Below the pieces are notes generated by a model, which did not search any database, had not been told where the DNA came from, and saw nothing but the letters and a program-made list of their open reading frames with translations. From a virus (Duplodnaviria; Heunggongvirae; Uroviricota; Caudoviricetes), in the IMG/VR virus record IMGVR_UViG_3300028361_000018: a DNA stretch of 64,000 bases; one strand, given 5' to 3'. The translations under genes and the position numbers were made by a program. Positions 1 through 64,000 of the stretch are shown here, piece by piece (position 1 is the first letter of the stretch; each line of letters begins with the position of its first letter).

Positions 1-75
1 TCACAATGAACAAGCAGGATAAAGGTTCAGTTAGTAGGGGCATCAAGCCAGGCGACAAAGTGAGTGTGAGATAAT

Positions 76-279
76 ATGAGACTTAACGAACTAGTAGGCG
101 AGTTTTCAATATATCTTACTAACGAAGAAAAGTTCGTGCTAGAATCAATTGACGGAGTAATGCCGCTAAATGGGTTTGAAGAAAGGCAGCAAGTCATTAT
201 AGGAAACCTAATCCGCAAGAGTGTGGTAAGTAAAGTTATGTACAAACAACAACCAATGGTAATGCGCAATGAGTACTGA
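76..279 (+). CDS. hypothetical protein (67 aa)
   Basis: ORF in the prevailing + orientation. No recognisable motifs. Confidence 0.3.
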   Translation: MRLNELVGEFSIYLTNEEKFVLESIDGVMPLNGFEERQQVIIGNLIRKSVVSKVMYKQQPMVMRNEY

Positions 280-694
280 GACACTGGCTAGAGATTTTGA
301 GAACATCATAAACAAAGGACTAGAGACTAGCTTTTTACCAATGGTGCGCGGCAATAGTATACGAATCAAAAACTACGTGATTAGGTCCAACCCAAACAAA
401 GGCTATTTAATTTACGATACTGTAACTAATGTGCAGACAGCAAGAACGCAGTTTAAATCGTCAGCAATTGCAATTGCCAAGACTCTAGCTGCTGGCAAAA
501 ATTCAGTATCTACTATATTGCGTTATGACTGTGAACTTAGTAAGCATCAGAATGACATTATGTTCTACAAAAACATGCTAAACAATACTAGCGACGATTT
601 TGTAAAGCAGGTTAGAAAGGTGCGAGTTGATGTTTCTCTTGAGAAGTCTCGATTGATACGCAAGAAAATAGACAGATTTATATTTAGCTTTTGA
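269..694 (+). CDS. hypothetical protein (141 aa)
   Basis: ORF, + strand, start overlaps the upstream stop. No motif recognised. Confidence 0.4.
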   Translation: MSTETLARDFENIINKGLETSFLPMVRGNSIRIKNYVIRSNPNKGYLIYDTVTNVQTARTQFKSSAIAIAKTLAAGKNSVSTILRYDCELSKHQNDIMFYKNMLNNTSDDFVKQVRKVRVDVSLEKSRLIRKKIDRFIFSF

Positions 695-735
695 TAAATA
701 ATACAAATACATATACTTTCATTTAGGACCCAACA

Positions 736-1485
736 ATGAACATTAGAGAATTCTCAAAACCAAAGACAGCCAAGACTTTAAATGAAAGTCTTGCTAAGAA
801 ATTCGGCGCAAAGATTGATATCGACGCGTTTACTACAGAACAGTTAATGAATGTTCGGAACAAACTGCGCACCAAAGTGTTCAACGTTGAGACTACTGAA
901 AGCTTCAACAGTGTACAAACAGCAGAATTTCAAAAGAACAAATTGTTCTTAGAAGTGTTAAACACTGCTCTTGCTGAGCGTGACGACAACATTTCTGATG
1001 CGCTAGACGAAGCTGTCAAGCAGGTCAATGAAGGTGCAGAAGACACTGCTCAGATCGTAATGGCTTCTAAAGACATGGTTGATCGTGTTACGGGCTGGAT
1101 GGAAGACACGTCTGAAATGGAAACAGAAAGCATGCTGGAACTAGCAGATGCAATTCGTGACGAAATGGGTTCAGAAAAAAGCGAAGCATTTGTTGCATTA
1201 GTTAAACAATCTCTTGAGTCACTTTACACTGCATTGGAGTCAACTCGTACTGCACTAACTCAAGGAGTGAGCATGTTGACCGGCGAAGGTGATCCTGTAG
1301 TACCAATGGGTGATCCGATGGACGATGAAATGGGAGATCCAATGGACGACAGCAGCTCAGAAGACGGAATCGACTCATTAGATGACGAAGACTTTGGTGC
1401 TGCTGACGCCGCTGCCGGCGGTGACGTGCCAATGGGTCGTGAAAAGCGTGAATCAATAGATCGCAATCGCTCAAAAAAAAAGTAA
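736..1485 (+). CDS. acidic hypothetical protein with DPMDDEMGDPMDD repeats
   Basis: 249-aa ORF, very acidic (D/E-rich) C-terminal repeats. The internal minus-strand ORFs at 1202-1474 are low-complexity antisense artefacts. Confidence 0.5.
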   Translation: MNIREFSKPKTAKTLNESLAKKFGAKIDIDAFTTEQLMNVRNKLRTKVFNVETTESFNSVQTAEFQKNKLFLEVLNTALAERDDNISDALDEAVKQVNEGAEDTAQIVMASKDMVDRVTGWMEDTSEMETESMLELADAIRDEMGSEKSEAFVALVKQSLESLYTALESTRTALTQGVSMLTGEGDPVVPMGDPMDDEMGDPMDDSSSEDGIDSLDDEDFGAADAAAGGDVPMGREKRESIDRNRSKKK

Positions 1486-1544
1486 ACGAAGCTATTGATG
1501 CTACCTTTCTTTATAGTACGCTAAGGCAACAACAAGCAGCTGGT

Positions 1545-1799
1545 GTGGCTGCTTTGTCTATGAGCAAGCTAAACAAATACATGCAGAACCAAAGCCAAGG
1601 ACACTTTGATTTTGAAGTGTTCAAAGCAGCATACGACCAAGACGATCGGCTACAAGAAATTGTTACTAACTTTGATGACAAAAAAATTGAGCTGAAACAA
1701 CACGATACGGACGAACTGTCTGTCGGTAGCGATGACATGGGCGACAGTAAAGTAGCAGCCATGGCTAACCGTGCAACCAACCTAGACGACACCCTCTAA
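1545..1799 (+). CDS. hypothetical protein (84 aa)
   Basis: ORF track; acidic C-terminus. Confidence 0.4.
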   Translation: MAALSMSKLNKYMQNQSQGHFDFEVFKAAYDQDDRLQEIVTNFDDKKIELKQHDTDELSVGSDDMGDSKVAAMANRATNLDDTL

Positions 1800-1807
1800 T
1801 ATAGTTA

Positions 1808-1836
1808 TTGACATCCTGTAGAATATATATTATAAT
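1808..1836 (+). promoter_or_regulatory. sigma70-like promoter TTGACA-N17-TATAAT overlapping a 13-bp inverted repeat
   Basis: TTGACA at 1808-1813, TATAAT at 1831-1836. CCTGTAGAATATA / TATATTCTACAGG palindrome spans 1814-1857. Confidence 0.5.
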
Positions 1837-1860
1837 TAAGTATATTCTACAGGAGCAGCA

Positions 1861-2175
1861 ATGACAACTCGTACACCACAAGAAATAGAAACTAGTATTA
1901 AAGAAACAATGGACACCTTCGTAGCTCCGGCAGTGGTCCAACATGGAGGCAACGTTCGGTTTGTAAGCTACAACGATGGCAACGTGGTTCTAGAAATGAG
2001 CGGAGCTTGCAGTGGATGCGCAGGGTCAGCCGCTACTCTACAGTTTGGCATACAAAGCATTCTTACTGAAATGGTTCCCGAAGTTAAAAGCATTCAGGGA
2101 TTCGACGACCCTAATTCAACAGTTGATCCTTATTTTACCGACTTTGACGATGACCCGCAATGGGGCTTTGAATGA
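1861..2175 (+). CDS. NifU/Nfu-like Fe-S cluster scaffold domain protein
   Basis: 104 aa with the GACSGCAGS CxxC motif inside a V..HGG....dG.vvLem.GaC.gC pattern typical of the Nfu C-terminal domain. Confidence 0.55.
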   Translation: MTTRTPQEIETSIKETMDTFVAPAVVQHGGNVRFVSYNDGNVVLEMSGACSGCAGSAATLQFGIQSILTEMVPEVKSIQGFDDPNSTVDPYFTDFDDDPQWGFE

Positions 2176-2855
2176 GTTTAGTAATCACCAAATACAACTA
2201 CACAAAACTAAGCCGCACAGAGTGTAATGGCGCGAGACGCTATCTTACTCCTGACGGCAGTGCAGTAGCCAGTGTAACAACCATTCTAAGTGAGACAGCA
2301 GACAAGAGTCACTTAGTAGCATGGCGCAACAGGGTAGGACACGCTAAAGCAAAAGAGATCACTACAGAAGCCGCCGGTGTAGGCACAAGAATGCACAAGT
2401 ATTTGGAAGATTTTATAGTAACAGGCGAATGGCCCACCCCGGGTAGCAATCCTTATGCAATTAAAGCACACGCTATGGCAACTGTAATCAGAGATCAAGC
2501 ACTGGTTCATATGGATGAAATCTGGGGCACAGAGGTTAGCTTGTACGTACCTAAAATATATGCAGGCACTACTGACCTAGTAGGAAAGTACAAAAAAAAA
2601 CCGTCTATTTGTGATTTCAAGCAATCAAACCGATTAAAGAAGCCTGAGTGGGTCAGTGACTATCGACTTCAAATAGTAGCGTATGCTGACGCTCACAACG
2701 CGGTACACGGCACCGATATACGCGAAGGCCATATATTCATGTGTACAAGAGATTTGGAGTACCAGCAGTTTGACGTGTGGCCTAATGAGTTTGATAACTG
2801 GCGGCACGAGTGGTATGAAAGAGTACATCAGTTCTATTCAATGTCAGGAAGTTGA
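2172..2855 (+). CDS. PD-(D/E)XK-type nuclease-like protein (RecB/lambda-exo family-like)
   Basis: 227 aa. TTDLVGKY ... ICDFKQS resembles the D / D-x-K catalytic motifs of the Cas4/RecB nuclease family. Confidence 0.4.
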   Translation: MSLVITKYNYTKLSRTECNGARRYLTPDGSAVASVTTILSETADKSHLVAWRNRVGHAKAKEITTEAAGVGTRMHKYLEDFIVTGEWPTPGSNPYAIKAHAMATVIRDQALVHMDEIWGTEVSLYVPKIYAGTTDLVGKYKKKPSICDFKQSNRLKKPEWVSDYRLQIVAYADAHNAVHGTDIREGHIFMCTRDLEYQQFDVWPNEFDNWRHEWYERVHQFYSMSGS

Positions 2856-2856
2856 T

Positions 2857-3147
2857 ATGAAACTGGAAACTAAGAAAAAGTACTACACTAAACTATATAA
2901 GTGGGCATACAAAAAGTATAGAGACACACACCTTAGTATGTTCCATAATGACATCAAATGCCCAGGATGTAACGAGTGGATGAGCATATCCGGTATCAAT
3001 CACAAACACTCAAGAGTAGAGCCACAGCCCGAATGGAACAGTCATATACATTGCGGACAGTGCGGCACCGACGCCTATTGGAACTTAGAAGCATTTCCGT
3101 TCCCGGCAAGTTGCGATAGCAAAGGCATGCCATTCCCGGATAAATAA
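2857..3147 (+). CDS. small Cys-rich zinc-ribbon protein
   Basis: Internal ATG at 2857 just after the upstream stop. CPGC ... CGQCG cysteine pairs. Confidence 0.4.
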   Translation: MKLETKKKYYTKLYKWAYKKYRDTHLSMFHNDIKCPGCNEWMSISGINHKHSRVEPQPEWNSHIHCGQCGTDAYWNLEAFPFPASCDSKGMPFPDK

Positions 3148-3175
3148 TACTAGCTAACACAGGAGTATCATTTAC

Positions 3176-4792
3176 ATGGCCGTTGTATCAATTTCACGAA
3201 TACAGCTTCGTAGAGGCAGAAAGAACCAAGGAACTGGATTGCCACAACTAGCAAGCGGAGAACTTGGTTGGGCAATAGACTCCCAAGAACTGTATATCGG
3301 CAACGGATCGGTATCAGAAGGAGCTCCCTACATTGGCAATACTCGGCTGCTTAGTGAGTCCGACGATTTGTTTGCTCTTGCAACCGGCTATATCTACGCT
3401 GGGACAGCAGGCAATGTACAGACAGGACTGTCTCCCAGCTTGCCAGTTCAACGGTCATTACAGGAAAGACTGGACGATAGGGTTAGTTTAAGAGCATTTG
3501 GAGCTAGTGGAGATAATACTGATCACTCTGTTTTACTACAGCAAGCAATTGATCAGCTATATCTAAACACCAACTCTGGTTCAAACATTGCTGCCAGAGT
3601 AGAATTAATAATTGAACCTGGTGAGTACACACTGCTAACCACAGTAAAGGTGCCTCCATATGTTACCCTACGCGGCGCAGGGTCAAAAAAGACTATATTT
3701 AACACAGGTGATAACATTGCTTTTGAAACCGTAAACAGTAGCAGCACAGTTGGAAACTATGACATCGAACCAACTAGCGGGACAAATCAATCTAGAGACA
3801 TTTCGTTCAAAGGACTTACTATTAACACACAAGGAGCACCTGCTCTTAAACTTATAAGTTGTAAGGACAGCATGTTTGACGACTTGGTTCTTCGTGGTAC
3901 TTGGGAGTTTGAAGACTCCGACTTAGAGACCCCTAATGAAAGTAATACTGCTATAGAGTTAAGCATGCCTAATGGGCTAGCTCCTACTAGCAACAACCAG
4001 TTCAGTAGAGTTGAAATCTATAACTACGTATACGCTGCAATAGGAGATGACGATATTAGTGATAATACATTTGACAACTGTATCTTTGATAACCTGCAGA
4101 GCGGAGTGATGTTTGGTGAAGCCGTTCAGATTACTGGACCTCAGAACAACTGTGTAAGAAACAGCAGCTTTGGCAAAGAACACGGCATTGTTGAATCCGG
4201 CTTTAAGGCACTGTCTGGATCAGGTAATCTGAGCGAGTCCAACAAGTACTACAATGTAGGCAATAATCAAGGTAGTTCAGAATTTAATGTATACCCGATT
4301 GTAGAGTTTTCAAAAAATGCCGGAACTAGTCACAATGATTGGTTCCTTCGTTCAACAGAATTAGGATATAGCCAAGACTTTATTACTAATGTTCCCTACA
4401 CTACTGAAATAGAAGGATCGCAAATTACGCAGTTAAACACCTCACATACGTTGAATGTGGGACAATCAGGGGAACCCCTAAGACTATTCAAGCTTCCGGC
4501 TGCATCTAACAAGAGGGGATATGTAATTGACTATTTCTATCGCAGCTCGTTTATAAACGCAGCAAGAAGCGGAGCTATAACCATAATAGTCGACCCTGTA
4601 AACGATAACGTTAGCTTTAGCGACGAATATGACTATGCTGGTGATCCTACGTATAGCGATAACATCGAGCTTAATGCAATACTTTTTGATGAGAATAGTG
4701 ACGGAGAAGTTGACACTGTGGTTATTAGTATGTTGAACTCTACTATTGATGACGATGCTGAATTTACTTACACAGTAAGGTACAAAACGTAA
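3176..4792 (+). CDS. pectate-lyase-fold (right-handed beta-helix) protein; tailspike/depolymerase-like
   Basis: 538 aa. LRAFGASGDNTDHSVLLQQAIDQL matches the FGAKGDGvTDDTaAiQaAid signature of pectate-lyase-3 / tailspike proteins. Asn/Ser/Gly-rich beta-helix-like body. Confidence 0.5.
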   Translation: MAVVSISRIQLRRGRKNQGTGLPQLASGELGWAIDSQELYIGNGSVSEGAPYIGNTRLLSESDDLFALATGYIYAGTAGNVQTGLSPSLPVQRSLQERLDDRVSLRAFGASGDNTDHSVLLQQAIDQLYLNTNSGSNIAARVELIIEPGEYTLLTTVKVPPYVTLRGAGSKKTIFNTGDNIAFETVNSSSTVGNYDIEPTSGTNQSRDISFKGLTINTQGAPALKLISCKDSMFDDLVLRGTWEFEDSDLETPNESNTAIELSMPNGLAPTSNNQFSRVEIYNYVYAAIGDDDISDNTFDNCIFDNLQSGVMFGEAVQITGPQNNCVRNSSFGKEHGIVESGFKALSGSGNLSESNKYYNVGNNQGSSEFNVYPIVEFSKNAGTSHNDWFLRSTELGYSQDFITNVPYTTEIEGSQITQLNTSHTLNVGQSGEPLRLFKLPAASNKRGYVIDYFYRSSFINAARSGAITIIVDPVNDNVSFSDEYDYAGDPTYSDNIELNAILFDENSDGEVDTVVISMLNSTIDDDAEFTYTVRYKT

Positions 4793-4798
4793 ACAACT

Positions 4799-5224
4799 AT
4801 GTTCAATAAAAAGTACGCCGACCGCCTGGTCTATTGGAGTGGTTTTCGCACCTCTCTAGAAACTTCCGCAACTCCTGTTGAGGATACTATTGCCTTATTT
4901 AACGCAGCGCCTATACGGTTATATGCCGCTGATCCATACGACTCTAGCACGTGGCCTGATCCTTGGGAATTGATACATGAAAATAGTTTCTGTCCTTTTG
5001 TAAGGATTTTAGCAATTTGCTATACTTTGCAATTAACTGCTCGTTTTTCGAACAGCAATTTTGAGATACATATTATAAAGGATCGATCTTTATCAACAAC
5101 TGAATATCTGTTGTATGTCGATGATCTAATACTAGGAACATCGCAAGGAAAGTGTGTAATTAAAGATAAACTACCCGAAACTGCATACTCTGAATACACA
5201 CATGTGATGCCACTGCTTCACTAA
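4799..5224 (+). CDS. hypothetical protein (141 aa)
   Basis: ORF track; no motif. Confidence 0.35.
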   Translation: MFNKKYADRLVYWSGFRTSLETSATPVEDTIALFNAAPIRLYAADPYDSSTWPDPWELIHENSFCPFVRILAICYTLQLTARFSNSNFEIHIIKDRSLSTTEYLLYVDDLILGTSQGKCVIKDKLPETAYSEYTHVMPLLH

Positions 5225-5303
5225 ATATCATACTAACAACACACTAGATCCACAACCCATAAAGGGTGCCTGGCCTATAAAAATATTAATACACGAGGAA
5301 ACA

Positions 5304-7556
5304 ATGATAGAAACAATTATTAAACGCAACGGAGATAAGCAACCATTTTCACCTACTAAGGTAAATCAGTGGGGTGAGTGGGCTGCAAAAACTCTAGGAA
5401 CCAGAGTTGATTGGTCAAGTGTGGTGTTATACACAGTAAACACTCTTCCAAAAGAATGTAAATCACAGGTTCTACAGGAACGTTTAATCAAAACGTGTCT
5501 TGAGTACAACGCCTGGTCCTATAATCGCATGGCCGGACGACTGTACGCGGCTCTACTTTACAAAAACGTATTTAATGACGTTATTCCAAGTATAGTTGAA
5601 TTACATAAAAAACTAAAAGCACTCGGCATGATGGAATACCTGAACTATAGTGATCAGGAATATGCACACGTTGAAAAGTTAATTGACCACAGTAAAGACC
5701 TAAAAGCAACACACTTTGAACTTAAACAGATTCGTGAAAAGTATTCTTTAATGAATAGAGTTACTGGTGAAGAATATGAGACACAACAGTTTGTGTATAT
5801 GCGTATGGCTATGGCTTTGTCAGAAGACCAGCCAAAAGAACGCCGTATGGATGATGTAGCAGCATTTTACGAACTTCTATCTAACAAAGAGATCAACGCT
5901 CCTACTCCCAACTATGTGAATCTTGGAACACCACTAAGAGGATTCGCATCTTGTTGTTTATATACAGTTGATGACAGTGCCAAGTCTATCGGCGTTGGTG
6001 ATCATATCGCATACACAATGACATACATGAGTGCAGGTATCGGCGCCCACCATCAAATCCGCTCACTTGGCGATCCAATTCGAGGCGGTGCTATTAAACA
6101 CCAAGGCAAACTTCCGTATTATAGACAGTTAGTCGGTGCTATTAAAGCAAACTTACAAAATGGTAGAGGTGGCGCTGCAACAACATACTATTCCATGTTT
6201 GACCCAGAAGTAAATGTTATATCTCAATTAAAGAATCCAATGTCAACAGAAGACAAAAAGATTCGTGGCATGGATTACAATGCAGGAACAAACAAATTCT
6301 ATGCTAGAAAAGTAGCTAAGAAAGAAGATGTATTTTTGTTTAATAGCTTTACTGCACCAGACCTGTACGCAGCATTCTATGGTAAAGACGAAGAGACGTT
6401 TGCTACTTTATATGCAAAGTATGAAGCTGATGATAGTTTCAAGAAAACCTATGTTAACGCTAGAAAAGCCCTGCTAGTGTCATTAAACGAAGCTTATGAA
6501 ACGGGCCGGTCCTACTTGCATTGGCCCGACGAAATGAACAGACATACTCCGTTCCATGACACTATTTTTAGTTCAAACTTGTGTGCGGAAATATCCTTGC
6601 CCACACAGGGATATGAAAGCATGGCCGACCTGTATTCTACAGAGGATCATGGCCGGGGCGAGATTGCACTGTGTAGTTTGGCCGGTATTGTAGTTGGAAA
6701 TATTAAAGATGACGAGCACTACAAAAAAGCGTGTTATTACTCGTTGCTGATGATCGATAAATGCATTCATAGAACTCACTACGAACTACCACACTTGTCT
6801 GTTACTGCTAAGAGTAGATTAAATGCTGGGGTTGGTATTATTGGACTAGCTCACCATATGGCCAAGAAAGACCTGCGCTACAGCAGCAGCGAAGGCAAGA
6901 AAGAGATTCACGACCTCTCAGAAAAGCACATGTACTACATGATTAAAGCAAGCTTGCAATTGGCAAAAGAACTAGGTAATGCGCCATGGATACACAAAAC
7001 AAAGTGGCCGGCAGGTTGGTTGCCTATTGATACATACAATAAAAATGTCGATGCAATTGTTGGGACTGAATTAAACTATGACTGGGAAGCGCTGCGACAG
7101 GAAGTTATTCTCAACGGCGGCATTCGTAACTCTGCCCTAGTTTCGATGATGCCCTCGGAATCTAGCTCGAAGGCATCCGGAACCACAAATGGATTATATC
7201 CTATACGTGATCTTGCTTTGCTAAAATCCGACGACAACATTATTATAAACTGGTGTGCGCCAGATGGCGAAAAGCTGGCGAAAAAGTATGAAATTGTTTG
7301 GGACGTACCAACTAAAGATTTAATTGACTGCTACGCTATTGTGCAAAAGTTTACTGACCAAGGAATTAGTGCTGATTTATATAAAAAACTTGTTGGTGAT
7401 GCATCTATTGGTTCAACAGAAATGTTGAGTGATTATTTCTATATGACAAAAATGGGTTTAAAGACTCGCTATTATGTGAATAGCAAAACAAGTGACGGAA
7501 TAGAACTGGACACAGGCGACGACGCTTGTGGTCCTGACGGCGGATGTATACTTTAA
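5304..7556 (+). CDS. nrdA: ribonucleoside-diphosphate reductase alpha subunit (class Ia)
   Basis: 750 aa. N-terminal ATP-cone (IKRNGDKQPF), NLCAEISLP active-site loop, C-terminal Cys pair (CGPDGGC) and GLK..YY motifs typical of NrdA. Confidence 0.9.
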   Translation: MIETIIKRNGDKQPFSPTKVNQWGEWAAKTLGTRVDWSSVVLYTVNTLPKECKSQVLQERLIKTCLEYNAWSYNRMAGRLYAALLYKNVFNDVIPSIVELHKKLKALGMMEYLNYSDQEYAHVEKLIDHSKDLKATHFELKQIREKYSLMNRVTGEEYETQQFVYMRMAMALSEDQPKERRMDDVAAFYELLSNKEINAPTPNYVNLGTPLRGFASCCLYTVDDSAKSIGVGDHIAYTMTYMSAGIGAHHQIRSLGDPIRGGAIKHQGKLPYYRQLVGAIKANLQNGRGGAATTYYSMFDPEVNVISQLKNPMSTEDKKIRGMDYNAGTNKFYARKVAKKEDVFLFNSFTAPDLYAAFYGKDEETFATLYAKYEADDSFKKTYVNARKALLVSLNEAYETGRSYLHWPDEMNRHTPFHDTIFSSNLCAEISLPTQGYESMADLYSTEDHGRGEIALCSLAGIVVGNIKDDEHYKKACYYSLLMIDKCIHRTHYELPHLSVTAKSRLNAGVGIIGLAHHMAKKDLRYSSSEGKKEIHDLSEKHMYYMIKASLQLAKELGNAPWIHKTKWPAGWLPIDTYNKNVDAIVGTELNYDWEALRQEVILNGGIRNSALVSMMPSESSSKASGTTNGLYPIRDLALLKSDDNIIINWCAPDGEKLAKKYEIVWDVPTKDLIDCYAIVQKFTDQGISADLYKKLVGDASIGSTEMLSDYFYMTKMGLKTRYYVNSKTSDGIELDTGDDACGPDGGCIL

Positions 7557-7570
7557 CTAAGAGAGAATAA

Positions 7571-8626
7571 ATGACAATTGATAAAAACGTTTTTAACACA
7601 GAAAAAACAGACTACGAAAAGCCTAAGCTGTTGCTTGGAGAACAGGAATCTGGTTTGTTTGATATCTTAAATACAATCCCAAATAATGCACATTATCTTA
7701 ATAGGTATATTAGATTTATCTATTATTGTGTTAATTACAACAAATATAATGTTAAGTATGAATTGCATCATATATGCCCAAAATCAAAAAATATGTTTCC
7801 TGAATATACCAATTTAAAAATAAACCCTTGGAATGGTGCAGAATTGAGTCTTAGGCAGCATTTTATAGCCCACCATATATTATGGAAAACGTATGGTGGG
7901 GATATGACAATAGCCTTCAAAGGGATGAACAATTTTGGGAGATATGAAAATAGATTAAATTCCAAATCATACCAATCTCTCGTTGTGCAGGGCAGGCGAA
8001 CACAATCTAAAAAGATGAAAATTTATTATGAGAATAATCCGTGGAGAATAGAGGAAATTAGAATTTCTCGAACAGCAGAGAATAACCCACTATTCGGGAA
8101 ACCTATATCAGAAGCTCACAAACAAAAGCTATTGGATGGTGGAAATTTATGGAGAGCAAATCCAGAGAATGTTATAAAATTTAAAATAGAAGCTAGAAAG
8201 CGTTGTAGTATACCAACCAATTGTCCTTTTTATGGAAAAAAGCATTCTGATGAAACTAGAAAACTTCAAAGCGAAAATCATTCAGGAGTTAATAATCCGT
8301 TTTACGGAAAAAGCCATTCAGAGGAAACAAAAAATCTAATAAGTGAAAAGGCCAAAGGTGAAGGGAATGGGATGTTTGGAAAGATGGGGGCTGAAAATCC
8401 GAATTATGGACAGAAGCGATCTAAAGAGTACAAAGATAACATAACAGGAAGCAAAAATCCTAGAGCAAAGTCAGTCGAAATAAATAACACACTATATGGT
8501 TGTATAAAAGATGCTGCTAAAAGGTTAAATTTATGCTATTCTTCGCTTTCCCAAAATTTAAAATACAATGACACAAGAAGACTAGAAAAAATGGGAATAT
8601 ATCAGTTTAAATTATTTACTAACTAA
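7571..8626 (+). CDS. HNH homing endonuclease with NUMOD-like repeats (MobE-like, inserted between nrdA and nrdB)
   Basis: YELHHICPKSKN...N...L...HF.AHH HNH core, then repeated NPLFGK.ISE.HK / NPFYGK.HSEETK motifs. Intergenic position matches T4 mobE. Confidence 0.7.
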   Translation: MTIDKNVFNTEKTDYEKPKLLLGEQESGLFDILNTIPNNAHYLNRYIRFIYYCVNYNKYNVKYELHHICPKSKNMFPEYTNLKINPWNGAELSLRQHFIAHHILWKTYGGDMTIAFKGMNNFGRYENRLNSKSYQSLVVQGRRTQSKKMKIYYENNPWRIEEIRISRTAENNPLFGKPISEAHKQKLLDGGNLWRANPENVIKFKIEARKRCSIPTNCPFYGKKHSDETRKLQSENHSGVNNPFYGKSHSEETKNLISEKAKGEGNGMFGKMGAENPNYGQKRSKEYKDNITGSKNPRAKSVEINNTLYGCIKDAAKRLNLCYSSLSQNLKYNDTRRLEKMGIYQFKLFTN

Positions 8627-8638
8627 GGAAAAGAAAGC

Positions 8639-9748
8639 ATGAAAGATACTATAAAAGATACTATATTTAACACGAAAAAGACGGATTACAATAATGTTTC
8701 CCTTCTAATGGGGGATCAACCAAATGGATTGTTTGATACTGTTAATAAAAAATTTCCTGAAATATGGGAGTTGTACAAAGTTTGTAAATCTCTTGACTGG
8801 GATGAAAATGAGTTCGACTACAGTTCATGCAACGTAGAATTTAAAACATGCTCAAAATCAACTTATGAGATGATGATTAAGACTCTGGCATGGCAATGGG
8901 AAGCGGATAGTGTAGCGTGTCGTTCAATCGCTCCTGTTATGGCTCCATTTATTACATCATCCGAATTATGGGCTGCAATCCAAAGAATTAGCGACCAAGA
9001 AGTTTTGCACTCTGCAACCTATTCTGAAATTGTTCGCAGCAGCTTTGATGATCCATCAGAGATCATAGCCGAAGTGTTGAAAGTAGAAGAGGCTATGGCT
9101 CGCATGACTTCTGTTTCCAGAGTGTTTAGTGAAGCGTACAAAGCTTCACACATGTATGCTCTGGGTATGATTGAGAACAATCAAGATACCTATAACAAGG
9201 CTTTCATGGTGTTTGTGGCACTGTTATGTCTTGAGCGCATTCAGTTTGCATCTAGTTTTGCTGTGACGTTTGCTATTTGCGACACTGGCATGTTTGGGCC
9301 TATTGGGAAAGCTGTTCAAAAGATTGCACAGGACGAACTAGAAGTTCATGCTGAATTTGACAAGCGTGTTATCACAGCAGAACTAAAAACCGAGCGTGGA
9401 CAAATTGCCATGGAGCAATGCGCTGATCAGATCAAAGATTTGGTTGATGAGGTTGTGAATGGTGAACTGGACTGGACTGAGTATTTGTTCTCAGAAGGGC
9501 GAGAACTGGTAGGATTGAATAAATCACTTCTATCTCAATGGGCACTTTTTTGTTCAAAGCCAGTGTACAGGTTCTTGAAAGTTAAAAGCGAGCATACACT
9601 GCCAAAGTCAAATCCGTTAAAGTTTATGGAAAATTGGCTTGACATTTCTAAAACGCAGGCATCTCCACAAGAGCAGGACAATGGTCAGTATAAAGTGAGC
9701 ATCATGCGTAGAGATGACGAAAACGAAGACTTCGACATTGGATTCTAA
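8639..9748 (+). CDS. nrdB: ribonucleoside-diphosphate reductase beta subunit
   Basis: 369 aa, ferritin-like R2 pattern (E..H iron ligands, FSEG-like region, acidic C-terminal tail). Adjacent to nrdA. Confidence 0.85.
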   Translation: MKDTIKDTIFNTKKTDYNNVSLLMGDQPNGLFDTVNKKFPEIWELYKVCKSLDWDENEFDYSSCNVEFKTCSKSTYEMMIKTLAWQWEADSVACRSIAPVMAPFITSSELWAAIQRISDQEVLHSATYSEIVRSSFDDPSEIIAEVLKVEEAMARMTSVSRVFSEAYKASHMYALGMIENNQDTYNKAFMVFVALLCLERIQFASSFAVTFAICDTGMFGPIGKAVQKIAQDELEVHAEFDKRVITAELKTERGQIAMEQCADQIKDLVDEVVNGELDWTEYLFSEGRELVGLNKSLLSQWALFCSKPVYRFLKVKSEHTLPKSNPLKFMENWLDISKTQASPQEQDNGQYKVSIMRRDDENEDFDIGF

Positions 9749-9788
9749 AGTATACGGTCATAAATAATAGAAACATACAGGATCTATT

Positions 9789-11207
9789 ATGAGATATCAA
9801 GAGTTTAAGCTAAACGAAGGCTACAAAGAAGTACAACAGAAGTTCAGTCAAGAGGCAGATCCTACTGAAGTGGCGAGTGCCTTTGATGTGTTTAAAAAAC
9901 TAGTCAGTGCTAATCGCATCTCAGGCAATGAACGCAATATTGATTGGTGGGGTAAACAGGGGTGGCCTGCATTTATTGAATATGTGACCGCCATTGACGA
10001 AAGACCTAGCGAAGCAGAACAAAAATCTCGCACTAAAAAAGGCAATAGCTACGTACTAGAAGAAACTGCCGAGTGGCTGATTGTGGTGCCTCTGGACAAA
10101 GACGCCAGTTGCTTTCACGGCAAGAGAAGCGATTGGTGCACAACTAAGCCAACACAAGCATATTTTGAACAATACTTTCGTGACGATGGTATTACACTAA
10201 TCTACTTCTTCCGTCAGTCAGATGGAGCAATGTGGTCCATGGCTGTTTATCCAGAAGGCGATGTAGATTATTTTGATCAGCAAAATGAACAGCTTGATGA
10301 TGAGGAGTTCCTCGAGCAAACAAGACTAAGCTACAACAAATACATTAGAATGGTCGGCGGTGAAACTGATGTTGGACAAAAAGCCACTGCTAGTCGAGAC
10401 AGCATGAATGCTGATTTGAAGACTCTACAAGACTACATTGAAAAATTAGAACAAATGGCTACCCCTAGACGAAGCGCAAAGGTAGAAACATTGCTGCTAA
10501 AAATTAAACACCAGAAGTTATTAGGAGAGTATTTTGAGTTATTACACGACGCTACCGGTCCAGTAGAAGTAGACCAACAATTACAAACGCTAGTTGCTAC
10601 CACCGCACGCTCTGCTATTAACTTTTTAAAGGGAGTTACTTCAAAGACAATTCGGATACTTCAAAAGCAAGAAACCAACGTTCGGAAGAAGATCCTAAAT
10701 ATACAATACCCCTCTAAAGAAGCGGTATCATATATCGCAACTGTAGGAGAGCTAGCAGCGTCGTATGCAATTAACGTAATAGAAGGTCCTTGGCCGCCTG
10801 GCGAAGCTGCTATTGCCCAAGATACCACTTCATCAATTCGTTATGCAAAGGATGCTATGCAAGGTCTGTGGCCGCCGGGCGAAGCTGCTATTCTTACAGA
10901 CTCAGAAACAGCTCTAGAATATGCTCGCGACATAATAAAAGACCGATGGCCCGAGGCCGAAGAGGTTATAGCTAAAGACTACCGTAGCGCATATAGATAT
11001 GCCAATGAAGTGCTAGAAGGCCCATTTCCTGCCGGAGAAGCTGCTATTGCTAGTAATGGATATTATGCATACAGATATGCAATTGATGTACTAAAAAAGA
11101 GATGGCCTGAGGGCGAAGAGGCTATGAAAAATTTCTGGGACGATACGCTGTGGAAACAGTACGTGAAGTTCGTTAATGGTGAAGATGTAGAACCTTATAA
11201 AATATAG
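9789..11207 (+). CDS. paralogous repeat-family protein 1 (conserved N-domain + 5 x 26-aa WPxGEAAIA repeats)
   Basis: 472 aa. N-terminus MRYQEFKLNEGYKEVQQKFSQEADPTEVASAFDVFKKL...DKDASCFHGKRSDWCTTKPT is near-identical to the ORFs at 23529, 25292, 27067 and 28404. C-terminal WPPGEAAIA..Y.YA..V..G repeats. Confidence 0.65.
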   Translation: MRYQEFKLNEGYKEVQQKFSQEADPTEVASAFDVFKKLVSANRISGNERNIDWWGKQGWPAFIEYVTAIDERPSEAEQKSRTKKGNSYVLEETAEWLIVVPLDKDASCFHGKRSDWCTTKPTQAYFEQYFRDDGITLIYFFRQSDGAMWSMAVYPEGDVDYFDQQNEQLDDEEFLEQTRLSYNKYIRMVGGETDVGQKATASRDSMNADLKTLQDYIEKLEQMATPRRSAKVETLLLKIKHQKLLGEYFELLHDATGPVEVDQQLQTLVATTARSAINFLKGVTSKTIRILQKQETNVRKKILNIQYPSKEAVSYIATVGELAASYAINVIEGPWPPGEAAIAQDTTSSIRYAKDAMQGLWPPGEAAILTDSETALEYARDIIKDRWPEAEEVIAKDYRSAYRYANEVLEGPFPAGEAAIASNGYYAYRYAIDVLKKRWPEGEEAMKNFWDDTLWKQYVKFVNGEDVEPYKI

Positions 11208-11289
11208 TCTGACTAAAAGATTCATAATTGTAACGTTTGCAATTAACGATAGATATATAATACAAACAACCAAACAAAGAGGCGAAGAC

Positions 11290-11529
11290 ATGAGTAAAGC
11301 AATTGTATGGAGTAAAGAAGGATGTTCGTTTTGCGAGAGAGCAATTACACTGCTGGCCGGAAAAGGTATTGAATACGAACTTCGCACAATCGGTGAAGGC
11401 TGGACCCGAGCGCAGCTACTAGAGTCAGTTCCTAGCGCAACAACAGTTCCTCAGATTTTCTTAGAAGGTGAATTCATCGGTGGGTTTACAGAACTAGCAA
11501 ACCATTTCAACAAAAGGAAGCAAGCATAA
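11290..11529 (+). CDS. glutaredoxin (NrdC-like redoxin)
   Basis: 79 aa, CSFC CxxC active site near the N-terminus, TVPQIF..G..IGG glutaredoxin fold signature. Next to the RNR genes. Confidence 0.75.
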   Translation: MSKAIVWSKEGCSFCERAITLLAGKGIEYELRTIGEGWTRAQLLESVPSATTVPQIFLEGEFIGGFTELANHFNKRKQA

Positions 11530-11816
11530 TGTTAATAGACGTACCCTATAAGCATGGCGATGTTGTTAGTATTAAACTATCGTCTGGTGAGGAGATGATC
11601 GGAAGGCTTGTTGAAGAAAAGAGTGACAAGGTTATTATCGAAAAACCAAGAATGATTACCATGATGGAACAAGGCCTAGGACTAGGACCATTTATGTTTA
11701 GTGTAGGAGTAGATCAAAAGGCTACGATCAGCATGAATTCCGTGACGTGTATTGCCAAGACTCATGTGGACTTCTCCAAGCAGTACACAGAAGGTACCAC
11801 AGGGATTAAACTATAA
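11529..11816 (+). CDS. hypothetical protein (95 aa)
   Basis: ORF track; start overlaps the upstream stop. Confidence 0.4.
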   Translation: MLIDVPYKHGDVVSIKLSSGEEMIGRLVEEKSDKVIIEKPRMITMMEQGLGLGPFMFSVGVDQKATISMNSVTCIAKTHVDFSKQYTEGTTGIKL

Positions 11817-12593
11817 ATGACAACCGCAACAGCACCTCTAATAAATGTTAAAACTCTAGTAGATAACCAAGTTGCAAGTACTTCGGGGCTCACTGATGAC
11901 CTTATACTAGTGGCTGCCGATAGCTGTGGACTATTAGGTACTGCTCAGTCAGCAGTTGACGAAATTGCTGCTGGCGCTGCGAATGCGGCCGATGCCGCAA
12001 TTAATAAAACTATAGAATCAGTTGGTAATATATCTAAAAAAGTTAATGACTTTGCTGAAGGAGCTGTCTCGGCGGCTCGAGCAAAATTAGACAGCGCTGT
12101 TGCTGCTATAAACACTAAGATACAACAATTGTTTGATGCTGTTCAGGGTGACCCAGAAAAACAAAGTATATTAGACAAATTTTTAGCAAAAGTAGCGTCT
12201 GTGACAGCGGCTATAGGTTCAGCCTTTGCAGCAGTGTCTGCTTTTGCAAAAGACGCATATGATAAAGTTAGTGCCTTTGTTAGTGACATCATCACTACTG
12301 TCCTGGAAATTGCAAATGACGCACGTATCATGGCGTGTGGCGGCGCAAACGCTGCTCTAAGCGCAATAGGTAGTGGACTCGGCGGAGCATTTAACAGTAT
12401 GGCAGAATCACTTTCTGACGATAAGAGCCCACAAGACATAATCAAAGAAAGAAATAGTGGAGCAGTTAAAGCCAAATCAGATGCTGTAAAAGCAAGTGCT
12501 GATGCTACTAACATTCAAGCTGATAACATCTCAGCGGGTGTAGACACAGTAGATGCTAATTTGGATCAACTACAAGCGATAGCAGCAGAATGA
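11817..12593 (+). CDS. Ala-rich hypothetical (possible structural protein)
   Basis: 258 aa, extremely Ala/Ser/Val-rich low complexity. The 12143-12514 minus ORF is an antisense artefact. Immediately upstream of a PAAR gene. Confidence 0.45.
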   Translation: MTTATAPLINVKTLVDNQVASTSGLTDDLILVAADSCGLLGTAQSAVDEIAAGAANAADAAINKTIESVGNISKKVNDFAEGAVSAARAKLDSAVAAINTKIQQLFDAVQGDPEKQSILDKFLAKVASVTAAIGSAFAAVSAFAKDAYDKVSAFVSDIITTVLEIANDARIMACGGANAALSAIGSGLGGAFNSMAESLSDDKSPQDIIKERNSGAVKAKSDAVKASADATNIQADNISAGVDTVDANLDQLQAIAAE

Positions 12594-12901
12594 GCAGAGG
12601 ACTGGCTAGATTTGGAGATCGTACATTTGGTACCTGCAAACATCCTAGTCACAATAAACCAATAGAGATAGCAGGAACTATAATAACAGGTTCTCCATCT
12701 GTTACAGTTGACAAGATGGCCAGCGCCAGAATAGGTGATATGGTAATAACTGACTGCGGACATCTCGATCAGATTATCTCAGGCAGTGCTAGTGTGCTGG
12801 CCGGCAACATTGGAGTTGCTAGAGTTGGCGACAAAACAGGCGGACGAGGAATATACAACGCTGTTATAATTACTGGCTCTCCAGCTTCGACTACCTCATA
12901 G
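12590..12901 (+). CDS. PAAR-repeat spike tip protein (gp5.4-like)
   Basis: 103 aa with repeated G..T.G.P.V...G...ARIGD / ARVGD motifs and conserved Cys/His. This matches the PAAR domain. Confidence 0.65.
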   Translation: MSRGLARFGDRTFGTCKHPSHNKPIEIAGTIITGSPSVTVDKMASARIGDMVITDCGHLDQIISGSASVLAGNIGVARVGDKTGGRGIYNAVIITGSPASTTS

Positions 12902-12906
12902 CGTGA

Positions 12907-12935
12907 TTGACAATCCACGTTAGCGAGCATATAAT
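12907..12935 (+). promoter_or_regulatory. sigma70-like promoter TTGACA-N17-TATAAT
   Basis: TTGACA 12907-12912, TATAAT 12930-12935. Confidence 0.45.
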
Positions 12936-12963
12936 ATAGATTAACGCGGCAAAAGAGGTAGTT

Positions 12964-13551
12964 ATGAAAAAAATATTGACAGATGTAGACGGCGTGTGTC
13001 TCTGGTGGGAACCAGCATTTCATCACTGGATGGCACGACGAGAACAGCATCCGTTGGACCGACAAGACACATACAATGTACACGAAATGTATCCAAGTAT
13101 GAGTCAACAAGAAGCTGTACGTACTATGAGAGAATTCTGCAACAGTAGCTGGATAGGCTTCTTAGACCCTCTAAGAGACGCTAAGACAGGCATTGCAGCA
13201 TTAGTAGCTCAAGGGTACACCTTTGACGTCATCACTAGTTTGAGTACCGACCCATGTACCACGCAACTGCGCACAATGAACCTAAACAACCACTTTGGTA
13301 TTGAAGCGTTTGACAAATATACGTATTTGCCACAGGGCGCTAGTAAAGAAAAAGCACTGGCACAGTATGCAGGCACAGGCTACTACTGGTTGGAAGACAA
13401 AATCGAAAACGCTGAAGCAGGCCTTGAATTTGGTCTGCAACCAATACTAATCGATCATCCATATAACCGATGGTACAGCCATCCTAAGATCTTTCGAGTA
13501 ACTACTTGGGCTCAAGTGGTTGACATTATCCTAAATGATAAAAAACTGTAA
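12964..13551 (+). CDS. HAD-superfamily hydrolase-like (possible 5'-nucleotidase)
   Basis: 195 aa with N-terminal ILTDVDGV (HAD motif I DxDG[TV]). Confidence 0.45.
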   Translation: MKKILTDVDGVCLWWEPAFHHWMARREQHPLDRQDTYNVHEMYPSMSQQEAVRTMREFCNSSWIGFLDPLRDAKTGIAALVAQGYTFDVITSLSTDPCTTQLRTMNLNNHFGIEAFDKYTYLPQGASKEKALAQYAGTGYYWLEDKIENAEAGLEFGLQPILIDHPYNRWYSHPKIFRVTTWAQVVDIILNDKKL

Positions 13552-13572
13552 ATACAGGAAGAGGATATAACT

Positions 13573-13893
13573 ATGGCAATAACAGTAGCAACACAAAAAT
13601 ACTTTGAAGAGATTTCTAAAAAGACACAGGAATATCACAATGCTTTTGTAACTGGCAAAAAGTATGTAATAGAAAACGAAATTACACAAATACGCAGCGC
13701 TACTAATTGTGTATTAATGAGTATACTTTGGTGCGCAGCTAACCGCGGCGACACACTGGATGAGCAAGATGTGTGTTTGTTCTTAAACGTTAGTGCAACC
13801 GATGTAAAGAAGGGTGATGTTGCAATCAAGCTGATGCCCGAAATGAAAGAATGGACACTTGAAGAAATTCTTAGCTATGTGAAAGAAGCATAA
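13573..13893 (+). CDS. hypothetical protein (106 aa)
   Basis: ORF track. Confidence 0.4.
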   Translation: MAITVATQKYFEEISKKTQEYHNAFVTGKKYVIENEITQIRSATNCVLMSILWCAANRGDTLDEQDVCLFLNVSATDVKKGDVAIKLMPEMKEWTLEEILSYVKEA

Positions 13894-13898
13894 GCTAG

Positions 13899-13927
13899 TT
13901 GACAAAGTGATAGATTGATAGTATTAT
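13899..13927 (+). promoter_or_regulatory. sigma70-like promoter TTGACA-N17-TATTAT
   Basis: TTGACA 13899-13904, TATTAT 13922-13927. Confidence 0.4.
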
Positions 13928-13983
13928 GTATATGTGAGATAAGAAATAATCATTCGCAATAGATTAAACAAAGAGAAAATAAC

Positions 13984-14340
13984 ATGAACACAGGCCAAGT
14001 ATATTTTTATTACTATAAACAAAAGTTAGCCGACTGTGTATTCGACTATAAACAAAAGTTAGCCGACTATGTATTCGAACAACAGCGACGCAATAACATC
14101 AAGGAACACGGATACTGCCCGCTACATCTTGTGACCAAGTACAATGTGGCTATTGAAGATGCTGGTCGATATCGTTGGCTACGTGACAGCGGGCACCTTG
14201 ATGCGTTTTGGAGCGTTGATGGTACAGAAGTCCGCTGTGATAACATCGACGTCGAGATTGAAGACGCAATGGCCGAACACGCATTGCATAATATGATGGC
14301 AGACTTAGAAAAAGAAGAGCATGCTCATGACAAAGAGTGA
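13984..14340 (+). CDS. hypothetical protein with internal duplicated YKQKLADxVF segment
   Basis: 118 aa. DNA-level tandem duplication (ctataaacaaaagttagccgact) near the 5' end. Confidence 0.4.
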   Translation: MNTGQVYFYYYKQKLADCVFDYKQKLADYVFEQQRRNNIKEHGYCPLHLVTKYNVAIEDAGRYRWLRDSGHLDAFWSVDGTEVRCDNIDVEIEDAMAEHALHNMMADLEKEEHAHDKE

Positions 14341-14682
14341 ATGCACACTGTAAGAATAAATAGTAATAATGGTAGTAAACTAGCTTAGGAAAACACGGGA
14401 ACACGCCGGGGCAGTACCGGCCAGCTCCACCATAAGCGCACTGCTAGTGTCTGCATACACTGCTAGCGTGCTTTTGATGGGGCTGTACTAGATTCGACTT
14501 TCGGAGCTATTACTAATGTTGGCTACTCGGTAGATGACGGCCGTAAACGCATAAAACTAGGAAATGACAAAACATCATTTACCACAGAACTAACAGTAGA
14601 AGGTCTTTTCGAAGATCAACTGCTAGCTGCCTAAACCGTAGCAAGTTCGGGGATATCGCTATCCTGCAACAGAAAAGTGATA

Positions 14683-14706
14683 AGAGCGCTTCGGCGCTCT
14701 TTTTTA
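14683..14706 (+). terminator. intrinsic terminator
   Basis: AGAGCGC-TTCG-GCGCTCT perfect 7-bp GC-rich hairpin followed by TTTTT. Lies at the 3' end of a 430-bp ORF-free region. Confidence 0.7.
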
Positions 14707-14717
14707 CGGATATTCAG

Positions 14718-14746
14718 TTGACAGACCTTTTAATTATTGTTATAAT
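14718..14746 (+). promoter_or_regulatory. sigma70-like promoter TTGACA-N17-TATAAT
   Basis: TTGACA 14718-14723, TATAAT 14741-14746, directly after the terminator. Confidence 0.5.
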
Positions 14747-14776
14747 TTATGCTTAATGTAATTAGAGGCAAAGATT

Positions 14777-15193
14777 ATGACTATGCACCTTGTTAGAGGA
14801 ATGAGTTCAACTAGAACTGCTAAGCCTAAAGAAGCAACCATCACTATAGCAAAACGCAAAGAGCTCGGAGACCAGCTTGCTGTGTACAATCGTCAGCTTA
14901 GACAACAGGGACGACATGACGAGCGACTTACGTTTGACCAGTATTATAACTACGTACACGGTAGAGGCAAGGTTAAGTTAGCGCAGCCTGTGAAGCGCAA
15001 GACAGTACCAAGGTACCGTCGAGAGACACAGCATATACCCAGCTTAGACAAAGACCCAGGAATTGCGCCCAAGAAAGAATCTATAATGTATTCGGGCTCC
15101 TTGGTCAAGGGGATCTCCGTTCTACACAAGAGCAACGCTGTTCCCGTGATCAGTGACGAAGAAATAAACGACATTGCACGGATGAGACGCTAG
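14777..15193 (+). CDS. basic hypothetical protein (138 aa)
   Basis: ORF track; Arg/Lys-rich. Confidence 0.4.
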   Translation: MTMHLVRGMSSTRTAKPKEATITIAKRKELGDQLAVYNRQLRQQGRHDERLTFDQYYNYVHGRGKVKLAQPVKRKTVPRYRRETQHIPSLDKDPGIAPKKESIMYSGSLVKGISVLHKSNAVPVISDEEINDIARMRR

Positions 15194-15194
15194 T

Positions 15195-15464
15195 ATGATT
15201 ATTTCAAATATTCGTAATGTAGAAGTCATACAGTCTAAGAAATATCACTCGCTACATTCAGTAGTAGCTGAGGTAGACGTTACTACCACTACAGGATATT
15301 GGTTATGGAAGAAGACGGAGACTGTAACACGACAGGTTTTTAAAGATGAACTATCAGCTTCTTGGGTATGGACAGACACTGGCGAATGGACTCCTAGCCG
15401 AGATGTCGAACAACTTCATGCAGCGCACGAAGCCCAAGCAAAGATCAAGGAGATGCGTCGATGA
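15195..15464 (+). CDS. hypothetical protein (89 aa)
   Basis: ORF track. Confidence 0.35.
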   Translation: MIISNIRNVEVIQSKKYHSLHSVVAEVDVTTTTGYWLWKKTETVTRQVFKDELSASWVWTDTGEWTPSRDVEQLHAAHEAQAKIKEMRR

Positions 15465-15973
15465 AATATATTATTGCTATACTGCTGGTCTGTACTGCAA
15501 CTTTTGCAGACTCACGCACACTGATGAGCAGTCCTATTATTGGCAATACCATAATGGCCAATAACCCAGCCGAAGAGTGCTTGGCGTTAAACGTATACTA
15601 CGAAGCTAGAGGCCAATCAGTTATAGGAGCAATGGCAGTTGCAGAGGTCACAATGAATAGAGTCAAAAGTAAAAAGTTTAGGAACCATGTATGTCAAGTA
15701 GTATACCGAGCTTGGGCATTTTCGTGGACAAGTGATCGTTCTTTGCACCGAGTCACTCCAAACCTAGACAGCGTAGTAGATGCTCGTGCCTGGACAAGAT
15801 CCTTGCTGATAGCAAGAAGGTACATAGATGGTGTCAACTCAAATATCACACGCGGTGCTTTGTTCTTCCACGCCCGCTATGTTTCCCCTTACTGGGCAAA
15901 ATGTTTTACTCAAACAATAGTCATCGATGATCATATATTTTACAAAAATAATTTGCAGCGTAGGTCGTGCTAG
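15461..15973 (+). CDS. secreted cell-wall hydrolase (SleB / Hydrolase_2 family)
   Basis: 170 aa. Signal peptide MKYIIAILLVCTATFA. ECLALNVYYEARGQS...AVAEVTMNRV...HVCQVVY...AFSW...YWA matches the SleB-type hydrolase signature. Confidence 0.7.
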   Translation: MKYIIAILLVCTATFADSRTLMSSPIIGNTIMANNPAEECLALNVYYEARGQSVIGAMAVAEVTMNRVKSKKFRNHVCQVVYRAWAFSWTSDRSLHRVTPNLDSVVDARAWTRSLLIARRYIDGVNSNITRGALFFHARYVSPYWAKCFTQTIVIDDHIFYKNNLQRRSC

Positions 15974-16040
15974 CGAGAATAATCACTTTGTGCTACACCA
16001 AAATAGCAATAGCGATAACTAAATGTAAGAGGCAATAGAG

Positions 16041-16439
16041 TTGAACAAGATTCACATAGTTACATATCCTGATAGACTGCACAATGACAGTTACGAAATA
16101 CTCCTAGTTTACCCTAGTCAAAAAGTGTTAGCAGATTTGCAAAACACCGTTCTAGCGCATTACGAAAATAATGCAAACATCTATATATATGACAAAGGAG
16201 TATATGTAAAGGAAGAAATAAATTGGGTGTTAACCACATTAAAATGCGTTGATGTCTGCATTGCAGATATTGATAACACATTACCATTCTTTAAAGACAT
16301 GATGTCTTATATAGTTGCAAAAGATAAAACTTACTGGTTGACTAACGCTGAGGAATCAGTATATAATCATATCAGTAAAAATAGAATATACAACTTAGAG
16401 TTTTTATTACACACCGGAGAAATGAATGAAAAGACATAA
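16041..16439 (+). CDS. hypothetical protein (132 aa)
   Basis: ORF track. Confidence 0.4.
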
Positions 16440-16686
16440 CAAAGCAAGTCAAGAATCACTGATTATCAAGGGGATCAGTGTCGAAGTCCGAAACGGCGAT
16501 GTAAATTTTGCATTACGCAAATTTAAACGTAAAGTGCAAGAAGCTGGACTTTTGCAAGAACTGCGTGATCGCGAGTTCTATACCAAACCTAGTGAAAAAC
16601 GTAAGCGGGCTAAAGCTGCTGCCCGTTCTCGCTGGCTCAAGAAAGAAACCAAGATAGACGAAAACACCAGCCAAGGTAATAGCTAA
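16426..16686 (+). CDS. rpsU: 30S ribosomal protein bS21 homolog
   Basis: 86 aa. [48 protein letters not shown] aligns with E. coli S21 ([47 protein letters not shown]). Confidence 0.8.
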
Positions 16687-16695
16687 GGAAAAACA

Positions 16696-16989
16696 ATGAT
16701 TAACCCAGTACAAGATAGAGTTATTATTAAGCCGTCTAAGCTAGAAGAAAAAACTGCCAGCGGATTAGTTATTGCTGGATCAGTTGATAAAAAAAACGAA
16801 CTCGAACAAGGACAAGTAATAGCGGTCGGCCCAGGGAAAACTACTAGCGGAGGTCAGCTAATTGAGCCGCTAGTAGAAGTGGGTGAGATTGTTGCTTACC
16901 AAAAAGGCACAGGAATAAAGACTAAGATTGATAACGTAGAGTATTTGGTACTTGATGAGCACCAAATACTAGCGGTTATCTTGGAGTAA
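16696..16989 (+). CDS. groS: co-chaperonin GroES
   Basis: 97 aa. MINPVQDRVIIKP...EKTASGLVI.....K.....G.V.AVG.G mobile-loop pattern. Confidence 0.85.
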   Translation: MINPVQDRVIIKPSKLEEKTASGLVIAGSVDKKNELEQGQVIAVGPGKTTSGGQLIEPLVEVGEIVAYQKGTGIKTKIDNVEYLVLDEHQILAVILE

Positions 16990-17070
16990 AGTACAACTAT
17001 ATTTGATAAATAAATGTGGATGCCGCAAGGGTCCACAACAAAGTATCTTGCTTAATAAAGGAGAAATAAT

Positions 17071-17517
17071 ATGACAAGACTACATACCTTAGATTTACCT
17101 TCACTACACAGAGCTTCAATCGGTTTCGACAGACTATTTAATGAGCTAGATCGTTCATTCACTAATAGTCAGTCTCAGGGATATCCTCCATACAACATCT
17201 TGCAGATTAACGAAGACGAATTTATGATCAGTCTTGCAGTTGCCGGGTTCACTATGGATAATTTAGATATCACTAAGGACCGCAATGTGCTAACGATCGA
17301 AGGGGCAATGCCCAAACTTAGCGACGAAAAAACACCAAATTATATACACAAAGGTATTGCAGAGCGTAACTTCCGTAGAGAATTTCGTTTAGCAGAACAC
17401 GTAGATATAGTAGGTGCTAGTCTTGAATTAGGAATGCTCAATGTACACTTACATAGAGATGTTCCAGCAGAGCTACAACCAAGAAAGATTTCAATAACCG
17501 GTCCTGCTAACAAATAG
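17071..17517 (+). CDS. small heat-shock protein (Hsp20/IbpA family)
   Basis: 148 aa. YPPYNI...EDEFMISLAVAGF...L.I......L.IEG alpha-crystallin domain pattern. Confidence 0.8.
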   Translation: MTRLHTLDLPSLHRASIGFDRLFNELDRSFTNSQSQGYPPYNILQINEDEFMISLAVAGFTMDNLDITKDRNVLTIEGAMPKLSDEKTPNYIHKGIAERNFRREFRLAEHVDIVGASLELGMLNVHLHRDVPAELQPRKISITGPANK

Positions 17518-17526
17518 CAGTAAACT

Positions 17527-17555
17527 AGTAGGGGCAGTTAAACTGCCCCTACTAC
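17527..17555 (+). terminator. hairpin terminator-like element after the hsp20 gene
   Basis: TAGTAGGGGCAG-TTAAA-CTGCCCCTACTA 12-bp stem. No strong U-tract, so lower confidence. Confidence 0.4.
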
Positions 17556-17571
17556 TTATAGGAGGAACTTA

Positions 17572-17880
17572 ATGTCCACAAATGCGCAACCAGTCACTGA
17601 CGAAAAGGTTAAGATTAAAAAGAAAACGCCTAACAAGTATAAGGTAATCTTACTAAACGATGATAGTACTCCGATAGATTGGGTTATAGGAATCTTAAAA
17701 GAAATATTTCGTCACACTACGCCTACTGCCGAAGCGTTGACTATGGAAGTGCATAATCAAGGATCAGCCGTAGTAGGAACCTATACTTTTGAAATTGCCG
17801 AAACAAAGATTGCTGAAACAATTAACATTAGCCGAGATAACGGCTTTCCGTTAGTAGCTAAAATAGAAGAGGACAAATGA
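17572..17880 (+). CDS. clpS: ATP-dependent Clp protease adaptor ClpS
   Basis: 102 aa. KYKVILLNDDSTPIDWVIGILKEIF.....A..L...VH..G.AVVG.Y matches the ClpS core. Confidence 0.75.
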   Translation: MSTNAQPVTDEKVKIKKKTPNKYKVILLNDDSTPIDWVIGILKEIFRHTTPTAEALTMEVHNQGSAVVGTYTFEIAETKIAETINISRDNGFPLVAKIEEDK

Positions 17881-18422
17881 ATAATTTAAAAGAATTAACA
17901 TCAGAGCAACACAGAAATGCTGAGAGACAAGCGTTTGTGAAAGAGATGTTCTCTGGAACGATATCTAATGAGCGTTACGCGAAGTTCTTGTTTAATCAGC
18001 ATCCGATATACAACTTATTAGAAACACTTGCTAACATCCATGGGTTGTTTGACGATATGCCGGAGTTGCGCAGAGCTCCAAAAATTCATGAAGACTATCA
18101 GGACTTGATGAAGGGAACTGAAGAACCACCTGTGCTGTTACCGGTCGTAAAAGAATACATGGATTACTTAATGTCTATCTCCGAAGATGCAGATAGACTA
18201 ATGGCGCATGTATACGTCAGGCACATGGGTGACTTATTCGGCGGACAGATGATTTCTAAAAAAGTTCCTGGCCTTGGCAAGATGTACCAGTTTGATCGAG
18301 ATAAGGACGAACTAAAGACCTTAATAAGAGAACGAGTAAACGATAGTATGGCCGACGAGGCAAAGGTATGCTTCGATTTTGCTACTAAGCTGTTCCAACA
18401 GATGAATGAGGCAAAAAAGTGA
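17877..18422 (+). CDS. heme oxygenase-like protein
   Basis: 181 aa. N-terminal L.E.T...H...E...FVK..F.G......Y...L...Y..Y..LE resembles the HO1 proximal helix. Shorter than canonical HO. Upstream of a bilin-reductase gene. Confidence 0.5.
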   Translation: MNNLKELTSEQHRNAERQAFVKEMFSGTISNERYAKFLFNQHPIYNLLETLANIHGLFDDMPELRRAPKIHEDYQDLMKGTEEPPVLLPVVKEYMDYLMSISEDADRLMAHVYVRHMGDLFGGQMISKKVPGLGKMYQFDRDKDELKTLIRERVNDSMADEAKVCFDFATKLFQQMNEAKK

Positions 18423-19111
18423 GCGAAATTTGGACGCAGCTAATTAAATGTAAAGATAACTTTATTTCTGCGTTCGACGAGGTTGCTACAGAAATAGAGG
18501 AGCCAGGGTTGTCTGCGTTTAATCAACCAGAAAATGGGTGGATTAATCGAGTCTGGACCAATGACTACATACGAAGAGCACACATCGACGTAGTAGATGC
18601 TCGCGATGCTAAAGGAATCTGGATGATGCACGTCTGCATCTTTCCGCAACTGCACAATGATGCTCCTATCTTTGGATTCGACGTAATTGCCGGCAAGAAT
18701 AAGATTACTGGGGCATTTCACGATTTCTCTAAAAGTGTTAATTTAGATCATCCTATGATACAGCAATATTTCGACAGTGTTGAAGACTTTGTTCCCAAGA
18801 AGCAACGAGAACTACCGGAATGGGCCACTAACATCTTTACTGACAAAATGTTAGCTGCAAGCAATGTAAAGCAAGAAGAAAGTGCAGACATTATTAGTAT
18901 TGTAGAAGACAATTTAAGATTGTACCTTAACAGAATCACGCAGTACAATCACATGTGTGATACTAACGAATGTCTTAAAGCGCAAAACTATTACTGCACC
19001 AACCAGCAAAAAAACCCACACACTCCCGCAGTAATGAAAAGTTTAGGACTTCCTCCCGAAGAAGTAGATATGTTCTGTAAAGATATGTTGTTTCCTAAAG
19101 TTCAGCAATAG
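18419..19111 (+). CDS. ferredoxin-dependent bilin reductase (PebS/PcyA family)
   Basis: 230 aa. IRRAHIDVVDARD...IWMMHVCIFPQLHNDAPIFGFDVIAG matches the conserved FDBR core (h.h.v.fP....aPifG.D). Confidence 0.6.
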   Translation: MSEIWTQLIKCKDNFISAFDEVATEIEEPGLSAFNQPENGWINRVWTNDYIRRAHIDVVDARDAKGIWMMHVCIFPQLHNDAPIFGFDVIAGKNKITGAFHDFSKSVNLDHPMIQQYFDSVEDFVPKKQRELPEWATNIFTDKMLAASNVKQEESADIISIVEDNLRLYLNRITQYNHMCDTNECLKAQNYYCTNQQKNPHTPAVMKSLGLPPEEVDMFCKDMLFPKVQQ

Positions 19112-19228
19112 TTAAAAGCTATTAGTCTTGCATTGTGTATATAAAAATTAATTAAAAAAAATATCTTGCTCTAGTACTGAATCGACGCTATACTAGCGTT
19201 AACGCATAAAAGAAAAAGTGCGTAAATT

Positions 19229-19444
19229 TTGAACCAACAGGAAACACTAATGTCCGATATAACTACCTACAAAGTTAGTGACATCTTTGAAGACGATAAA
19301 AATGATCCCAACAATGTGTTAATGAATATTCCGCCTGAGGTATCACAGCGAATGGGCTGGATTGAAGGTGACGTTCTAAAAGTAAGCGTCGAAGAAGGAC
19401 GTATTGTATTAACCAAAATCGAAGACCAACCTAAAGAGAGCTAA
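19229..19444 (+). CDS. hypothetical protein (71 aa)
   Basis: ORF track. A candidate TTGCTC-N17-TATACT promoter lies upstream. Confidence 0.35.
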   Translation: MNQQETLMSDITTYKVSDIFEDDKNDPNNVLMNIPPEVSQRMGWIEGDVLKVSVEEGRIVLTKIEDQPKES

Positions 19445-19445
19445 A

Positions 19446-19823
19446 ATGCAAAACTGGAAAGCACCCGCACAACAGGCAGTAGACTACTGGAGCACTCAAG
19501 CCACCGACGTACCTAGTATAGTCAACGGGTTTAACGGAACTTGGGCTATTAGTGATTACAAGTTAATACCATCTTCACTAATGGATTTTGTATCAGAAAT
19601 GTTCTTTAGTTCTACTAAGCTTTCACGTGTTCCTATGAGTGACATTAACAAAGTACTAAATGACGCGTGGGACGGTCCTGGATCTATGCCCAAAATTATC
19701 AACCTTACCTATCAAAGTCGTCGAGCTCGACAGCTGGGACGCCTTAACGACGATGATGCGGAACTAACAGGAAACGATGCTTCTTCGATCGCACATGATC
19801 TTATAATGCCAGTTAAGGACTAA
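19446..19823 (+). CDS. hypothetical protein (125 aa)
   Basis: ORF track. Confidence 0.4.
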   Translation: MQNWKAPAQQAVDYWSTQATDVPSIVNGFNGTWAISDYKLIPSSLMDFVSEMFFSSTKLSRVPMSDINKVLNDAWDGPGSMPKIINLTYQSRRARQLGRLNDDDAELTGNDASSIAHDLIMPVKD

Positions 19824-19826
19824 TTA

Positions 19827-20291
19827 ATGTTGGTCATTGTGATAGGTGGTACTGCGTCACAAAAGCAGCGAGTTACTAGCATGGTTGAGTTCTGTGCTCG
19901 GCAACTAGTACCGAGGTTAACGTCTTTAGAAGTTATTGTAAAACTTATATCAATACCAACGGAAGCGCACGGCTATTGTATGGCTTACACTGACAGTCCT
20001 AGATTAGATCGTCCTCGAGACTTCATAATTGAAGTAGACCGAAGAAACAACCTGCGCCTGGTACTAGAAACTGTTGCCCACGAGATGATACATGTAAAAC
20101 AATACGCCCGAGGAGAATTATACTACAGTCCAATTAAACGCAAGTACAGATGGTGTGGAAAATGGATAAACTATAGAATAAGCTATTGGCAACAACCCTG
20201 GGAAAAAGAAGCTTTCAAAAAAGAGAAAGTATTATTGAGCAGCTGGCTTAAAAAAGAAGGGTTGCAAAACAGAAAGTGGGCTATAGAATAA
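19827..20291 (+). CDS. hypothetical protein with HExxH motif (possible zincin-like metallopeptidase)
   Basis: 154 aa with VAHEMIHVKQY. Confidence 0.4.
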   Translation: MLVIVIGGTASQKQRVTSMVEFCARQLVPRLTSLEVIVKLISIPTEAHGYCMAYTDSPRLDRPRDFIIEVDRRNNLRLVLETVAHEMIHVKQYARGELYYSPIKRKYRWCGKWINYRISYWQQPWEKEAFKKEKVLLSSWLKKEGLQNRKWAIE

Positions 20292-20311
20292 TCTAAAAAT
20301 AGGTACAAGGT

Positions 20312-20464
20312 ATGTCTAAACGCGATAAGAGTAAAGCAAAGTTGTTTAGGGCATGGAAACAACACTTGTCAACTAGTCGATTATCACAGACTGCACAAGT
20401 AAAACGGGCCAAAGAATTTACTAGAAAAGGAATGGAAGTTCCTAGCAACATAATTTATTCTTAA
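20312..20464 (+). CDS. small basic hypothetical ORF (50 aa)
   Basis: ATG..TAA ORF in a 180-bp gap, below the 60-aa track cutoff. Weak RBS. Confidence 0.25.
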   Translation: MSKRDKSKAKLFRAWKQHLSTSRLSQTAQVKRAKEFTRKGMEVPSNIIYS

Positions 20465-20475
20465 GGATTGACACT

Positions 20476-20694
20476 ATGACTAAAGAGAAAACTACTGTTA
20501 CTGATAGCTTAGAAGACGATGATTGGGCGTTGATTATTAATTCAAAAGGAGACCTTAAAGGTGTTTATATTCCCCACGAAGCAGATGAGAAAGATGTGCC
20601 TGAGGCTATTGTAGAGATATTAGAACAATATTATAATATCGACTTCTACGACAATGATGATAATACAGATGAACATCCAAAGACAGTACACTAA
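20476..20694 (+). CDS. acidic hypothetical protein (72 aa)
   Basis: ORF track. Confidence 0.35.
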   Translation: MTKEKTTVTDSLEDDDWALIINSKGDLKGVYIPHEADEKDVPEAIVEILEQYYNIDFYDNDDNTDEHPKTVH

Positions 20695-20954
20695 TGAAAG
20701 ATGATACTAAATCACAGTTAGCTCAACTAACAAAAGAAGAAGCTGTCTTTGCTGATAATATTGACTGGACTATGCTCGGAATGACAAAAGAGCAAGCCAT
20801 CGATCTAATGGCAGACAAGGTTATACATCAGCTTACTAGTATTAACGAAGACGATAGAGCAATTGTTGCAATGGCAACCTTGTGTAAGCTGCTAGTAGAG
20901 AATCTAGCATTCCAAGCTATGCTTGAAAACAAAACTAATTCAACGGAGAAGTGA
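20694..20954 (+). CDS. hypothetical protein (86 aa)
   Basis: ORF track. Confidence 0.35.
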   Translation: MKDDTKSQLAQLTKEEAVFADNIDWTMLGMTKEQAIDLMADKVIHQLTSINEDDRAIVAMATLCKLLVENLAFQAMLENKTNSTEK

Positions 20955-21581
20955 ATGAGTAATCTAGTACCTTTCGTAGTGGAAAGAACAAGCAACGGAG
21001 AAAGGGCCCAAGACATTTTCTCGAGATTGTTGCAGGATCGTATTATTATGATCAACGGTGGAATACATACAGAAATGGCGCACTCGATCGTTGCCCAATT
21101 ATTGTTTTTGGAAGCAGACAACCCCGACAAAGAAATCAGTGTTTACATTAATAGCGGTGGTGGAGAAGTAACTGCTGGACTGGCAATTTACGACACTATG
21201 CAATTTATTAAGAGTGACGTGCGCACTATTGTAATGGGACAGGCCTGTAGCATGGGCAGCTTTTTAGCACAAGCAGGCACAGCAGGCAAGCGAGTAGTAC
21301 TACCGGAATCACGTACAATGATACACCGCGTTAGTTCAGGTACACCGGGTACCAAAGGCAGTATCCACGTACAAGAGCTTGAGTTCGAAGACGCTCGACG
21401 TCACTATGAAGAATCTCGTAAGGTCAATAAGCGCCTTACGGAGCTGTATGTTAAACACAACAGCAAAGAAAAAACTTACGATGAACTTTACGAGTTAATG
21501 AAGTTTGATACTTTCTACAATGCACAGGAAGCAGTTGATGCAGGCCTTGCTGACAAAGTAGTGGAGCGCAAAGATGCTTAA
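20955..21581 (+). CDS. clpP: ATP-dependent Clp protease proteolytic subunit
   Basis: 208 aa. RIIMINGGI...[32 protein letters not shown]...V.T...G.A.SMGS (active Ser) ... H catalytic triad pattern. Confidence 0.85.
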
Positions 21582-21777
21582 TCGCGCGCCAACGCTTTAT
21601 ACACTAACTGATATTGTAGAAGCAGCAGTTGACCCAGAAGTTCTAAGTGAGCACTCAAGTGGACAATGGGTGCCGGCTAGGCGACTAGGTATGTACGGGC
21701 TGCGGAATAGGCTCAAGCTAGCACTTATGGTATTTACTGGAAAAGCCGACGTAGTAATTTGGCCAGGAGAGCAGTGA
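21574..21777 (+). CDS. hypothetical protein (67 aa)
   Basis: ORF track. Confidence 0.3.
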
Positions 21778-21810
21778 GCTCTTAACAAGACCCAGCTCTA
21801 GGAGTAATAC

Positions 21811-22296
21811 ATGATCAATATTGAAGTTACCGAAAAAAGCATAAAAGAATTAGTCAACAACAAGGAAGTTAATGTTATTGTTCACGGGTGTAACTGTTTC
21901 CACAAGATGATTGGTCCTGTATCCGATAGTCTCAGACAGCTAACTGACAATAATATATTAGTTGTAGATGTTGACGGCTCTGACTACGGCGACATTAATA
22001 AGTTAGGAACATGGACTAGCGGCGGCTATGAGTTTGCTGGTCACGCAGTAGACATAGTTAATCTCTACTGCTCGTATACCTACCCGGCTGCCGGATGCGA
22101 TGCTATACACTGGGCAAGTGTAAACGATGCTTTGGTTGAGATTATTTCAAAGGTCGAAAGCGGTCATGTAATGGGAATTGAACACATTGGCTTTAACTCA
22201 CTAGACAAAACTGAATTTATGAGTGTACTTGATGACATTGCAGACCGATACGACAACGAACTACCAGATGTTAACATAGTAGTGTTTGAAAAATGA
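21811..22296 (+). CDS. macro-domain-like protein (paralog of the 34889 ORF)
   Basis: 161 aa. VNVIVHGCNCFHKM matches IIVHGCSCQNRM of the 34889 ORF and the hCxxxCxMG.GIA N-terminal motif of TARG1/Poa1p-type macro domains. Confidence 0.4.
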   Translation: MINIEVTEKSIKELVNNKEVNVIVHGCNCFHKMIGPVSDSLRQLTDNNILVVDVDGSDYGDINKLGTWTSGGYEFAGHAVDIVNLYCSYTYPAAGCDAIHWASVNDALVEIISKVESGHVMGIEHIGFNSLDKTEFMSVLDDIADRYDNELPDVNIVVFEK

Positions 22297-22508
22297 CAGA
22301 AAAACTTAAACTGTGCGTATGTGGCAAAGACAACAATACTGAACTAGACAGAATAGACAGTGTGTATCCGTTAAACAGAGAACGCACTGAGTGGAATGTA
22401 TGCTGTCAAATACATAACTGTGGGTGTGGCAGGACAGTATACGGCAGCAGCGCCGACCAAGCAATTAGTCGATGGAACAGCGGCGTTACTGACGAATACA
22501 TAAGTTAA
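22293..22508 (+). CDS. Cys-rich hypothetical protein (71 aa)
   Basis: ORF track. CVCGK...CCQIHNCGCG. Confidence 0.3.
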   Translation: MTEKLKLCVCGKDNNTELDRIDSVYPLNRERTEWNVCCQIHNCGCGRTVYGSSADQAISRWNSGVTDEYIS

Positions 22509-22521
22509 CAGGACAACACAA

Positions 22522-22833
22522 ATGAAAACACCAAGCGAACTAGAAGCTGCTAACCTAGCATTAACTGTGGCACTAAACGAGGCTATCATAGAATATCAAG
22601 ATACCTTAATATACAAGAGTGAGTATCTCACTGAGAAACATGGTGACTGGGAGACCGTTGCTGAGCTAAAGAAGATACTAGAAGTACACCGAACAAAAGG
22701 TGCAGACATACTCAAAGAGATCCAGGCGCAGACTATCGAAGACCTAAGGTTTCCGGCAGATTTGCGTAAAATGTGGAGTGGAACGGAGATAAAAGAATGG
22801 CTCAAAGACCAAGCACACAACAAGAGGACGTAA
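22522..22833 (+). CDS. hypothetical protein (103 aa)
   Basis: ORF track. Confidence 0.35.
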   Translation: MKTPSELEAANLALTVALNEAIIEYQDTLIYKSEYLTEKHGDWETVAELKKILEVHRTKGADILKEIQAQTIEDLRFPADLRKMWSGTEIKEWLKDQAHNKRT

Positions 22834-23147
22834 TCCGCAATAAGCTAGTGGAGTTTGCTGAAGAGATGCTGCCTCTAGATGCTGAATTTGCGCAAGTGCT
22901 ACGCGACAACCTATGGGACTTGTATATGTTGTCTACACTTACAGAAATTAGTCGAGACATTCCTGACTACATTTATAAAGAGGATATAATCACATTACAA
23001 GATTGGAAGTTATTACAAGAATCAAATGACTTTACCTTCGACGACGGCGATGCATGCTACGGAACAGAAAGTCGAGTTTCTGATATCTGTGCTTTTATCT
23101 CCGATCCTCCAAACTGGGCAACTCACGTGATACTTTTCGGAAAATAA
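22797..23147 (+). CDS. hypothetical protein
   Basis: ORF 22773-23147 in the track. Likely start is the ATG at 22797, preceded by GGAG. Confidence 0.35.
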   Translation: MAQRPSTQQEDVIRNKLVEFAEEMLPLDAEFAQVLRDNLWDLYMLSTLTEISRDIPDYIYKEDIITLQDWKLLQESNDFTFDDGDACYGTESRVSDICAFISDPPNWATHVILFGK

Positions 23148-23150
23148 TAG

Positions 23151-23179
23151 TTGACAATGCCCTACTATGGCCGTACACT
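23151..23179 (+). promoter_or_regulatory. sigma70-like promoter TTGACA-N17-TACACT
   Basis: TTGACA 23151-23156, TACACT 23174-23179. Confidence 0.4.
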
Positions 23180-23528
23180 GTAGATAACATAAACTAACTT
23201 ACGAGCATAAAATATGGTATTTAACCCAGCAATGTTAGGCTCACTGAGCAACAGTGAACTGGCTATCGAGGCCCAGCGTACAGAGAACCTTGATGCTAAC
23301 ACAGTAGCAGAACTAGTCAAGTGATTCGTTGAGATGCTAGATAACGGTACTATACAAGAACACTACGACGAAGATACTCGCGAAGGTCGAAGGAACCACG
23401 ACGAAGACGAAAACGACGACCTGCGTGAAGCAATTCGAGAAGCAATATCTGTGCTATAGGGGGTGTAACACGCCCCCTAGAGATGCACGACTTTTCTATA
23501 TAAATAATAGAACCAGACAGGATCTATT

Positions 23529-25265
23529 ATGAGATATACCGAGTTTAAGTTAAACGAGGGCTTTAAAGAAGTACAACAAAAATTTAGCCAAGAGGCAGAT
23601 CCTACAGAAGTAGCATCTGCCTTCGACGTGTTCAAAAAGCTAGTAAATGCAAATCGTATATCTGGTCAAGAACGCAATATTGATTGGTGGGGCAAACAGG
23701 GGTGGTCTGCATTTGCTGAGTACGTGACAGCCATAGACGAGAGGCCCAGTTCTTCAGAACAAGACAAGCGCACAAAGAAAGGCGAAAGTCACGTATTAGA
23801 AGATTCTAGTCAGTGGTTGATTGTAGTGCCACTAGACAAAGATGCCAGTTGTTTCCATGGTAAGAAAAGCGATTGGTGTACAACCAAACCCACTCGATCA
23901 CATTTCGAACAATACTTTCGTGACAGTAGTATTACGCTAATTTATTTCTTCCGTCAGTTAGATGGAGCCATGTGGGCCATGGCTGTTAGCCCAAATAAAA
24001 GATCAGAATACTTTGATCAACAAGATGAATCGTTGTCGTCTGCTCAATTTAATAAGCAAACAGGCCTAAACAGCAACAAGTACATCGAAATGGTTGGTGG
24101 CAAGACAGAAGTTGGTCAAAAAGCCACTGCTAGTCGAGACGTGATGAAAGCTGACTTGAAGACTCTTCAAGGTTACATTGGAAAGCTGAGACGGATGGGG
24201 AGCCCGCGACGAAGTGCAAAAATTGAAACACTGATGCTGGTTGTTAAAGATCCGACGTCAATAGAAGAATATTTCTATATACTGCATGAAGTCGACGGGC
24301 CGGTAGAAGTAGATCAGCAAGTACAAACTTTAGTTGCTAACTCTGCTGAAGATGCTATCAAATATCTACAAAATGTTAGTGTAAAGACAGTTAAAGTACT
24401 AGAAAGAAACCTACCTCCTAATCAATCAATGAGCAATATGCTACACCCTACTGAACAAGCACTTGCTTATATAGCTAGTAAAGGAGCATTGGCTGCTGCG
24501 TATGCACGTCGAATAATAAAAGGTCCGTGGCCCGAAGCCGAAGCTGCTATTGCGGAAGACGGCCTAGGAGCAGCAATTTATGCACTGGATGTCATTAACA
24601 AAGACAAAGAACAACCAGTTAGGTGGCCACCAGGTGAGGCAGCTATTGCACAAAGCCCTAGAGGATCATTAATATACGCACGTGATGTACTTAACAAGCC
24701 ATGGCCGCCAGGTGAAGCTGCTATTGCAAAAGATGCCGAAACATCTCTAGAATATGCTCGCGAGATAATTAAAGGCAAGTGGCCAGCAGGTGAGGAGACT
24801 ATTGCACAAGACCCTTCTACATCCAGTAGGTATGCTATTGAAGTGCTTAATCAAGGAAAAAATAAAAAAGAAAGATGGCTTCCTGGTGAAGATGCTATTG
24901 CTACTGAATCATTTGCGGCTTATCAGTACGCAAGAATGGTAATAAGAGGACGTTGGAAACCCGGTGAAGATGCTATTGCGCTGGATGGGTACAACGCTGC
25001 AATGTATGCTACTGAAATATTAGAACGTGAGTGGCCAGCAGCCGAATCTGTTATTTCTCAGGACGCTTACGGTGCATTAGTATACGCTCGCGGAATAATC
25101 GAAGGAGAATGGCCCGAAGGAGAAGCTGCTATGGCAACTTTATCTGATGCAGCATACGAGTATGCCATAGACGTACTAGAAGATCAATTCCTAGAAGGTG
25201 AAGATGCAATACGTGCCGACACGTTCTTATGGCCGAAGTATAAACGACGGTTTGGCATCGGTTAA
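23529..25265 (+). CDS. paralogous repeat-family protein 2 (N-domain + ~10 x 26-aa repeats)
   Basis: 578 aa. Same N-domain as the 9789 ORF. C-terminal half is tandem WP(P/E)GEAAIA..D...AY.YAR..I.G units. Ends ...YKRRFGIG like the 27067 ORF. Confidence 0.65.
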   Translation: MRYTEFKLNEGFKEVQQKFSQEADPTEVASAFDVFKKLVNANRISGQERNIDWWGKQGWSAFAEYVTAIDERPSSSEQDKRTKKGESHVLEDSSQWLIVVPLDKDASCFHGKKSDWCTTKPTRSHFEQYFRDSSITLIYFFRQLDGAMWAMAVSPNKRSEYFDQQDESLSSAQFNKQTGLNSNKYIEMVGGKTEVGQKATASRDVMKADLKTLQGYIGKLRRMGSPRRSAKIETLMLVVKDPTSIEEYFYILHEVDGPVEVDQQVQTLVANSAEDAIKYLQNVSVKTVKVLERNLPPNQSMSNMLHPTEQALAYIASKGALAAAYARRIIKGPWPEAEAAIAEDGLGAAIYALDVINKDKEQPVRWPPGEAAIAQSPRGSLIYARDVLNKPWPPGEAAIAKDAETSLEYAREIIKGKWPAGEETIAQDPSTSSRYAIEVLNQGKNKKERWLPGEDAIATESFAAYQYARMVIRGRWKPGEDAIALDGYNAAMYATEILEREWPAAESVISQDAYGALVYARGIIEGEWPEGEAAMATLSDAAYEYAIDVLEDQFLEGEDAIRADTFLWPKYKRRFGIG

Positions 25266-25291
25266 TAGGAATACAAAAATAAAGGACCATT

Positions 25292-27055
25292 ATGAGATAT
25301 CAAGAGTTTAAGCTAAACGAGGGATACAAGGAAGTACAACAGAAGTTCAGTCAAGAAGCAGATCCTACTGAAGTAGCAAGTGCTTTTGACGTGTTCAAAA
25401 AACTAGTAAGTGCTAATCGCATCAAAGGCAACGAACGCAATATTGATTGGTGGGGCAAACAGGGGTGGCCTGCGTTTATTGAATACGTGACCGCCATTGA
25501 TGAACGACCTAGCGAGGCCGAACAAAAAGCTCGAAAAGGCAAAGGTGAAAGTCATGTACTAGAAGAAACTGCCGAGTGGTTTATTGTCGTCCCACTGGAC
25601 AAGGACGCCAGTTGCTTTCACGGTAAAAAAAGCGATTGGTGCACAACTAAGCCAACACAAGGCCATTTCGAATCTTACTTTCGCGACTATGACGTTACAC
25701 TGATCTACTTCTTTCGTCAGTCAGATGGAGCCATGTGGGCTATGGCAGTTTATCCCAATAAAAAAGCAGAGTATTTTGATCAGCAGGATGATTCGCTTGA
25801 TGATGAAGAATTCGAGAAGCAAACAGGTCTGGATCCCAACAAATACACCGAGCTAGTTGGCGGTAAAACTGATGTTGGACAAAAGGCCACTATTAATCGA
25901 GACATCATGAAGACCGACTTTAACACCTTAACAGGTTACATTAAAAAATTAGAACAAATGAGTAACCCACGCCGAAGTGCAAAGATTGAAACCTTACTGT
26001 TGAAAGTTAAAGACTCTAGACTAATAAAAGATTATTTAAGGACACTATATAATTATAGCGGACCAGTGGAGGTAGATCAACAACTACAAAGTCTAGTTGC
26101 TGGCGGTGATGGGGCGGTTGGTATTAGATTTTTGAACAATGTTAGTGTAAAGACAGTTAAAATACTAGGAAGGCAAGAAGATCTCAGGCATATGATGAAA
26201 AACTTGCGGCACCCTTCTAAAGAAGCGATGGAATACATTACCGACACAGGTAGACTAGCAGTCGCATACGCAAGATATGTGATCGAGGGTCAGTGGCCTC
26301 TAGGCGAAGCTGCTATTGCCGCAGATGCACAATCAGCGTTCAGCTATGCTAGAGAAGTAATCAACGACGGTGGTGGGCCTTGGGACGAGAAAGTTAGGTG
26401 GCCGCCCGGCGAAGCTGCTATTGCCACAAATGCAGAAGCAGCCTATATGTATGCTGACCAGATAATTAAAGGCCCCTGGCCCCCGGGAGAAGCTGCTATT
26501 GTTACCGATACACAATCAGCCTATAGATATGCCAGCGCAGTAATCAACAGAAGTACCTTTGGCAACGATCGTGTTAGGTGGCCGCCTGGTGAAGCTGCTA
26601 TTGCACAAGACGCATATACTTCTATTGACTACGCAAGAAATGTCGTAAGAGGCAGATGGCCACAAGGTGAGGCTGCTATTGCCTCAGATGCAGATACGGC
26701 CTATAAGTATGCTCGCGAGATAATTAAAGGAAGGTTTCCAGAAGGAGAAGCTGCTATTGCCCAAGATGCCGAAACAGCTTATAAATATGCTGACCTGATA
26801 ATTAAAGGAAGGTTTCCAGAAGGTGAAGCTGCTATTCTTACAGACGCATATACTTCTATTGACTACGCAAGAAATGTCATAAGAGGCAGATGGCCACAAG
26901 GTGAGGCTGTTATTGCCGCAGAGGCTGCAACTGCGTATGCCTATGCAAAGGATGTGATAAAAGGCAAATGGCCTCCAGGTGAAGCTGCTATTGATAAAGA
27001 TTATGATTTTAGAAGGGCGTATTCAAGCTTTTTAAATCCGATTCGTAACAATTAA
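25292..27055 (+). CDS. paralogous repeat-family protein 3 (N-domain + ~10 x 26-aa repeats)
   Basis: 587 aa. Repeats are nearly perfect, e.g. RWPQGEAAIASDADTAYKYAREIIKG / RFPEGEAAIAQDAETAYKYADLIIKG. 78-bp periodicity is visible in the DNA (gaagctgctattgc recurs). Confidence 0.65.
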   Translation: MRYQEFKLNEGYKEVQQKFSQEADPTEVASAFDVFKKLVSANRIKGNERNIDWWGKQGWPAFIEYVTAIDERPSEAEQKARKGKGESHVLEETAEWFIVVPLDKDASCFHGKKSDWCTTKPTQGHFESYFRDYDVTLIYFFRQSDGAMWAMAVYPNKKAEYFDQQDDSLDDEEFEKQTGLDPNKYTELVGGKTDVGQKATINRDIMKTDFNTLTGYIKKLEQMSNPRRSAKIETLLLKVKDSRLIKDYLRTLYNYSGPVEVDQQLQSLVAGGDGAVGIRFLNNVSVKTVKILGRQEDLRHMMKNLRHPSKEAMEYITDTGRLAVAYARYVIEGQWPLGEAAIAADAQSAFSYAREVINDGGGPWDEKVRWPPGEAAIATNAEAAYMYADQIIKGPWPPGEAAIVTDTQSAYRYASAVINRSTFGNDRVRWPPGEAAIAQDAYTSIDYARNVVRGRWPQGEAAIASDADTAYKYAREIIKGRFPEGEAAIAQDAETAYKYADLIIKGRFPEGEAAILTDAYTSIDYARNVIRGRWPQGEAVIAAEAATAYAYAKDVIKGKWPPGEAAIDKDYDFRRAYSSFLNPIRNN

Positions 27056-27066
27056 CAGGATCTATT

Positions 27067-28377
27067 ATGAGATATAACGAATTTAAACTAAACGAGGGCT
27101 TCAAGGAAGTACAACTGAAGTTTAGTCAGGAAGCAGATCCTACTGAGGTAGCGTCTGCTTTCGACGTGTTCAAAAAGTTGGTCAGTGACAATCGCATCTC
27201 AGGCCAAGAACGAAATATTGATTGGTGGGGCAAACAGGGGTGGTCCGCATTTAGTGAGTACGTGACTGCAATTGATGAAAGACCTAGTTCTTCTGAACAA
27301 AAGATGCGAAAAAACAAAGGCACGAGTCACGTAATAGAGGAATCTGCTGACTGGTTCATTGTAGTGCCACTAGACAAAGACGCCAGTTGTTTCTACGGCA
27401 AAAAAAGTAGCTGGTGTACCACCAAGCCAACGCAAGCACACTTCGAATCGTACTTCCGTGGCAAAGCTATTACACTGATCTATTTCTTCCGTCAGTCAGA
27501 TGGCGCCATGTGGGCTATGGCTGTTGCTCCAAATAAAGGAGCAGAATACTTTAATCAAAAAGACCAATCGCTTGATGTAATTGAATTCAACAAGCAGACA
27601 GGTCTAGACAGCAACAAGTACATTGAGATGGTAGGCGGTAAAACAGAGATAGGTAAAAAAACTGCTGCTAGTCGTAAAGAAATGCGAGCTAGTTTAAAAA
27701 ATCTAAAGGACTTTCTTAAAAAATTAGAACAAATGGATGCTCCGCAACGAAGTGCAAAAATAGAAACAATGATGTTACAGGTTAAGGATCCAAGATTAAT
27801 AGAAGAATATTTTAAAATATTACACAAGCAAAGTGGGCCAGTGGAAATAGATCAACAACTGCAAACTCTTGTTGCTAATATTTCTACTGATGCTGTTAGA
27901 TATTTACAAGACGTTAGTATAAAGACAGTTAAAATAATGGAAAGAAATGCTACGCCTGGTGAAGTAATAAATAATGTCCGAAATCCTACTAAACAAGTAC
28001 TTGCTTATATAGCTAGTAGAGGAGCATTGGCTGTTGCTTATGCTGCTATAGTAATAAAGGGTAGATGGCCTCTGGGCGAAGTTGTAATTGCACAAGATGG
28101 TTATTATGCAGCGTTATACGCCCGAGATATATTAAAACGCGAGTGGCCCGAAGCCGAATCTGCTATTGCCAACAATAGCTCCGGTTCATTTATGTATGCA
28201 CATGCAGTACTCAACAAAGCATGGCCTCCTGGAGAAGCTGCAATTGCCACGCACACTAATTACTCTTTTCGATATGCTACAGAAGTACTAGAAGATCGAT
28301 TTTTAAAAGGAGAGAATGCAATACGTAAAGCACAATCGGCGTGGAATGCATACAAAAAACGGTTTGGCATCGGTTAA
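27067..28377 (+). CDS. paralogous repeat-family protein 4 (N-domain + ~5 repeats)
   Basis: 436 aa. Same N-domain. C-terminus ...AYKKRFGIG. Confidence 0.65.
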   Translation: MRYNEFKLNEGFKEVQLKFSQEADPTEVASAFDVFKKLVSDNRISGQERNIDWWGKQGWSAFSEYVTAIDERPSSSEQKMRKNKGTSHVIEESADWFIVVPLDKDASCFYGKKSSWCTTKPTQAHFESYFRGKAITLIYFFRQSDGAMWAMAVAPNKGAEYFNQKDQSLDVIEFNKQTGLDSNKYIEMVGGKTEIGKKTAASRKEMRASLKNLKDFLKKLEQMDAPQRSAKIETMMLQVKDPRLIEEYFKILHKQSGPVEIDQQLQTLVANISTDAVRYLQDVSIKTVKIMERNATPGEVINNVRNPTKQVLAYIASRGALAVAYAAIVIKGRWPLGEVVIAQDGYYAALYARDILKREWPEAESAIANNSSGSFMYAHAVLNKAWPPGEAAIATHTNYSFRYATEVLEDRFLKGENAIRKAQSAWNAYKKRFGIG

Positions 28378-28403
28378 TAGGCATACAAAAATAAAGGACC
28401 AGT

Positions 28404-29594
28404 ATGAGATATAACGAGTTTAAATTAACCGAAGGTTACAAGGAAGTACAACAGAAGTTTAGCCAGGAGGCGGATCCTACAGAGGTAGCAAGTGCTTTTG
28501 ATATCTTCAAAAAATTAGTAAGTGCCAATCGCATCTCAGGTCAAGAAAGAAATATTGATTGGTGGGGCAAACAGGGATGGTCTGCATTTACTGAATACGT
28601 AACAGCCATTGACGAACGCCCTAGCTCTTCAGAACAAAAAGCTCGCACTAAAAAAGGAAATAGCTACGTATTAGAAGAAACTGACGAGTGGCTAATTGTA
28701 GTACCATTGGACAAGGACGCCAGTTGCTTTCACGGCAAGAACAGTGATTGGTGCACAACCAAACCCACTCAAAACCATTTTGAACAATACTTTCGTGACT
28801 TCAGCGTTACATTAATCTATTTCTTTCGTCAGTCAGATGGTGCTATGTGGGCCATGACAGTTAGTACAAAGAAAGGGCCAGAGTATTTTGACCAGCAAGA
28901 TACATCATTATCTATGGAAGAATTCAATCAACAAACAGGACTAGACAGCAACAAGTACGCCGAACTAGTCGGAGGAGAAACTGAGGTTGGCCAACAAGCC
29001 ACTGCTAGTCGAGACGTAATGAAAGCCGACTTAGAGAATCTAAAAAGTCTTATTGAAAAATTAGTACAAATGGATGCTCCGCGGCGCAGTGCAAAAATTG
29101 AAACAATGCTGTTGAGGGTTAAGGACGCAAAGTCAATAAAAAGATATTTAATAATACTATATCAAGCCAACGGTCTAGTCGAATTAGATCAACAACTACA
29201 AACTCTAGTTGCTACAAATGTAACGGGATCTATTAAATATTTGAAAGGTGTCACTGCAAAGACAATTAAACAACTAGAACAAAATAATGAAGACGAAGAT
29301 GAAGATGAAGATGGACCCAACTACGAAATATTCGGGGATTTACAAGACCTTACCAAAGAAGCGCTTGCTTATATAGCTAGCAAAAGCTATTTGTCCCTTG
29401 CGTATGCACTTCACGTAGTCGACGGTACGTGGCCACCGGGCGAGGCAGCTATTGCAAAAGATCCAGACATATCTTTAGAATACGCACAGAATGTAATTGG
29501 CGGAAGATTCCCTGCAGGTGAAGCTGCTATGACTAGTGACGAAAATATTAAGCGGTTGTATAAACTTACAATACTTAATCATGAAACAAGTTAA
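28404..29594 (+). CDS. paralogous repeat-family protein 5 (N-domain + 2-3 repeats, EDEDEDED linker)
   Basis: 396 aa. Same N-domain (DKDASCFHGKNSDWCTTKPT). Fewer repeats. Confidence 0.65.
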   Translation: MRYNEFKLTEGYKEVQQKFSQEADPTEVASAFDIFKKLVSANRISGQERNIDWWGKQGWSAFTEYVTAIDERPSSSEQKARTKKGNSYVLEETDEWLIVVPLDKDASCFHGKNSDWCTTKPTQNHFEQYFRDFSVTLIYFFRQSDGAMWAMTVSTKKGPEYFDQQDTSLSMEEFNQQTGLDSNKYAELVGGETEVGQQATASRDVMKADLENLKSLIEKLVQMDAPRRSAKIETMLLRVKDAKSIKRYLIILYQANGLVELDQQLQTLVATNVTGSIKYLKGVTAKTIKQLEQNNEDEDEDEDGPNYEIFGDLQDLTKEALAYIASKSYLSLAYALHVVDGTWPPGEAAIAKDPDISLEYAQNVIGGRFPAGEAAMTSDENIKRLYKLTILNHETS

Positions 29595-29630
29595 CCAGTT
29601 GAATATTCGCAACATAAAAAGACATTCCTC

Positions 29631-29659
29631 TTGACATCTAGGTCCGTTGACTACATAAT
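29631..29659 (+). promoter_or_regulatory. sigma70-like promoter TTGACA-N17-CATAAT
   Basis: TTGACA 29631-29636, CATAAT 29654-29659. Confidence 0.4.
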
Positions 29660-29687
29660 GTGTAATTACAAAACTAAAGAGCAGTTT

Positions 29688-29900
29688 ATGCACACTAACG
29701 TAGAAGTTATTTCCTATAGAATCCCCGAAGACGAGTATGACGAAAACAACAATATTGTTGAGAGGGCTGGCAGCGTGGTTGTTAGCCACGGAGTAGACCA
29801 TTCTACTGGCCGCATTGTTATACTGCCCGACGAACCGTTTCTTCCATTCGTAAAAGAGCACTGCGAATATTACCGCGGCGCTTACTTTCTAAAAGAGTAA
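29688..29900 (+). CDS. hypothetical protein (70 aa)
   Basis: Track ORF 29631-29900 begins at a non-ATG codon inside the promoter. The first ATG with an AAGAG RBS downstream of the promoter is at 29688. Confidence 0.3.
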   Translation: MHTNVEVISYRIPEDEYDENNNIVERAGSVVVSHGVDHSTGRIVILPDEPFLPFVKEHCEYYRGAYFLKE

Positions 29901-29906
29901 ACTAAT

Positions 29907-30248
29907 ATGAAAACACCAACAGATGAGTTAACAGGCACTCAGTTAGATGTTGCATTTTGTTCGGCACTTAATATTGACGTTAGGTACTCTTCTATGCAGG
30001 GAGTGATACAGGAAGGGCCGGCGGACGAATGGCATCCTTTTCGACCGTCGGTTGACATAACCAAGTTATGGCGTTATATTACTAGTCGTAGGGTAGAACT
30101 ATCACCAACAGCAGACGGCATGTGGCAGTCGCAATGCTGGCAGCCCTACGGGATTAGTACAGGACACACGCCAGAAATAGCAGCTTGTCGCGCAATAGTA
30201 AATTCAGTTTACGGCGACGAGTGGGGAACACGAATTTTTCCACAGTGA
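29907..30248 (+). CDS. hypothetical protein (113 aa)
   Basis: ORF track. Confidence 0.35.
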   Translation: MKTPTDELTGTQLDVAFCSALNIDVRYSSMQGVIQEGPADEWHPFRPSVDITKLWRYITSRRVELSPTADGMWQSQCWQPYGISTGHTPEIAACRAIVNSVYGDEWGTRIFPQ

Positions 30249-30255
30249 GAACAAT

Positions 30256-30465
30256 ATGGAATTCTTTTTAATGATGTTTGCTTTGATAGCAGGCTATATG
30301 CTCGGGTTTTCAAGCGGGCACCACAAGGGCACAATCGATGCGCACTCAGAAGTGGCAAGAGAGTGCCACAAGCTAGGAAAATTTTACGTGGGCAAAGAAG
30401 TTTTCACTTGCTCTGAGATTAACAAATGCGTCCCCAAGAGGAGAAACAATGAACAAGCTATGTGA
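30256..30465 (+). CDS. small membrane protein (69 aa)
   Basis: Hydrophobic N-terminus MEFFLMMFALIAGYMLGF. Confidence 0.35.
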   Translation: MEFFLMMFALIAGYMLGFSSGHHKGTIDAHSEVARECHKLGKFYVGKEVFTCSEINKCVPKRRNNEQAM

Positions 30466-31465
30466 AATGGTACACGGCAGTCACCTATACGGTTTAAACA
30501 CCGAGAACAGTGATATGGACTACAAAGGTGTGTTCTTGCCCACGTTGGACGAAATGGTCACAATGACAGCCAGCCACGAAATCCGACACAGTACAGGCGA
30601 TGCACACCAAAAAAACTCAAGTGAAGACGTAGACACTGTATTCTTTAGTCTACAAAAATTTATCAAAATGGCTTGTGACGGAGACACGGTGGCGATAGAC
30701 ATGATTCACTGTGACAATGCCCATCTTATCTCAAGCAGCCCTGTATGGGAGGCAATTGTAGCAAATCGTCACTTGTTCTACACCAAGAACATGAAGGCGT
30801 TTTTAGGCTACTGTCGCAAGCAAGCGTCAAAGTACGGTGTAAAAGGTTCAAGGCTCAAGTCCATGGAAGATGTGTTAACAGTGCTACACAGCGCATTACT
30901 TGTTAACCCCGAAGCCAGAATGGACGAGTCTACCAGCACAGAAACACAGTTGCTTGCTGTCGAAGCAGCTCACCCAGGAAAGGTCACTATTAAGGACGGG
31001 TTCTATAAAGGCAGTAGATTCGTTAACAAGAAAATTGTAGAAGTGTGTGACGCCAAGTATGACTTTACTACTAAAATATCATATGTTGTGGACTCACTAC
31101 AGAAAAAATATGACGCATACGGTCATCGTGCGCAATTGGCCAAAAACAACGAAAATATTGACTGGAAGGCCATTTCTCATAGTTTGCGGGCAGGGTACCA
31201 GTTACTAGAAATCTACGAAACTGGCGATCTAAAATACCCGTTAAAGTATCGTGAGTTCGTTCTTGCTGTCAAGCAAGGTAAATTAGACTTTACTGCTACT
31301 GTGCAACCTGCGTTAGAGGACGTAATTGCAAAAGTTGAACGGCTGGCAGCCATTGTGGTACTACCTGAAACTGTCAATCGCAAGTACTGGGAACAGTTTA
31401 TTGTAAACGTTTACGACGGATTCTATGACTACACTGAGCATAAAGAATCGTTAACTGCAAAATAG
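30449..31465 (+). CDS. Pol-beta-superfamily nucleotidyltransferase (isotype unknown; CCA-adding-enzyme-like or CD-NTase-like)
   Basis: 338 aa. N-terminal VHGSHLYGLNTENSDMDYKGVF is the [G]GS-x9-DxD minimal nucleotidyltransferase signature (compare GGAVRD...D.D of CCA enzymes), followed by a ~250-aa helical region. Confidence 0.5.
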   Translation: MNKLCEMVHGSHLYGLNTENSDMDYKGVFLPTLDEMVTMTASHEIRHSTGDAHQKNSSEDVDTVFFSLQKFIKMACDGDTVAIDMIHCDNAHLISSSPVWEAIVANRHLFYTKNMKAFLGYCRKQASKYGVKGSRLKSMEDVLTVLHSALLVNPEARMDESTSTETQLLAVEAAHPGKVTIKDGFYKGSRFVNKKIVEVCDAKYDFTTKISYVVDSLQKKYDAYGHRAQLAKNNENIDWKAISHSLRAGYQLLEIYETGDLKYPLKYREFVLAVKQGKLDFTATVQPALEDVIAKVERLAAIVVLPETVNRKYWEQFIVNVYDGFYDYTEHKESLTAK

Positions 31466-31567
31466 TGGTTGACGCTAAGCTAAAAGGCTGTAAAGTAGTA
31501 CTTGTTGTAGCAAGAAGCTACTTTTAAAAACTTAAACTTAAACTAAAATGAACCCAAAGGTAATACA

Positions 31568-32458
31568 ATGAAAAAGACAATGCTGAAACTATTTGCCGTA
31601 ATGGCAGTTACACTTGCAATGGTTGGCTGCGGCCAAGTTGTAGAGGTAGGGCCTGCTCAAGTTGCAAAGGTTATGTCTCAATCGGGATATAAAGCAAATA
31701 TTATTCCAACTTCCAAGTTCCGACTTGATATGTGTTATGCATATTGTGACAAGCTAGTTGTACTTGATGCCAGTGACCGCAGCTTTAAAGAAAGCATGGA
31801 CCTGTTTATGCCGCAAGACAAGCTGTTAATGACGTTCGAGATCCGGGCAACTATGTCACTTGCGTCTAAAGACTTTGAGCAGGTGTTTAATAAAGTACAG
31901 CCGGCACCAATGGGCGATAGCGAGCGTATGTATATGATTCCGCTAGAAAAAGTATATATGACCTACGCTCGAGATATCATCCGAGCCGAGGCACGGGAGT
32001 TCCTATCACAGTACACTATTGCAGAAATTGCAAGCTCACGTGAGGCCATTAACGCACAGCTATCAGAACGCCTATCTAAGAGCATCGCAGAACGAACTCC
32101 GTTTATGGTGCGATATATTGGCATTGCAGACCTTGCATACCCAACAATTATTGTGAAAGCGCAAGAAAATGCGGCAGAGCGTCGTGAGATGATTAACCAA
32201 GAAGCTGCACAGCTTGAAATCAGCAAGGTACAACTTGATCGTAAGCTACAGGAACAGACCATGCAGCGAAAAATCGACGTTGAAAAAGCTGAGGCCGAAG
32301 CACAAGTCAACAAGATCATGGGCGAGTCAATGACACCAGAGTACAAGGTGTACAAAAGCTTCCAAGTAATGGAATCAATGGCTAGCTCCAGTAACAAGGT
32401 GTTTATGCCAGCAGAGATGCTTAGCACAGTAGCAGGACAAATGCAACTAGGCAAGTAA
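31568..32458 (+). CDS. SPFH/Band-7 (HflK/C-like) domain lipoprotein
   Basis: 296 aa. Lipobox MKKTMLKLFAVMAVTLAMVGC. C-terminal coiled-coil EAE/AQ-rich region typical of SPFH proteins. Confidence 0.55.
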   Translation: MKKTMLKLFAVMAVTLAMVGCGQVVEVGPAQVAKVMSQSGYKANIIPTSKFRLDMCYAYCDKLVVLDASDRSFKESMDLFMPQDKLLMTFEIRATMSLASKDFEQVFNKVQPAPMGDSERMYMIPLEKVYMTYARDIIRAEAREFLSQYTIAEIASSREAINAQLSERLSKSIAERTPFMVRYIGIADLAYPTIIVKAQENAAERREMINQEAAQLEISKVQLDRKLQEQTMQRKIDVEKAEAEAQVNKIMGESMTPEYKVYKSFQVMESMASSSNKVFMPAEMLSTVAGQMQLGK

Positions 32459-32466
32459 ACTTAACT

Positions 32467-32489
32467 GCTAGGGGACTTGCTCCCCTAGC
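32467..32489 (+). terminator. hairpin terminator-like element
   Basis: GCTAGGGGA-CTTG-CTCCCCTAGC perfect 9-bp stem directly after the stop of the SPFH gene, followed by a T-containing tract. Confidence 0.5.
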
Positions 32490-32516
32490 ATACTCTTTGT
32501 TAATAAGGATTATAAA

Positions 32517-32885
32517 ATGGAATACGTAATTGCCTTCGCGCAAACATTTGTGCCTAAAATGTTGTTTGGTTTATTTGCTTGGGTTGCAATCAGCGCAGTA
32601 ATGAAGCAGTTTAAAGAGTTTAAGGGTAAGCCAGTCTACAAAAACAATAGCTGGTACCTTGGTGTTTTTTTGCTAATAGCACTTGTAATGACTGCGTCCA
32701 GTACTAGTATTTCGTACAAGCACCAGACGTTTGATGCAGACCAGGAAAGCTATCAAATCGAACTAATCAAGCAGCAAGAACAAGAACGCACTGACCTAGT
32801 TATTGAAGATCGAACACGCAAAGATTACACAGTAACGGATGAAGAATGGAAAGATAACTCCAGCTACACCAAGGGCGTAAAATGA
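32517..32885 (+). CDS. membrane protein (122 aa, two predicted TM helices)
   Basis: Hydrophobic segments [10 protein letters not shown] and [13 protein letters not shown]. Confidence 0.4.
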
Positions 32886-33172
32886 ACAAGCACCAGGGTT
32901 TTACACTAATCGAGTTAATGATTGTTGTTGCTATTATTCTTATCTTAGCAGCAATTGCTATTCCGGCTTATCAAGAGCATAACAACCCCACGACATCAGA
33001 ACAAAAGTACACACAATGTATCAACGGTGTTAAGTTTACAACAGCTAACACTCCTACACAAATTATCGGTGAAGACGGGCGCGGAATTAGTTGCAATAGT
33101 AACTCAGCTACTAGTAACCCAGCGCCCAGTGACACCTATAACAACACCTTCGAAAACACCTGGAATAATTAA
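32882..33172 (+). CDS. type IV pilin-like (prepilin N-terminus) protein
   Basis: 96 aa. [33 protein letters not shown] is a textbook class-III signal peptide / N-methylation motif (G|[13 protein letters not shown]). Confidence 0.7.
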
Positions 33173-33178
33173 TACAAG

Positions 33179-33207
33179 TTGACAGGGTTGACAATCTGTC
33201 ATACACT
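33179..33207 (+). promoter_or_regulatory. sigma70-like promoter with tandem TTGACA boxes (TTGACAGGGTTGACA ... TACACT)
   Basis: TTGACA at 33179 and 33188. TACACT 33202-33207. TGACAGGGTTGACAATCTGTCA forms a hairpin. Confidence 0.45.
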
Positions 33208-33240
33208 CTATACACACTAACAACACAACAAGAGATCAAT

Positions 33241-33771
33241 ATGCATGCTTCACTAAATATCAATTCATATATTGGTGACGGCTTTCAAAAAGTCTGCTCA
33301 GTAACTTCTGACAATTCTGTAGACAATAAATGGTTTTATACTGATATTAATCCAGACCTAATGTTTGCAGATCACAGATCATGGATCTATTTTATTGTAG
33401 TTGATGAAGAAGTTTGGAAGGTAGGCGAAACAGGAAACCCGTTAGGCATTCGTGCAAAGAACCCAGAAGCAACACAACCGTTAACCGGAACACGCGGACG
33501 GCTGGGTCGTTACCGATCCGGCGACTATCGTGTAGGAACATACGGAGACACTGACTGGGACATTCGAGTACGATTAAACGATGTAATAGCAGATGGCAGT
33601 AACGTAGAATTTTGGGCAAGACAGTGCCCCATTGATAAAGTAGAAGTCACAGTAGGAGGCAAACCTTTCACTGTGGGCACAGCGTATCATAAAGAACTTG
33701 AAATGGCGCACTTGGATTATATCTTTAACAGCGTCGACGAGCTTCCTACGCTCAACAAGTTTAGAAAATAG
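33241..33771 (+). CDS. hypothetical protein (176 aa)
   Basis: ORF track. Confidence 0.4.
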   Translation: MHASLNINSYIGDGFQKVCSVTSDNSVDNKWFYTDINPDLMFADHRSWIYFIVVDEEVWKVGETGNPLGIRAKNPEATQPLTGTRGRLGRYRSGDYRVGTYGDTDWDIRVRLNDVIADGSNVEFWARQCPIDKVEVTVGGKPFTVGTAYHKELEMAHLDYIFNSVDELPTLNKFRK

Positions 33772-33781
33772 ACAAAACAAG

Positions 33782-33810
33782 TTGACAAGGACGTCAACTG
33801 AGCTTATACT
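33782..33810 (+). promoter_or_regulatory. sigma70-like promoter TTGACA-N17-TATACT (near-identical copy at 39478)
   Basis: GTTGACAAGGACGTCAACTGAGCTTATACTGTA. The -35 box is embedded in a GTTGAC/GTCAAC hairpin. Confidence 0.5.
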
Positions 33811-33842
33811 GTATACACACTAAATTAAAAAGGTAAGTTACA

Positions 33843-34001
33843 ATGGATACTGAAGGACTAGGCAAAGGCATTAGCAACATTGCTATCTGGGGAGCAGTGG
33901 CAGCAGTAGCATACTTCACCCAAGGTACCGGATGGGTCGTTGGCTTTGCATTCTTTGCAGCTTGCTGTACCTACGAAATGTACAACAAAGAAGGCAAATA
34001 G
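33843..34001 (+). CDS. small hydrophobic protein (52 aa)
   Basis: ATG 33843..TAG 34001, below the track cutoff. Gly/Ala-rich TM-like sequence. Sits directly downstream of the promoter. Confidence 0.3.
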   Translation: MDTEGLGKGISNIAIWGAVAAVAYFTQGTGWVVGFAFFAACCTYEMYNKEGK

Positions 34002-34002
34002 T

Positions 34003-34887
34003 ATGACAATCACAGTGACATCATATACTAACGGCAAACACAACGTTCCATACGAATCGTTTACGTTTAGTGGCGGTGAAGAGCACATTCGATTTAGTGG
34101 TCCTAGGCGACACGCAGCGTGGGATGTGCATATTACTGCTATCCTTACCAGCTCAGCTGAGATTATCAAATTGGCTATGGTCACTGACGCAATCCGTAGA
34201 CACGCAGACAATGTAAAGATCACACTAAAAATGCCTTACATTCCCTACGCTCGTCAAGACCGTGTATGCGTCGAAGGAGAAGCGCTCGGCATTCGTGTGT
34301 TCTGTGATATAATCAACGCTATGCAATTCGATCGCGTACACGTACTAATGCCTCACAGTGAAGTTGCTCCAGCATTGCTTAACAACTGTGACGAAAACCT
34401 GTATACTTCAAACTGGAATCTTTTTATTCCAGACTCTATTCCAAGAGATTTGAAAAATGATCTCATTATTGTATCGCCAGATGCAGGCGCAATGAAACGA
34501 ACGCTTGGGTTTGCCCAAATGCTTAATACTACAAAACACCATCGCCTGCCGCAAGTGGACGTTGTAATGGCAGATAAGGTGCGTGATGTGGTCACAGGAC
34601 AGATCACTAGCACAGCAGTACACGCAGGTCCAGAGCTTGTAGGCAAAGTTTGCCTCATTTACGATGACATCTGCGACGGTGGATTTACGTTTATTAAGCT
34701 GGCAGAAGCACTACGCGAAAAGGGTGCTAGTAAAGTAATCCTAGCTGTGCCGCACGGTATCTTCAGCAAAGGATTTACTGAAATTGCTAAAGTTATTGAT
34801 CAAGTGATTACAACCAATATTTTTAAAGATAACATTCCAGAACACACCAGCATTCCTGTTAGTGTGTTCGACATTACAAGGGCGTAA
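34003..34887 (+). CDS. prs: ribose-phosphate pyrophosphokinase (PRPP synthetase)-like
   Basis: Track ORF 33940-34887. Likely start ATG 34003. MPYIPYARQDR..., IVSPDAGAMKR, CLIYDDICDGGFT parallel the Prs motifs (YARQDR; DxGG PRPP-binding loop). Confidence 0.65.
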   Translation: MTITVTSYTNGKHNVPYESFTFSGGEEHIRFSGPRRHAAWDVHITAILTSSAEIIKLAMVTDAIRRHADNVKITLKMPYIPYARQDRVCVEGEALGIRVFCDIINAMQFDRVHVLMPHSEVAPALLNNCDENLYTSNWNLFIPDSIPRDLKNDLIIVSPDAGAMKRTLGFAQMLNTTKHHRLPQVDVVMADKVRDVVTGQITSTAVHAGPELVGKVCLIYDDICDGGFTFIKLAEALREKGASKVILAVPHGIFSKGFTEIAKVIDQVITTNIFKDNIPEHTSIPVSVFDITRA

Positions 34888-34888
34888 T

Positions 34889-35419
34889 ATGAAATACGTA
34901 GACGGCAATTTGTTAGACATAGCAGAGCAAGGCAAATTCGATATTATTGTACACGGTTGTAGCTGCCAGAATAGAATGGAAAGTGGTATTGCTAAACAAA
35001 TTCGTGATCGCTACCCGAAAGCATATATGGCAGATCAGCTAACACAGAAAGGCGACAGCGACAAACTAGGGTGCTTCACGCAAGCAAACATTGACGGTAC
35101 CTCTATGTTTCCACCCGAAAAGGGAAGTCGTGGCTTATATCAATACCGATACTCGTTTACGCTACTCAATGCATACACACAGGATCACTACGGCTACGAC
35201 CACTCAATATATGTTAACTACGAAGCTGTATCACAAGTGTTTAAGCAGATTAAACTGTTGTACGATATGAATCCAATGGCTCCTGTGCGAATTGGCATTC
35301 CAATGATAGGAAGCGGAGCAGCAAACGGAGACTGGACCACAATAGAAAGCATTATTGCTAGTATGAACTTTAGTGATCTTACAGTAGTATGTTTTAACGG
35401 AGACAGCGATGATACCTGA
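34889..35419 (+). CDS. macro-domain protein (TARG1/Poa1p-like ADP-ribose processing enzyme)
   Basis: Track ORF 34862-35419. ATG at 34889. IIVHGCSCQNRMESGIAKQIRDRYP and IGIPMIGSGAANGDW parallel TARG1 (AHCISEDCRMGAGIA ... PRIGCGLDRL). Confidence 0.5.
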   Translation: MKYVDGNLLDIAEQGKFDIIVHGCSCQNRMESGIAKQIRDRYPKAYMADQLTQKGDSDKLGCFTQANIDGTSMFPPEKGSRGLYQYRYSFTLLNAYTQDHYGYDHSIYVNYEAVSQVFKQIKLLYDMNPMAPVRIGIPMIGSGAANGDWTTIESIIASMNFSDLTVVCFNGDSDDT

Positions 35420-35759
35420 GAGTTTAAGAGACTATAAATCAAATCGAACACTAATCGACGAGATGGACTCTGCTGAAACTGAGATTGATAAGCTTCGTTT
35501 AAAGATCAAAGTAAATCAGGGCAAGCTAAAGTACAAGTGTCCTGAATGTAAAAAGTTCTCAACACTGCGCGATACTGATGCTATACAAAAAAATTACTAC
35601 GTAGAACCACACGGATGCACTGGAGGAGACTATTGGGATCGAGACGGAATTATGTGGAATTGTCCTAAATGCAATCAGAAGCAGAGTCTAAAATACGAAG
35701 AACTCACTAGCTGGCAGTCAATGTCACATCACTTTAAATCAATTACAGACGAAAAATAA
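35409..35759 (+). CDS. zinc-ribbon protein (116 aa)
   Basis: CPECKK ... CPKCNQ cysteine pairs. Confidence 0.4.
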   Translation: MIPESLRDYKSNRTLIDEMDSAETEIDKLRLKIKVNQGKLKYKCPECKKFSTLRDTDAIQKNYYVEPHGCTGGDYWDRDGIMWNCPKCNQKQSLKYEELTSWQSMSHHFKSITDEK

Positions 35760-35772
35760 CTAGGAGAAACAT

Positions 35773-36624
35773 ATGAGATTAGACGCCCTTTCAGCAATCG
35801 ACTTTTACAAAGCAGATCACAGACGCCAGTACCCAGAAGGTACTGAGCTAGTCTACAGCAACTTTACACCACGCAGTATGCGCCTGTACAAAGGCAACGC
35901 TACTGAGACTGTAGTGTTCGGACTACAGGGATTCTGCAAATGGTTCCTCATTGATATGTGGAACGAAACTTTCTTCAACAAGCCAAAGGCAGAAGTTGTA
36001 GCCAAGTATCAAAGAAGACTTGACTCTAGCTTAGGTGACGGCGCTGTGCCAATGGATCACGTCGAAGCATTACACGACTTGGGCTATTTGCCTTTAGAGA
36101 TTAAAGGTCTGCCAGAAGGCGTAAGTGTGCCGGAAAAAGTAGCTGTTCTTACAGTCAAGAATACAGTACCAGAGTTTTACTGGCTGGTTAACTACATTGA
36201 AAGCGTGATGAGCTCAGAGCTGTGGAAGCCAAGCGTAGTTGCTACGCTCGCAAAAGAGTATCGCGAAATACTTACAAAGTATGCTAATCTAACTGGCGCA
36301 TCACTCGATGGCGTTCCTATTCAGTGTCACGACTTTAGCTTCCGGGGAATGAGTGGACTACACGATTCCGCAAGCTCAGGGGCCGGGCACTTGCTGTCCT
36401 TTGTGGGCACAGACGGTGTTCCATCAATTGACTATTTAGAAGAGTACTACAACGCAGATCCAGCTAAAGAAATGATTGGGTGTAGCATTCCTGCAACCGA
36501 ACATTCGGTCATGAGCTGTAACGTAGGAAACTTATCTAAGTTAATCGGCGAGCAGCTGGAAGAAAATCCCAACCTAAGTCTCGAAGACGCGCACCGACGT
36601 GTTCTTCAGATAGCCAAGGGTTAG
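35773..36624 (+). CDS. nadV: nicotinamide phosphoribosyltransferase (NAMPT/NadV), N-terminal fragment
   Basis: 283 aa. DFYKADHRRQYP, SFRGMS, GHLLSFVGTDGV...IPATEHSVMS align with the N-terminal ~330 residues of NAMPT (FKGTDTV...VPAAEHST). The ORF then runs into unrelated sequence and overlaps the antisense HNH gene. Confidence 0.75.
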   Translation: MRLDALSAIDFYKADHRRQYPEGTELVYSNFTPRSMRLYKGNATETVVFGLQGFCKWFLIDMWNETFFNKPKAEVVAKYQRRLDSSLGDGAVPMDHVEALHDLGYLPLEIKGLPEGVSVPEKVAVLTVKNTVPEFYWLVNYIESVMSSELWKPSVVATLAKEYREILTKYANLTGASLDGVPIQCHDFSFRGMSGLHDSASSGAGHLLSFVGTDGVPSIDYLEEYYNADPAKEMIGCSIPATEHSVMSCNVGNLSKLIGEQLEENPNLSLEDAHRRVLQIAKG

Positions 36625-37261
36625 TTAACATTTGCTTAGTAACAATCCTGTCAGGATTTGAGCAAAAGTTGCGCACTGTTCCGGCGGTATAAGGAGTGCT
36701 TCGGGCTGCTTGCGGAGCAGACCCGAAAGTTCCTTTAGGGGTTACATAGTGCCCCTTAAAGTTAGCATTCCTTTCAGGATGCGCAAGTTTTGTATTTCTT
36801 ATCTTGTCGACAACGTCAGGTGTTCTTGGTATGTTATATAAGTGAGATTCTTTACCACCTTTATGAGGGTTGTTAGTTTTAATAAGTTGTCTAATAATAT
36901 TAATGTGCTCAGGCGATAGTGTTTTTCCAGAATGTAAGTTAGAATTAGCAATAGCAAATTGCTCTTTAGCAGTCTGAAATGTTCGAGAAGTAATTTTGTA
37001 GTATCGTTGAACATCACCGTTAAGTTGATTGTTCATTGCCCAGAAAGCAAATTTTAGTTTATCAGATTCTGGATATATCTTACAAAGCATCCTGTGACAT
37101 ATAAAATGTACACGAGCAGACAAGTATACTAAATTAGTAGAACAGTTGGTTCCGCCGATCGACTTAGGAACAATATGGTGCCTTTCAGAATAAACGTCTT
37201 TTGGCTTGACACGTTGCCCAAACTGTGCTATTATAGCGTTATAAGTTTTTATGTAATTCAT
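36536..37261 (-). CDS. HNH homing endonuclease inserted in the NAMPT gene (antisense orientation)
   Basis: 241 aa, - strand. ERHHIVPKSIGGTNCSTNLVYLSARVHFICH is an HNH core shared with the 7571 and 49150 ORFs. Lies exactly in the gap between the two NAMPT fragments. Confidence 0.7.
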   Translation of the reverse strand: MNYIKTYNAIIAQFGQRVKPKDVYSERHHIVPKSIGGTNCSTNLVYLSARVHFICHRMLCKIYPESDKLKFAFWAMNNQLNGDVQRYYKITSRTFQTAKEQFAIANSNLHSGKTLSPEHINIIRQLIKTNNPHKGGKESHLYNIPRTPDVVDKIRNTKLAHPERNANFKGHYVTPKGTFGSAPQAARSTPYTAGTVRNFCSNPDRIVTKQMLTNPWLSEEHVGARLRDLGWDFLPAARRLT

Positions 37262-37306
37262 TATTTTACACTCCGTTATGTGTATTTATACAAAAAAGGA
37301 AATTTT

Positions 37307-38116
37307 ATGTCGTATACCGAAAAAGAAATCATGAACTACTGCGAGCAGGAACTGTTTCGGCACTTGGTCGAAGACCTGTATCCAACAGGGCTTGTATCTA
37401 TTGTTAGTGACACGTGGGACTTTTGGACTGTGGTTACTGAGTATATTCCTGCGCTCAAAGACGTTATTATGGCTCGCCAACCAAACGCCATTGGCCTTAA
37501 CAAGGTAGTGTTGCGTCCAGACAGCGGAGACCCTGTAAAGATCATCACAGGCTACACTGAAGACGAATATTACATCGAAGAAGACGGTGAGCTCATTAGC
37601 TACAAGGACGGTATCACACTGTCTCCTGCAGAAGTCAAAGGCGCTATCGAATGCCTGTGGGACACTTTTGGTGGTACGCTAACCGACTGTGGTTATAGAG
37701 AATTAGACGAGCATATTGGCTTAATCTATGGCGATAGCATTACGCTAGAACGCGCACACGCAATTCTACGCAGACTGGCAGACAAAGGCTTTGCTAGCAG
37801 CAACGTTGTTCTTGGAGTGGGGTCATACACTTACCAGCACAACACACGCGACAGCATGGGGTTTGCAATGAAGGCAACCTATGGTGAGGTCAACGGAGTA
37901 GGACGTGAAATCTTTAAAGACCCAGCAACAGACAGCGGCACAAAGAAGAGTGCTAAAGGTTTGTTACGTGTTGATCTAGTAGACGGAGAATACGTAATGC
38001 AAGACCAAGTAACGTGGGCTGAAGAAGCAGGCGGTGAGCTAAAGACTGTGTTTAAGGACAGCAAGCTCTACAACCAAACCAGCTTGGGTGAGATCAGGCA
38101 GCGTATACAGGGTTAA
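37307..38116 (+). CDS. nadV: nicotinamide phosphoribosyltransferase (NAMPT/NadV), C-terminal fragment
   Basis: Track ORF 37175-38116. ATG 37307 with AAGGA RBS. TEKEIMNYCEQ...VSIVSDTWD...LRPDSGDP...KGLLRV align with NAMPT residues ~330-490 (HEKDAFEH...VSVVSDSYD...IRPDSGNP...KGRL). Confidence 0.75.
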   Translation: MSYTEKEIMNYCEQELFRHLVEDLYPTGLVSIVSDTWDFWTVVTEYIPALKDVIMARQPNAIGLNKVVLRPDSGDPVKIITGYTEDEYYIEEDGELISYKDGITLSPAEVKGAIECLWDTFGGTLTDCGYRELDEHIGLIYGDSITLERAHAILRRLADKGFASSNVVLGVGSYTYQHNTRDSMGFAMKATYGEVNGVGREIFKDPATDSGTKKSAKGLLRVDLVDGEYVMQDQVTWAEEAGGELKTVFKDSKLYNQTSLGEIRQRIQG

Positions 38117-38126
38117 TCTTAGAGGT

Positions 38127-38155
38127 TGACAATCAGCGTGTTGTAGTATATACTT
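38127..38155 (+). promoter_or_regulatory. sigma70-like promoter whose -10 lies in the loop of a terminator hairpin
   Basis: TTGACA 38127-38132, TATACT ~38149-38154, nested within the 38135-38184 hairpin. Confidence 0.45.
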
Positions 38156-38184
38156 AGAGTATAATACACAACACGCTTTTTTTT
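38135..38184 (+). terminator. intrinsic terminator (10-bp stem + T8)
   Basis: AGCGTGTTGT ... ACAACACGCT perfect inverted repeat followed by TTTTTTTT (38177-38184). Confidence 0.6.
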
Positions 38185-38195
38185 AGGAGAATAAA

Positions 38196-38528
38196 ATGAT
38201 CACAGCAGGCGATGTTTACAATCGGATGATTAAGGCAGGTGAAGTAGACAATACTGCGCTAGACGGATTTCTAGAGCAAATTATTATTCCTCGATTTGAG
38301 AAAGCGCAAAAAAATAAGATTAAACTAACAACTGCGGTGTTTATCATTAACCCACTGTTTGCTGGCAAAGTTCCTGCCGAGATTGTCGATTTGTTTAATA
38401 GTCGCGGGTTTAGAATGGAATTCGAATGCGAGGACAGGCCTTGCGGAAACTCTTACTACGAACTAGAGATTCCGCCCCAAGGCGAAGATAGTTGCGGATT
38501 CGGCAAGGAGCATGACTGGAACAAATAA
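38196..38528 (+). CDS. hypothetical protein (110 aa)
   Basis: ORF track. Confidence 0.4.
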   Translation: MITAGDVYNRMIKAGEVDNTALDGFLEQIIIPRFEKAQKNKIKLTTAVFIINPLFAGKVPAEIVDLFNSRGFRMEFECEDRPCGNSYYELEIPPQGEDSCGFGKEHDWNK

Positions 38529-38998
38529 TGAAATACTATGCCGGAATCGGCTCTCGGGTAACTCCTGATAATATACAGACCGACATGACCAACATTGCTA
38601 GTATATTAGCAGACAACGGGTATATATTGCGCAGTGGAGGAGCACTTGGCGCAGATCGTGCGTTTGAAAACGGAGCCAAAAACCGAGCAGAAATATTTCT
38701 TCCTCGGGCAGATTCGCCTGCATGGACACTAGTGTTTACTCAACATTTTCATCCTAATCCTAGTGCGTTGTCAGATAAGGCGTGGATGTTGATGAACCGC
38801 AATGCAATGCAGATACTAGGACGAGACGGTGACACTCCCGTTGACTTTATAATTTGCTGGACTAGAGACGGAAAAGCAAGTGGTGGGACAGGGCAAGCTC
38901 TGCGCATTGCTGCTGATTTTGGAATTACTGTATATAATATGTTTAACAACGACCATGTTAGTGAACTTGCTAACAAACTAACAAATATTAAGGAATAA
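38528..38998 (+). CDS. hypothetical protein (156 aa)
   Basis: ORF track. Confidence 0.4.
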   Translation: MKYYAGIGSRVTPDNIQTDMTNIASILADNGYILRSGGALGADRAFENGAKNRAEIFLPRADSPAWTLVFTQHFHPNPSALSDKAWMLMNRNAMQILGRDGDTPVDFIICWTRDGKASGGTGQALRIAADFGITVYNMFNNDHVSELANKLTNIKE

Positions 38999-39001
38999 AA
39001 T

Positions 39002-39481
39002 ATGAACGTTAAATTTGTAAGTCGAGGAGATGCCAAAAAGTACATCAGCAAAAATCACTTCGCTGACGCCGATTGCGACTTAGTTAGTATTTCAGATACC
39101 CATAAAGAAGCTGAACAGATGAAGGAGTTGTGGCTAGCTAATAAAAAACACGCGAACGCCGCTGTGTTTCTTCGGTTTGCAGATATGGACGACAGTAGCA
39201 GCGGATTTGATTCTAAAAAAGCCGAAACTATCTGCAACTTCTTAGAGCAATCCTTTAGGAAGAAAAAAGACGTGATAGTACATTGCTTTGCTGGAATTTC
39301 ACGAAGTGGTGCTGTTGCTAAGTTTGCTAACGAGTATTACGGACTAAATGACGTATACTTAGACACTTACGCAGGACATAACTTGTGGGTGTTCTACACT
39401 TTGTTAGAGCAAGCAGGAGTACCCACCCAACGACAATATTACGGTGATCTAGAGAAGCGCCTCGGAAAAGAAAACAGTTGA
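39002..39481 (+). CDS. dual-specificity / protein-tyrosine phosphatase-like
   Basis: 159 aa with VIVHCFAGISRSGAV = HCx5R(S/T) P-loop of Cys-based phosphatases. Confidence 0.7.
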   Translation: MNVKFVSRGDAKKYISKNHFADADCDLVSISDTHKEAEQMKELWLANKKHANAAVFLRFADMDDSSSGFDSKKAETICNFLEQSFRKKKDVIVHCFAGISRSGAVAKFANEYYGLNDVYLDTYAGHNLWVFYTLLEQAGVPTQRQYYGDLEKRLGKENS

Positions 39482-39506
39482 CAAGGACATCAACTGACTT
39501 TACACT
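39478..39506 (+). promoter_or_regulatory. sigma70-like promoter TTGACA-N17-TACACT (copy of the 33782 promoter)
   Basis: GTTGACAAGGACATCAACTGACTTTACACTGTA. About 50 bp of similarity to 33781-33830. Confidence 0.5.
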
Positions 39507-39546
39507 GTACTTACACTAAATTAACTTATTAAAAAGAGTACTTAAT

Positions 39547-39735
39547 ATGCCTATCGAAGCAATGTTCGCAATTACTGCTGTAATATTTACTGGCGTAGGT
39601 TGGTGGTTTGGTATGCAATCATCAACTGAAGAAACAGTCGGTCATACAATCGATTCACTAATCGAACGCGGGTATCTTAAGACTCGTGTTAAAGACGACG
39701 GCAACACTGAAATCCTCAAACACGATGAAAAATAA
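39547..39735 (+). CDS. small membrane protein (62 aa)
   Basis: Hydrophobic MPIEAMFAITAVIFTGVGWWFG. Confidence 0.35.
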   Translation: MPIEAMFAITAVIFTGVGWWFGMQSSTEETVGHTIDSLIERGYLKTRVKDDGNTEILKHDEK

Positions 39736-40003
39736 GAATTGGGGACTCGCCCAATACTACGTCGTGCCTATGTTAGAGGCAGACCAAGTACTTGTCGTTC
39801 CAGTAACTGATTACAAAAAACCCGGTGAAACTCCAGTAGCAGCACTAGGAAACGAGATACACGCCTGGTGCGCAGACGCTAACATCGAAGCAGATCTGTT
39901 AGGTGCTCATATGCTCGATAACGACACAACTATGCAACTGGTTTGGAAAGTACCTAGTGAAAAGCACAGACTTCTATTTTCACTAAAGTGGGGTGCAGAG
40001 TGA
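39725..40003 (+). CDS. hypothetical protein
   Basis: Track ORF 39686-40003. ATG at 39725 (MKNKNWG...) overlaps the upstream stop. Confidence 0.35.
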   Translation: MKNKNWGLAQYYVVPMLEADQVLVVPVTDYKKPGETPVAALGNEIHAWCADANIEADLLGAHMLDNDTTMQLVWKVPSEKHRLLFSLKWGAE

Positions 40004-40338
40004 GCATACTTAGCAATGTCAAAACAGCATATCAAGATATGAAAACTGCACGGCTGTTTAAGAAGCATAACGTATCTACATGGTCCGAATACAACCTAAA
40101 GTTTGATCGTGACTACAATAAACGAGCAAATACCATAAGAACATTGTTTCACGGTTATCCGTTTATTGCAGAGATAGACGATGTCAGTGCGTTATTAACT
40201 AATACATGTGATAACTGGGAAGCGGGATCCTGCATCTCAGAGGATGGTTATCTACAGAATGCAGAGGCAAAGCTAGAGCAACGATCGCCCACACTATCCG
40301 TTTTGAACATCTATATAACGACGGAACCAAACTTGTAG
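39988..40338 (+). CDS. hypothetical protein (116 aa)
   Basis: ORF track. Confidence 0.35.
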   Translation: MGCRVSILSNVKTAYQDMKTARLFKKHNVSTWSEYNLKFDRDYNKRANTIRTLFHGYPFIAEIDDVSALLTNTCDNWEAGSCISEDGYLQNAEAKLEQRSPTLSVLNIYITTEPNL

Positions 40339-40420
40339 ATTGGGACATAAACACATTTGGAGAAGGTAGTGCCTTTATAGCCTTTCAGGACGAGCGTGAC
40401 TACCTGATATTTTTGTTAAA

Positions 40421-40801
40421 GTGGGATACAGCGTGAATAAACAAGAACTAGTTTTTTGTAAAAAATATCAAGCAAAAGTAAACATCACCAATCAACGCAT
40501 ATACCGGCACACTACCGAATCTAGGTATATACCCGACGGATACCCTGGCGATGTTATGTCAACAACTGTTAATATCGTACAGATCGAAATGCCAGAAGAT
40601 AGATATCGGGCGATGATGGAAAAAGAGCGTATGCTTGAGCAAATGTTCAAGCAACACAGCACAGCAAATAAACACCCTATAGACTATTTTTGGGATACTT
40701 TTCTTAACGAGTTAATTACACGTGAACAAGTGCCAGCAGTTAAGATAGCATACGACAAATACAAAAACTTGCTAGAATTAGTACGAGGAAACTATGACTA
40801 A
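40421..40801 (+). CDS. hypothetical protein (126 aa)
   Basis: ORF track. Confidence 0.35.
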   Translation: MGYSVNKQELVFCKKYQAKVNITNQRIYRHTTESRYIPDGYPGDVMSTTVNIVQIEMPEDRYRAMMEKERMLEQMFKQHSTANKHPIDYFWDTFLNELITREQVPAVKIAYDKYKNLLELVRGNYD

Positions 40802-41075
40802 AGCCATTAGTCTGTCACAACACGAATGGAATATTCTTAGAGCAAAGTTAGAAGAAGAAAACCCTCGTAGCGTGTTTATGATACGCAGTAAGATGAAACG
40901 AGTTCTAGGATTTGTCCCCCGAAAACATCGAATAATTGAGAATCAGAAAGATAAACACGGTAACGACATTACTAGAGCATACTACAGCGTCAGGCTAGAC
41001 TTTTACAGTGAGAAAAAATACACTTGGTTCTTGCTTAAATATTCAGATTTCATTAACGAGCTAGAAAATGTCTGA
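40794..41075 (+). CDS. hypothetical protein (93 aa)
   Basis: ORF track; overlapping start/stop with neighbours (operon-like packing). Confidence 0.35.
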   Translation: MTKAISLSQHEWNILRAKLEEENPRSVFMIRSKMKRVLGFVPRKHRIIENQKDKHGNDITRAYYSVRLDFYSEKKYTWFLLKYSDFINELENV

Positions 41076-41448
41076 TTTAGAATTAATGAGCCACTTTGGT
41101 ATAGTGAACGCAGTTAAGTGGCACCTGCTCAAGGGCAGTTGTGTAATAGCAGCCTGGCCAGAGTGGAGCGAAGTTACTGTAGACCACAATGACCTAGCGT
41201 GGGTAGACTACGGTGGCGCTGTAACACTTACAAGAGACACCGACGATCCGAATTGGCACTATCGGCCGTTTTTAGATAAGAACGTTGGCAAGTTTGGAAA
41301 GGACTGGATGTGGAAGGTACACCCCGGCACAAAAGAAGCCGCAGAACTAGGCACATATGATGTAGATCACGCAGTACTAGAGATTAGGCTACACAAACGC
41401 AAGGCAAAGTGGGCATCTATTCTACAACTAAAATGGAGTAGTAAATGA
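41068..41448 (+). CDS. hypothetical protein (126 aa)
   Basis: ORF track. Confidence 0.35.
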   Translation: MSDLELMSHFGIVNAVKWHLLKGSCVIAAWPEWSEVTVDHNDLAWVDYGGAVTLTRDTDDPNWHYRPFLDKNVGKFGKDWMWKVHPGTKEAAELGTYDVDHAVLEIRLHKRKAKWASILQLKWSSK

Positions 41449-41771
41449 AAGCAAAGTTATATAAGTTTCTAACCATGTTCGACTGCGAAGGTTTTGAGTG
41501 TCTCATTGACATTACTCGTCGAGAAAAGGACTGGTTAATAACCACGCTAAAGGGCGAAGAGTACAAAGACGATCTTAACTTTAATTCTATGATGATGCGA
41601 GCGCGATACAACCCGCAGCGCAGGCCAGAAATTTGGATTTTTACTAGCACCGTAGATGACGCAACTCTACAAGAGATCAAGGACGAACAGCCACAGGCAC
41701 TAGTTGATCTAATTCGAGAGAACGGACATTGTTTGTGGGAAAATACTCCAATCAAACAGGTTATATCATGA
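41445..41771 (+). CDS. hypothetical protein (108 aa)
   Basis: ORF track. Confidence 0.35.
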   Translation: MKAKLYKFLTMFDCEGFECLIDITRREKDWLITTLKGEEYKDDLNFNSMMMRARYNPQRRPEIWIFTSTVDDATLQEIKDEQPQALVDLIRENGHCLWENTPIKQVIS

Positions 41772-42100
41772 AACGTTCATCATATTGGAATCCTACATTT
41801 AGTCAGAAGTTAGCACAGAGTGCTAATGCAAGGAATACCCGTCAACTGAAGAGGTCAGGCTACAGTCTTTATCGTTTATATAAATCAGTAATAGAAGAAC
41901 TGCCAATGCCCCCATATTACTACAAACTTGGCCTTGGCAGTATGTACGGTACAGTCACATTACTAGACGAAGTAAGATGGCTAAAACCCAAGCACGTCAC
42001 TCTAATTAGGATGAAAGGCACTACTGTTACTCCGTTGCTGAGGAGTAGAGTGGACCGTGAAGAAAAAGTAGGTTATATTTTAGACATCGAATCCTATTGA
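41768..42100 (+). CDS. hypothetical protein
   Basis: Track ORF 41729-42100. ATG at 41768 overlaps the upstream stop (ATGA). Confidence 0.35.
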   Translation: MKRSSYWNPTFSQKLAQSANARNTRQLKRSGYSLYRLYKSVIEELPMPPYYYKLGLGSMYGTVTLLDEVRWLKPKHVTLIRMKGTTVTPLLRSRVDREEKVGYILDIESY

Positions 42101-42154
42101 CACTCTGCAACTCTGAGCGTATAATTTAATAACACTAACGAAAAGAGTCACAAT

Positions 42155-42580
42155 ATGAACATCAAACACGCCCCGATTTTTAATATCAAAAAACTTGAAG
42201 AAATTTACAGTAAAAAAGATGGCGTTTTGGTTAAGTACGTGTGTACGAGCGAACTTGTAAACAGAGATGTTCCTATGGACATTTTCTATCGTGAGACTCC
42301 GCACCCAGAGTTTGGGAACAAATACTTTGCTATTTTTCTTAAGCCGGGCACCGACACAATTATGATCACTGATGCTGACAAGATCGAAGATTTAGAATTT
42401 GGCATGATTGATGTAGACGGTGAGTGGATCTACTCTCGTTACAACCACGAAAATATTATGCACACAGACAGTGCTGGCAATCATAAACACATTGATGGTG
42501 GTCGGCAATATGCTCGTGGTTGGGGTTATGAGTTCTTTGAAGTTAAAGACGGTGAATTTATATCAAAGGAGATACCATGA
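42155..42580 (+). CDS. hypothetical protein (141 aa)
   Basis: ORF track. Confidence 0.35.
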   Translation: MNIKHAPIFNIKKLEEIYSKKDGVLVKYVCTSELVNRDVPMDIFYRETPHPEFGNKYFAIFLKPGTDTIMITDADKIEDLEFGMIDVDGEWIYSRYNHENIMHTDSAGNHKHIDGGRQYARGWGYEFFEVKDGEFISKEIP

Positions 42581-42798
42581 GCAACAGCAAAAATCATAGT
42601 TTAAAATTTGAAAAAGCACTTGAAAACAACGACTACGGACTAATTATCGGCGAAGAAGGAGAGCTTAAAGGAATTTGGGTTCCAGATCATTTGTATGACG
42701 ATCCAGTACCCGAAGCACTTGCGCAACTTTGCATGATGAACTACGGAATTAATCCTAACGGACAAACACCTATGGTTATATCAACAAACCTACATTAA
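42577..42798 (+). CDS. hypothetical protein (73 aa)
   Basis: ORF track. Confidence 0.3.
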   Translation: MSNSKNHSLKFEKALENNDYGLIIGEEGELKGIWVPDHLYDDPVPEALAQLCMMNYGINPNGQTPMVISTNLH

Positions 42799-42807
42799 GG
42801 ATCAGAA

Positions 42808-43194
42808 ATGAAAATTGGACTTAGCCTAAGCCTGTGTGTGCTTGATATCTTCTTGAAAAAGGTTGACAAATCTGATGTCATAGTGATTGTGAGTCGCACT
42901 GATTTTGACCCAGAGAACGACGAGCAATGGAAATCTATCTGGCAGGGATACGCTAATCAGGGAAGCTACCTCGGTATCTGGGGGTTTCACTCAGCTTACG
43001 AAGTAGAGTTTCGTCAAATTATATTAAACCTACACAAAACTGGCAAGCTGCATCAACCAAGGCAGTACGGTGCACATCCTCCAAGGATAATGTACCATTG
43101 GTTAGAGACCCTTGCCCCTGAAGAAGATGTTGAAAAGAATCCTGCTGTTAAAAAGGCGTGGGAGAATTATAAAATACTTGCGGGGCTAAGCTAA
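42808..43194 (+). CDS. hypothetical protein (128 aa)
   Basis: ORF track. Confidence 0.35.
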   Translation: MKIGLSLSLCVLDIFLKKVDKSDVIVIVSRTDFDPENDEQWKSIWQGYANQGSYLGIWGFHSAYEVEFRQIILNLHKTGKLHQPRQYGAHPPRIMYHWLETLAPEEDVEKNPAVKKAWENYKILAGLS

Positions 43195-43496
43195 TGGAAA
43201 ACAACGAAGATCTCAATCAAGCACTGCGGGGCATTGCACAGGGGATGGCAGAGGCAACAGCTAAACACCAAAAAGAAGTTGATCAATGGTGGGACGCACT
43301 GTCGCAGGAAGACCGCGAACGTGCGTTTTATGCCGTCTCACAACGCATACACACCGCCGATCTCAAGGAGCAACGCAGCTTTCGCGGGTCAATATACGGT
43401 GTGTTTGGATTTGGTCCAGATATGTATGGGCGAGCAATGGACTGTGGATACTTAGATATACACAATGCAATTGTAAATGGCAATGACTATGATTGA
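43194..43496 (+). CDS. hypothetical protein (100 aa)
   Basis: ORF track. The overlapping ORFs at 43234 and 43286 in other frames are rejected. Confidence 0.35.
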   Translation: MENNEDLNQALRGIAQGMAEATAKHQKEVDQWWDALSQEDRERAFYAVSQRIHTADLKEQRSFRGSIYGVFGFGPDMYGRAMDCGYLDIHNAIVNGNDYD

Positions 43497-43809
43497 TAAC
43501 ACTCTAACACATCGCGGATTTGCACACTCCAGTTTCGAAGACAGATACGGTGCAAGGTGTAGCATTCAAAAAAGCAGCTTGGCATTCGAGGATTGTATCT
43601 GGTTTGGCGTGAATGACGCAGATCCTAAGATTATGTGTAATAACGCTGCACGCAACGGAGTGCCAGCTCAAAACAACTGTGGTTGGCAACCTTATAAAAT
43701 TCCAGAAGACGTATTGCTCACTACTCGTATGCACCTTACACAAGAACAAGTAAAACAAATTATTCCTGTCCTTCAGCACTTTGTAGACACAGGCGAACTT
43801 CCGGTCTAA
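43477..43809 (+). CDS. hypothetical protein (110 aa)
   Basis: ORF track. Confidence 0.35.
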   Translation: MAMTMIDNTLTHRGFAHSSFEDRYGARCSIQKSSLAFEDCIWFGVNDADPKIMCNNAARNGVPAQNNCGWQPYKIPEDVLLTTRMHLTQEQVKQIIPVLQHFVDTGELPV

Positions 43810-44384
43810 CTATCAGTTAGCTTCCTAAGCAGAGTATAAAGGTTTGCACGCCGAATATAATTGTGCTATGTAATGTTGCCGCTTGCGCGATCGATGCATT
43901 AGAACTGGCTGTCTGCTGTCAGACTATCAACACTAACCCTCACGGGCTGCTGATTAGAGTAATGTCTAGTTTGTTGTTAGAATAAAAATTCCAATAGCGT
44001 TTAAGTCCTATGAAATGTAATCGTCACCTGAAAGCATTCTTAAAAATCGTAGCGGCAGGGTTAGGTACAGAGCCCAAGGACTAGCTATATAAGCCCGCTG
44101 ACATTCGTGCGCGAGAACAACTCACATGAAACCTTTGTCATCTTATTAGCGTAAGGTGACTCATGGCTCTGCAATCTACATGAATCATCTACTAACTAAT
44201 AATAATTATTCACTTTAGTATAATCTATATAAAGTATTTAAACTAACAACAATTATTCATTCTAATAAAACACGAGATGCGTTAGCAACGAGTACGTTGA
44301 CTTAGTCAACGGTATACTATTATAAAGTCTATAAGTACATAGAGCGTTTGGTGATGCTCTGACTCACTCATCAGGATTAAAATT

Positions 44385-44726
44385 ATGAATTATGACAAAT
44401 ATAAATTAGTTAGAGATAAAATTCCTGCTTTAGTAAAATCTGATAGATTATCTAATAGCGAACCACTTCGACCCTGTGAACGTGTACTAGACAAAAGTGC
44501 ATATTTGATGCTGCTTAATCGTAAACTTAAAGAAGAAGTTGCTGAACTGGACGAAGCGCTAGGGCACGGAAATCAGGATGCTATAGAAAATGAACTAGCA
44601 GATGTACACGAAGTTCTAGTTGCAATTAGTGATGCTTATAGGTGCAGAGATGTTGTGGACCTGGCTAGCGAAAAAGCTCACAAGCTGGGTGGTTTCTACC
44701 AAGGACATATATTAAAAATAGGTTGA
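44385..44726 (+). CDS. MazG-like nucleotide pyrophosphohydrolase domain protein
   Basis: 113 aa. KLVRDKIP N-terminus and LKEEVAELDEA ... ELADV acidic helices resemble MazG / HisE-type NTP pyrophosphatases. Confidence 0.5.
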   Translation: MNYDKYKLVRDKIPALVKSDRLSNSEPLRPCERVLDKSAYLMLLNRKLKEEVAELDEALGHGNQDAIENELADVHEVLVAISDAYRCRDVVDLASEKAHKLGGFYQGHILKIG

Positions 44727-44751
44727 CACTTGCAGGGTACGAAACTATACT
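44723..44751 (+). promoter_or_regulatory. sigma70-like promoter TTGACA-N17-TATACT
   Basis: TTGACA 44723-44728, TATACT 44746-44751. Confidence 0.45.
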
Positions 44752-44783
44752 AGTTAAAACTTAAACACTTAAGGTAGTTGTAA

Positions 44784-45131
44784 ATGAAAGCTCAGACGCC
44801 AGCAAAAGGTATTTCGGAATCAAGCAGTTGGGATAACGGAAAGATTTATCATATCGAGTGTGACTGCACTTGTGAAGATCATGCTGTTGATACTTGGATA
44901 GAGGCTGATGCAGAGCCTGACTTTGGAGTCAACGTGACTTTCTATGTTAAAACATGGACTCCTTACAGCTTGAGCGCAGACGGCATGTGGCAGCGTATTA
45001 AAAAAGCTTATAATATCCTAGTCAAAGGGGTTGACACCCAGGAACACGGTATACTGCTAAAAGAACAAGCTGCTCTAAATTGGGTAGCTGCTGTACAAAA
45101 CGCAATTGCGGATTTTCAAGACTTAGAATAA
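44784..45131 (+). CDS. hypothetical protein (115 aa)
   Basis: ORF track. Confidence 0.35.
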   Translation: MKAQTPAKGISESSSWDNGKIYHIECDCTCEDHAVDTWIEADAEPDFGVNVTFYVKTWTPYSLSADGMWQRIKKAYNILVKGVDTQEHGILLKEQAALNWVAAVQNAIADFQDLE

Positions 45132-45158
45132 AACAACTAGCTACGAACAGGTGAAAAT

Positions 45159-45344
45159 ATGCATTGGTTACATACAATCGGCGGCACAGCATTATACCTC
45201 AACAACACTCTTATTGGGTGGGTGACCTCAACGCTGAATGGACAATACTTCTACGGCCTTGTAGTACAATCTACTCGGCAAAAACAAACTGCTGACACCA
45301 AGCACGATGCTATGTTACGCTTGCTAAACTCAGTTGGAGACTAG
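45159..45344 (+). CDS. hypothetical protein (61 aa)
   Basis: ORF track. Confidence 0.3.
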   Translation: MHWLHTIGGTALYLNNTLIGWVTSTLNGQYFYGLVVQSTRQKQTADTKHDAMLRLLNSVGD

Positions 45345-45584
45345 ATGCGAAATCATGACATGGTATGGGACGTAATGCCAGACGAACCTATGATGGTAGG
45401 CATATGGCTTACTAAAGCAGCACGTGATGCTAATGAGGCACCAGCAATGCGTATGTTTGTAGGAGAAATTATAGAGAACGCAGGCAGAAAAGGAGTAATG
45501 CAGCACGTTAAAGAGTGCGATCGTAGTCCGTGGTTACGTAGTTGGAAAGAAGACTATCACAAAACATTTGACGCATTAAAATAA
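45345..45584 (+). CDS. hypothetical protein (79 aa)
   Basis: ORF track. Confidence 0.3.
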   Translation: MRNHDMVWDVMPDEPMMVGIWLTKAARDANEAPAMRMFVGEIIENAGRKGVMQHVKECDRSPWLRSWKEDYHKTFDALK

Positions 45585-45768
45585 GGAAACCGCATGCAGC
45601 ACAACTACACAAAGGCTATTGTAAAGTTTGATAACGGCAACGGTGCTCTGTTGTGTAATGGCTGCTCAATTATTATAGCACGTGGATTTGAACATCAAGA
45701 CCGAGAACACTATTGTACAATGTGCATGAGTGGAAACTGCAAAACTAAATTTAAAAAAGGTAAGTAGC

Positions 45769-46413
45769 ATGAAGTTTATAACAGGCAAGTACAAAACATT
45801 TTGGGGTCCATACCAAATTGCAGGACTGCTCAAGTACGTGGGTGTTAAAGAAGACACTTACGACAAAGTAGGCGAGTGGCTAGGTGAAACCTGGGTTGAT
45901 ACTCTAGCACAGTGGTACTACAAGCATCATGGTGATCAGAAAGTTCAAGTTAAAATCTCACCTTGGGATACTTGGAGCATGGATCACACGCTAGGACATA
46001 TCGTGCTGCCCATGCTGCGCCAGCTAAAAACTACCAAGCACGGAGCACCTTATGTAGAGCCAGAGGACGTGCCCCTGCACCTTCGTCCCACAGTTGAAGC
46101 TGGTTTAGATGGCAGCACTGACGATACGCATTTTGAACGTTGGGATTGGGTGTTGGATGAAATGATCTTTGCGTTTGAAAGTATCTACAACGAGTGGGAA
46201 TCTGAGTTTACTAGTGGTGTGCATCACATGCTGGATATTCCTATCAACTTTGCCGGAGACATCGTGGACGAAAAAGACGCTGATCTGTTTCGTTGGGAAG
46301 AAGGCCCCAACAACACCTACAAGATAGACTTTGAAGGAATGAAGGTATACGGTGCTAGGGTCCAAAACGGATTTAGGCTTTTTGGAACCTATTTTACTTC
46401 ACTTTGGGATTAG
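45769..46413 (+). CDS. hypothetical protein
   Basis: Track ORF 45730-46413. ATG at 45769 (MKFITGKYK...). Confidence 0.35.
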   Translation: MKFITGKYKTFWGPYQIAGLLKYVGVKEDTYDKVGEWLGETWVDTLAQWYYKHHGDQKVQVKISPWDTWSMDHTLGHIVLPMLRQLKTTKHGAPYVEPEDVPLHLRPTVEAGLDGSTDDTHFERWDWVLDEMIFAFESIYNEWESEFTSGVHHMLDIPINFAGDIVDEKDADLFRWEEGPNNTYKIDFEGMKVYGARVQNGFRLFGTYFTSLWD

Positions 46414-46417
46414 TAAA

Positions 46418-47179
46418 ATGGCTCTACTTTGTGAGATTAACCGAGTGTCAGACATTGATCGAGCTCCAGCACAGGATAGGATGCAGGACATATTCTCGCT
46501 GGACTGGATCAGTCTTGACGAGGAATTATTGACTTTGTATTACGATAAGGATCCATTAGCAGAATATATTAACTTAAGAGAGTTAGGGCATGTTACGCCC
46601 AACATATTTCAAACTATTGTCAACACCCCCGACGGCCCGTATATAGCTGCTGATGCTTTTAAACGAGTTAGCGAAAAACACTATGCTGTTGCACAAGCAG
46701 TGCGCAACCATTTCAAAAATAAATTTATGTTAATTAGGCTGCATGCCAAGCTGCTTACTCAATTTCAAGTTGACGTAGAAAAAATGTTAGAGCAGCCATT
46801 AGTAATACACAGCAGCAACGTGGCAGCATTCTGCAAACTTTATGACTTCTATCTAGAGGACAAAGCAAGTGAAGAGATTTTTAAGAAAGCCAAACCCCTT
46901 CCGCAAAGGCTTGAATTCTATAATCCACAAGGTGAAATAACATTTATCGGGTCTGTGGATAGAAAAGCTAAAGATTCTGTGTATACTACCTACTATTGGC
47001 TCAGTGTTGACCAGTACCTAATCTCAAAAAAAGTGAAACAATCAGAGCAGGCAGTATGGCAGTACATATCCAAAAAAGGAAAAATAAAGATTAAGGGAGA
47101 CCTACTAACTGGAATAACTGCGGGTCACGATTTTAAACTAGCGAAAATAATTGGAGAACACTATGAAATATACGACTGA
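46418..47179 (+). CDS. hypothetical protein
   Basis: Track ORF 46352-47179. ATG at 46418 (MALLCEIN...). Confidence 0.35.
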   Translation: MALLCEINRVSDIDRAPAQDRMQDIFSLDWISLDEELLTLYYDKDPLAEYINLRELGHVTPNIFQTIVNTPDGPYIAADAFKRVSEKHYAVAQAVRNHFKNKFMLIRLHAKLLTQFQVDVEKMLEQPLVIHSSNVAAFCKLYDFYLEDKASEEIFKKAKPLPQRLEFYNPQGEITFIGSVDRKAKDSVYTTYYWLSVDQYLISKKVKQSEQAVWQYISKKGKIKIKGDLLTGITAGHDFKLAKIIGEHYEIYD

Positions 47180-47474
47180 AGAAACCAATCTACAGGATAA
47201 CCCGGCTGTGTCAAAAGAAGTCCCTACACATGCTGCATTGGTTGATCAATTAGAACAGACCGTATTGGTAGTTACATTTGACAAGAAGGACGGCGCAGAG
47301 AGAGTTATGACCTGTACCAAGAGTCTTGCTGTGATACCAACAGAAAATCACCCTGGCAACACTAAGGCTGCCAAGGAAGGACTAATCAACGTGTGGGACA
47401 CCACAGCACAAGGATGGCGCAGTTTTTACTATAATCGCGTAAAAGTAGTATCATTAGAAAATAGACAAAATTAA
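47163..47474 (+). CDS. hypothetical protein
   Basis: Track ORF 47151-47474. ATG at 47163. Confidence 0.35.
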   Translation: MKYTTEETNLQDNPAVSKEVPTHAALVDQLEQTVLVVTFDKKDGAERVMTCTKSLAVIPTENHPGNTKAAKEGLINVWDTTAQGWRSFYYNRVKVVSLENRQN

Positions 47475-47743
47475 ACCATTAGCAGGTTAAAAAGTCTGCA
47501 AAGAGATAAATAAACGTATAACAAAGGAACTAACGCTTTTAATGAAACTTACTACACTGCTGTCATCACTAACAACTACTTGGAATAATTCGAGTAATAG
47601 TGTTATGGTGGGTTTGGTGTAGAGCGAAAGAACAGTTCGACACTTTACAAGCCCACTGCACACGCACTGGGCTTTTTTTGTGTAAGAAATTTGTAGCATT
47701 ACTAGTATTGAAAATAACAACTATCAATTCTGAGCTGATAAAT

Positions 47744-48451
47744 ATGAAATGTGTACACTGTGGAAAGAAATTTAAAGATGATAGCAAAGAGTCTGCTCAT
47801 GCTAGACTATGTAAAATGAACTTGGACAAACATAGTGATCCGCTGAGCAAGCATCATACTCCGTCGGGGTTTTCTGACCGCGTGGCCTTTCGCTTAACCA
47901 GGCTGTTGCGGTTTTTTGCAGACCTATTTTTTGCCAAACGCTATGGCCATCGTGCGGTAGTATTGGAAACCGTAGCCGCAGTACCGGGAATGGTCGGAGG
48001 AATGCTGGGGCACATGCGCTCCCTCCGTCGGATGGAGGACAATCGGGAATGGATTCACACGCTGCTGGAAGAGGCTGAAAACGAGCGCATGCACCTGATG
48101 ACGTTTGTGCAAATTGCTCAGCCCAGCTTTCTGGAACGGGTGTTGATTTTGTTGGCGCAGGGAATTTTCTTCACCAGCTTTCTGTTTCTCTATGTTGTTT
48201 CGGGCCGCACCGCACATCGGCTAGTGGGTTATTTTGAAGAAGAGGCGGTTTACAGCTATAGCGAATACCTGGCTGAGGTGGACAGCGGCCGTTTGGAAAA
48301 CGTGGCCGCGCCGCAGATTGCAATTGACTATTGGAAATTGCCCGTCGATGCGACTTTGCGCGATGTCATTATAGTGGTCAGAATGGACGAAGTGGGTCAT
48401 CGAGACACCAATCACCGCTTTGCAGATAGTTTAATTAATTTTAAAAAGTAG
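47744..48451 (+). CDS. plastoquinol terminal oxidase / alternative oxidase (PTOX)
   Basis: Track ORF 47600-48451. ATG at 47744. LETVAAVPGMV, NERMHLM, FEEEAV.SY..Y, DE..HRD are the diiron AOX/PTOX ligand motifs. Region is visibly more GC-rich than its surroundings. Confidence 0.85.
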   Translation: MKCVHCGKKFKDDSKESAHARLCKMNLDKHSDPLSKHHTPSGFSDRVAFRLTRLLRFFADLFFAKRYGHRAVVLETVAAVPGMVGGMLGHMRSLRRMEDNREWIHTLLEEAENERMHLMTFVQIAQPSFLERVLILLAQGIFFTSFLFLYVVSGRTAHRLVGYFEEEAVYSYSEYLAEVDSGRLENVAAPQIAIDYWKLPVDATLRDVIIVVRMDEVGHRDTNHRFADSLINFKK

Positions 48452-48480
48452 TTGACAGGCAAGTGCACAGGCCATATACT
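48452..48480 (+). promoter_or_regulatory. sigma70-like promoter TTGACA-N17-TATACT driving the tRNA cluster
   Basis: TTGACA 48452-48457, TATACT 48475-48480. Followed by a conserved 45-nt leader that is also found at 58368. Confidence 0.5.
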
Positions 48481-48547
48481 TAGTGCATAGGTTAGCAAAA
48501 CAGCTAACACGCTCTTTAACAATAGAAAGTAAAAACAAAAGTTTATC

Positions 48548-48633
48548 GGAAGGTGCCGCTAATTGGATGGCAACTGGATTTGAACTCCAGGGTATTTGCA
48601 AAACAGGTAGGGGTTCGATTCCTCCACCTTCCT
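48548..48633 (+). tRNA. tRNA-Ser (anticodon UGA), type II
   Basis: Acceptor GGAAGGT/ACCTTCC. Anticodon arm CTGGA-TTTGAAC-TCCAG. Long variable arm. T-arm GGGG-TTCGATT-CCTC. CCA not encoded (ends TCA). Confidence 0.65.
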
Positions 48634-48844
48634 CAAACTTTAAAGTAAAACACACTAAGACGTGGATGTCACTCCAGACGTGGGGAAGACAGGTTCGAGA
48701 CCTGTAATGGTAAATCCTGGTTTCGAAACCAGGTAGTGTGTTTTACTTTAAAGTTTATAGTAAAGCATACTAAGGCATGACAGACACTTTTAACGTGTTT
48801 GACTAGGTCCTACACCCAATAGTATGCTTTACTATAAAGTTTAT

Positions 48845-48935
48845 AGTAGATTGGCTGAGTGATCTAAGGCGTTCCGCTGCTAACGGAAAAGTTCACATTG
48901 TGGGCTCGAAGGTTTGAATCCTTCATCTACTGCCA
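48845..48935 (+). tRNA. tRNA-Ser (anticodon GCU), type II
   Basis: Acceptor AGTAGAT/ATCTACT + G + CCA. Anticodon arm TTCCG-CTGCTAA-CGGAA. Long variable arm. T-arm GAAGG-TTTGAAT-CCTTC. Confidence 0.7.
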
Positions 48936-49149
48936 TTTAGGAGGACAACCCCCGGGCTCTCCGCTATTTTAATGTAAATCAAGGAAATATAATGTATCCA
49001 TATCCAGGATTTTACGTAATGAGAACGAACTGCGGAAAGTGATGTCTAGGACAATAATAGACCGTGGAGCAGCAGAAAGTTGGAAAAGTTTTTGTGAAGA
49101 CTCAGAATCCAAACAAGAGTTTTTTATTGTAGAAATAAAGTAAAAGTTT

Positions 49150-49917
49150 ATGCCTCAGGTACAGGGTACGGATTGGTCTCCAAAACCAGTAAGCGGGGTT
49201 CGCAAAATGATAAATAGTCGTATGAACTATAACAAACATTATGCGACATTGATTGAACGAGCAAAAACACGAGTATTTGACGGTTACACTGAGAAACATC
49301 ATATTGTTCCTAGATGCTTAGGCGGCACAGATGACAGAGAGAATATAGTAGCATTAACTCCTGAAGAGCACTATGTAGCACATCAGTTACTAGTTAAGAT
49401 GCACCCAAAGGAACATAAGTTGGTATACGCTGCTAATATGATGACTGTTAGTAGTAGAAAGAATTTGCGTAGTAATAAACAGTACGGATGGATAAAGAAA
49501 CGTTACATTAGCGAGTGTAGAAAACGAAAAGGAAGTGAAAACTCGTCGTACGGGAAGCCCTGGTATTATAATCCTGAGACTTTAGAAAACGGGAAGTTTC
49601 TTAAAGAAAATGTTCCAATAGGCTGGATTAAAGGGAGAAAATCAACACAGAAGCATTGTACTGGTTGTCTGGTTAAAATTACTTCACAGCATGCAAAATA
49701 TTGTCAAGGATGCCTTACTAAATTACAGCTAAGTCGTGTAACAAAAAACGAATTAGAATTTTTGAAAAGAAAAGACAAGTTTATTAGCCTAATAGAAGAA
49801 GGTTATGCCTTCTCGACAGCACTCGACAAAATGGGATATGGCAATTCATATTCGTTAAAGTCCGGGGTAGGCAAGTGGGCTAAAGAAGTTTTATATGCGT
49901 CGGGTACTGGGTACTGA
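49150..49917 (+). CDS. HNH homing endonuclease
   Basis: 255 aa. TEKHHIVPRCLGGTDDRENIVALTPEEHYVAHQLL HNH core. Flanked by ~30-bp imperfect direct repeats (49160-49192 and 49900-49932). Confidence 0.65.
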   Translation: MPQVQGTDWSPKPVSGVRKMINSRMNYNKHYATLIERAKTRVFDGYTEKHHIVPRCLGGTDDRENIVALTPEEHYVAHQLLVKMHPKEHKLVYAANMMTVSSRKNLRSNKQYGWIKKRYISECRKRKGSENSSYGKPWYYNPETLENGKFLKENVPIGWIKGRKSTQKHCTGCLVKITSQHAKYCQGCLTKLQLSRVTKNELEFLKRKDKFISLIEEGYAFSTALDKMGYGNSYSLKSGVGKWAKEVLYASGTGY

Positions 49918-49983
49918 TTGGTCTCCAAAACCGATCTTGTGAGGATCGTAACCTCGTCGACGCGCCAATTTAGAGGAAGTGTT

Positions 49984-50157
49984 ATGATAGCGTGTGTATG
50001 CAGAAACATTAAAGACAGCAGCTACGACACGCTAGAGGCTCTTAAACTGCGTATTATGCAGGATGACGCTGTATGCGGTAAGTGTCAAGTTTATTATAAA
50101 CGAACAGAAAGAGCAGTAAATAGTACAGCCAACTACGGGGTGTCTAGATTAGGCTAG
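49984..50157 (+). CDS. small Cys-containing hypothetical (57 aa)
   Basis: Track ORF 49918-50157. ATG at 49984. Confidence 0.3.
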   Translation: MIACVCRNIKDSSYDTLEALKLRIMQDDAVCGKCQVYYKRTERAVNSTANYGVSRLG

Positions 50158-50227
50158 CATAGTGAGGACCTAGTCCAATAACTGAGCAGGGCGGTGCTGC
50201 TACACTCCACATATTGTAAATGAGGAG

Positions 50228-50256
50228 TTGACAGATAGTAAATACATTGCTATTGT
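50228..50256 (+). promoter_or_regulatory. sigma70-like promoter TTGACA-N17-TATTGT
   Basis: TTGACA 50228-50233, TATTGT 50251-50256. Confidence 0.4.
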
Positions 50257-50282
50257 AGTTAAACATTAAAGTAAAGAGGATA

Positions 50283-50750
50283 ATGAACATGAAGGTCAAA
50301 CTGTTAGCAGGCGTACTTGCAATTGCTCTATCTGCTCCTTTAGTTGCAGGACAGCGAGTTAACGCACAAGTAGTTCATCACTACCGAGATGTAGCAGTAC
50401 AGACACCTCATGTGAGCCAGCAGTGTGGTGTCGAACAGGTTCCGGTCTACGGTACAGTTCGACAGCAGGGCAGCACATCAGACACTCTGATAGGTGCAGT
50501 AATAGGTGCAGCAGTAGGAAGGCAGTTTGGCGGAGGAAGTGGACGTGATGCAGCCACTGCGGCAGGTGCATTGATTGGTGGCGCTAGAGGACACTCAGGT
50601 TCTACCTCCACAGTAGTAGTAGGCTATAGACAGGAGCAACGTTGTTTTAACAGTACCACGTACTCTACGTCGTATCAGCAGCAATATGATTACAGTATTG
50701 TGAAATTTGTTGAGAACGGACGAGAAGTAACTTTACAGTATCAGAAATAA
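50283..50750 (+). CDS. secreted glycine-zipper protein (17-kDa-antigen/Slp-like)
   Basis: 155 aa. Signal peptide MNMKVKLLAGVLAIALSAPLVAG. GAVIGAAVGRQFGGGSGRDAATAAGALIGGARG glycine-zipper segment. Confidence 0.45.
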   Translation: MNMKVKLLAGVLAIALSAPLVAGQRVNAQVVHHYRDVAVQTPHVSQQCGVEQVPVYGTVRQQGSTSDTLIGAVIGAAVGRQFGGGSGRDAATAAGALIGGARGHSGSTSTVVVGYRQEQRCFNSTTYSTSYQQQYDYSIVKFVENGREVTLQYQK

Positions 50751-50816
50751 GGGATTGACAAACACAACACAGATGTTATTATAGTTATACATTAAAGCAA
50801 GATAAGTGTTATTTGC

Positions 50817-50889
50817 TCCTAAGTAGCTCAGTTGGTAGAGCGTCGGTCTGTTAAACCGAATGTCGCTGGATCGTGCCCGGCCTTAGGAG
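50817..50889 (+). tRNA. tRNA-Asn (anticodon GUU)
   Basis: Acceptor TCCTAAG/CTTAGGA, discriminator G (as in E. coli tRNA-Asn, which starts UCCUCUG). D-arm GCTC-AGTTGGTA-GAGC. Anticodon arm TCGGT-CTGTTAA-ACCGA. CCA not encoded. Confidence 0.7.
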
Positions 50890-50912
50890 CAAATAACATT
50901 TTTAGAATTTAT

Positions 50913-50995
50913 TCCTCGGTAGACAAAATGGTAAAGTCGCCGGACTGTTAATCCGGTTCCGCAAGGAGCTGTAGGTTCGAAGCCTACCCGGGGAG
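50913..50995 (+). tRNA. type II tRNA with apparent anticodon GUU (Tyr-like body; isotype uncertain)
   Basis: Acceptor TCCTCGG/CCGGGGA. Anticodon arm CCGGA-CTGTTAA-TCCGG. 14-nt variable arm TTCCGCAAGGAGCT. T-arm GTAGG-TTCGAAG-CCTAC. The loop differs from E. coli tRNA-Tyr (CUGUAAA) by one base. Confidence 0.5.
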
Positions 50996-51030
50996 CATTT
51001 GAGTCTTAACTTAGTGTTAAGACTCGAACT

Positions 51031-51684
51031 TTGTATAAATACAGTATGAACTATACTATATACAAAGTTACAAATAAGATGAACGGCAAGATCTATATCG
51101 GATCTCATAAGACCCCTAATCTTAATGACGGCTATATGGGCTCAGGTAAGTATTTGAAGCGAGCATTAGAAAAACACGGAATTGATAATTTTGTGAAAGA
51201 AATATTGTTTATTTTTGATACTCCTGAGCTAATGTACGCAAAAGAAGCAGAATTAGTAAATGAAGAATTTTTGACAGAAGCTAACACTTATAATTTAAAA
51301 GTAGGTGGATTTGGTGGATGGGACTATGTTAACAAAAACAATTCTTCGCATTCAAAAGAACATATGAATAAAATGTGTAAAGCTAGAATATCAAAGTATC
51401 CAAACGGTACTTTTTACGGCAGAAGTCATACAGAAGAGACCAACAAACGCATTAGCACTTCCTTAGCAGCATTGGCCCTTAGAACTTTTTTAGGAAAAAA
51501 ACATACTGACGCAACTAAACAACTAATTAGTGAAAAGGCTAAAATTCATAGTAAAGGAAAACGAAATTCGCAGTTTGGTACGATGTGGATTACAAACGAA
51601 GTAGAATCAAAGAAGATTAAGAAGACTGAACTTATACCAGAAGGGTACAGAAGAGGCCGAGTAGTAAACAAGACGTTACAGTAA
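51031..51684 (+). CDS. GIY-YIG homing endonuclease (Seg/I-TevI-like)
   Basis: 217 aa. YTIYKVTNKMNGKIYIGSHKT...YMGSG...NLKVGGFGG GIY-YIG core with a C-terminal NUMOD-like basic region. Paralogous to the 54414 and 55360 ORFs. Confidence 0.7.
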   Translation: MYKYSMNYTIYKVTNKMNGKIYIGSHKTPNLNDGYMGSGKYLKRALEKHGIDNFVKEILFIFDTPELMYAKEAELVNEEFLTEANTYNLKVGGFGGWDYVNKNNSSHSKEHMNKMCKARISKYPNGTFYGRSHTEETNKRISTSLAALALRTFLGKKHTDATKQLISEKAKIHSKGKRNSQFGTMWITNEVESKKIKKTELIPEGYRRGRVVNKTLQ

Positions 51685-51893
51685 AACATTTAGGACATAG
51701 GTTCACAACAGACGTAGAGGAACAAGTTTGAGTCCTATAATGGTAGATCCTGGTCCGTCCTCGGTCGCCAGCACGTTCCACCAATTTATGCAGGGTAAGT
51801 CCAGTGCTTTCTGGTATGAATCCATAAGAGGTGTTAGGGGTTATCCACAGCATCCACCAGGGGTTAGAATCCCCAACCCTGCTCCATTTTTAT

Positions 51894-51969
51894 TGCCTCG
51901 TAGCTCAATTGGCAGAGCGCCTGACTTTGACTCAGGAGGTTGTAGGATCATACCCTACCGGGGCTGCCA
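51894..51969 (+). tRNA. tRNA-Gln (anticodon UUG)
   Basis: Acceptor TGCCTCG/CGGGGCT with U1 (as in E. coli tRNA-Gln) and discriminator G + CCA. Anticodon arm CCTGA-CTTTGAC-TCAGG. T-arm GTAGG-ATCATAC-CCTAC. Confidence 0.65.
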
Positions 51970-51978
51970 AACAAACAG

Positions 51979-52006
51979 TTGACAAAACTGTAAAAGACTG
52001 TATACT
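51979..52006 (+). promoter_or_regulatory. sigma70-like promoter TTGACA-N16-TATACT
   Basis: TTGACA 51979-51984, TATACT 52001-52006. Confidence 0.4.
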
Positions 52007-52037
52007 GTGTATAACAGTTAGATAAAAGGTAAGCGGT

Positions 52038-52490
52038 ATGATAGTACAAGTTCCAGGACATCGCTCCTACAAGTGGTTTTTAAAAGAAGAGAACAACAGT
52101 TGTGCTATGATAAACTTTGCTTACACTACCAACTTTCCGTTGGTTACACAAGTAATTGATCGAGAGTACGAAGAACGAGTTAGGACTAGAGGAAACAATG
52201 CATCGTATCATTGGCCTGAGGTCATACGCACGTTGCCAAAACCTAACAATTCAGTACCTGCGTTTGAAAGTTCGCCGCACGTTTGGCACTTTAAGGACAC
52301 TGAAACTGATATAGAATTTTTATTGCTTAGTGACGGACTTCGCAAGAATCATTACAAAGGCTCAAAGATTGAAGTAATGTGCGACACACACAGGCATCAT
52401 AAACAGGACGCAATGTTAGCAGCAGCGTACAGCAGATTGTTAGAATTTGTTGAACAGTGCCATAACAATGCGCAACAGAATAACTCCTAG
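52038..52490 (+). CDS. hypothetical protein (150 aa)
   Basis: ORF track. Confidence 0.4.
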   Translation: MIVQVPGHRSYKWFLKEENNSCAMINFAYTTNFPLVTQVIDREYEERVRTRGNNASYHWPEVIRTLPKPNNSVPAFESSPHVWHFKDTETDIEFLLLSDGLRKNHYKGSKIEVMCDTHRHHKQDAMLAAAYSRLLEFVEQCHNNAQQNNS

Positions 52491-52533
52491 TCGATTAGTG
52501 GCTAAATCACTTGGCTTATTTTTAAAACTATAC

Positions 52534-52609
52534 GCTCTTATCGTCTAAAGGTTAGGACACTGGACTTTCACTCCAGTAATGTTGGGTTCGAGTCCCACTA
52601 AGAGCACCA
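52534..52609 (+). tRNA. tRNA-Glu (anticodon UUC)
   Basis: Acceptor GCTCTTA/TAAGAGC + A + CCA. Anticodon arm CTGGA-CTTTCAC-TCCAG. T-arm TTGGG-TTCGAGT-CCCAC. Confidence 0.7.
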
Positions 52610-52611
52610 AC

Positions 52612-53469
52612 TTAATCGTATAGAACTTTATAGTCGGTAACAAAATAGAAATCAGTAACATAATCAAATACAAATTTTAGATCCTTTTTATACAGTATAT
52701 CAATAGGTTCCGACACTGACTGTAATTTTAAGTCAACAACATGGGTGTAATAACCTTTGATCTCAACAAGACGCCCGTTGACACGAAAATCTGGATAATA
52801 CTTTCTGTGCTTACCGTTGTAATAATATTTCCAAGATTCTTTATTACGTTCAATGCAGATTTGGTGATCAACACAAAAAATATAGTAACACAGTTCGTAT
52901 GTAGATGCTAAATAAAAACCTTTATAATATCCACCTTTACTATTTCCGGATCCTTTACGTTCGCCACCAGAATACGGTATAAAGCAGCTAAATGAACAGT
53001 ATTTTTTACTTTCTTCACAAGGATAGGCATAAAATTTATTTTGGCAAGTTTCAGAAGAGCAAGTTTTATACGTTCCTTTACGTTGAAAAGTCGGCCTATT
53101 AGTAACAAATCCGGAAGGATTATTTTTAGCATACAACGAAAGTTTCTTCTTGGTGCTCTCCTTTACTTTCCGTTTAGTATTTGTAAATGTCGTTGAACAA
53201 GATTTTGAACAAAAAGTGCTGTGCCGTTTTTCAAATGGAAGAGCTAGGGTGCACGACTTACAAAACTTATCAGCTGTTTCCTTAAACTGATTAATTGTGT
53301 TTTGTTTTAGTTTACTTGAAATTTGTGGAGCCACAAATTTCATTCGCTGCTGATGTGCAACTCTTTGAGCAGCATCATGAGAAAGTCGATGATGTCCAGC
53401 TATGCCTTTGGCGGATAACTGTTTGCCGCATATGATACAAGAACATATAGGTGATTTATAAATATGCAA
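52612..53469 (-). CDS. Cys-rich putative endonuclease (PD-(D/E)XK-like core; possible homing endonuclease)
   Basis: 285 aa, the only convincing minus-strand gene in the tRNA island. N-terminal CxxC...HH zinc-finger-like segments. C-terminal YYPDFRVNGRLVEIKG resembles a PD...E.K nuclease motif. Confidence 0.45.
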   Translation of the reverse strand: MHIYKSPICSCIICGKQLSAKGIAGHHRLSHDAAQRVAHQQRMKFVAPQISSKLKQNTINQFKETADKFCKSCTLALPFEKRHSTFCSKSCSTTFTNTKRKVKESTKKKLSLYAKNNPSGFVTNRPTFQRKGTYKTCSSETCQNKFYAYPCEESKKYCSFSCFIPYSGGERKGSGNSKGGYYKGFYLASTYELCYYIFCVDHQICIERNKESWKYYYNGKHRKYYPDFRVNGRLVEIKGYYTHVVDLKLQSVSEPIDILYKKDLKFVFDYVTDFYFVTDYKVLYD

Positions 53470-53574
53470 GTTAGTAACTCCGTTTTTATCTAATAGTGCG
53501 GTTAATTCACAATGTATTTATGTAAAGTCACCCAAGAGCAAGGGGATCGATACCCCTCTAGGAGACCATTTTAT

Positions 53575-53650
53575 AGTACCATAGTATAGCGGCTCTGTAC
53601 ACTCGGCTGATAACCGAGAGGTCCTGGATCGACACCAGGTGGTACTACCA
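53575..53650 (+). tRNA. tRNA-Ile (anticodon GAU)
   Basis: Acceptor AGTACCA/TGGTACT + A + CCA. Anticodon arm CTCGG-CTGATAA-CCGAG. T-arm CCTGG-ATCGACA-CCAGG. Confidence 0.7.
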
Positions 53651-53747
53651 AGCAATGGGGTGTTAGCTAACGACCAATGCGCTCGGTATAATTTCAGAGC
53701 CGAGAACGGGTAACTACGCAGTCCCGTACATTCCACCAAACAAGTAG

Positions 53748-53775
53748 TTGACACAGCGCTTATTGATGCTATACT
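53748..53775 (+). promoter_or_regulatory. sigma70-like promoter TTGACA-N16-TATACT
   Basis: TTGACA 53748-53753, TATACT 53770-53775. Confidence 0.4.
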
Positions 53776-53818
53776 TTGTACATAGTAAACAAACACACGT
53801 TAATAAAGAGTAAGAAAC

Positions 53819-54097
53819 ATGGTACGCTTACCAGAACAGTATATCGCAACCAAGCATAGAGGCTACTTTTTCAACACTGAGAACGAGACACTGTACTCGA
53901 TCAAGATAGACGGCATACTAAAGCCTATGAAGTTGCTACGGCCTAATCATTTTAACTACATGAAAGAACCGTTCTTTCGTATTAGTGTCAAAGGAATACG
54001 AAAGTGTTATCCGTTAACAAGTTTGAAAGAGTTAGCAGAGAAAGAAAAAGCGAATCCCAGGATTGATGTTATTCCTGAGATGGCAACAACATTTTAA
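53819..54097 (+). CDS. hypothetical protein (92 aa)
   Basis: ORF track. Confidence 0.35.
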   Translation: MVRLPEQYIATKHRGYFFNTENETLYSIKIDGILKPMKLLRPNHFNYMKEPFFRISVKGIRKCYPLTSLKELAEKEKANPRIDVIPEMATTF

Positions 54098-54289
54098 AGT
54101 TTAATGCGCCTGTATACCCTCGGTCTACGAAATCGTTGAAAGGTTAGCAGGATACAGGTAGGTTCGAATCTCGCCATTTTAAATGGCAGATCAGCACCCT
54201 TTTAAGGTGAAGACAGGGTATCGATACCCCTATGTGATACCAAACATAACGCAGACGATAAGTTGTAAGCCGTGTGAATAAAGATTTAT

Positions 54290-54365
54290 CTCTCTGTAGT
54301 GTAGTCTAGTAACACCCTACGTTTGAGACGTAGAATCTGGGGTTCAAAATCTCACAGAGAGACCA
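54290..54365 (+). tRNA. type I tRNA with apparent anticodon UGA (Ser-reading anticodon on a short-variable-arm body; isotype uncertain)
   Basis: Acceptor CTCTCTG/CAGAGAG + A + CCA. D-arm GTGT-AGTCTAGTA-ACAC. Anticodon arm CTACG-TTTGAGA-CGTAG. T-arm TGGGG-TTCAAAA-TCTCA (two G-U pairs). Confidence 0.5.
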
Positions 54366-54413
54366 GTTTTAGGAATAGTTCAATAAATATCGAACTTGTA
54401 TAAATAGTAGTAT

Positions 54414-55064
54414 ATGCTATACACACTATACAAGATAACGAATATTATTAACAATAAGATATACGTAGGAGTCCATAAGACTCACGATATCAATGATGAC
54501 TATATGGGATCAGGTAAGATCCTAAAGCTATCAATAAAGAAAAATGGAATTGAAAACTTCACTAAAGAAATATTAGAAGTTTACGACAACCCAGAAGATA
54601 TGTTCTCTGCTGAAGCAAAGATAGTTAACGAAGAATTTATTAAAGATAAAGATAACTATAATTTGAAAGAAGGTGGTCAAGGTGGGTTTGATTGGATTAA
54701 CGAAAATGTTGATCGTAGTCTTGTAGACTATAAACCGCATATTGGTTCAAAAGTTTTTGTTGATAAATGGAAAAATGATCCTGTCTTCCGCGCAGCGCAA
54801 CTGTCACGTATGAAGGAGTTCAGTAGACTTGGAGTGGAAGCTCATAAGCTATTATACCCAGAAGGAGTATGGAAAGGGAAATTCCATAATGAAGAATCAA
54901 AAAAGAAAATAGGTAAAGCAAATAGTATTCACCAAACTGGTAAAGGTAATTCTCAGTTTGGTACAAGATGGATTCATAATTTAGAATTAAAGAAATCTAA
55001 AAAAGTTAATAAAGAAGAACCTCTACCTGAAGGATGGTTAGAAGGTAGAAAAATAAAGTTTTAG
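54414..55064 (+). CDS. GIY-YIG homing endonuclease
   Basis: 216 aa. LYTLYKITNIINNKIYVGVHKT...YMGSG...NLKEGGQGG. Paralog of the 51031 ORF. Confidence 0.7.
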   Translation: MLYTLYKITNIINNKIYVGVHKTHDINDDYMGSGKILKLSIKKNGIENFTKEILEVYDNPEDMFSAEAKIVNEEFIKDKDNYNLKEGGQGGFDWINENVDRSLVDYKPHIGSKVFVDKWKNDPVFRAAQLSRMKEFSRLGVEAHKLLYPEGVWKGKFHNEESKKKIGKANSIHQTGKGNSQFGTRWIHNLELKKSKKVNKEEPLPEGWLEGRKIKF

Positions 55065-55125
55065 GGGGATCTGTATGGGACAGACCTTGCAATGCGAGAG
55101 AAAGAGATCGTTACTCTTATCCTCT

Positions 55126-55337
55126 ACCCGAGGAGCAAAACGACATAGTTGATTTGCCCGTGCATTGTGCCAGTGAACTATAATGCGAACTTAGCTCCTA
55201 TCGAGAGCGCCAAATTTATTAGCTTGGCTAGTAACAGAAAGAATGCTTAATCGGGGCTGCGAACCTTTACTCTGCCCGAGGAGCGGAACGACATAGTTCA
55301 TCCGCCCATGCGTTGTGCTAATAACCTATTATGCGGA
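55126..55337. repeat. two ~70-bp imperfect direct repeats
   Basis: CTCTACCCGAGGAGCAAAACGACATAGTTGATTTGCCCGTGCATTGTGCC... (55126-55195) and CTCTGCCCGAGGAGCGGAACGACATAGTTCATCCGCCCATGCGTTGTGCT... (55268-55337). Confidence 0.6.
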
Positions 55338-55359
55338 CATGGTGTGAAGGGTAACACGA

Positions 55360-56016
55360 GTGTCTTCATTGCTAAATAATTGTATGAAACATTATACAGT
55401 ATACAAGACAACAAATATAATTAACAGAAAATATTACATCGGTACACACGTTACTAATAACCCAACTGATTCATATTTAGGTTCAGGAACACGCTTAGCT
55501 AAATCTATCAAAAAGTACGGAAAAGAGAGCTTTTATAAAGAAATTCTGTTCGACTGCACTAGTGAAGAAGAAATGTTTAGAAAAGAAAACGAGCTAGTTA
55601 ATGAAACGGTCTTGAAAGACAAGCAGTGCCTTAACTTAATTGTTGGTGGGAAAGGTGGATTTTCCTACATTAATAAAAGCGGTATAGCTAAATTTAAAGG
55701 AAGGAAACATACGCAAGCGTCTATTAAGAAGATGCTAGCAACAAAAAGAGATAACGGAACTTGGTGTCCAACAGACGAGTGCCGAGAAGAAAGAGCCGAA
55801 GCAAATCGTATAAGAGCAAAAAACCCTGCTAGAAACGCAGCAATATCTAAGACAGTGTCGGGAAGAATAAAAACCGAAGAACATAAAAAAAAGATTGCCG
55901 AAAGTCTGAGAGGCAAGAAACAGAACAGAGTACAATGTCCTTACTGTAAAAGAGTAGGCGGCGAACAAGCATTTAAGCGTTATCATTTCGATAACTGTAA
56001 AAATTTGCGGATCTAG
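55360..56016 (+). CDS. GIY-YIG homing endonuclease
   Basis: 218 aa. YTVYKTTNIINRKYYIGTHVT...YLGSG...NLIVGGKGG. C-terminal basic/Cys region. Its stop overlaps the 5' end of tRNA-Gly. Confidence 0.7.
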   Translation: MSSLLNNCMKHYTVYKTTNIINRKYYIGTHVTNNPTDSYLGSGTRLAKSIKKYGKESFYKEILFDCTSEEEMFRKENELVNETVLKDKQCLNLIVGGKGGFSYINKSGIAKFKGRKHTQASIKKMLATKRDNGTWCPTDECREERAEANRIRAKNPARNAAISKTVSGRIKTEEHKKKIAESLRGKKQNRVQCPYCKRVGGEQAFKRYHFDNCKNLRI

Positions 56017-56082
56017 CTCAATTGGTAGAGCACTGTCCTTCCAAGTCAGATGTTAGGGGTTCAAGTCCCCTGATCCGCTCCA
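56007..56082 (+). tRNA. tRNA-Gly (anticodon UCC)
   Basis: Acceptor GCGGATC/GATCCGC + T + CCA. D-arm GCTC-AATTGGTA-GAGC. Anticodon arm CTGTC-CTTCCAA-GTCAG (one T-T mismatch). T-arm AGGGG-TTCAAGT-CCCCT. Confidence 0.65.
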
Positions 56083-56096
56083 AATAAGAGGTAATT

Positions 56097-56366
56097 ATGA
56101 AGTCAATACCAATGAACGTCAAGCAAGGCGACCGCGTAAAAGCACGATTTAACCCTTACACTGATGAGAATAGTAATGACTGGAGCCCGTCTCTATCAGG
56201 AGATATAGAACAAGTTGAGTACAACGCTAAAAACGAAGTTGTAGCTATTGTAGTTGATTCTTGCAGGTACTCTGCCGAGCATTACCAAAGGTCCGCTGGA
56301 CAACAGAATGAAATTCATTATTTTGATGTTGGTCATGGGTTAGTTTTTGAATTTACAGTAGTATGA
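56097..56366 (+). CDS. hypothetical protein (89 aa)
   Basis: ORF track. Confidence 0.35.
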   Translation: MKSIPMNVKQGDRVKARFNPYTDENSNDWSPSLSGDIEQVEYNAKNEVVAIVVDSCRYSAEHYQRSAGQQNEIHYFDVGHGLVFEFTVV

Positions 56367-56410
56367 GCGGTTCGAATCCCTGTGTCCGCACCAAACAAAA
56401 GGAAAACGTA

Positions 56411-56626
56411 ATGAGCACGATTAAAGATATGGTAATTGACAGAAAGCAAGTTCAGTTTAAGTTTTACCGCAAGGGCGAACTCTTTTACGAAACTGAATGC
56501 GGCTTTATTTTTCCAGTGCCAATCTCCGACACTGGCGACGGACAGTTTAACCGTTCGGATAAGGCAATGATGTTCATGCGTTACATCCGCAAAGAACTAG
56601 CAGTACGAGAACAAGCTGTAAGCTAA
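56411..56626 (+). CDS. hypothetical protein (71 aa)
   Basis: Track ORF 56363-56626. ATG at 56411 with AAGGAAAACG RBS. The upstream in-frame part overlaps a tRNA 3'-fragment-like sequence. Confidence 0.35.
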   Translation: MSTIKDMVIDRKQVQFKFYRKGELFYETECGFIFPVPISDTGDGQFNRSDKAMMFMRYIRKELAVREQAVS

Positions 56627-56671
56627 TACATTACCCTCTGTAGCTCGGTGGATAGAGCTACATAATTATTT

Positions 56672-56746
56672 GGCCCTATGGTGAAATGGATATCATAAGA
56701 GTCTTCGAAACTCCTGTTCCTTGTTCGAATCAAGGTAGGGTCGCCA
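56672..56746 (+). tRNA. tRNA-Arg (anticodon UCG)
   Basis: Acceptor GGCCCTA/TAGGGTC (one G-U) + G + CCA. Anticodon arm AGAGT-CTTCGAA-ACTCC. T-arm CCTTG-TTCGAAT-CAAGG. Confidence 0.55.
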
Positions 56747-56815
56747 ATATTCTTTGTTTGTAGCACTCTACAAATATACAGATAAGTACACGGTTAATCC
56801 AAACTAAGGAACCGT

Positions 56816-57748
56816 ATGAACAATTACCAAAGTAATACCGCTTGGACAACACAACACCAAAATGTGTATGAAACTAACGCAATTAAACTATTACAATTCT
56901 CACAAGGTACAGGCACGCCGGCTGTAATTATTCCACCACAAGCAGGCCATCACAGCAACATAGCAGATTATGCACCTAACCAAAGTTTAGTACAAAGTGC
57001 TGCTAAAAACTACACAGGCAGTGTCTACACAATAGAGTGGAAGAGCTGTACATATACTCGCCGCAACGAAGGCATAGAGGACTTGCTATCACAGCTTAAT
57101 CAATGTGTATCGCACGTCGGCGGAACAGCAACATTAGTAGGGTTGTGTCAAGGCGGCTGGCTAGCCACAATCTACGCAGCATTACATCCAAATCAAGTAT
57201 CGTCTCTAGTAATAGCAGGAGCTCCTATTGATACTAAAGTAGGTAACAGTGTAATACATCGCGCTACGAAGACGCCTTTAGTCTTATATAAAGCTATTGT
57301 AATGATGAGCGGAGGTCTTATGCTAGGCCAAACTATGTTAGCAGCTTGGAAGAGCAGCAATCTAAGTAAACACTATTTTGAACGATATGTCTATCCAGAC
57401 GACGATGCTCGACGCTTTTACAAGTGGTACGATCATACACAGGATCTAGCAGGTAAATGGTACCTATGGGCTGTAGAACAGTTGTTTAAGAAGAACTTAC
57501 TAGGTAAGAACGAACTCACAATAGCCGGTGTCAAAGTGGACCTTACTGTGCTAAACAGCTTAAAAGGTGTACACATTGTTACAGGAGTGCGTGACGACAT
57601 TACGCCAAGTGAACAATCTCTTGCTCTGCAACGCTACACCCGCGCACAAACCTACTTAGTTGACGCAGGGCACATAGGAGTGTTCATGAGCCACCGAGGA
57701 ATATGTGACGTTTGGAATGGCTTGTTCGCTAGGTTGGATGCAGCTTAG
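56816..57748 (+). CDS. alpha/beta-hydrolase-fold protein with GxCxGG box (PHA synthase / depolymerase-like)
   Basis: 310 aa. VGLCQGGWLATIYAALHP nucleophile-elbow with Cys in place of Ser, as in PhaC-type enzymes. Later conserved D and H candidates (GVRDDI, DAGHIGVF). Confidence 0.45.
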   Translation: MNNYQSNTAWTTQHQNVYETNAIKLLQFSQGTGTPAVIIPPQAGHHSNIADYAPNQSLVQSAAKNYTGSVYTIEWKSCTYTRRNEGIEDLLSQLNQCVSHVGGTATLVGLCQGGWLATIYAALHPNQVSSLVIAGAPIDTKVGNSVIHRATKTPLVLYKAIVMMSGGLMLGQTMLAAWKSSNLSKHYFERYVYPDDDARRFYKWYDHTQDLAGKWYLWAVEQLFKKNLLGKNELTIAGVKVDLTVLNSLKGVHIVTGVRDDITPSEQSLALQRYTRAQTYLVDAGHIGVFMSHRGICDVWNGLFARLDAA

Positions 57749-57758
57749 TAAATACTAG

Positions 57759-57787
57759 TTGACAGAATATCTAATCTCTCTTATACT
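57759..57787 (+). promoter_or_regulatory. sigma70-like promoter TTGACA-N17-TATACT
   Basis: TTGACA 57759-57764, TATACT 57782-57787. Confidence 0.45.
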
Positions 57788-57846
57788 GTTAGAACATTAG
57801 AAATACGCAGAGTATCTAAGATTGAAAGCAAAGTTTGGAGAGTAAA

Positions 57847-58335
57847 ATGTTATTTGATGATGTAGTTGGCAAGACTTTTAAGTTCTATGGTGTTCACGAT
57901 ACGTTCTTTAAGATTGGTCAACACATCTTTGAGGCTATAGAGGATGAAGACGACGGATATCGTAGCTACTTAGATTCTGTAGAAACTCGCAAGGACGAAA
58001 AGCTAGTGTTCTTAGGTCGCAGCTTTGCAACTGTAACAGTAGAAGAAAAGTGCAATGGATGCTTTGACGGCTACGTATTGCGAGACACTACAGATGATCA
58101 TATTTGGTTAAAGTTTGGCACTGAAAACACCGACGACTATTATCCGTATTTTGTATTTGAGTATCAAACCAAGCTAGAAGTAGCTGAACGTGTAGAACGC
58201 AAGGCTGCTAGAGAAGATGCCGAGCACACACGAGGCCTAGTCAGTCAACAACTGGCATTAGTGGACCGAGCACTAAAGGGCGGACAATTAGATGTAGCAC
58301 AAGAACTTCTGAACGACTTAGCAAATAAAATGTAA
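57847..58335 (+). CDS. hypothetical protein
   Basis: Track ORF 57835-58335. ATG 57847 preceded by GGAG. Confidence 0.4.
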   Translation: MLFDDVVGKTFKFYGVHDTFFKIGQHIFEAIEDEDDGYRSYLDSVETRKDEKLVFLGRSFATVTVEEKCNGCFDGYVLRDTTDDHIWLKFGTENTDDYYPYFVFEYQTKLEVAERVERKAAREDAEHTRGLVSQQLALVDRALKGGQLDVAQELLNDLANKM

Positions 58336-58342
58336 ACAGTGG

Positions 58343-58371
58343 TTGACAGCAACAACGTTAGACACTATAAT
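58343..58371 (+). promoter_or_regulatory. sigma70-like promoter TTGACA-N17-TATAAT followed by a conserved 45-nt leader
   Basis: TTGACA 58343-58348, TATAAT 58366-58371. The downstream TTAGTACATAGGTTAGCAAAACGTTAACACGTTCTTTAACAATAG matches 48479-48526. Confidence 0.5.
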
Positions 58372-58667
58372 TAGTACATAGGTTAGCAAAACGTTAACAC
58401 GTTCTTTAACAATAGTAACTGGGCAGTATAATGTCCTTAGACTAAGCATAGCAATATGCCAGAATTGGTAAGATACCGTTAGTTAAGTTAGACAACCAAA
58501 CGGTGTACCCATATTAAGAACCTTGTCTAATACACGAAAGCTGAAATGCGCCGGATTGCTTTGACTACGTACTAAAATGTAGTAGCACTAGATGGTAAAA
58601 GTGTAGGTGACTTGGCAGTGGAATAGTAACTGTCTAGCTAATTTTGTAAATAATTAATAGGTGACGT

Positions 58668-58880
58668 ATGTTAGTAGTAGCATTACATGAGTACGGCGAC
58701 TTTGATATGCCAATACTGAATTCAGTTTGGACTTCTTCAGAATTTGACAGCTTAACACAAACAGGGCTTTCATCAGACACCTTTGATTACTCAGATATCA
58801 ACAATGCCATTAAGCAGCTTAGAAAGCTAGGCTTTAAAAATACTAAAATTGCTATTGTCACAGTAGGCGGAGGATTCTAA
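58668..58880 (+). CDS. hypothetical protein (70 aa)
   Basis: ORF track. Confidence 0.35.
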   Translation: MLVVALHEYGDFDMPILNSVWTSSEFDSLTQTGLSSDTFDYSDINNAIKQLRKLGFKNTKIAIVTVGGGF

Positions 58881-58882
58881 CT

Positions 58883-59158
58883 ATGCACACAGAAATTACC
58901 ACATACGCAAGCGAACAAGAAATACTCGAATTAATCAACAGCTACTTTAATCTCGACGAGGATTCGTTGGTTGCTCTCGAAGAACTAGGTAACCAAGACT
59001 GGTGCATAACTGTTGAACCAGCTGACAAATACGACATGGACGCTTTATTAGAGGTCAAAAACGGTAACGCTCAATTTAGTACCAACGCGATGCTAAATCA
59101 GCTTTGCAGCTCAGGGGTACTGTTGTCGGGTAAATACGTTATAGACTGTACTTGGTAA
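58883..59158 (+). CDS. hypothetical protein (91 aa)
   Basis: ORF track. Confidence 0.35.
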   Translation: MHTEITTYASEQEILELINSYFNLDEDSLVALEELGNQDWCITVEPADKYDMDALLEVKNGNAQFSTNAMLNQLCSSGVLLSGKYVIDCTW

Positions 59159-59173
59159 TATTTGGAGAACAAC

Positions 59174-59488
59174 ATGAAAAAACTAATTCAAGCAGCACTA
59201 ATTACAGTAATGTTCGCAGGCTCATCTGCTGCGCTAGCATCAAAAGTAGTAACTGTGCCCACTAAGATGGTGTGTACTGTATACTTAGAAATTGAACAGC
59301 ACCTGCGGGATAAGGGACAATCGCCTATCCTTGAGGGTAATTCCAGCATGGCTGATCGAGCAGGAACTACATCTCTGTTCTACATGGATAATGACGGCAA
59401 TTATACATTGGTAATTCGAAGTGATGTTAACTCCCTTGGCTGTATCATTGACTTTGGAAAAATGTCAAAATACGGCATGGAAAGCTAA
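59174..59488 (+). CDS. secreted hypothetical protein
   Basis: Track ORF 59162-59488. ATG 59174. Signal peptide MKKLIQAALITVMFAGSSAALA. Confidence 0.4.
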   Translation: MKKLIQAALITVMFAGSSAALASKVVTVPTKMVCTVYLEIEQHLRDKGQSPILEGNSSMADRAGTTSLFYMDNDGNYTLVIRSDVNSLGCIIDFGKMSKYGMES

Positions 59489-59511
59489 TCTAAATATACG
59501 AGTAGGTTGTT

Positions 59512-59805
59512 ATGACTGACAAATACACGCTGCCTGTGATGTACGATAAGATTTCGTCTAGAGACAAGCGAGTAGTTCGAGAACAGTATATTAAACAGCA
59601 GGGCGGTGCCTGTATGTTTTGCGAACGACAGCTGACCGAAGAGCCGCCTAAGTCAGTAACTTCTAAGAAAGTAAACTGGAAACTGTTCCCGCCATTCTTC
59701 CTAAAACATCCAATTCACTTACAACACTGTCATGACTCAGGGCTAACAGAAGGTGCAGTACACGCACTCTGCAATGCTGTGATGTGGCAATTTCACGGTC
59801 GCTAA
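59512..59805 (+). CDS. hypothetical protein (97 aa), Cys/His-rich
   Basis: ORF track. CMFCERQ ... HCHDSG ... HALCNAVMWQFHG. Confidence 0.35.
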   Translation: MTDKYTLPVMYDKISSRDKRVVREQYIKQQGGACMFCERQLTEEPPKSVTSKKVNWKLFPPFFLKHPIHLQHCHDSGLTEGAVHALCNAVMWQFHGR

Positions 59806-59829
59806 CCAAACTAACAAGGAGTAAATTTT

Positions 59830-60726
59830 ATGGGATGCTGGAATAAAACATGTTCATTGACAAACCTTCCAATCTACCACGGCGACGCAGTGTACGTCTT
59901 TGCATTAGAGAAGAAGGCAACATACGATCAGTGCTATGCTACAGGGCACTATGCACCGGTTCTGATACCGTTCGAAGGTGTTTATAATGACTACGGCGGA
60001 AGCGATGAGAATAGCGGAGTGGGGCTAACGTATGTGCTAGGCGCAGTTAGGGAAAACTTAATAGAAATGGAAATAGAAGTGGGAGAGAACCAGCGCCACG
60101 ACGTTGCTGTTACTCGCAGCTCTTTTGGAGAGGAACAGTTTTTTGAAAGTGTTCGCGAACAGCGTTTAATTATTGAAAATAAGTTTGGCAAAGAGTCCTA
60201 TATTGACTTTGCAATGATGCGCAAAGACTGCGTGGACGCAATTCTTAATAAGTGGCAAATTGAAGACTGCAAATATAACCATGAGTCTAATGAGGTAAAC
60301 TACTTTAAATACGGTTACAATGACCTTGTTGAGGAAGCAACTGATTACATCCTGGCAATAAAAGACCTTGTTGAAAAGAATGACGAAATAGGATTCATGC
60401 TTATAAACAACATGGCCGAATACCCAGTGTGCAGCAAGCTGGCGAAGACGCTAAACTTTAACGAGCACCGATTTAGTGGAATGTTACGAGGCCAAGGAAT
60501 TGTTCGTGCACTAGTTGAAGCAGGTGAGATCGAACAAGCAGAAGCGTTCATCAAAGAATACCTCAAAGGAGCTATGCTTAACCTATTCTTTGATGAAACG
60601 CGCAAGCAATGGCTACCCGGAGGACACGAAGGTAGCCAAGGACAAGAATACGAGCCTTACGAATTGCTACTACAAGTGACTCAAGAAACTATCAACAAAA
60701 GAAAGACAGAAATGGAAGAATGGTAG
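59830..60726 (+). CDS. hypothetical protein (298 aa)
   Basis: ORF track. Confidence 0.4.
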   Translation: MGCWNKTCSLTNLPIYHGDAVYVFALEKKATYDQCYATGHYAPVLIPFEGVYNDYGGSDENSGVGLTYVLGAVRENLIEMEIEVGENQRHDVAVTRSSFGEEQFFESVREQRLIIENKFGKESYIDFAMMRKDCVDAILNKWQIEDCKYNHESNEVNYFKYGYNDLVEEATDYILAIKDLVEKNDEIGFMLINNMAEYPVCSKLAKTLNFNEHRFSGMLRGQGIVRALVEAGEIEQAEAFIKEYLKGAMLNLFFDETRKQWLPGGHEGSQGQEYEPYELLLQVTQETINKRKTEMEEW

Positions 60727-60754
60727 TTGACAAACACTACAAAGGTGCTATACT
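60726..60754 (+). promoter_or_regulatory. sigma70-like promoter TTGACA-N17-TATACT driving an ORF-free structured region
   Basis: TTGACA 60726-60731, TATACT 60749-60754. Confidence 0.45.
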
Positions 60755-60770
60755 AATAAAGTAAAGATTT

Positions 60771-61428
60771 ACACTGTGCTGGAATAGGTATACAGGGGTG
60801 CGGAATAAGCCAATATGGATAGGCGGTGAAATATTAATAATACACCGTTTTGCGCTCAAGACTTGTATAACTGAGTCAGGCGAGAACTACCCGTTTCATA
60901 ACAGCGCAACGTAATTGAAACATCCGGGTTCGATCCCCGGCAGTGTAAATAAATAATTCGGTCTGCTCATTACAATTAAAATGAGCACACGGTACTCTTA
61001 GCGCAAGCTAAGGGGCGCAGTATAACTAAACAGTAGAGCATACTGTGAAGAATCCTTATTCGGGCGAAGAAGCGACGGCTTCTAGGATCGGAGGTACACA
61101 AGTTGAACGCCAAGTGTTACGTAGTGATCTTTGGTATTGCTTGAACGCCACAGCTGGGACCTGCTAGGCAACCGAACTAGCTACTGCGTTAATGTCCTTT
61201 GCCTACGGGTAGAGGACATCTTAAAGCACTTTGACACAGAGTGCTTTAAGATGTGACAGATGCGTAGACTGATACGCAGTGCTTGAGCTTAGCGGCCAAG
61301 CATGAGACGAGGCGCTGACCCTGGGCAGATTTGAACAAACAGGGGAACCGATATTGGTCGCGAACTGTGTCGGGTTGCTATGCTGGAGATCAGTACCAGT
61401 TGTCACACTACTAATTCACGAGGTTAAT
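60771..61428 (+). ncRNA. large structured non-coding region (tRNA-like 3' module + multiple long hairpins); identity unknown
   Basis: No ORF >61 aa on either strand for ~650 nt, downstream of a promoter. TACACTG (60771) pairs with CAGTGTA just after a canonical T-arm CCGGG-TTCGATC-CCCGG (~60925-60946). Further perfect hairpins include ACATCTTAAAGCACT-TTGACACAG-AGTGCTTTAAGATGT (~61218-61256). Confidence 0.4.
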
Positions 61429-61782
61429 ATGATAACTAATTACTTGTTTCTAAATCGTGAGCTGCTTGATGATGTTTATTCCGCTCATGGGTCAACCCTT
61501 GTTGTTGTACAAAATCGAGGAGATGCTGTAAACTTCTTTAATGAATTGCTGATGTGCCATAAAATGGACACCGAGTCAGCTATGTGCTCTCACTCTGGGT
61601 TGTGGATATCATGCAAGGTCAGCAAGACCACAGTAAGGTCGATACGTGATCAATCATTTCGTTCGTCAATTCGCGGAGCTCAGTTCACACAGGTATTTAC
61701 AGTGGGCAAAATGTACGAAGAAGACAACGAACTAATAGTAGCTAGTCTTCTGTGGCAGCCAAGGCAATCGCCAGAAGAATAG
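61429..61782 (+). CDS. hypothetical protein
   Basis: Track ORF 61354-61782. ATG 61429 after GAGGT RBS. Confidence 0.35.
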   Translation: MITNYLFLNRELLDDVYSAHGSTLVVVQNRGDAVNFFNELLMCHKMDTESAMCSHSGLWISCKVSKTTVRSIRDQSFRSSIRGAQFTQVFTVGKMYEEDNELIVASLLWQPRQSPEE

Positions 61783-61786
61783 AGGT

Positions 61787-61814
61787 TGACACAGACAGTA
61801 AACATAAGTATACT
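61787..61814 (+). promoter_or_regulatory. sigma70-like promoter TTGACA-N16-TATACT
   Basis: TTGACA 61787-61792, TATACT 61809-61814. Confidence 0.4.
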
Positions 61815-61841
61815 GTGTACTGAGATAAGGGAGTAAGACAA

Positions 61842-62030
61842 ATGAGATTTATTGCAAGATCTAAGTCCGACCCAAATATCAGCAACGGCGGAATGGAATA
61901 TGATTCGGAGTCATCTGCACAATTACATGCAGACACAATGAACAAGTTAATTGAACGCTATCCGGATAAGCCATGGAACACAGACTTTTGGAAGACTAAA
62001 CCAGAGGCTTGGGTAGTTTACAAAAAGTAA
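61842..62030 (+). CDS. hypothetical protein (62 aa)
   Basis: ORF track. Confidence 0.35.
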   Translation: MRFIARSKSDPNISNGGMEYDSESSAQLHADTMNKLIERYPDKPWNTDFWKTKPEAWVVYKK

Positions 62031-62033
62031 TAT

Positions 62034-62107
62034 GGCGGGTTGGCCGAGCGACTAGGCAGTGGACTGCAACTCTACGCACACAGGTTTGAATCCTGTACCC
62101 GCTTCCA
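62034..62107 (+). tRNA. tRNA-Cys (anticodon GCA)
   Basis: Acceptor GGCGGGT/ACCCGCT (G1-U72) + T + CCA. Anticodon arm GTGGA-CTGCAAC-TCTAC. T-arm ACAGG-TTTGAAT-CCTGT. Confidence 0.6.
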
Positions 62108-62409
62108 AAATTTAGAATAGAGACGAAAAAAGAAAGAAATGCCGGAAAGCAGGTTCGATTCCTGTGGTGGTCAAGATGGCTGCTGAGTTGGACTCTATAA
62201 AAAATTCCGGAAGTCCTAGGTAATTGTCTCGAGGCTTTTACCTAGGGCGGTACTAATTATGCAGGCGGAGAGCGAACGGCGGTCCTGAGTCTAAACTATG
62301 AGTATACCGGTAAATGCTCGTAGGAATAAGACTTAACAAAGATTATAGATCTTTGTGAATAGGTTAGAATCCTGTCGTCTGCTCCTAATTCAACACAAAA
62401 GGTAATAAA

Positions 62410-62838
62410 ATGAGCGCATTACTAGAATTAATTCGTGCAGATCAAGTTGCTGCACGAAAAGCAAAAGACACATTTGCAGCATCTGCACTAACTACTCTAT
62501 TAGGAGAATCAAGCCCTAGCGGTAATGATACCGTTACAGATGAGCAGGTAGCAAAAGTTGTTCAGAAGTTTCTGAAAAATCTGCACGAGCTGTTAGAGCT
62601 TACTAACGATATAGCCGCACAAAGTGACATCAGAAAGGAGGTAGGTTTGCTGGAAAAATATCAACCTACTCAGCTAACACCAGATCAAATACGCAGTTTT
62701 GTAGCCGCTATTATTGGCGGATGCGGTGATGTACCTGATGCTAAAAAAGTGGGCCTAATGATGGGTGCGCTAAACGCACACTATAAAGGTCAATACGACG
62801 GCAAGGTTGCCAGCGCAATTGTTAAGGAGTTAATTTAA
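62410..62838 (+). CDS. GatB/YqeY-domain protein
   Basis: 142 aa. MSALLELIRADQVAARKAKD ... VVQKFLKNL ... IRSFVAAIIGGCG ... VGLMMGALNAHYKGQYDGKVASAIVKELI matches the YqeY family. Confidence 0.65.
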   Translation: MSALLELIRADQVAARKAKDTFAASALTTLLGESSPSGNDTVTDEQVAKVVQKFLKNLHELLELTNDIAAQSDIRKEVGLLEKYQPTQLTPDQIRSFVAAIIGGCGDVPDAKKVGLMMGALNAHYKGQYDGKVASAIVKELI

Positions 62839-62839
62839 C

Positions 62840-63403
62840 ATGATAAAGTTGGGAGGCAAAAGCTTGAGACAGTTTCTAATAGGCAACCTAGCTGGTTGTA
62901 GTGATGGAAATTGCCTAGTATTCGGCACACGTGCCGGCATGCATACTAATGGTGGATGTAAATGCTTCGTCAACGCTGATCGATCACAGCTGAACATGAT
63001 AGGACAAAAGTTACACGCAGTTATAACACACGACGAGAATCAGCCGCTAGGCAATGATCAATGGAAATTTGCGCTTTTAAAACTAGTGGCTAGATACGAC
63101 ATGGCAGATTGTCTAATGTGGACAGATGAAGAACTTGAGTTTGCGGTACTGTGCAATGACGTATTCTTCTGGGGTGGCGCAGACTGCGAGGAGATACTTG
63201 AAGAAGATCTGCCCCAGTTAGAGCAAGCGTTTATTGACGCAGGCTTCGAAGGCGATACACTGTACTGTGCAAGGAAACGCGAGATGCGTCCACAAGGTGC
63301 ATTGTATGGCCACCTTGACCCTAAACATTGGCACTTGTTTGACGCCGCTGGGCCCGAGCGAGATCCTAAAGAATTTGGAAATACAGCTAAACCCGAAAAA
63401 TAG
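62840..63403 (+). CDS. Cys-rich hypothetical protein (187 aa)
   Basis: ORF track. Confidence 0.4.
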   Translation: MIKLGGKSLRQFLIGNLAGCSDGNCLVFGTRAGMHTNGGCKCFVNADRSQLNMIGQKLHAVITHDENQPLGNDQWKFALLKLVARYDMADCLMWTDEELEFAVLCNDVFFWGGADCEEILEEDLPQLEQAFIDAGFEGDTLYCARKREMRPQGALYGHLDPKHWHLFDAAGPERDPKEFGNTAKPEK

Positions 63404-63478
63404 TTAGCAGTAATATTTGACTTTTTCTATACACAGTGTTATTATTAATAAAATGCAAAACACACAAAGGTAAAGGTT

Positions 63479-63796
63479 ATGAAATACAACTACGATCATA
63501 GAAGTTCACGTCACGAAGACACTCGCAACTATAAACAAGAAGCGCAGGACTTGATAAAAGGACTTAGCAGTAGCCAACTGTATACCCTTTATGAAATTGT
63601 TGTAAACAAACTTAAACATTCAAACTCCGAAACTCGAGACAAAGAGTTGAAAGCTGTGCAAGCAGTTATTGAGAAAGTCTACGGTATTGACCGTGACCGA
63701 CTCCGTAGTATATACCAAGGTTACAAAAGCAGCATGGCAGCTGAAGCAACTCCGGCTAGTGGTTATAACCCACTGCTGAGAAAGAAGAAAGGTTAA
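63479..63796 (+). CDS. hypothetical protein (105 aa)
   Basis: ORF track. Confidence 0.35.
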   Translation: MKYNYDHRSSRHEDTRNYKQEAQDLIKGLSSSQLYTLYEIVVNKLKHSNSETRDKELKAVQAVIEKVYGIDRDRLRSIYQGYKSSMAAEATPASGYNPLLRKKKG

Positions 63797-63827
63797 CTTA
63801 AAAATTCAACCAGCACAAGGACTAGTA

Positions 63828-64000
63828 TGAAAGATTTTGATCAAGACAGCAATACGATTGCAGAGTTCATTAATACAATGACATCTTCAGATATTTTAAA
63901 AGCTTGCGAAATGCTTAATACCTACTGGACTGAGCATTGTGAACATACTGTCTGCTACTTTCATATCTTGTGCTGGACATTTCACAATCACGCTGCCAAA
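63828..64000 (+). CDS. hypothetical protein, 3'-truncated by the window end
   Basis: ATG at 63828 (MKDFDQDSNT...). No stop before the end of the window. Confidence 0.3.

Follow-up and report, generated by a model that had tools for sequence, protein, structure and literature searches.

A putative new family of large structured phage RNA with an expanded tRNA-like domain, encoded in a tRNA island

What is encoded by a stretch of phage DNA that lies behind its own promoter, folds strongly and has no substantial open reading frame? The question is raised by positions 60727-61428 (+ strand) of a 64,000-nucleotide sequence from a Caudoviricetes virus (IMG/VR record IMGVR_UViG_3300028361_000018), the whole of which is called the window here. 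The element, about 650 nt long in the window and about 650-700 nt in the family, is set in a tRNA island with 12 tRNAs. As a preliminary description of this DNA had stated, no reading frame exceeds 61 aa before position 61429: the largest within the region (61 aa) is on the minus strand, and the next real gene begins with the ATG at 61429. The high degree of structure and the local GC enrichment that it had pointed out are also borne out. The + strand has a minimum free energy (MFE) of -225.5 kcal/mol and folds better than shuffled sequences (z = -4.5), and the GC content is 0.46-0.515 over 60900-61399 versus 0.39-0.44 on both sides. A protein-coding gene, frameshifted or not, is rejected because stops are present in all six frames (8-17 per frame in the window element and 6-18 in five homologues), the length differences between homologues (43 nt and ~115 nt) are not multiples of three, and pairing is preserved by compensatory changes. 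Conserved G-U pairs in both core domains fix the strand as +. We infer, with a probability of roughly 0.7, that the region encodes an uncatalogued family of large structured non-coding RNA and that the RNA is the functional product; no expression, end-mapping or binding data are available.

A sigma-70-type promoter, TTGACA-N16-TGcTATACT, was identified at 60727..60754 on the + strand, with 11 of 12 consensus matches and a TG extension. The presence of a promoter had been correctly recognised before; its spacer is 16 rather than 17 nt, and it starts at 60727 rather than 60726, with TTGACA at 60727-60732 and TATACT at 60749-60754. The transcript probably starts at about 60761-63. With this promoter, the + strand of the window has nine exact TTGACA-N15-18-TATACT sites, versus a chance expectation of 0.07. 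It occurs at the same relative position in the homologues L025 and L046, and in the alignment it is aligned in all homologues. In the absence of expression or end-mapping data, these sequence signals establish a conserved sigma-70-type promoter from which the element would be transcribed rightward.

Copies of the element are present in at least 12 metagenomic phage contigs representing five sequence lineages. The family belongs to a clade of large uncultivated phages that are relatives of the T4-like cyanophages, as is the phage of the window itself. Two parts are universal among the homologues, a tRNA-like domain and a central domain, with nucleotide identities to distant lineages of 76-80% and 69-75%, respectively. 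Both are better conserved than the flanking genes, which show 64-65% nucleotide and 42-47% amino-acid identity to distant lineages. A frameshifted gene spanning the region, or absence of conservation or structure in homologous phages, would have refuted the earlier proposal of an unassigned large non-coding RNA behind its own promoter; neither was observed, and the proposal gains support from the non-coding character of the region, from compensatory changes in five lineages and from the conserved promoter. The family is nevertheless small and phylogenetically narrow, and many of the compensatory changes may trace to few evolutionary events. The element was not found in 50,697 phage records searched, blastn gave no match to it in E. 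coli genomes, and an invariant 18-mer had no real copy in 185,579 species genomes. It was likewise not found beside 21 distant homologues of the 298-aa gene, in Synechococcus phage B23, or in L033 and L034, whose neighbour protein is 58% identical.

The 5' part of the element (60767..60950, + strand) is an expanded, pseudoknotted tRNA-like domain, as delineated by ARAGORN with introns allowed, by a covariance model built here (R1) and by covariation. A covarying acceptor-like helix of 10 bp (60767-76 with 60941-50) closes the domain. Within it lie a D-like hairpin (60777-90), a 5-bp helix at the anticodon-stem position (60796-800 with 60888-92), a hairpin at the variable-arm position (60893-921) and the T arm CCGGG-TTCGATC-CCCGG (60924-40), two of whose stem pairs covary. 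An anticodon arm with a 5-bp stem and a 7-nt loop is missing; in its place the 5-bp helix encloses a branched insert of ~87 nt, which includes two hairpins (60821-50 and 60860-77). The variable-arm-position hairpin has a 17-nt loop, UAACAGCGCAACGUAAU, that is invariant over the five lineages except for two variable positions. A 6-bp pseudoknot (60851-56 with 60903-08) is supported by one covarying pair; pair 88-147 is UA in eight sequences and CG in three. The pairing TACACTG/CAGTGTA, the T arm and the 6-bp hairpin with its 17-nt loop had all been noticed in the preliminary description, and all are present and supported by covariation. That description had, however, counted 7 bp in the closing helix, of which pairs 8-10 also covary, and had placed the tRNA-like module at the 3' end of the element, whereas it sits at the 5' end.

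Model R1 found this domain in 11 contigs. Its pairing is maintained in 97.5% of cells, as compared with 37-42% in slid controls, and compensatory changes are seen at 18 of 51 pairs; the observed paired fraction, compensatory counts and covariation score were reached by none of 500 shuffles. The T loop has the canonical GGUUCRA in 10 of 11 sequences (GGUUUGA in L028), the GG of the D-like region is kept, and U-CAU-A is invariant in all 11. The closing helix is followed by AAUAAA, and no CCA is encoded. Because the acceptor/T-arm stack and the T loop are kept and a D-like hairpin is present, an elbow is plausible. Two other pairings within the domain were discarded. The long MFE stem GUAUACA/UGUAUA is not kept in L025, and the alifold structure with the pseudoknot was preferred; the RNAalifold helix CGCU/GGCG (columns 90-93 with 118-121) was replaced by the hairpin-loop pseudoknot because one of its pairs is unpaired in 4 of 11 sequences and the pseudoknot has a covarying pair.

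A variable linker with two hairpins (60951..61014, + strand) follows, the sequence of which differs among sub-lineages. The hairpin TGCTCATT...ATGAGCA (60964-60987) that had been reported previously is indeed present, but it is not a conserved feature, since the linker is missing from L046 and L051, whose two conserved domains are only ~7 nt apart. The other, a GCAA-tetraloop hairpin (60995-61014), is predicted with two compensatory pairs. The conserved central domain of ~175 nt (61015..61189, + strand), defined with RNAalifold and a second covariance model built here (R2), consists of an 8-bp closing helix, GCGCAGUA/UACUGCGU, around seven further helices, and contains near-invariant strands such as CCUUAUUCGG and GACGCC..AGCUGGG. 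RNAalifold predicts 48 pairs for this domain, 26 of them compensatory, and 96.7% of cells are paired versus 29-47% in slid controls. Model R2 detects the domain once per contig and only beside the tRNA-like domain.

Beyond the central domain the element becomes variable. Four peripheral hairpins on the + strand (61194-217, 61216-254, 61261-278 and 61279-303) are found in the window's lineage, partly in L025 and not at all in L046, L049 and L051. The second of these is the long stem previously described as 15 bp at ~61218-61256; the stem is real and conserved, and its arms are 18 nt long with one mismatch (61216-61254). It forms the base of a longer hairpin with 43 extra apical nucleotides in L031, L032, L028, L037 and L025, and in L041 ~115 extra nucleotides follow it. 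The remainder (61304..61404, + strand) is a lineage-specific multi-helix module, derived from RNAalifold on close homologues and from the cross-lineage alignment. In other lineages the module differs, in that a 9-bp stem around UUUACGUUAAAAGCGGGAUUGAGAUAAAGA precedes a GCCGUU/AACGGC hairpin, and L046, L049 and L051 have ~190 further nucleotides in this region. As far as alignment and predicted folding can tell, the 3' third is made of interchangeable hairpin modules that differ between lineages. Over the whole element, RNAalifold with only five sequences predicts 184 pairs, 35 of them compensatory; the two core domains analysed on their own hold 44 compensatory pairs together.

Several further features were considered and dropped. 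A 13-aa mini-ORF behind a conserved GGAGGU is not kept in L025 or L049, and binding of an anti-Shine-Dalgarno sequence by the GGAGGU itself would not be universal, as the motif reads GCAGGU in L025 and L050. An inter-domain kissing interaction between ACGUAA (60909-14) and UUACGU (61117-22) was abandoned because the second partner is not conserved in L030 and L046.

Comparison with known RNA families, an Rfam scan having been suggested at the outset, gave no relevant family. Four scans against Rfam 15 at E<=10 (the region, the module, the 3' part and the L046 homologue) returned only chance-level microRNA, snoRNA, sRNA and CRISPR-repeat matches and one tRNA match with E = 8.3 in L046. At this threshold the tRNA, tmRNA, GOLLD, ROOL, intron and RNase P models had no match on the window element, nor did T-box and riboswitch models. 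GOLLD and ROOL were without a match in the region as a whole, in its 3' 490 nt taken separately and in the L046 homologue. The earlier dismissals of a tmRNA and of a group I intron stand; no group I or group II intron model matched at E<=10, and the flanks are complete, separate genes. The library is sensitive enough to detect a real permuted tmRNA at 14317-14683 (87.8 bits), as well as, in a relative, an rRNA-like piece of 25 nt and a weak tRNA-like element, and a whole-window scan at gathering thresholds found only tRNAs and one tmRNA, all of them elsewhere than the element. Mimicry of rRNA by the main element was also ruled out, with no blastn match in the E. coli genomes and no rRNA model match; the 23S-like piece in L050 was detected by the same method. 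Altogether, this tRNA-island element looks like a large structured phage RNA of a new family; its mechanism is inferred.

The element lies directly upstream of a conserved gene of 110-117 aa (MITNYLFLNRELL-type) in all five lineages. In the window this gene encodes 117 aa (ATG 61429; 61420..61782 on the + strand including the RBS GAGG at 61420-23). Element and gene are never found apart, even where the upstream neighbour differs, and this linkage would also suit a cis-acting leader. One alternative, which we regard as unlikely without being able to dismiss it, is that the RNA is a riboswitch- or T-box-like 5' leader regulating the gene in cis. A ligand or macromolecule would be sensed by the 5' domains, and the 3' modules, as the expression platform, would determine read-through or the access of ribosomes. 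The succession of promoter, RNA and RBS, with no terminator detected in the window between element and gene, fits such a leader, as does the layout of a conserved 5' part and a variable 3' part, which recalls an aptamer with its expression platform. In addition, the alignment places a covarying, terminator-like 9-bp hairpin followed by CAUUUU just before the RBS, in L046, L049 and L051 only. However, 650-700 nt with more than 180 predicted pairs is far above known leaders for a gene of only 117 aa, and ~300 nt of shuffled hairpin modules would be atypical of an expression platform. No conserved alternative terminator/antiterminator or RBS-sequestering pairing was seen, the predicted contact with the RBS amounting to 3 bp, and the T-box and riboswitch models are without a match. 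Another alternative in whose favour the strict linkage speaks is that RNA and protein form one functional pair, either as a ribonucleoprotein or with the RNA neutralising or guiding the protein as in a type III toxin-antitoxin system. Also in its favour, the protein has an invariant 14-residue N-terminus and 29 invariant columns in total, in a family with a mean column identity of 45%, and it has a confident but generic RecA-like fold that indicates no function. We consider this improbable, as the RNA lacks repeat units of the type III antitoxin kind and linkage alone does not show an interaction.

The remaining alternatives deny that the element is a single new RNA. The 5' module might work as a tRNA (Met, CAU) or be a tmRNA-like molecule, with its insert either removed or tolerated and the rest of the element an unrelated spacer. 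ARAGORN made no call on the domain at default settings; with the intron option it reported a tRNA-like gene read as tRNA-Met(cat) with a 91-nt insert, and at an 80% threshold it made a tmRNA-like call, whose tag, ESGENYPFHNSAT, it listed as 'not identified'. These lowered-threshold calls and the U-CAU-A invariant in 11 of 11 sequences are all that speak for an intron-bearing tRNA or mini-tmRNA, which we rejected as highly improbable. Covariation extends past the seventh pair of the 10-bp closing helix, which is therefore not a free tRNA acceptor end, and CCA is not encoded, while most genuine tRNAs of the window end 3 nt past the Rfam match, as would be expected if CCA were encoded. What would have to be the intron belongs to the best-conserved parts and is located 5' of the would-be anticodon, whose CA is base-paired within a covarying helix. 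Neither a tRNA nor a tmRNA model matches the window element at E<=10, and the single tRNA match in L046 has only E = 8.3. As for a tmRNA, position 3:70 is C-G and not G-U, the tag frame opens with a stop (TAG) in L025, the tag ends in -SAT without a hydrophobic end, and the window already has its real permuted tmRNA. A further argument against both is the conserved 175-nt domain downstream, which always co-occurs with the module. That the region is non-functional, being decayed tRNA genes and intergenic filler or an unrecognised, frameshifted protein gene, is effectively refuted: the tRNA island does have other degenerate tRNA-like pieces, but the element is conserved above its neighbouring genes, retains its promoter and its 44 compensatory core pairs, and in every homologue has stops in every frame and indels that are not multiples of three.

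If the element is a large functional RNA, its closest analogues by context would be ROOL (RF03087) and GOLLD (RF01998), which its genomic setting and scale resemble; the likeness is contextual only, and by topology the closest analogue would be tmRNA. ROOL and GOLLD are ~580-800+ nt long with dozens of conserved helices, are phage-encoded and typically lie in or beside tRNA islands, have one conserved and one variable part, and lack a known protein partner or function. In GOLLD the linker may include a tRNA, and one member was originally recognised downstream of a Met-tRNA (PMC12286853). The present element, however, is conserved at its 5' and variable at its 3' side, the reverse of GOLLD, and its tRNA-shaped part is a built-in, non-canonical, expanded mimic and not a normal tRNA gene. 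As in tmRNA (SsrA), which phages including that of the window can carry, 5' and 3' ends pair in an acceptor-like helix beside a T arm and a large pseudoknot-containing insert replaces the anticodon arm. Unlike tmRNA, the element has an insert of only ~87 nt, an end helix of 10 bp, an extra hairpin between insert and T arm and ~470 nt more structured RNA 3' of the module, and it is without G3-U70, an encoded CCA or a conserved tag frame with a hydrophobic end.

More distant parallels exist. The stable RNAs 'species 1 and 2' of T4 (rnaC and rnaD) are non-tRNA molecules of ~120-140 nt that are located among tRNA genes and co-transcribed with them, and they are not known to have a function. They are much shorter than the element, although T4-like cyanophages are relatives of the window's phage. 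The bacterial Y RNA-like YrlA and other tRNA mimics are larger non-coding RNAs that lack an anticodon arm but include a conserved T-arm/D-arm elbow and an acceptor-like stack. In YrlA both RNA termini are located in the Ro-binding stem, which replaces the anticodon stem. In the module described here they are located in the acceptor-like helix, there is no Rfam match, and a scan of 45 window ORFs revealed neither a Ro/TROVE nor an RtcB gene. T-box leaders are likewise long structured RNAs directly upstream of a gene and tied to the tRNA shape, but a T-box binds tRNA whereas the element resembles one, and neither a T-box match nor a conserved terminator/antiterminator switch was seen in the element.

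In the reading that we favour, the RNA itself would be the functional product. Its tRNA-shaped domain might be read by factors that recognise this shape, for example RNase P and other tRNA-processing enzymes, or the ribosome; such recognition could lead either to processing and stabilisation of the RNA or to its delivery to the translation or tRNA machinery, with the central domain acting as an effector or assembly surface. Every step, including function at the RNA level, is inferred, without expression, end-mapping or binding data, and the pseudoknot rests on a single covarying pair. A bolder idea, possible but doubtful, is that this phage clade has a toolkit of RNAs that impersonate parts of translation. 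Further members of the toolkit would be the second expanded tRNA-like RNA downstream and the 23S rRNA copy beside it in two related lineages, both described below. The element would then be a tRNA mimic fused to a new 175-nt effector domain, docking on ribosomes or on host factors that sense tRNA, for example processing enzymes or stress and defence sensors of uncharged or cleaved tRNA, and so reprogramming or shielding translation during infection. By analogy with ROOL and GOLLD, it might do so as a multimeric RNA-only assembly.

Large, highly structured RNAs of bacteria or phages are known in very few classes (GOLLD, ROOL, OLE, HEARO, raiA). Each has drawn structural and functional work, and ROOL and GOLLD form RNA-only nanocages whose function is still unknown. 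A further class from the phage tRNA-island niche would offer a second angle on the function of such RNAs; in this one a tRNA-shaped domain is built in, the conserved core is compact and the peripheral modules are swappable. Its mimicry of tRNA suggests partners that can be tested, namely RNase P, the CCA-adding enzyme, the ribosome and tRNA-sensing defence systems, and the covariation-backed structure with its two covariance models is a sufficient basis for synthesis, cryo-EM, pull-downs and database mining.

Apart from the main element and the degenerate tRNA-like pieces of the island, a second expanded tRNA-like RNA is located 1.3 kb downstream. The ORF-free stretch at 62108-62400, singled out earlier for its T-arm-like motifs, contains a separate conserved tRNA-like element at 62261-62392, whose acceptor helix covaries. 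In two related lineages a copy of a 23S rRNA region, which we take to be the L11-binding/GTPase-centre region, lies beside this second element.

The element, an ORF-free region of ~650 nt at 60727-61428 (+), opens with its own promoter, in which TTGACA (60727-32, +) is followed by a 16-nt spacer and a TG-n-TATACT sequence with its -10 hexamer TATACT at 60749-54 (+). Exact TTGACA-N15-18-TATACT sites occur nine times on the + strand of the window against 0.07 expected by chance, which marks them as a genuine class of promoter in this phage. No ORF between the promoter and the ATG at 61429 exceeds 61 aa, and the one of that length is encoded on the opposite strand; all six frames are interrupted in the window and in five homologues, with 6-18 stops per frame. 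The GC content rises to 0.46-0.515 within the element, the + strand folds with an MFE of -225.5 kcal/mol (z = -4.5 versus dinucleotide shuffles), and every hairpin listed in the preliminary description could be located in the sequence.

Metagenomic contigs carrying the element were reached through the two flanking proteins. The contig to which the window belongs is listed both as IMG/VR 3300012031_000005 and as Ga0136561_1000006; among the related phage contigs, the element is present in close relatives (L028-L032, L037, L041, L044) and in more distant lineages (L025/L050, L046-48, L049, L051). In every contig it lies directly upstream of a gene of 110-117 aa whose product starts with MITNYLFLNRELLD; its upstream neighbour varies, most contigs having the 298-aa gene there, L041 a hydrolase gene and L051 a TauD gene. 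The element is missing from several sites at which one could look for it: next to the homologue (58% identity) of the 298-aa gene in L033 and L034, next to 21 more distant homologues, and in the closest carrier of that gene in culture, Synechococcus phage B23. Cultured phages gave no match, E. coli genomes held no copy and 185,579 species genomes no true copy. Compared with the distant lineages, the tRNA-like domain of the element is 76-80% identical and its central domain 69-75%; the flanking genes show 64-65% nucleotide and 42-47% amino-acid identity. Gene-free gaps of 1.3-1.9 kb are also seen upstream of the 298-aa gene in L032 (1339-2638), L033 (2076-3963) and L034 (1906-3256), and neither covariance model (tRNA-like or central) matched within them.

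The 5' part of the RNA is a tRNA-like domain (60767-60950, +), the ends of which are closed by a 10-bp helix with five covarying pairs, some of them past the seventh pair. It contains a D-like hairpin of 4 bp and a canonical T arm in which two pairs covary. The anticodon-stem position is occupied by a 5-bp helix around a branched insert of ~87 nt, the variable-arm position by a 6-bp hairpin with a 17-nt loop, UAACAGCGCAACGUAAU, that has only two variable positions over five lineages, and no CCA is encoded at the end of the domain. Six bases of this loop (AGCGCA) can pair with UGCGCU at 60851-56; a pseudoknot is supported because one of these pairs switches from U-A to C-G in three sequences, and the nested helix that would compete with it does not hold in 4 of 11 sequences. 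In the domain as a whole, pairing extends to 97.5% of cells versus 37-42% with the partners slid, compensatory changes fall at 18 of the 51 pairs, and on four of five measures none of 500 shuffles reached the observed values.

A linker of two hairpins (60951-61014, +), one capped by a GCAA tetraloop, varies between lineages and is absent from L046 and L051. It leads to the central domain (61015-61189, +), which comprises eight helices and near-invariant single strands; here 26 of 48 pairs are compensatory and 96.7% of cells are paired (29-47% in the slid controls). The central-domain model matches once per contig, only adjoining the tRNA-like domain, and conserved G-U pairs assign the element to the + strand. 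The remainder, peripheral hairpins at 61194-61303 (+) followed by a 3' module at 61304-61404 (+), is lineage-specific. Most relatives have 43 additional apical nucleotides in the long hairpin (61216-54), and L041 has ~115 more nucleotides 3' of it; a different conserved motif stands in place of the 3' module in the other lineages, and L046, L049 and L051 add ~190 nt in the 3' region. Taken together, the element is a real, selected, structured RNA, neither a gene nor debris.

Known families do not account for it. Default ARAGORN called 12 tRNAs over 48.5-62.1 kb of the window and none within the element; with introns allowed, it placed a tRNA-like gene, interrupted by an insert of 91 nt, at 60769-60949. 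Rfam 15 retrieved only the tRNAs and a permuted tmRNA from the window, and at E<=10 gave nothing relevant for the whole region, the module alone or the 3' part alone. This negative result is meaningful because in a relative the same settings detected a 23S-like piece of 25 nt (E = 0.055) and, at E = 0.11, a weak tRNA-like element. The element fails the defining criteria of a tRNA, having no anticodon arm, no free CCA end and, in its window copy, no model match. It also fails those of tmRNA, given the lack of a G3-U70 pair, conserved tag or model match, and a genuine tmRNA occurs at another site of the window. Nor does it match the models of introns, RNase P RNA, GOLLD or ROOL. The element is a new RNA family, in kind one of the few large ornate phage RNAs, and its architecture of a tRNA mimic, a new core and swappable modules is unique to it. 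The tmRNA gene is permuted (two-piece) and lies at 14317-14683 (+), scoring 87.8 bits with tmRNA_permuted and 68.6 bits with alpha_tmRNA; it was not reported by default ARAGORN.

We infer that the RNA is transcribed from its own promoter and would head a transcript able to run on into the small downstream gene. The acceptor/T-arm stack, T loop and D-like hairpin would present a surface read by RNase P, other tRNA enzymes and the ribosome, and decoding would be impossible because the anticodon arm and CCA end are missing. Such a readable surface without decoding leads us to favour a trans-acting RNA whose tRNA mimicry would serve in its processing, stabilisation or targeting; the invariant central domain would be its working part. 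ROOL and GOLLD share the phage tRNA-island setting and scale of the element (PMC12286853). A very large cis-acting leader of the 117-aa gene is the chief alternative, and it would fit the unbroken linkage to that gene and the layout of conserved 5' and variable 3' parts; however, the size of the element speaks against a leader, and no conserved switch has been identified.

The downstream protein begins with 14 residues (MITNYLFLNRELLD; 61429-61470) that are invariant in 11 of 11 homologues, in an alignment with a mean column identity of 45%. Synonymous sites vary within these codons, and the constraint is therefore on the peptide, not on the RNA. An identical protein is found on a 170-kb contig.

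A second expanded tRNA-like element (62261-62392, +) lies 3' of tRNA-Cys, with a 7-bp acceptor (GCAGGCG/CGTCTGC) and the T arm ATAGG-TTAGAAT-CCTGT. It is kept in L037, L050, L046 and L051; in relatives the acceptor covaries (GCGGGAG/CTCCCGC and GCGGGTG/CGCCCGC) and the T loop is the canonical TTCAAAT. Its 3' end is TCCT in the window and TCCA in L046 and L051, which also carry a further insert of ~60 nt. It is missed by default ARAGORN, and in L050 it scores only E = 0.11 with the tRNA model of Rfam. Between tRNA-Cys and this element, a closed domain of ~245 nt is seen in L050 (1467-1715) and L051 (5009-5245), with no copy in the window. Over 36 nt, its 5' part (GGATGTTGGCTTAGAAGCAGCCATCGTCTAAAGAGTAGC) shares 94% identity with E. 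coli 23S rRNA; it also matches LSU rRNA model positions 1098-1122, the L11-binding/GTPase-associated-centre region. The domain may be a phage-encoded rRNA-fragment mimic and, with the second tRNA-like element, suggests that this clade collects mimics of translation-machinery RNAs.

The stretch separating the two tRNA-Ser genes holds two further structured elements. One (48646-48748, +; ~103 nt) has a 13-bp closing helix (GTAAAACACACTA/TAGTGTGTTTTAC), a hairpin resembling a T arm (GACAGG-TTCGAGA-CCTGT) and a perfect palindrome, CCTGGTTTCGAAACCAGG, and weakly matches the tRNA-like covariance model (E = 0.037); the other (48757-48845, +) is a 17-bp inverted repeat, TATAGTAAAGCATACTA/TAGTATGCTTTACTATA.

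Among cultured phages, Synechococcus phages B3 and B23 (Kyanoviridae) encode the closest homologues of the 298-aa neighbour, and the window carries cyanophage-type auxiliary genes for heme oxygenase, bilin reductase, an AOX/PTOX-family oxidase, a split NAMPT, PRPP synthetase, ribonucleotide reductase, ClpP and an RlaP-type RNA-repair nucleotidyltransferase. The NAMPT/NAPRTase gene (35773-38116) is apparently in two ORFs, 35773-36624 and 37175-38116, separated by an oppositely oriented ORF of 241 aa (36536-37261), so that an element may have inserted here. Several genes of the homing-endonuclease type (NUMOD3, HNH, GIY-YIG/SegE-like), all free-standing, are located at 7571-8626, 49150-49917, 51031-51684, 54414-55064 and 55360-56016; one separates the genes of the two ribonucleotide reductase subunits, and the rest are spread among the tRNA genes.
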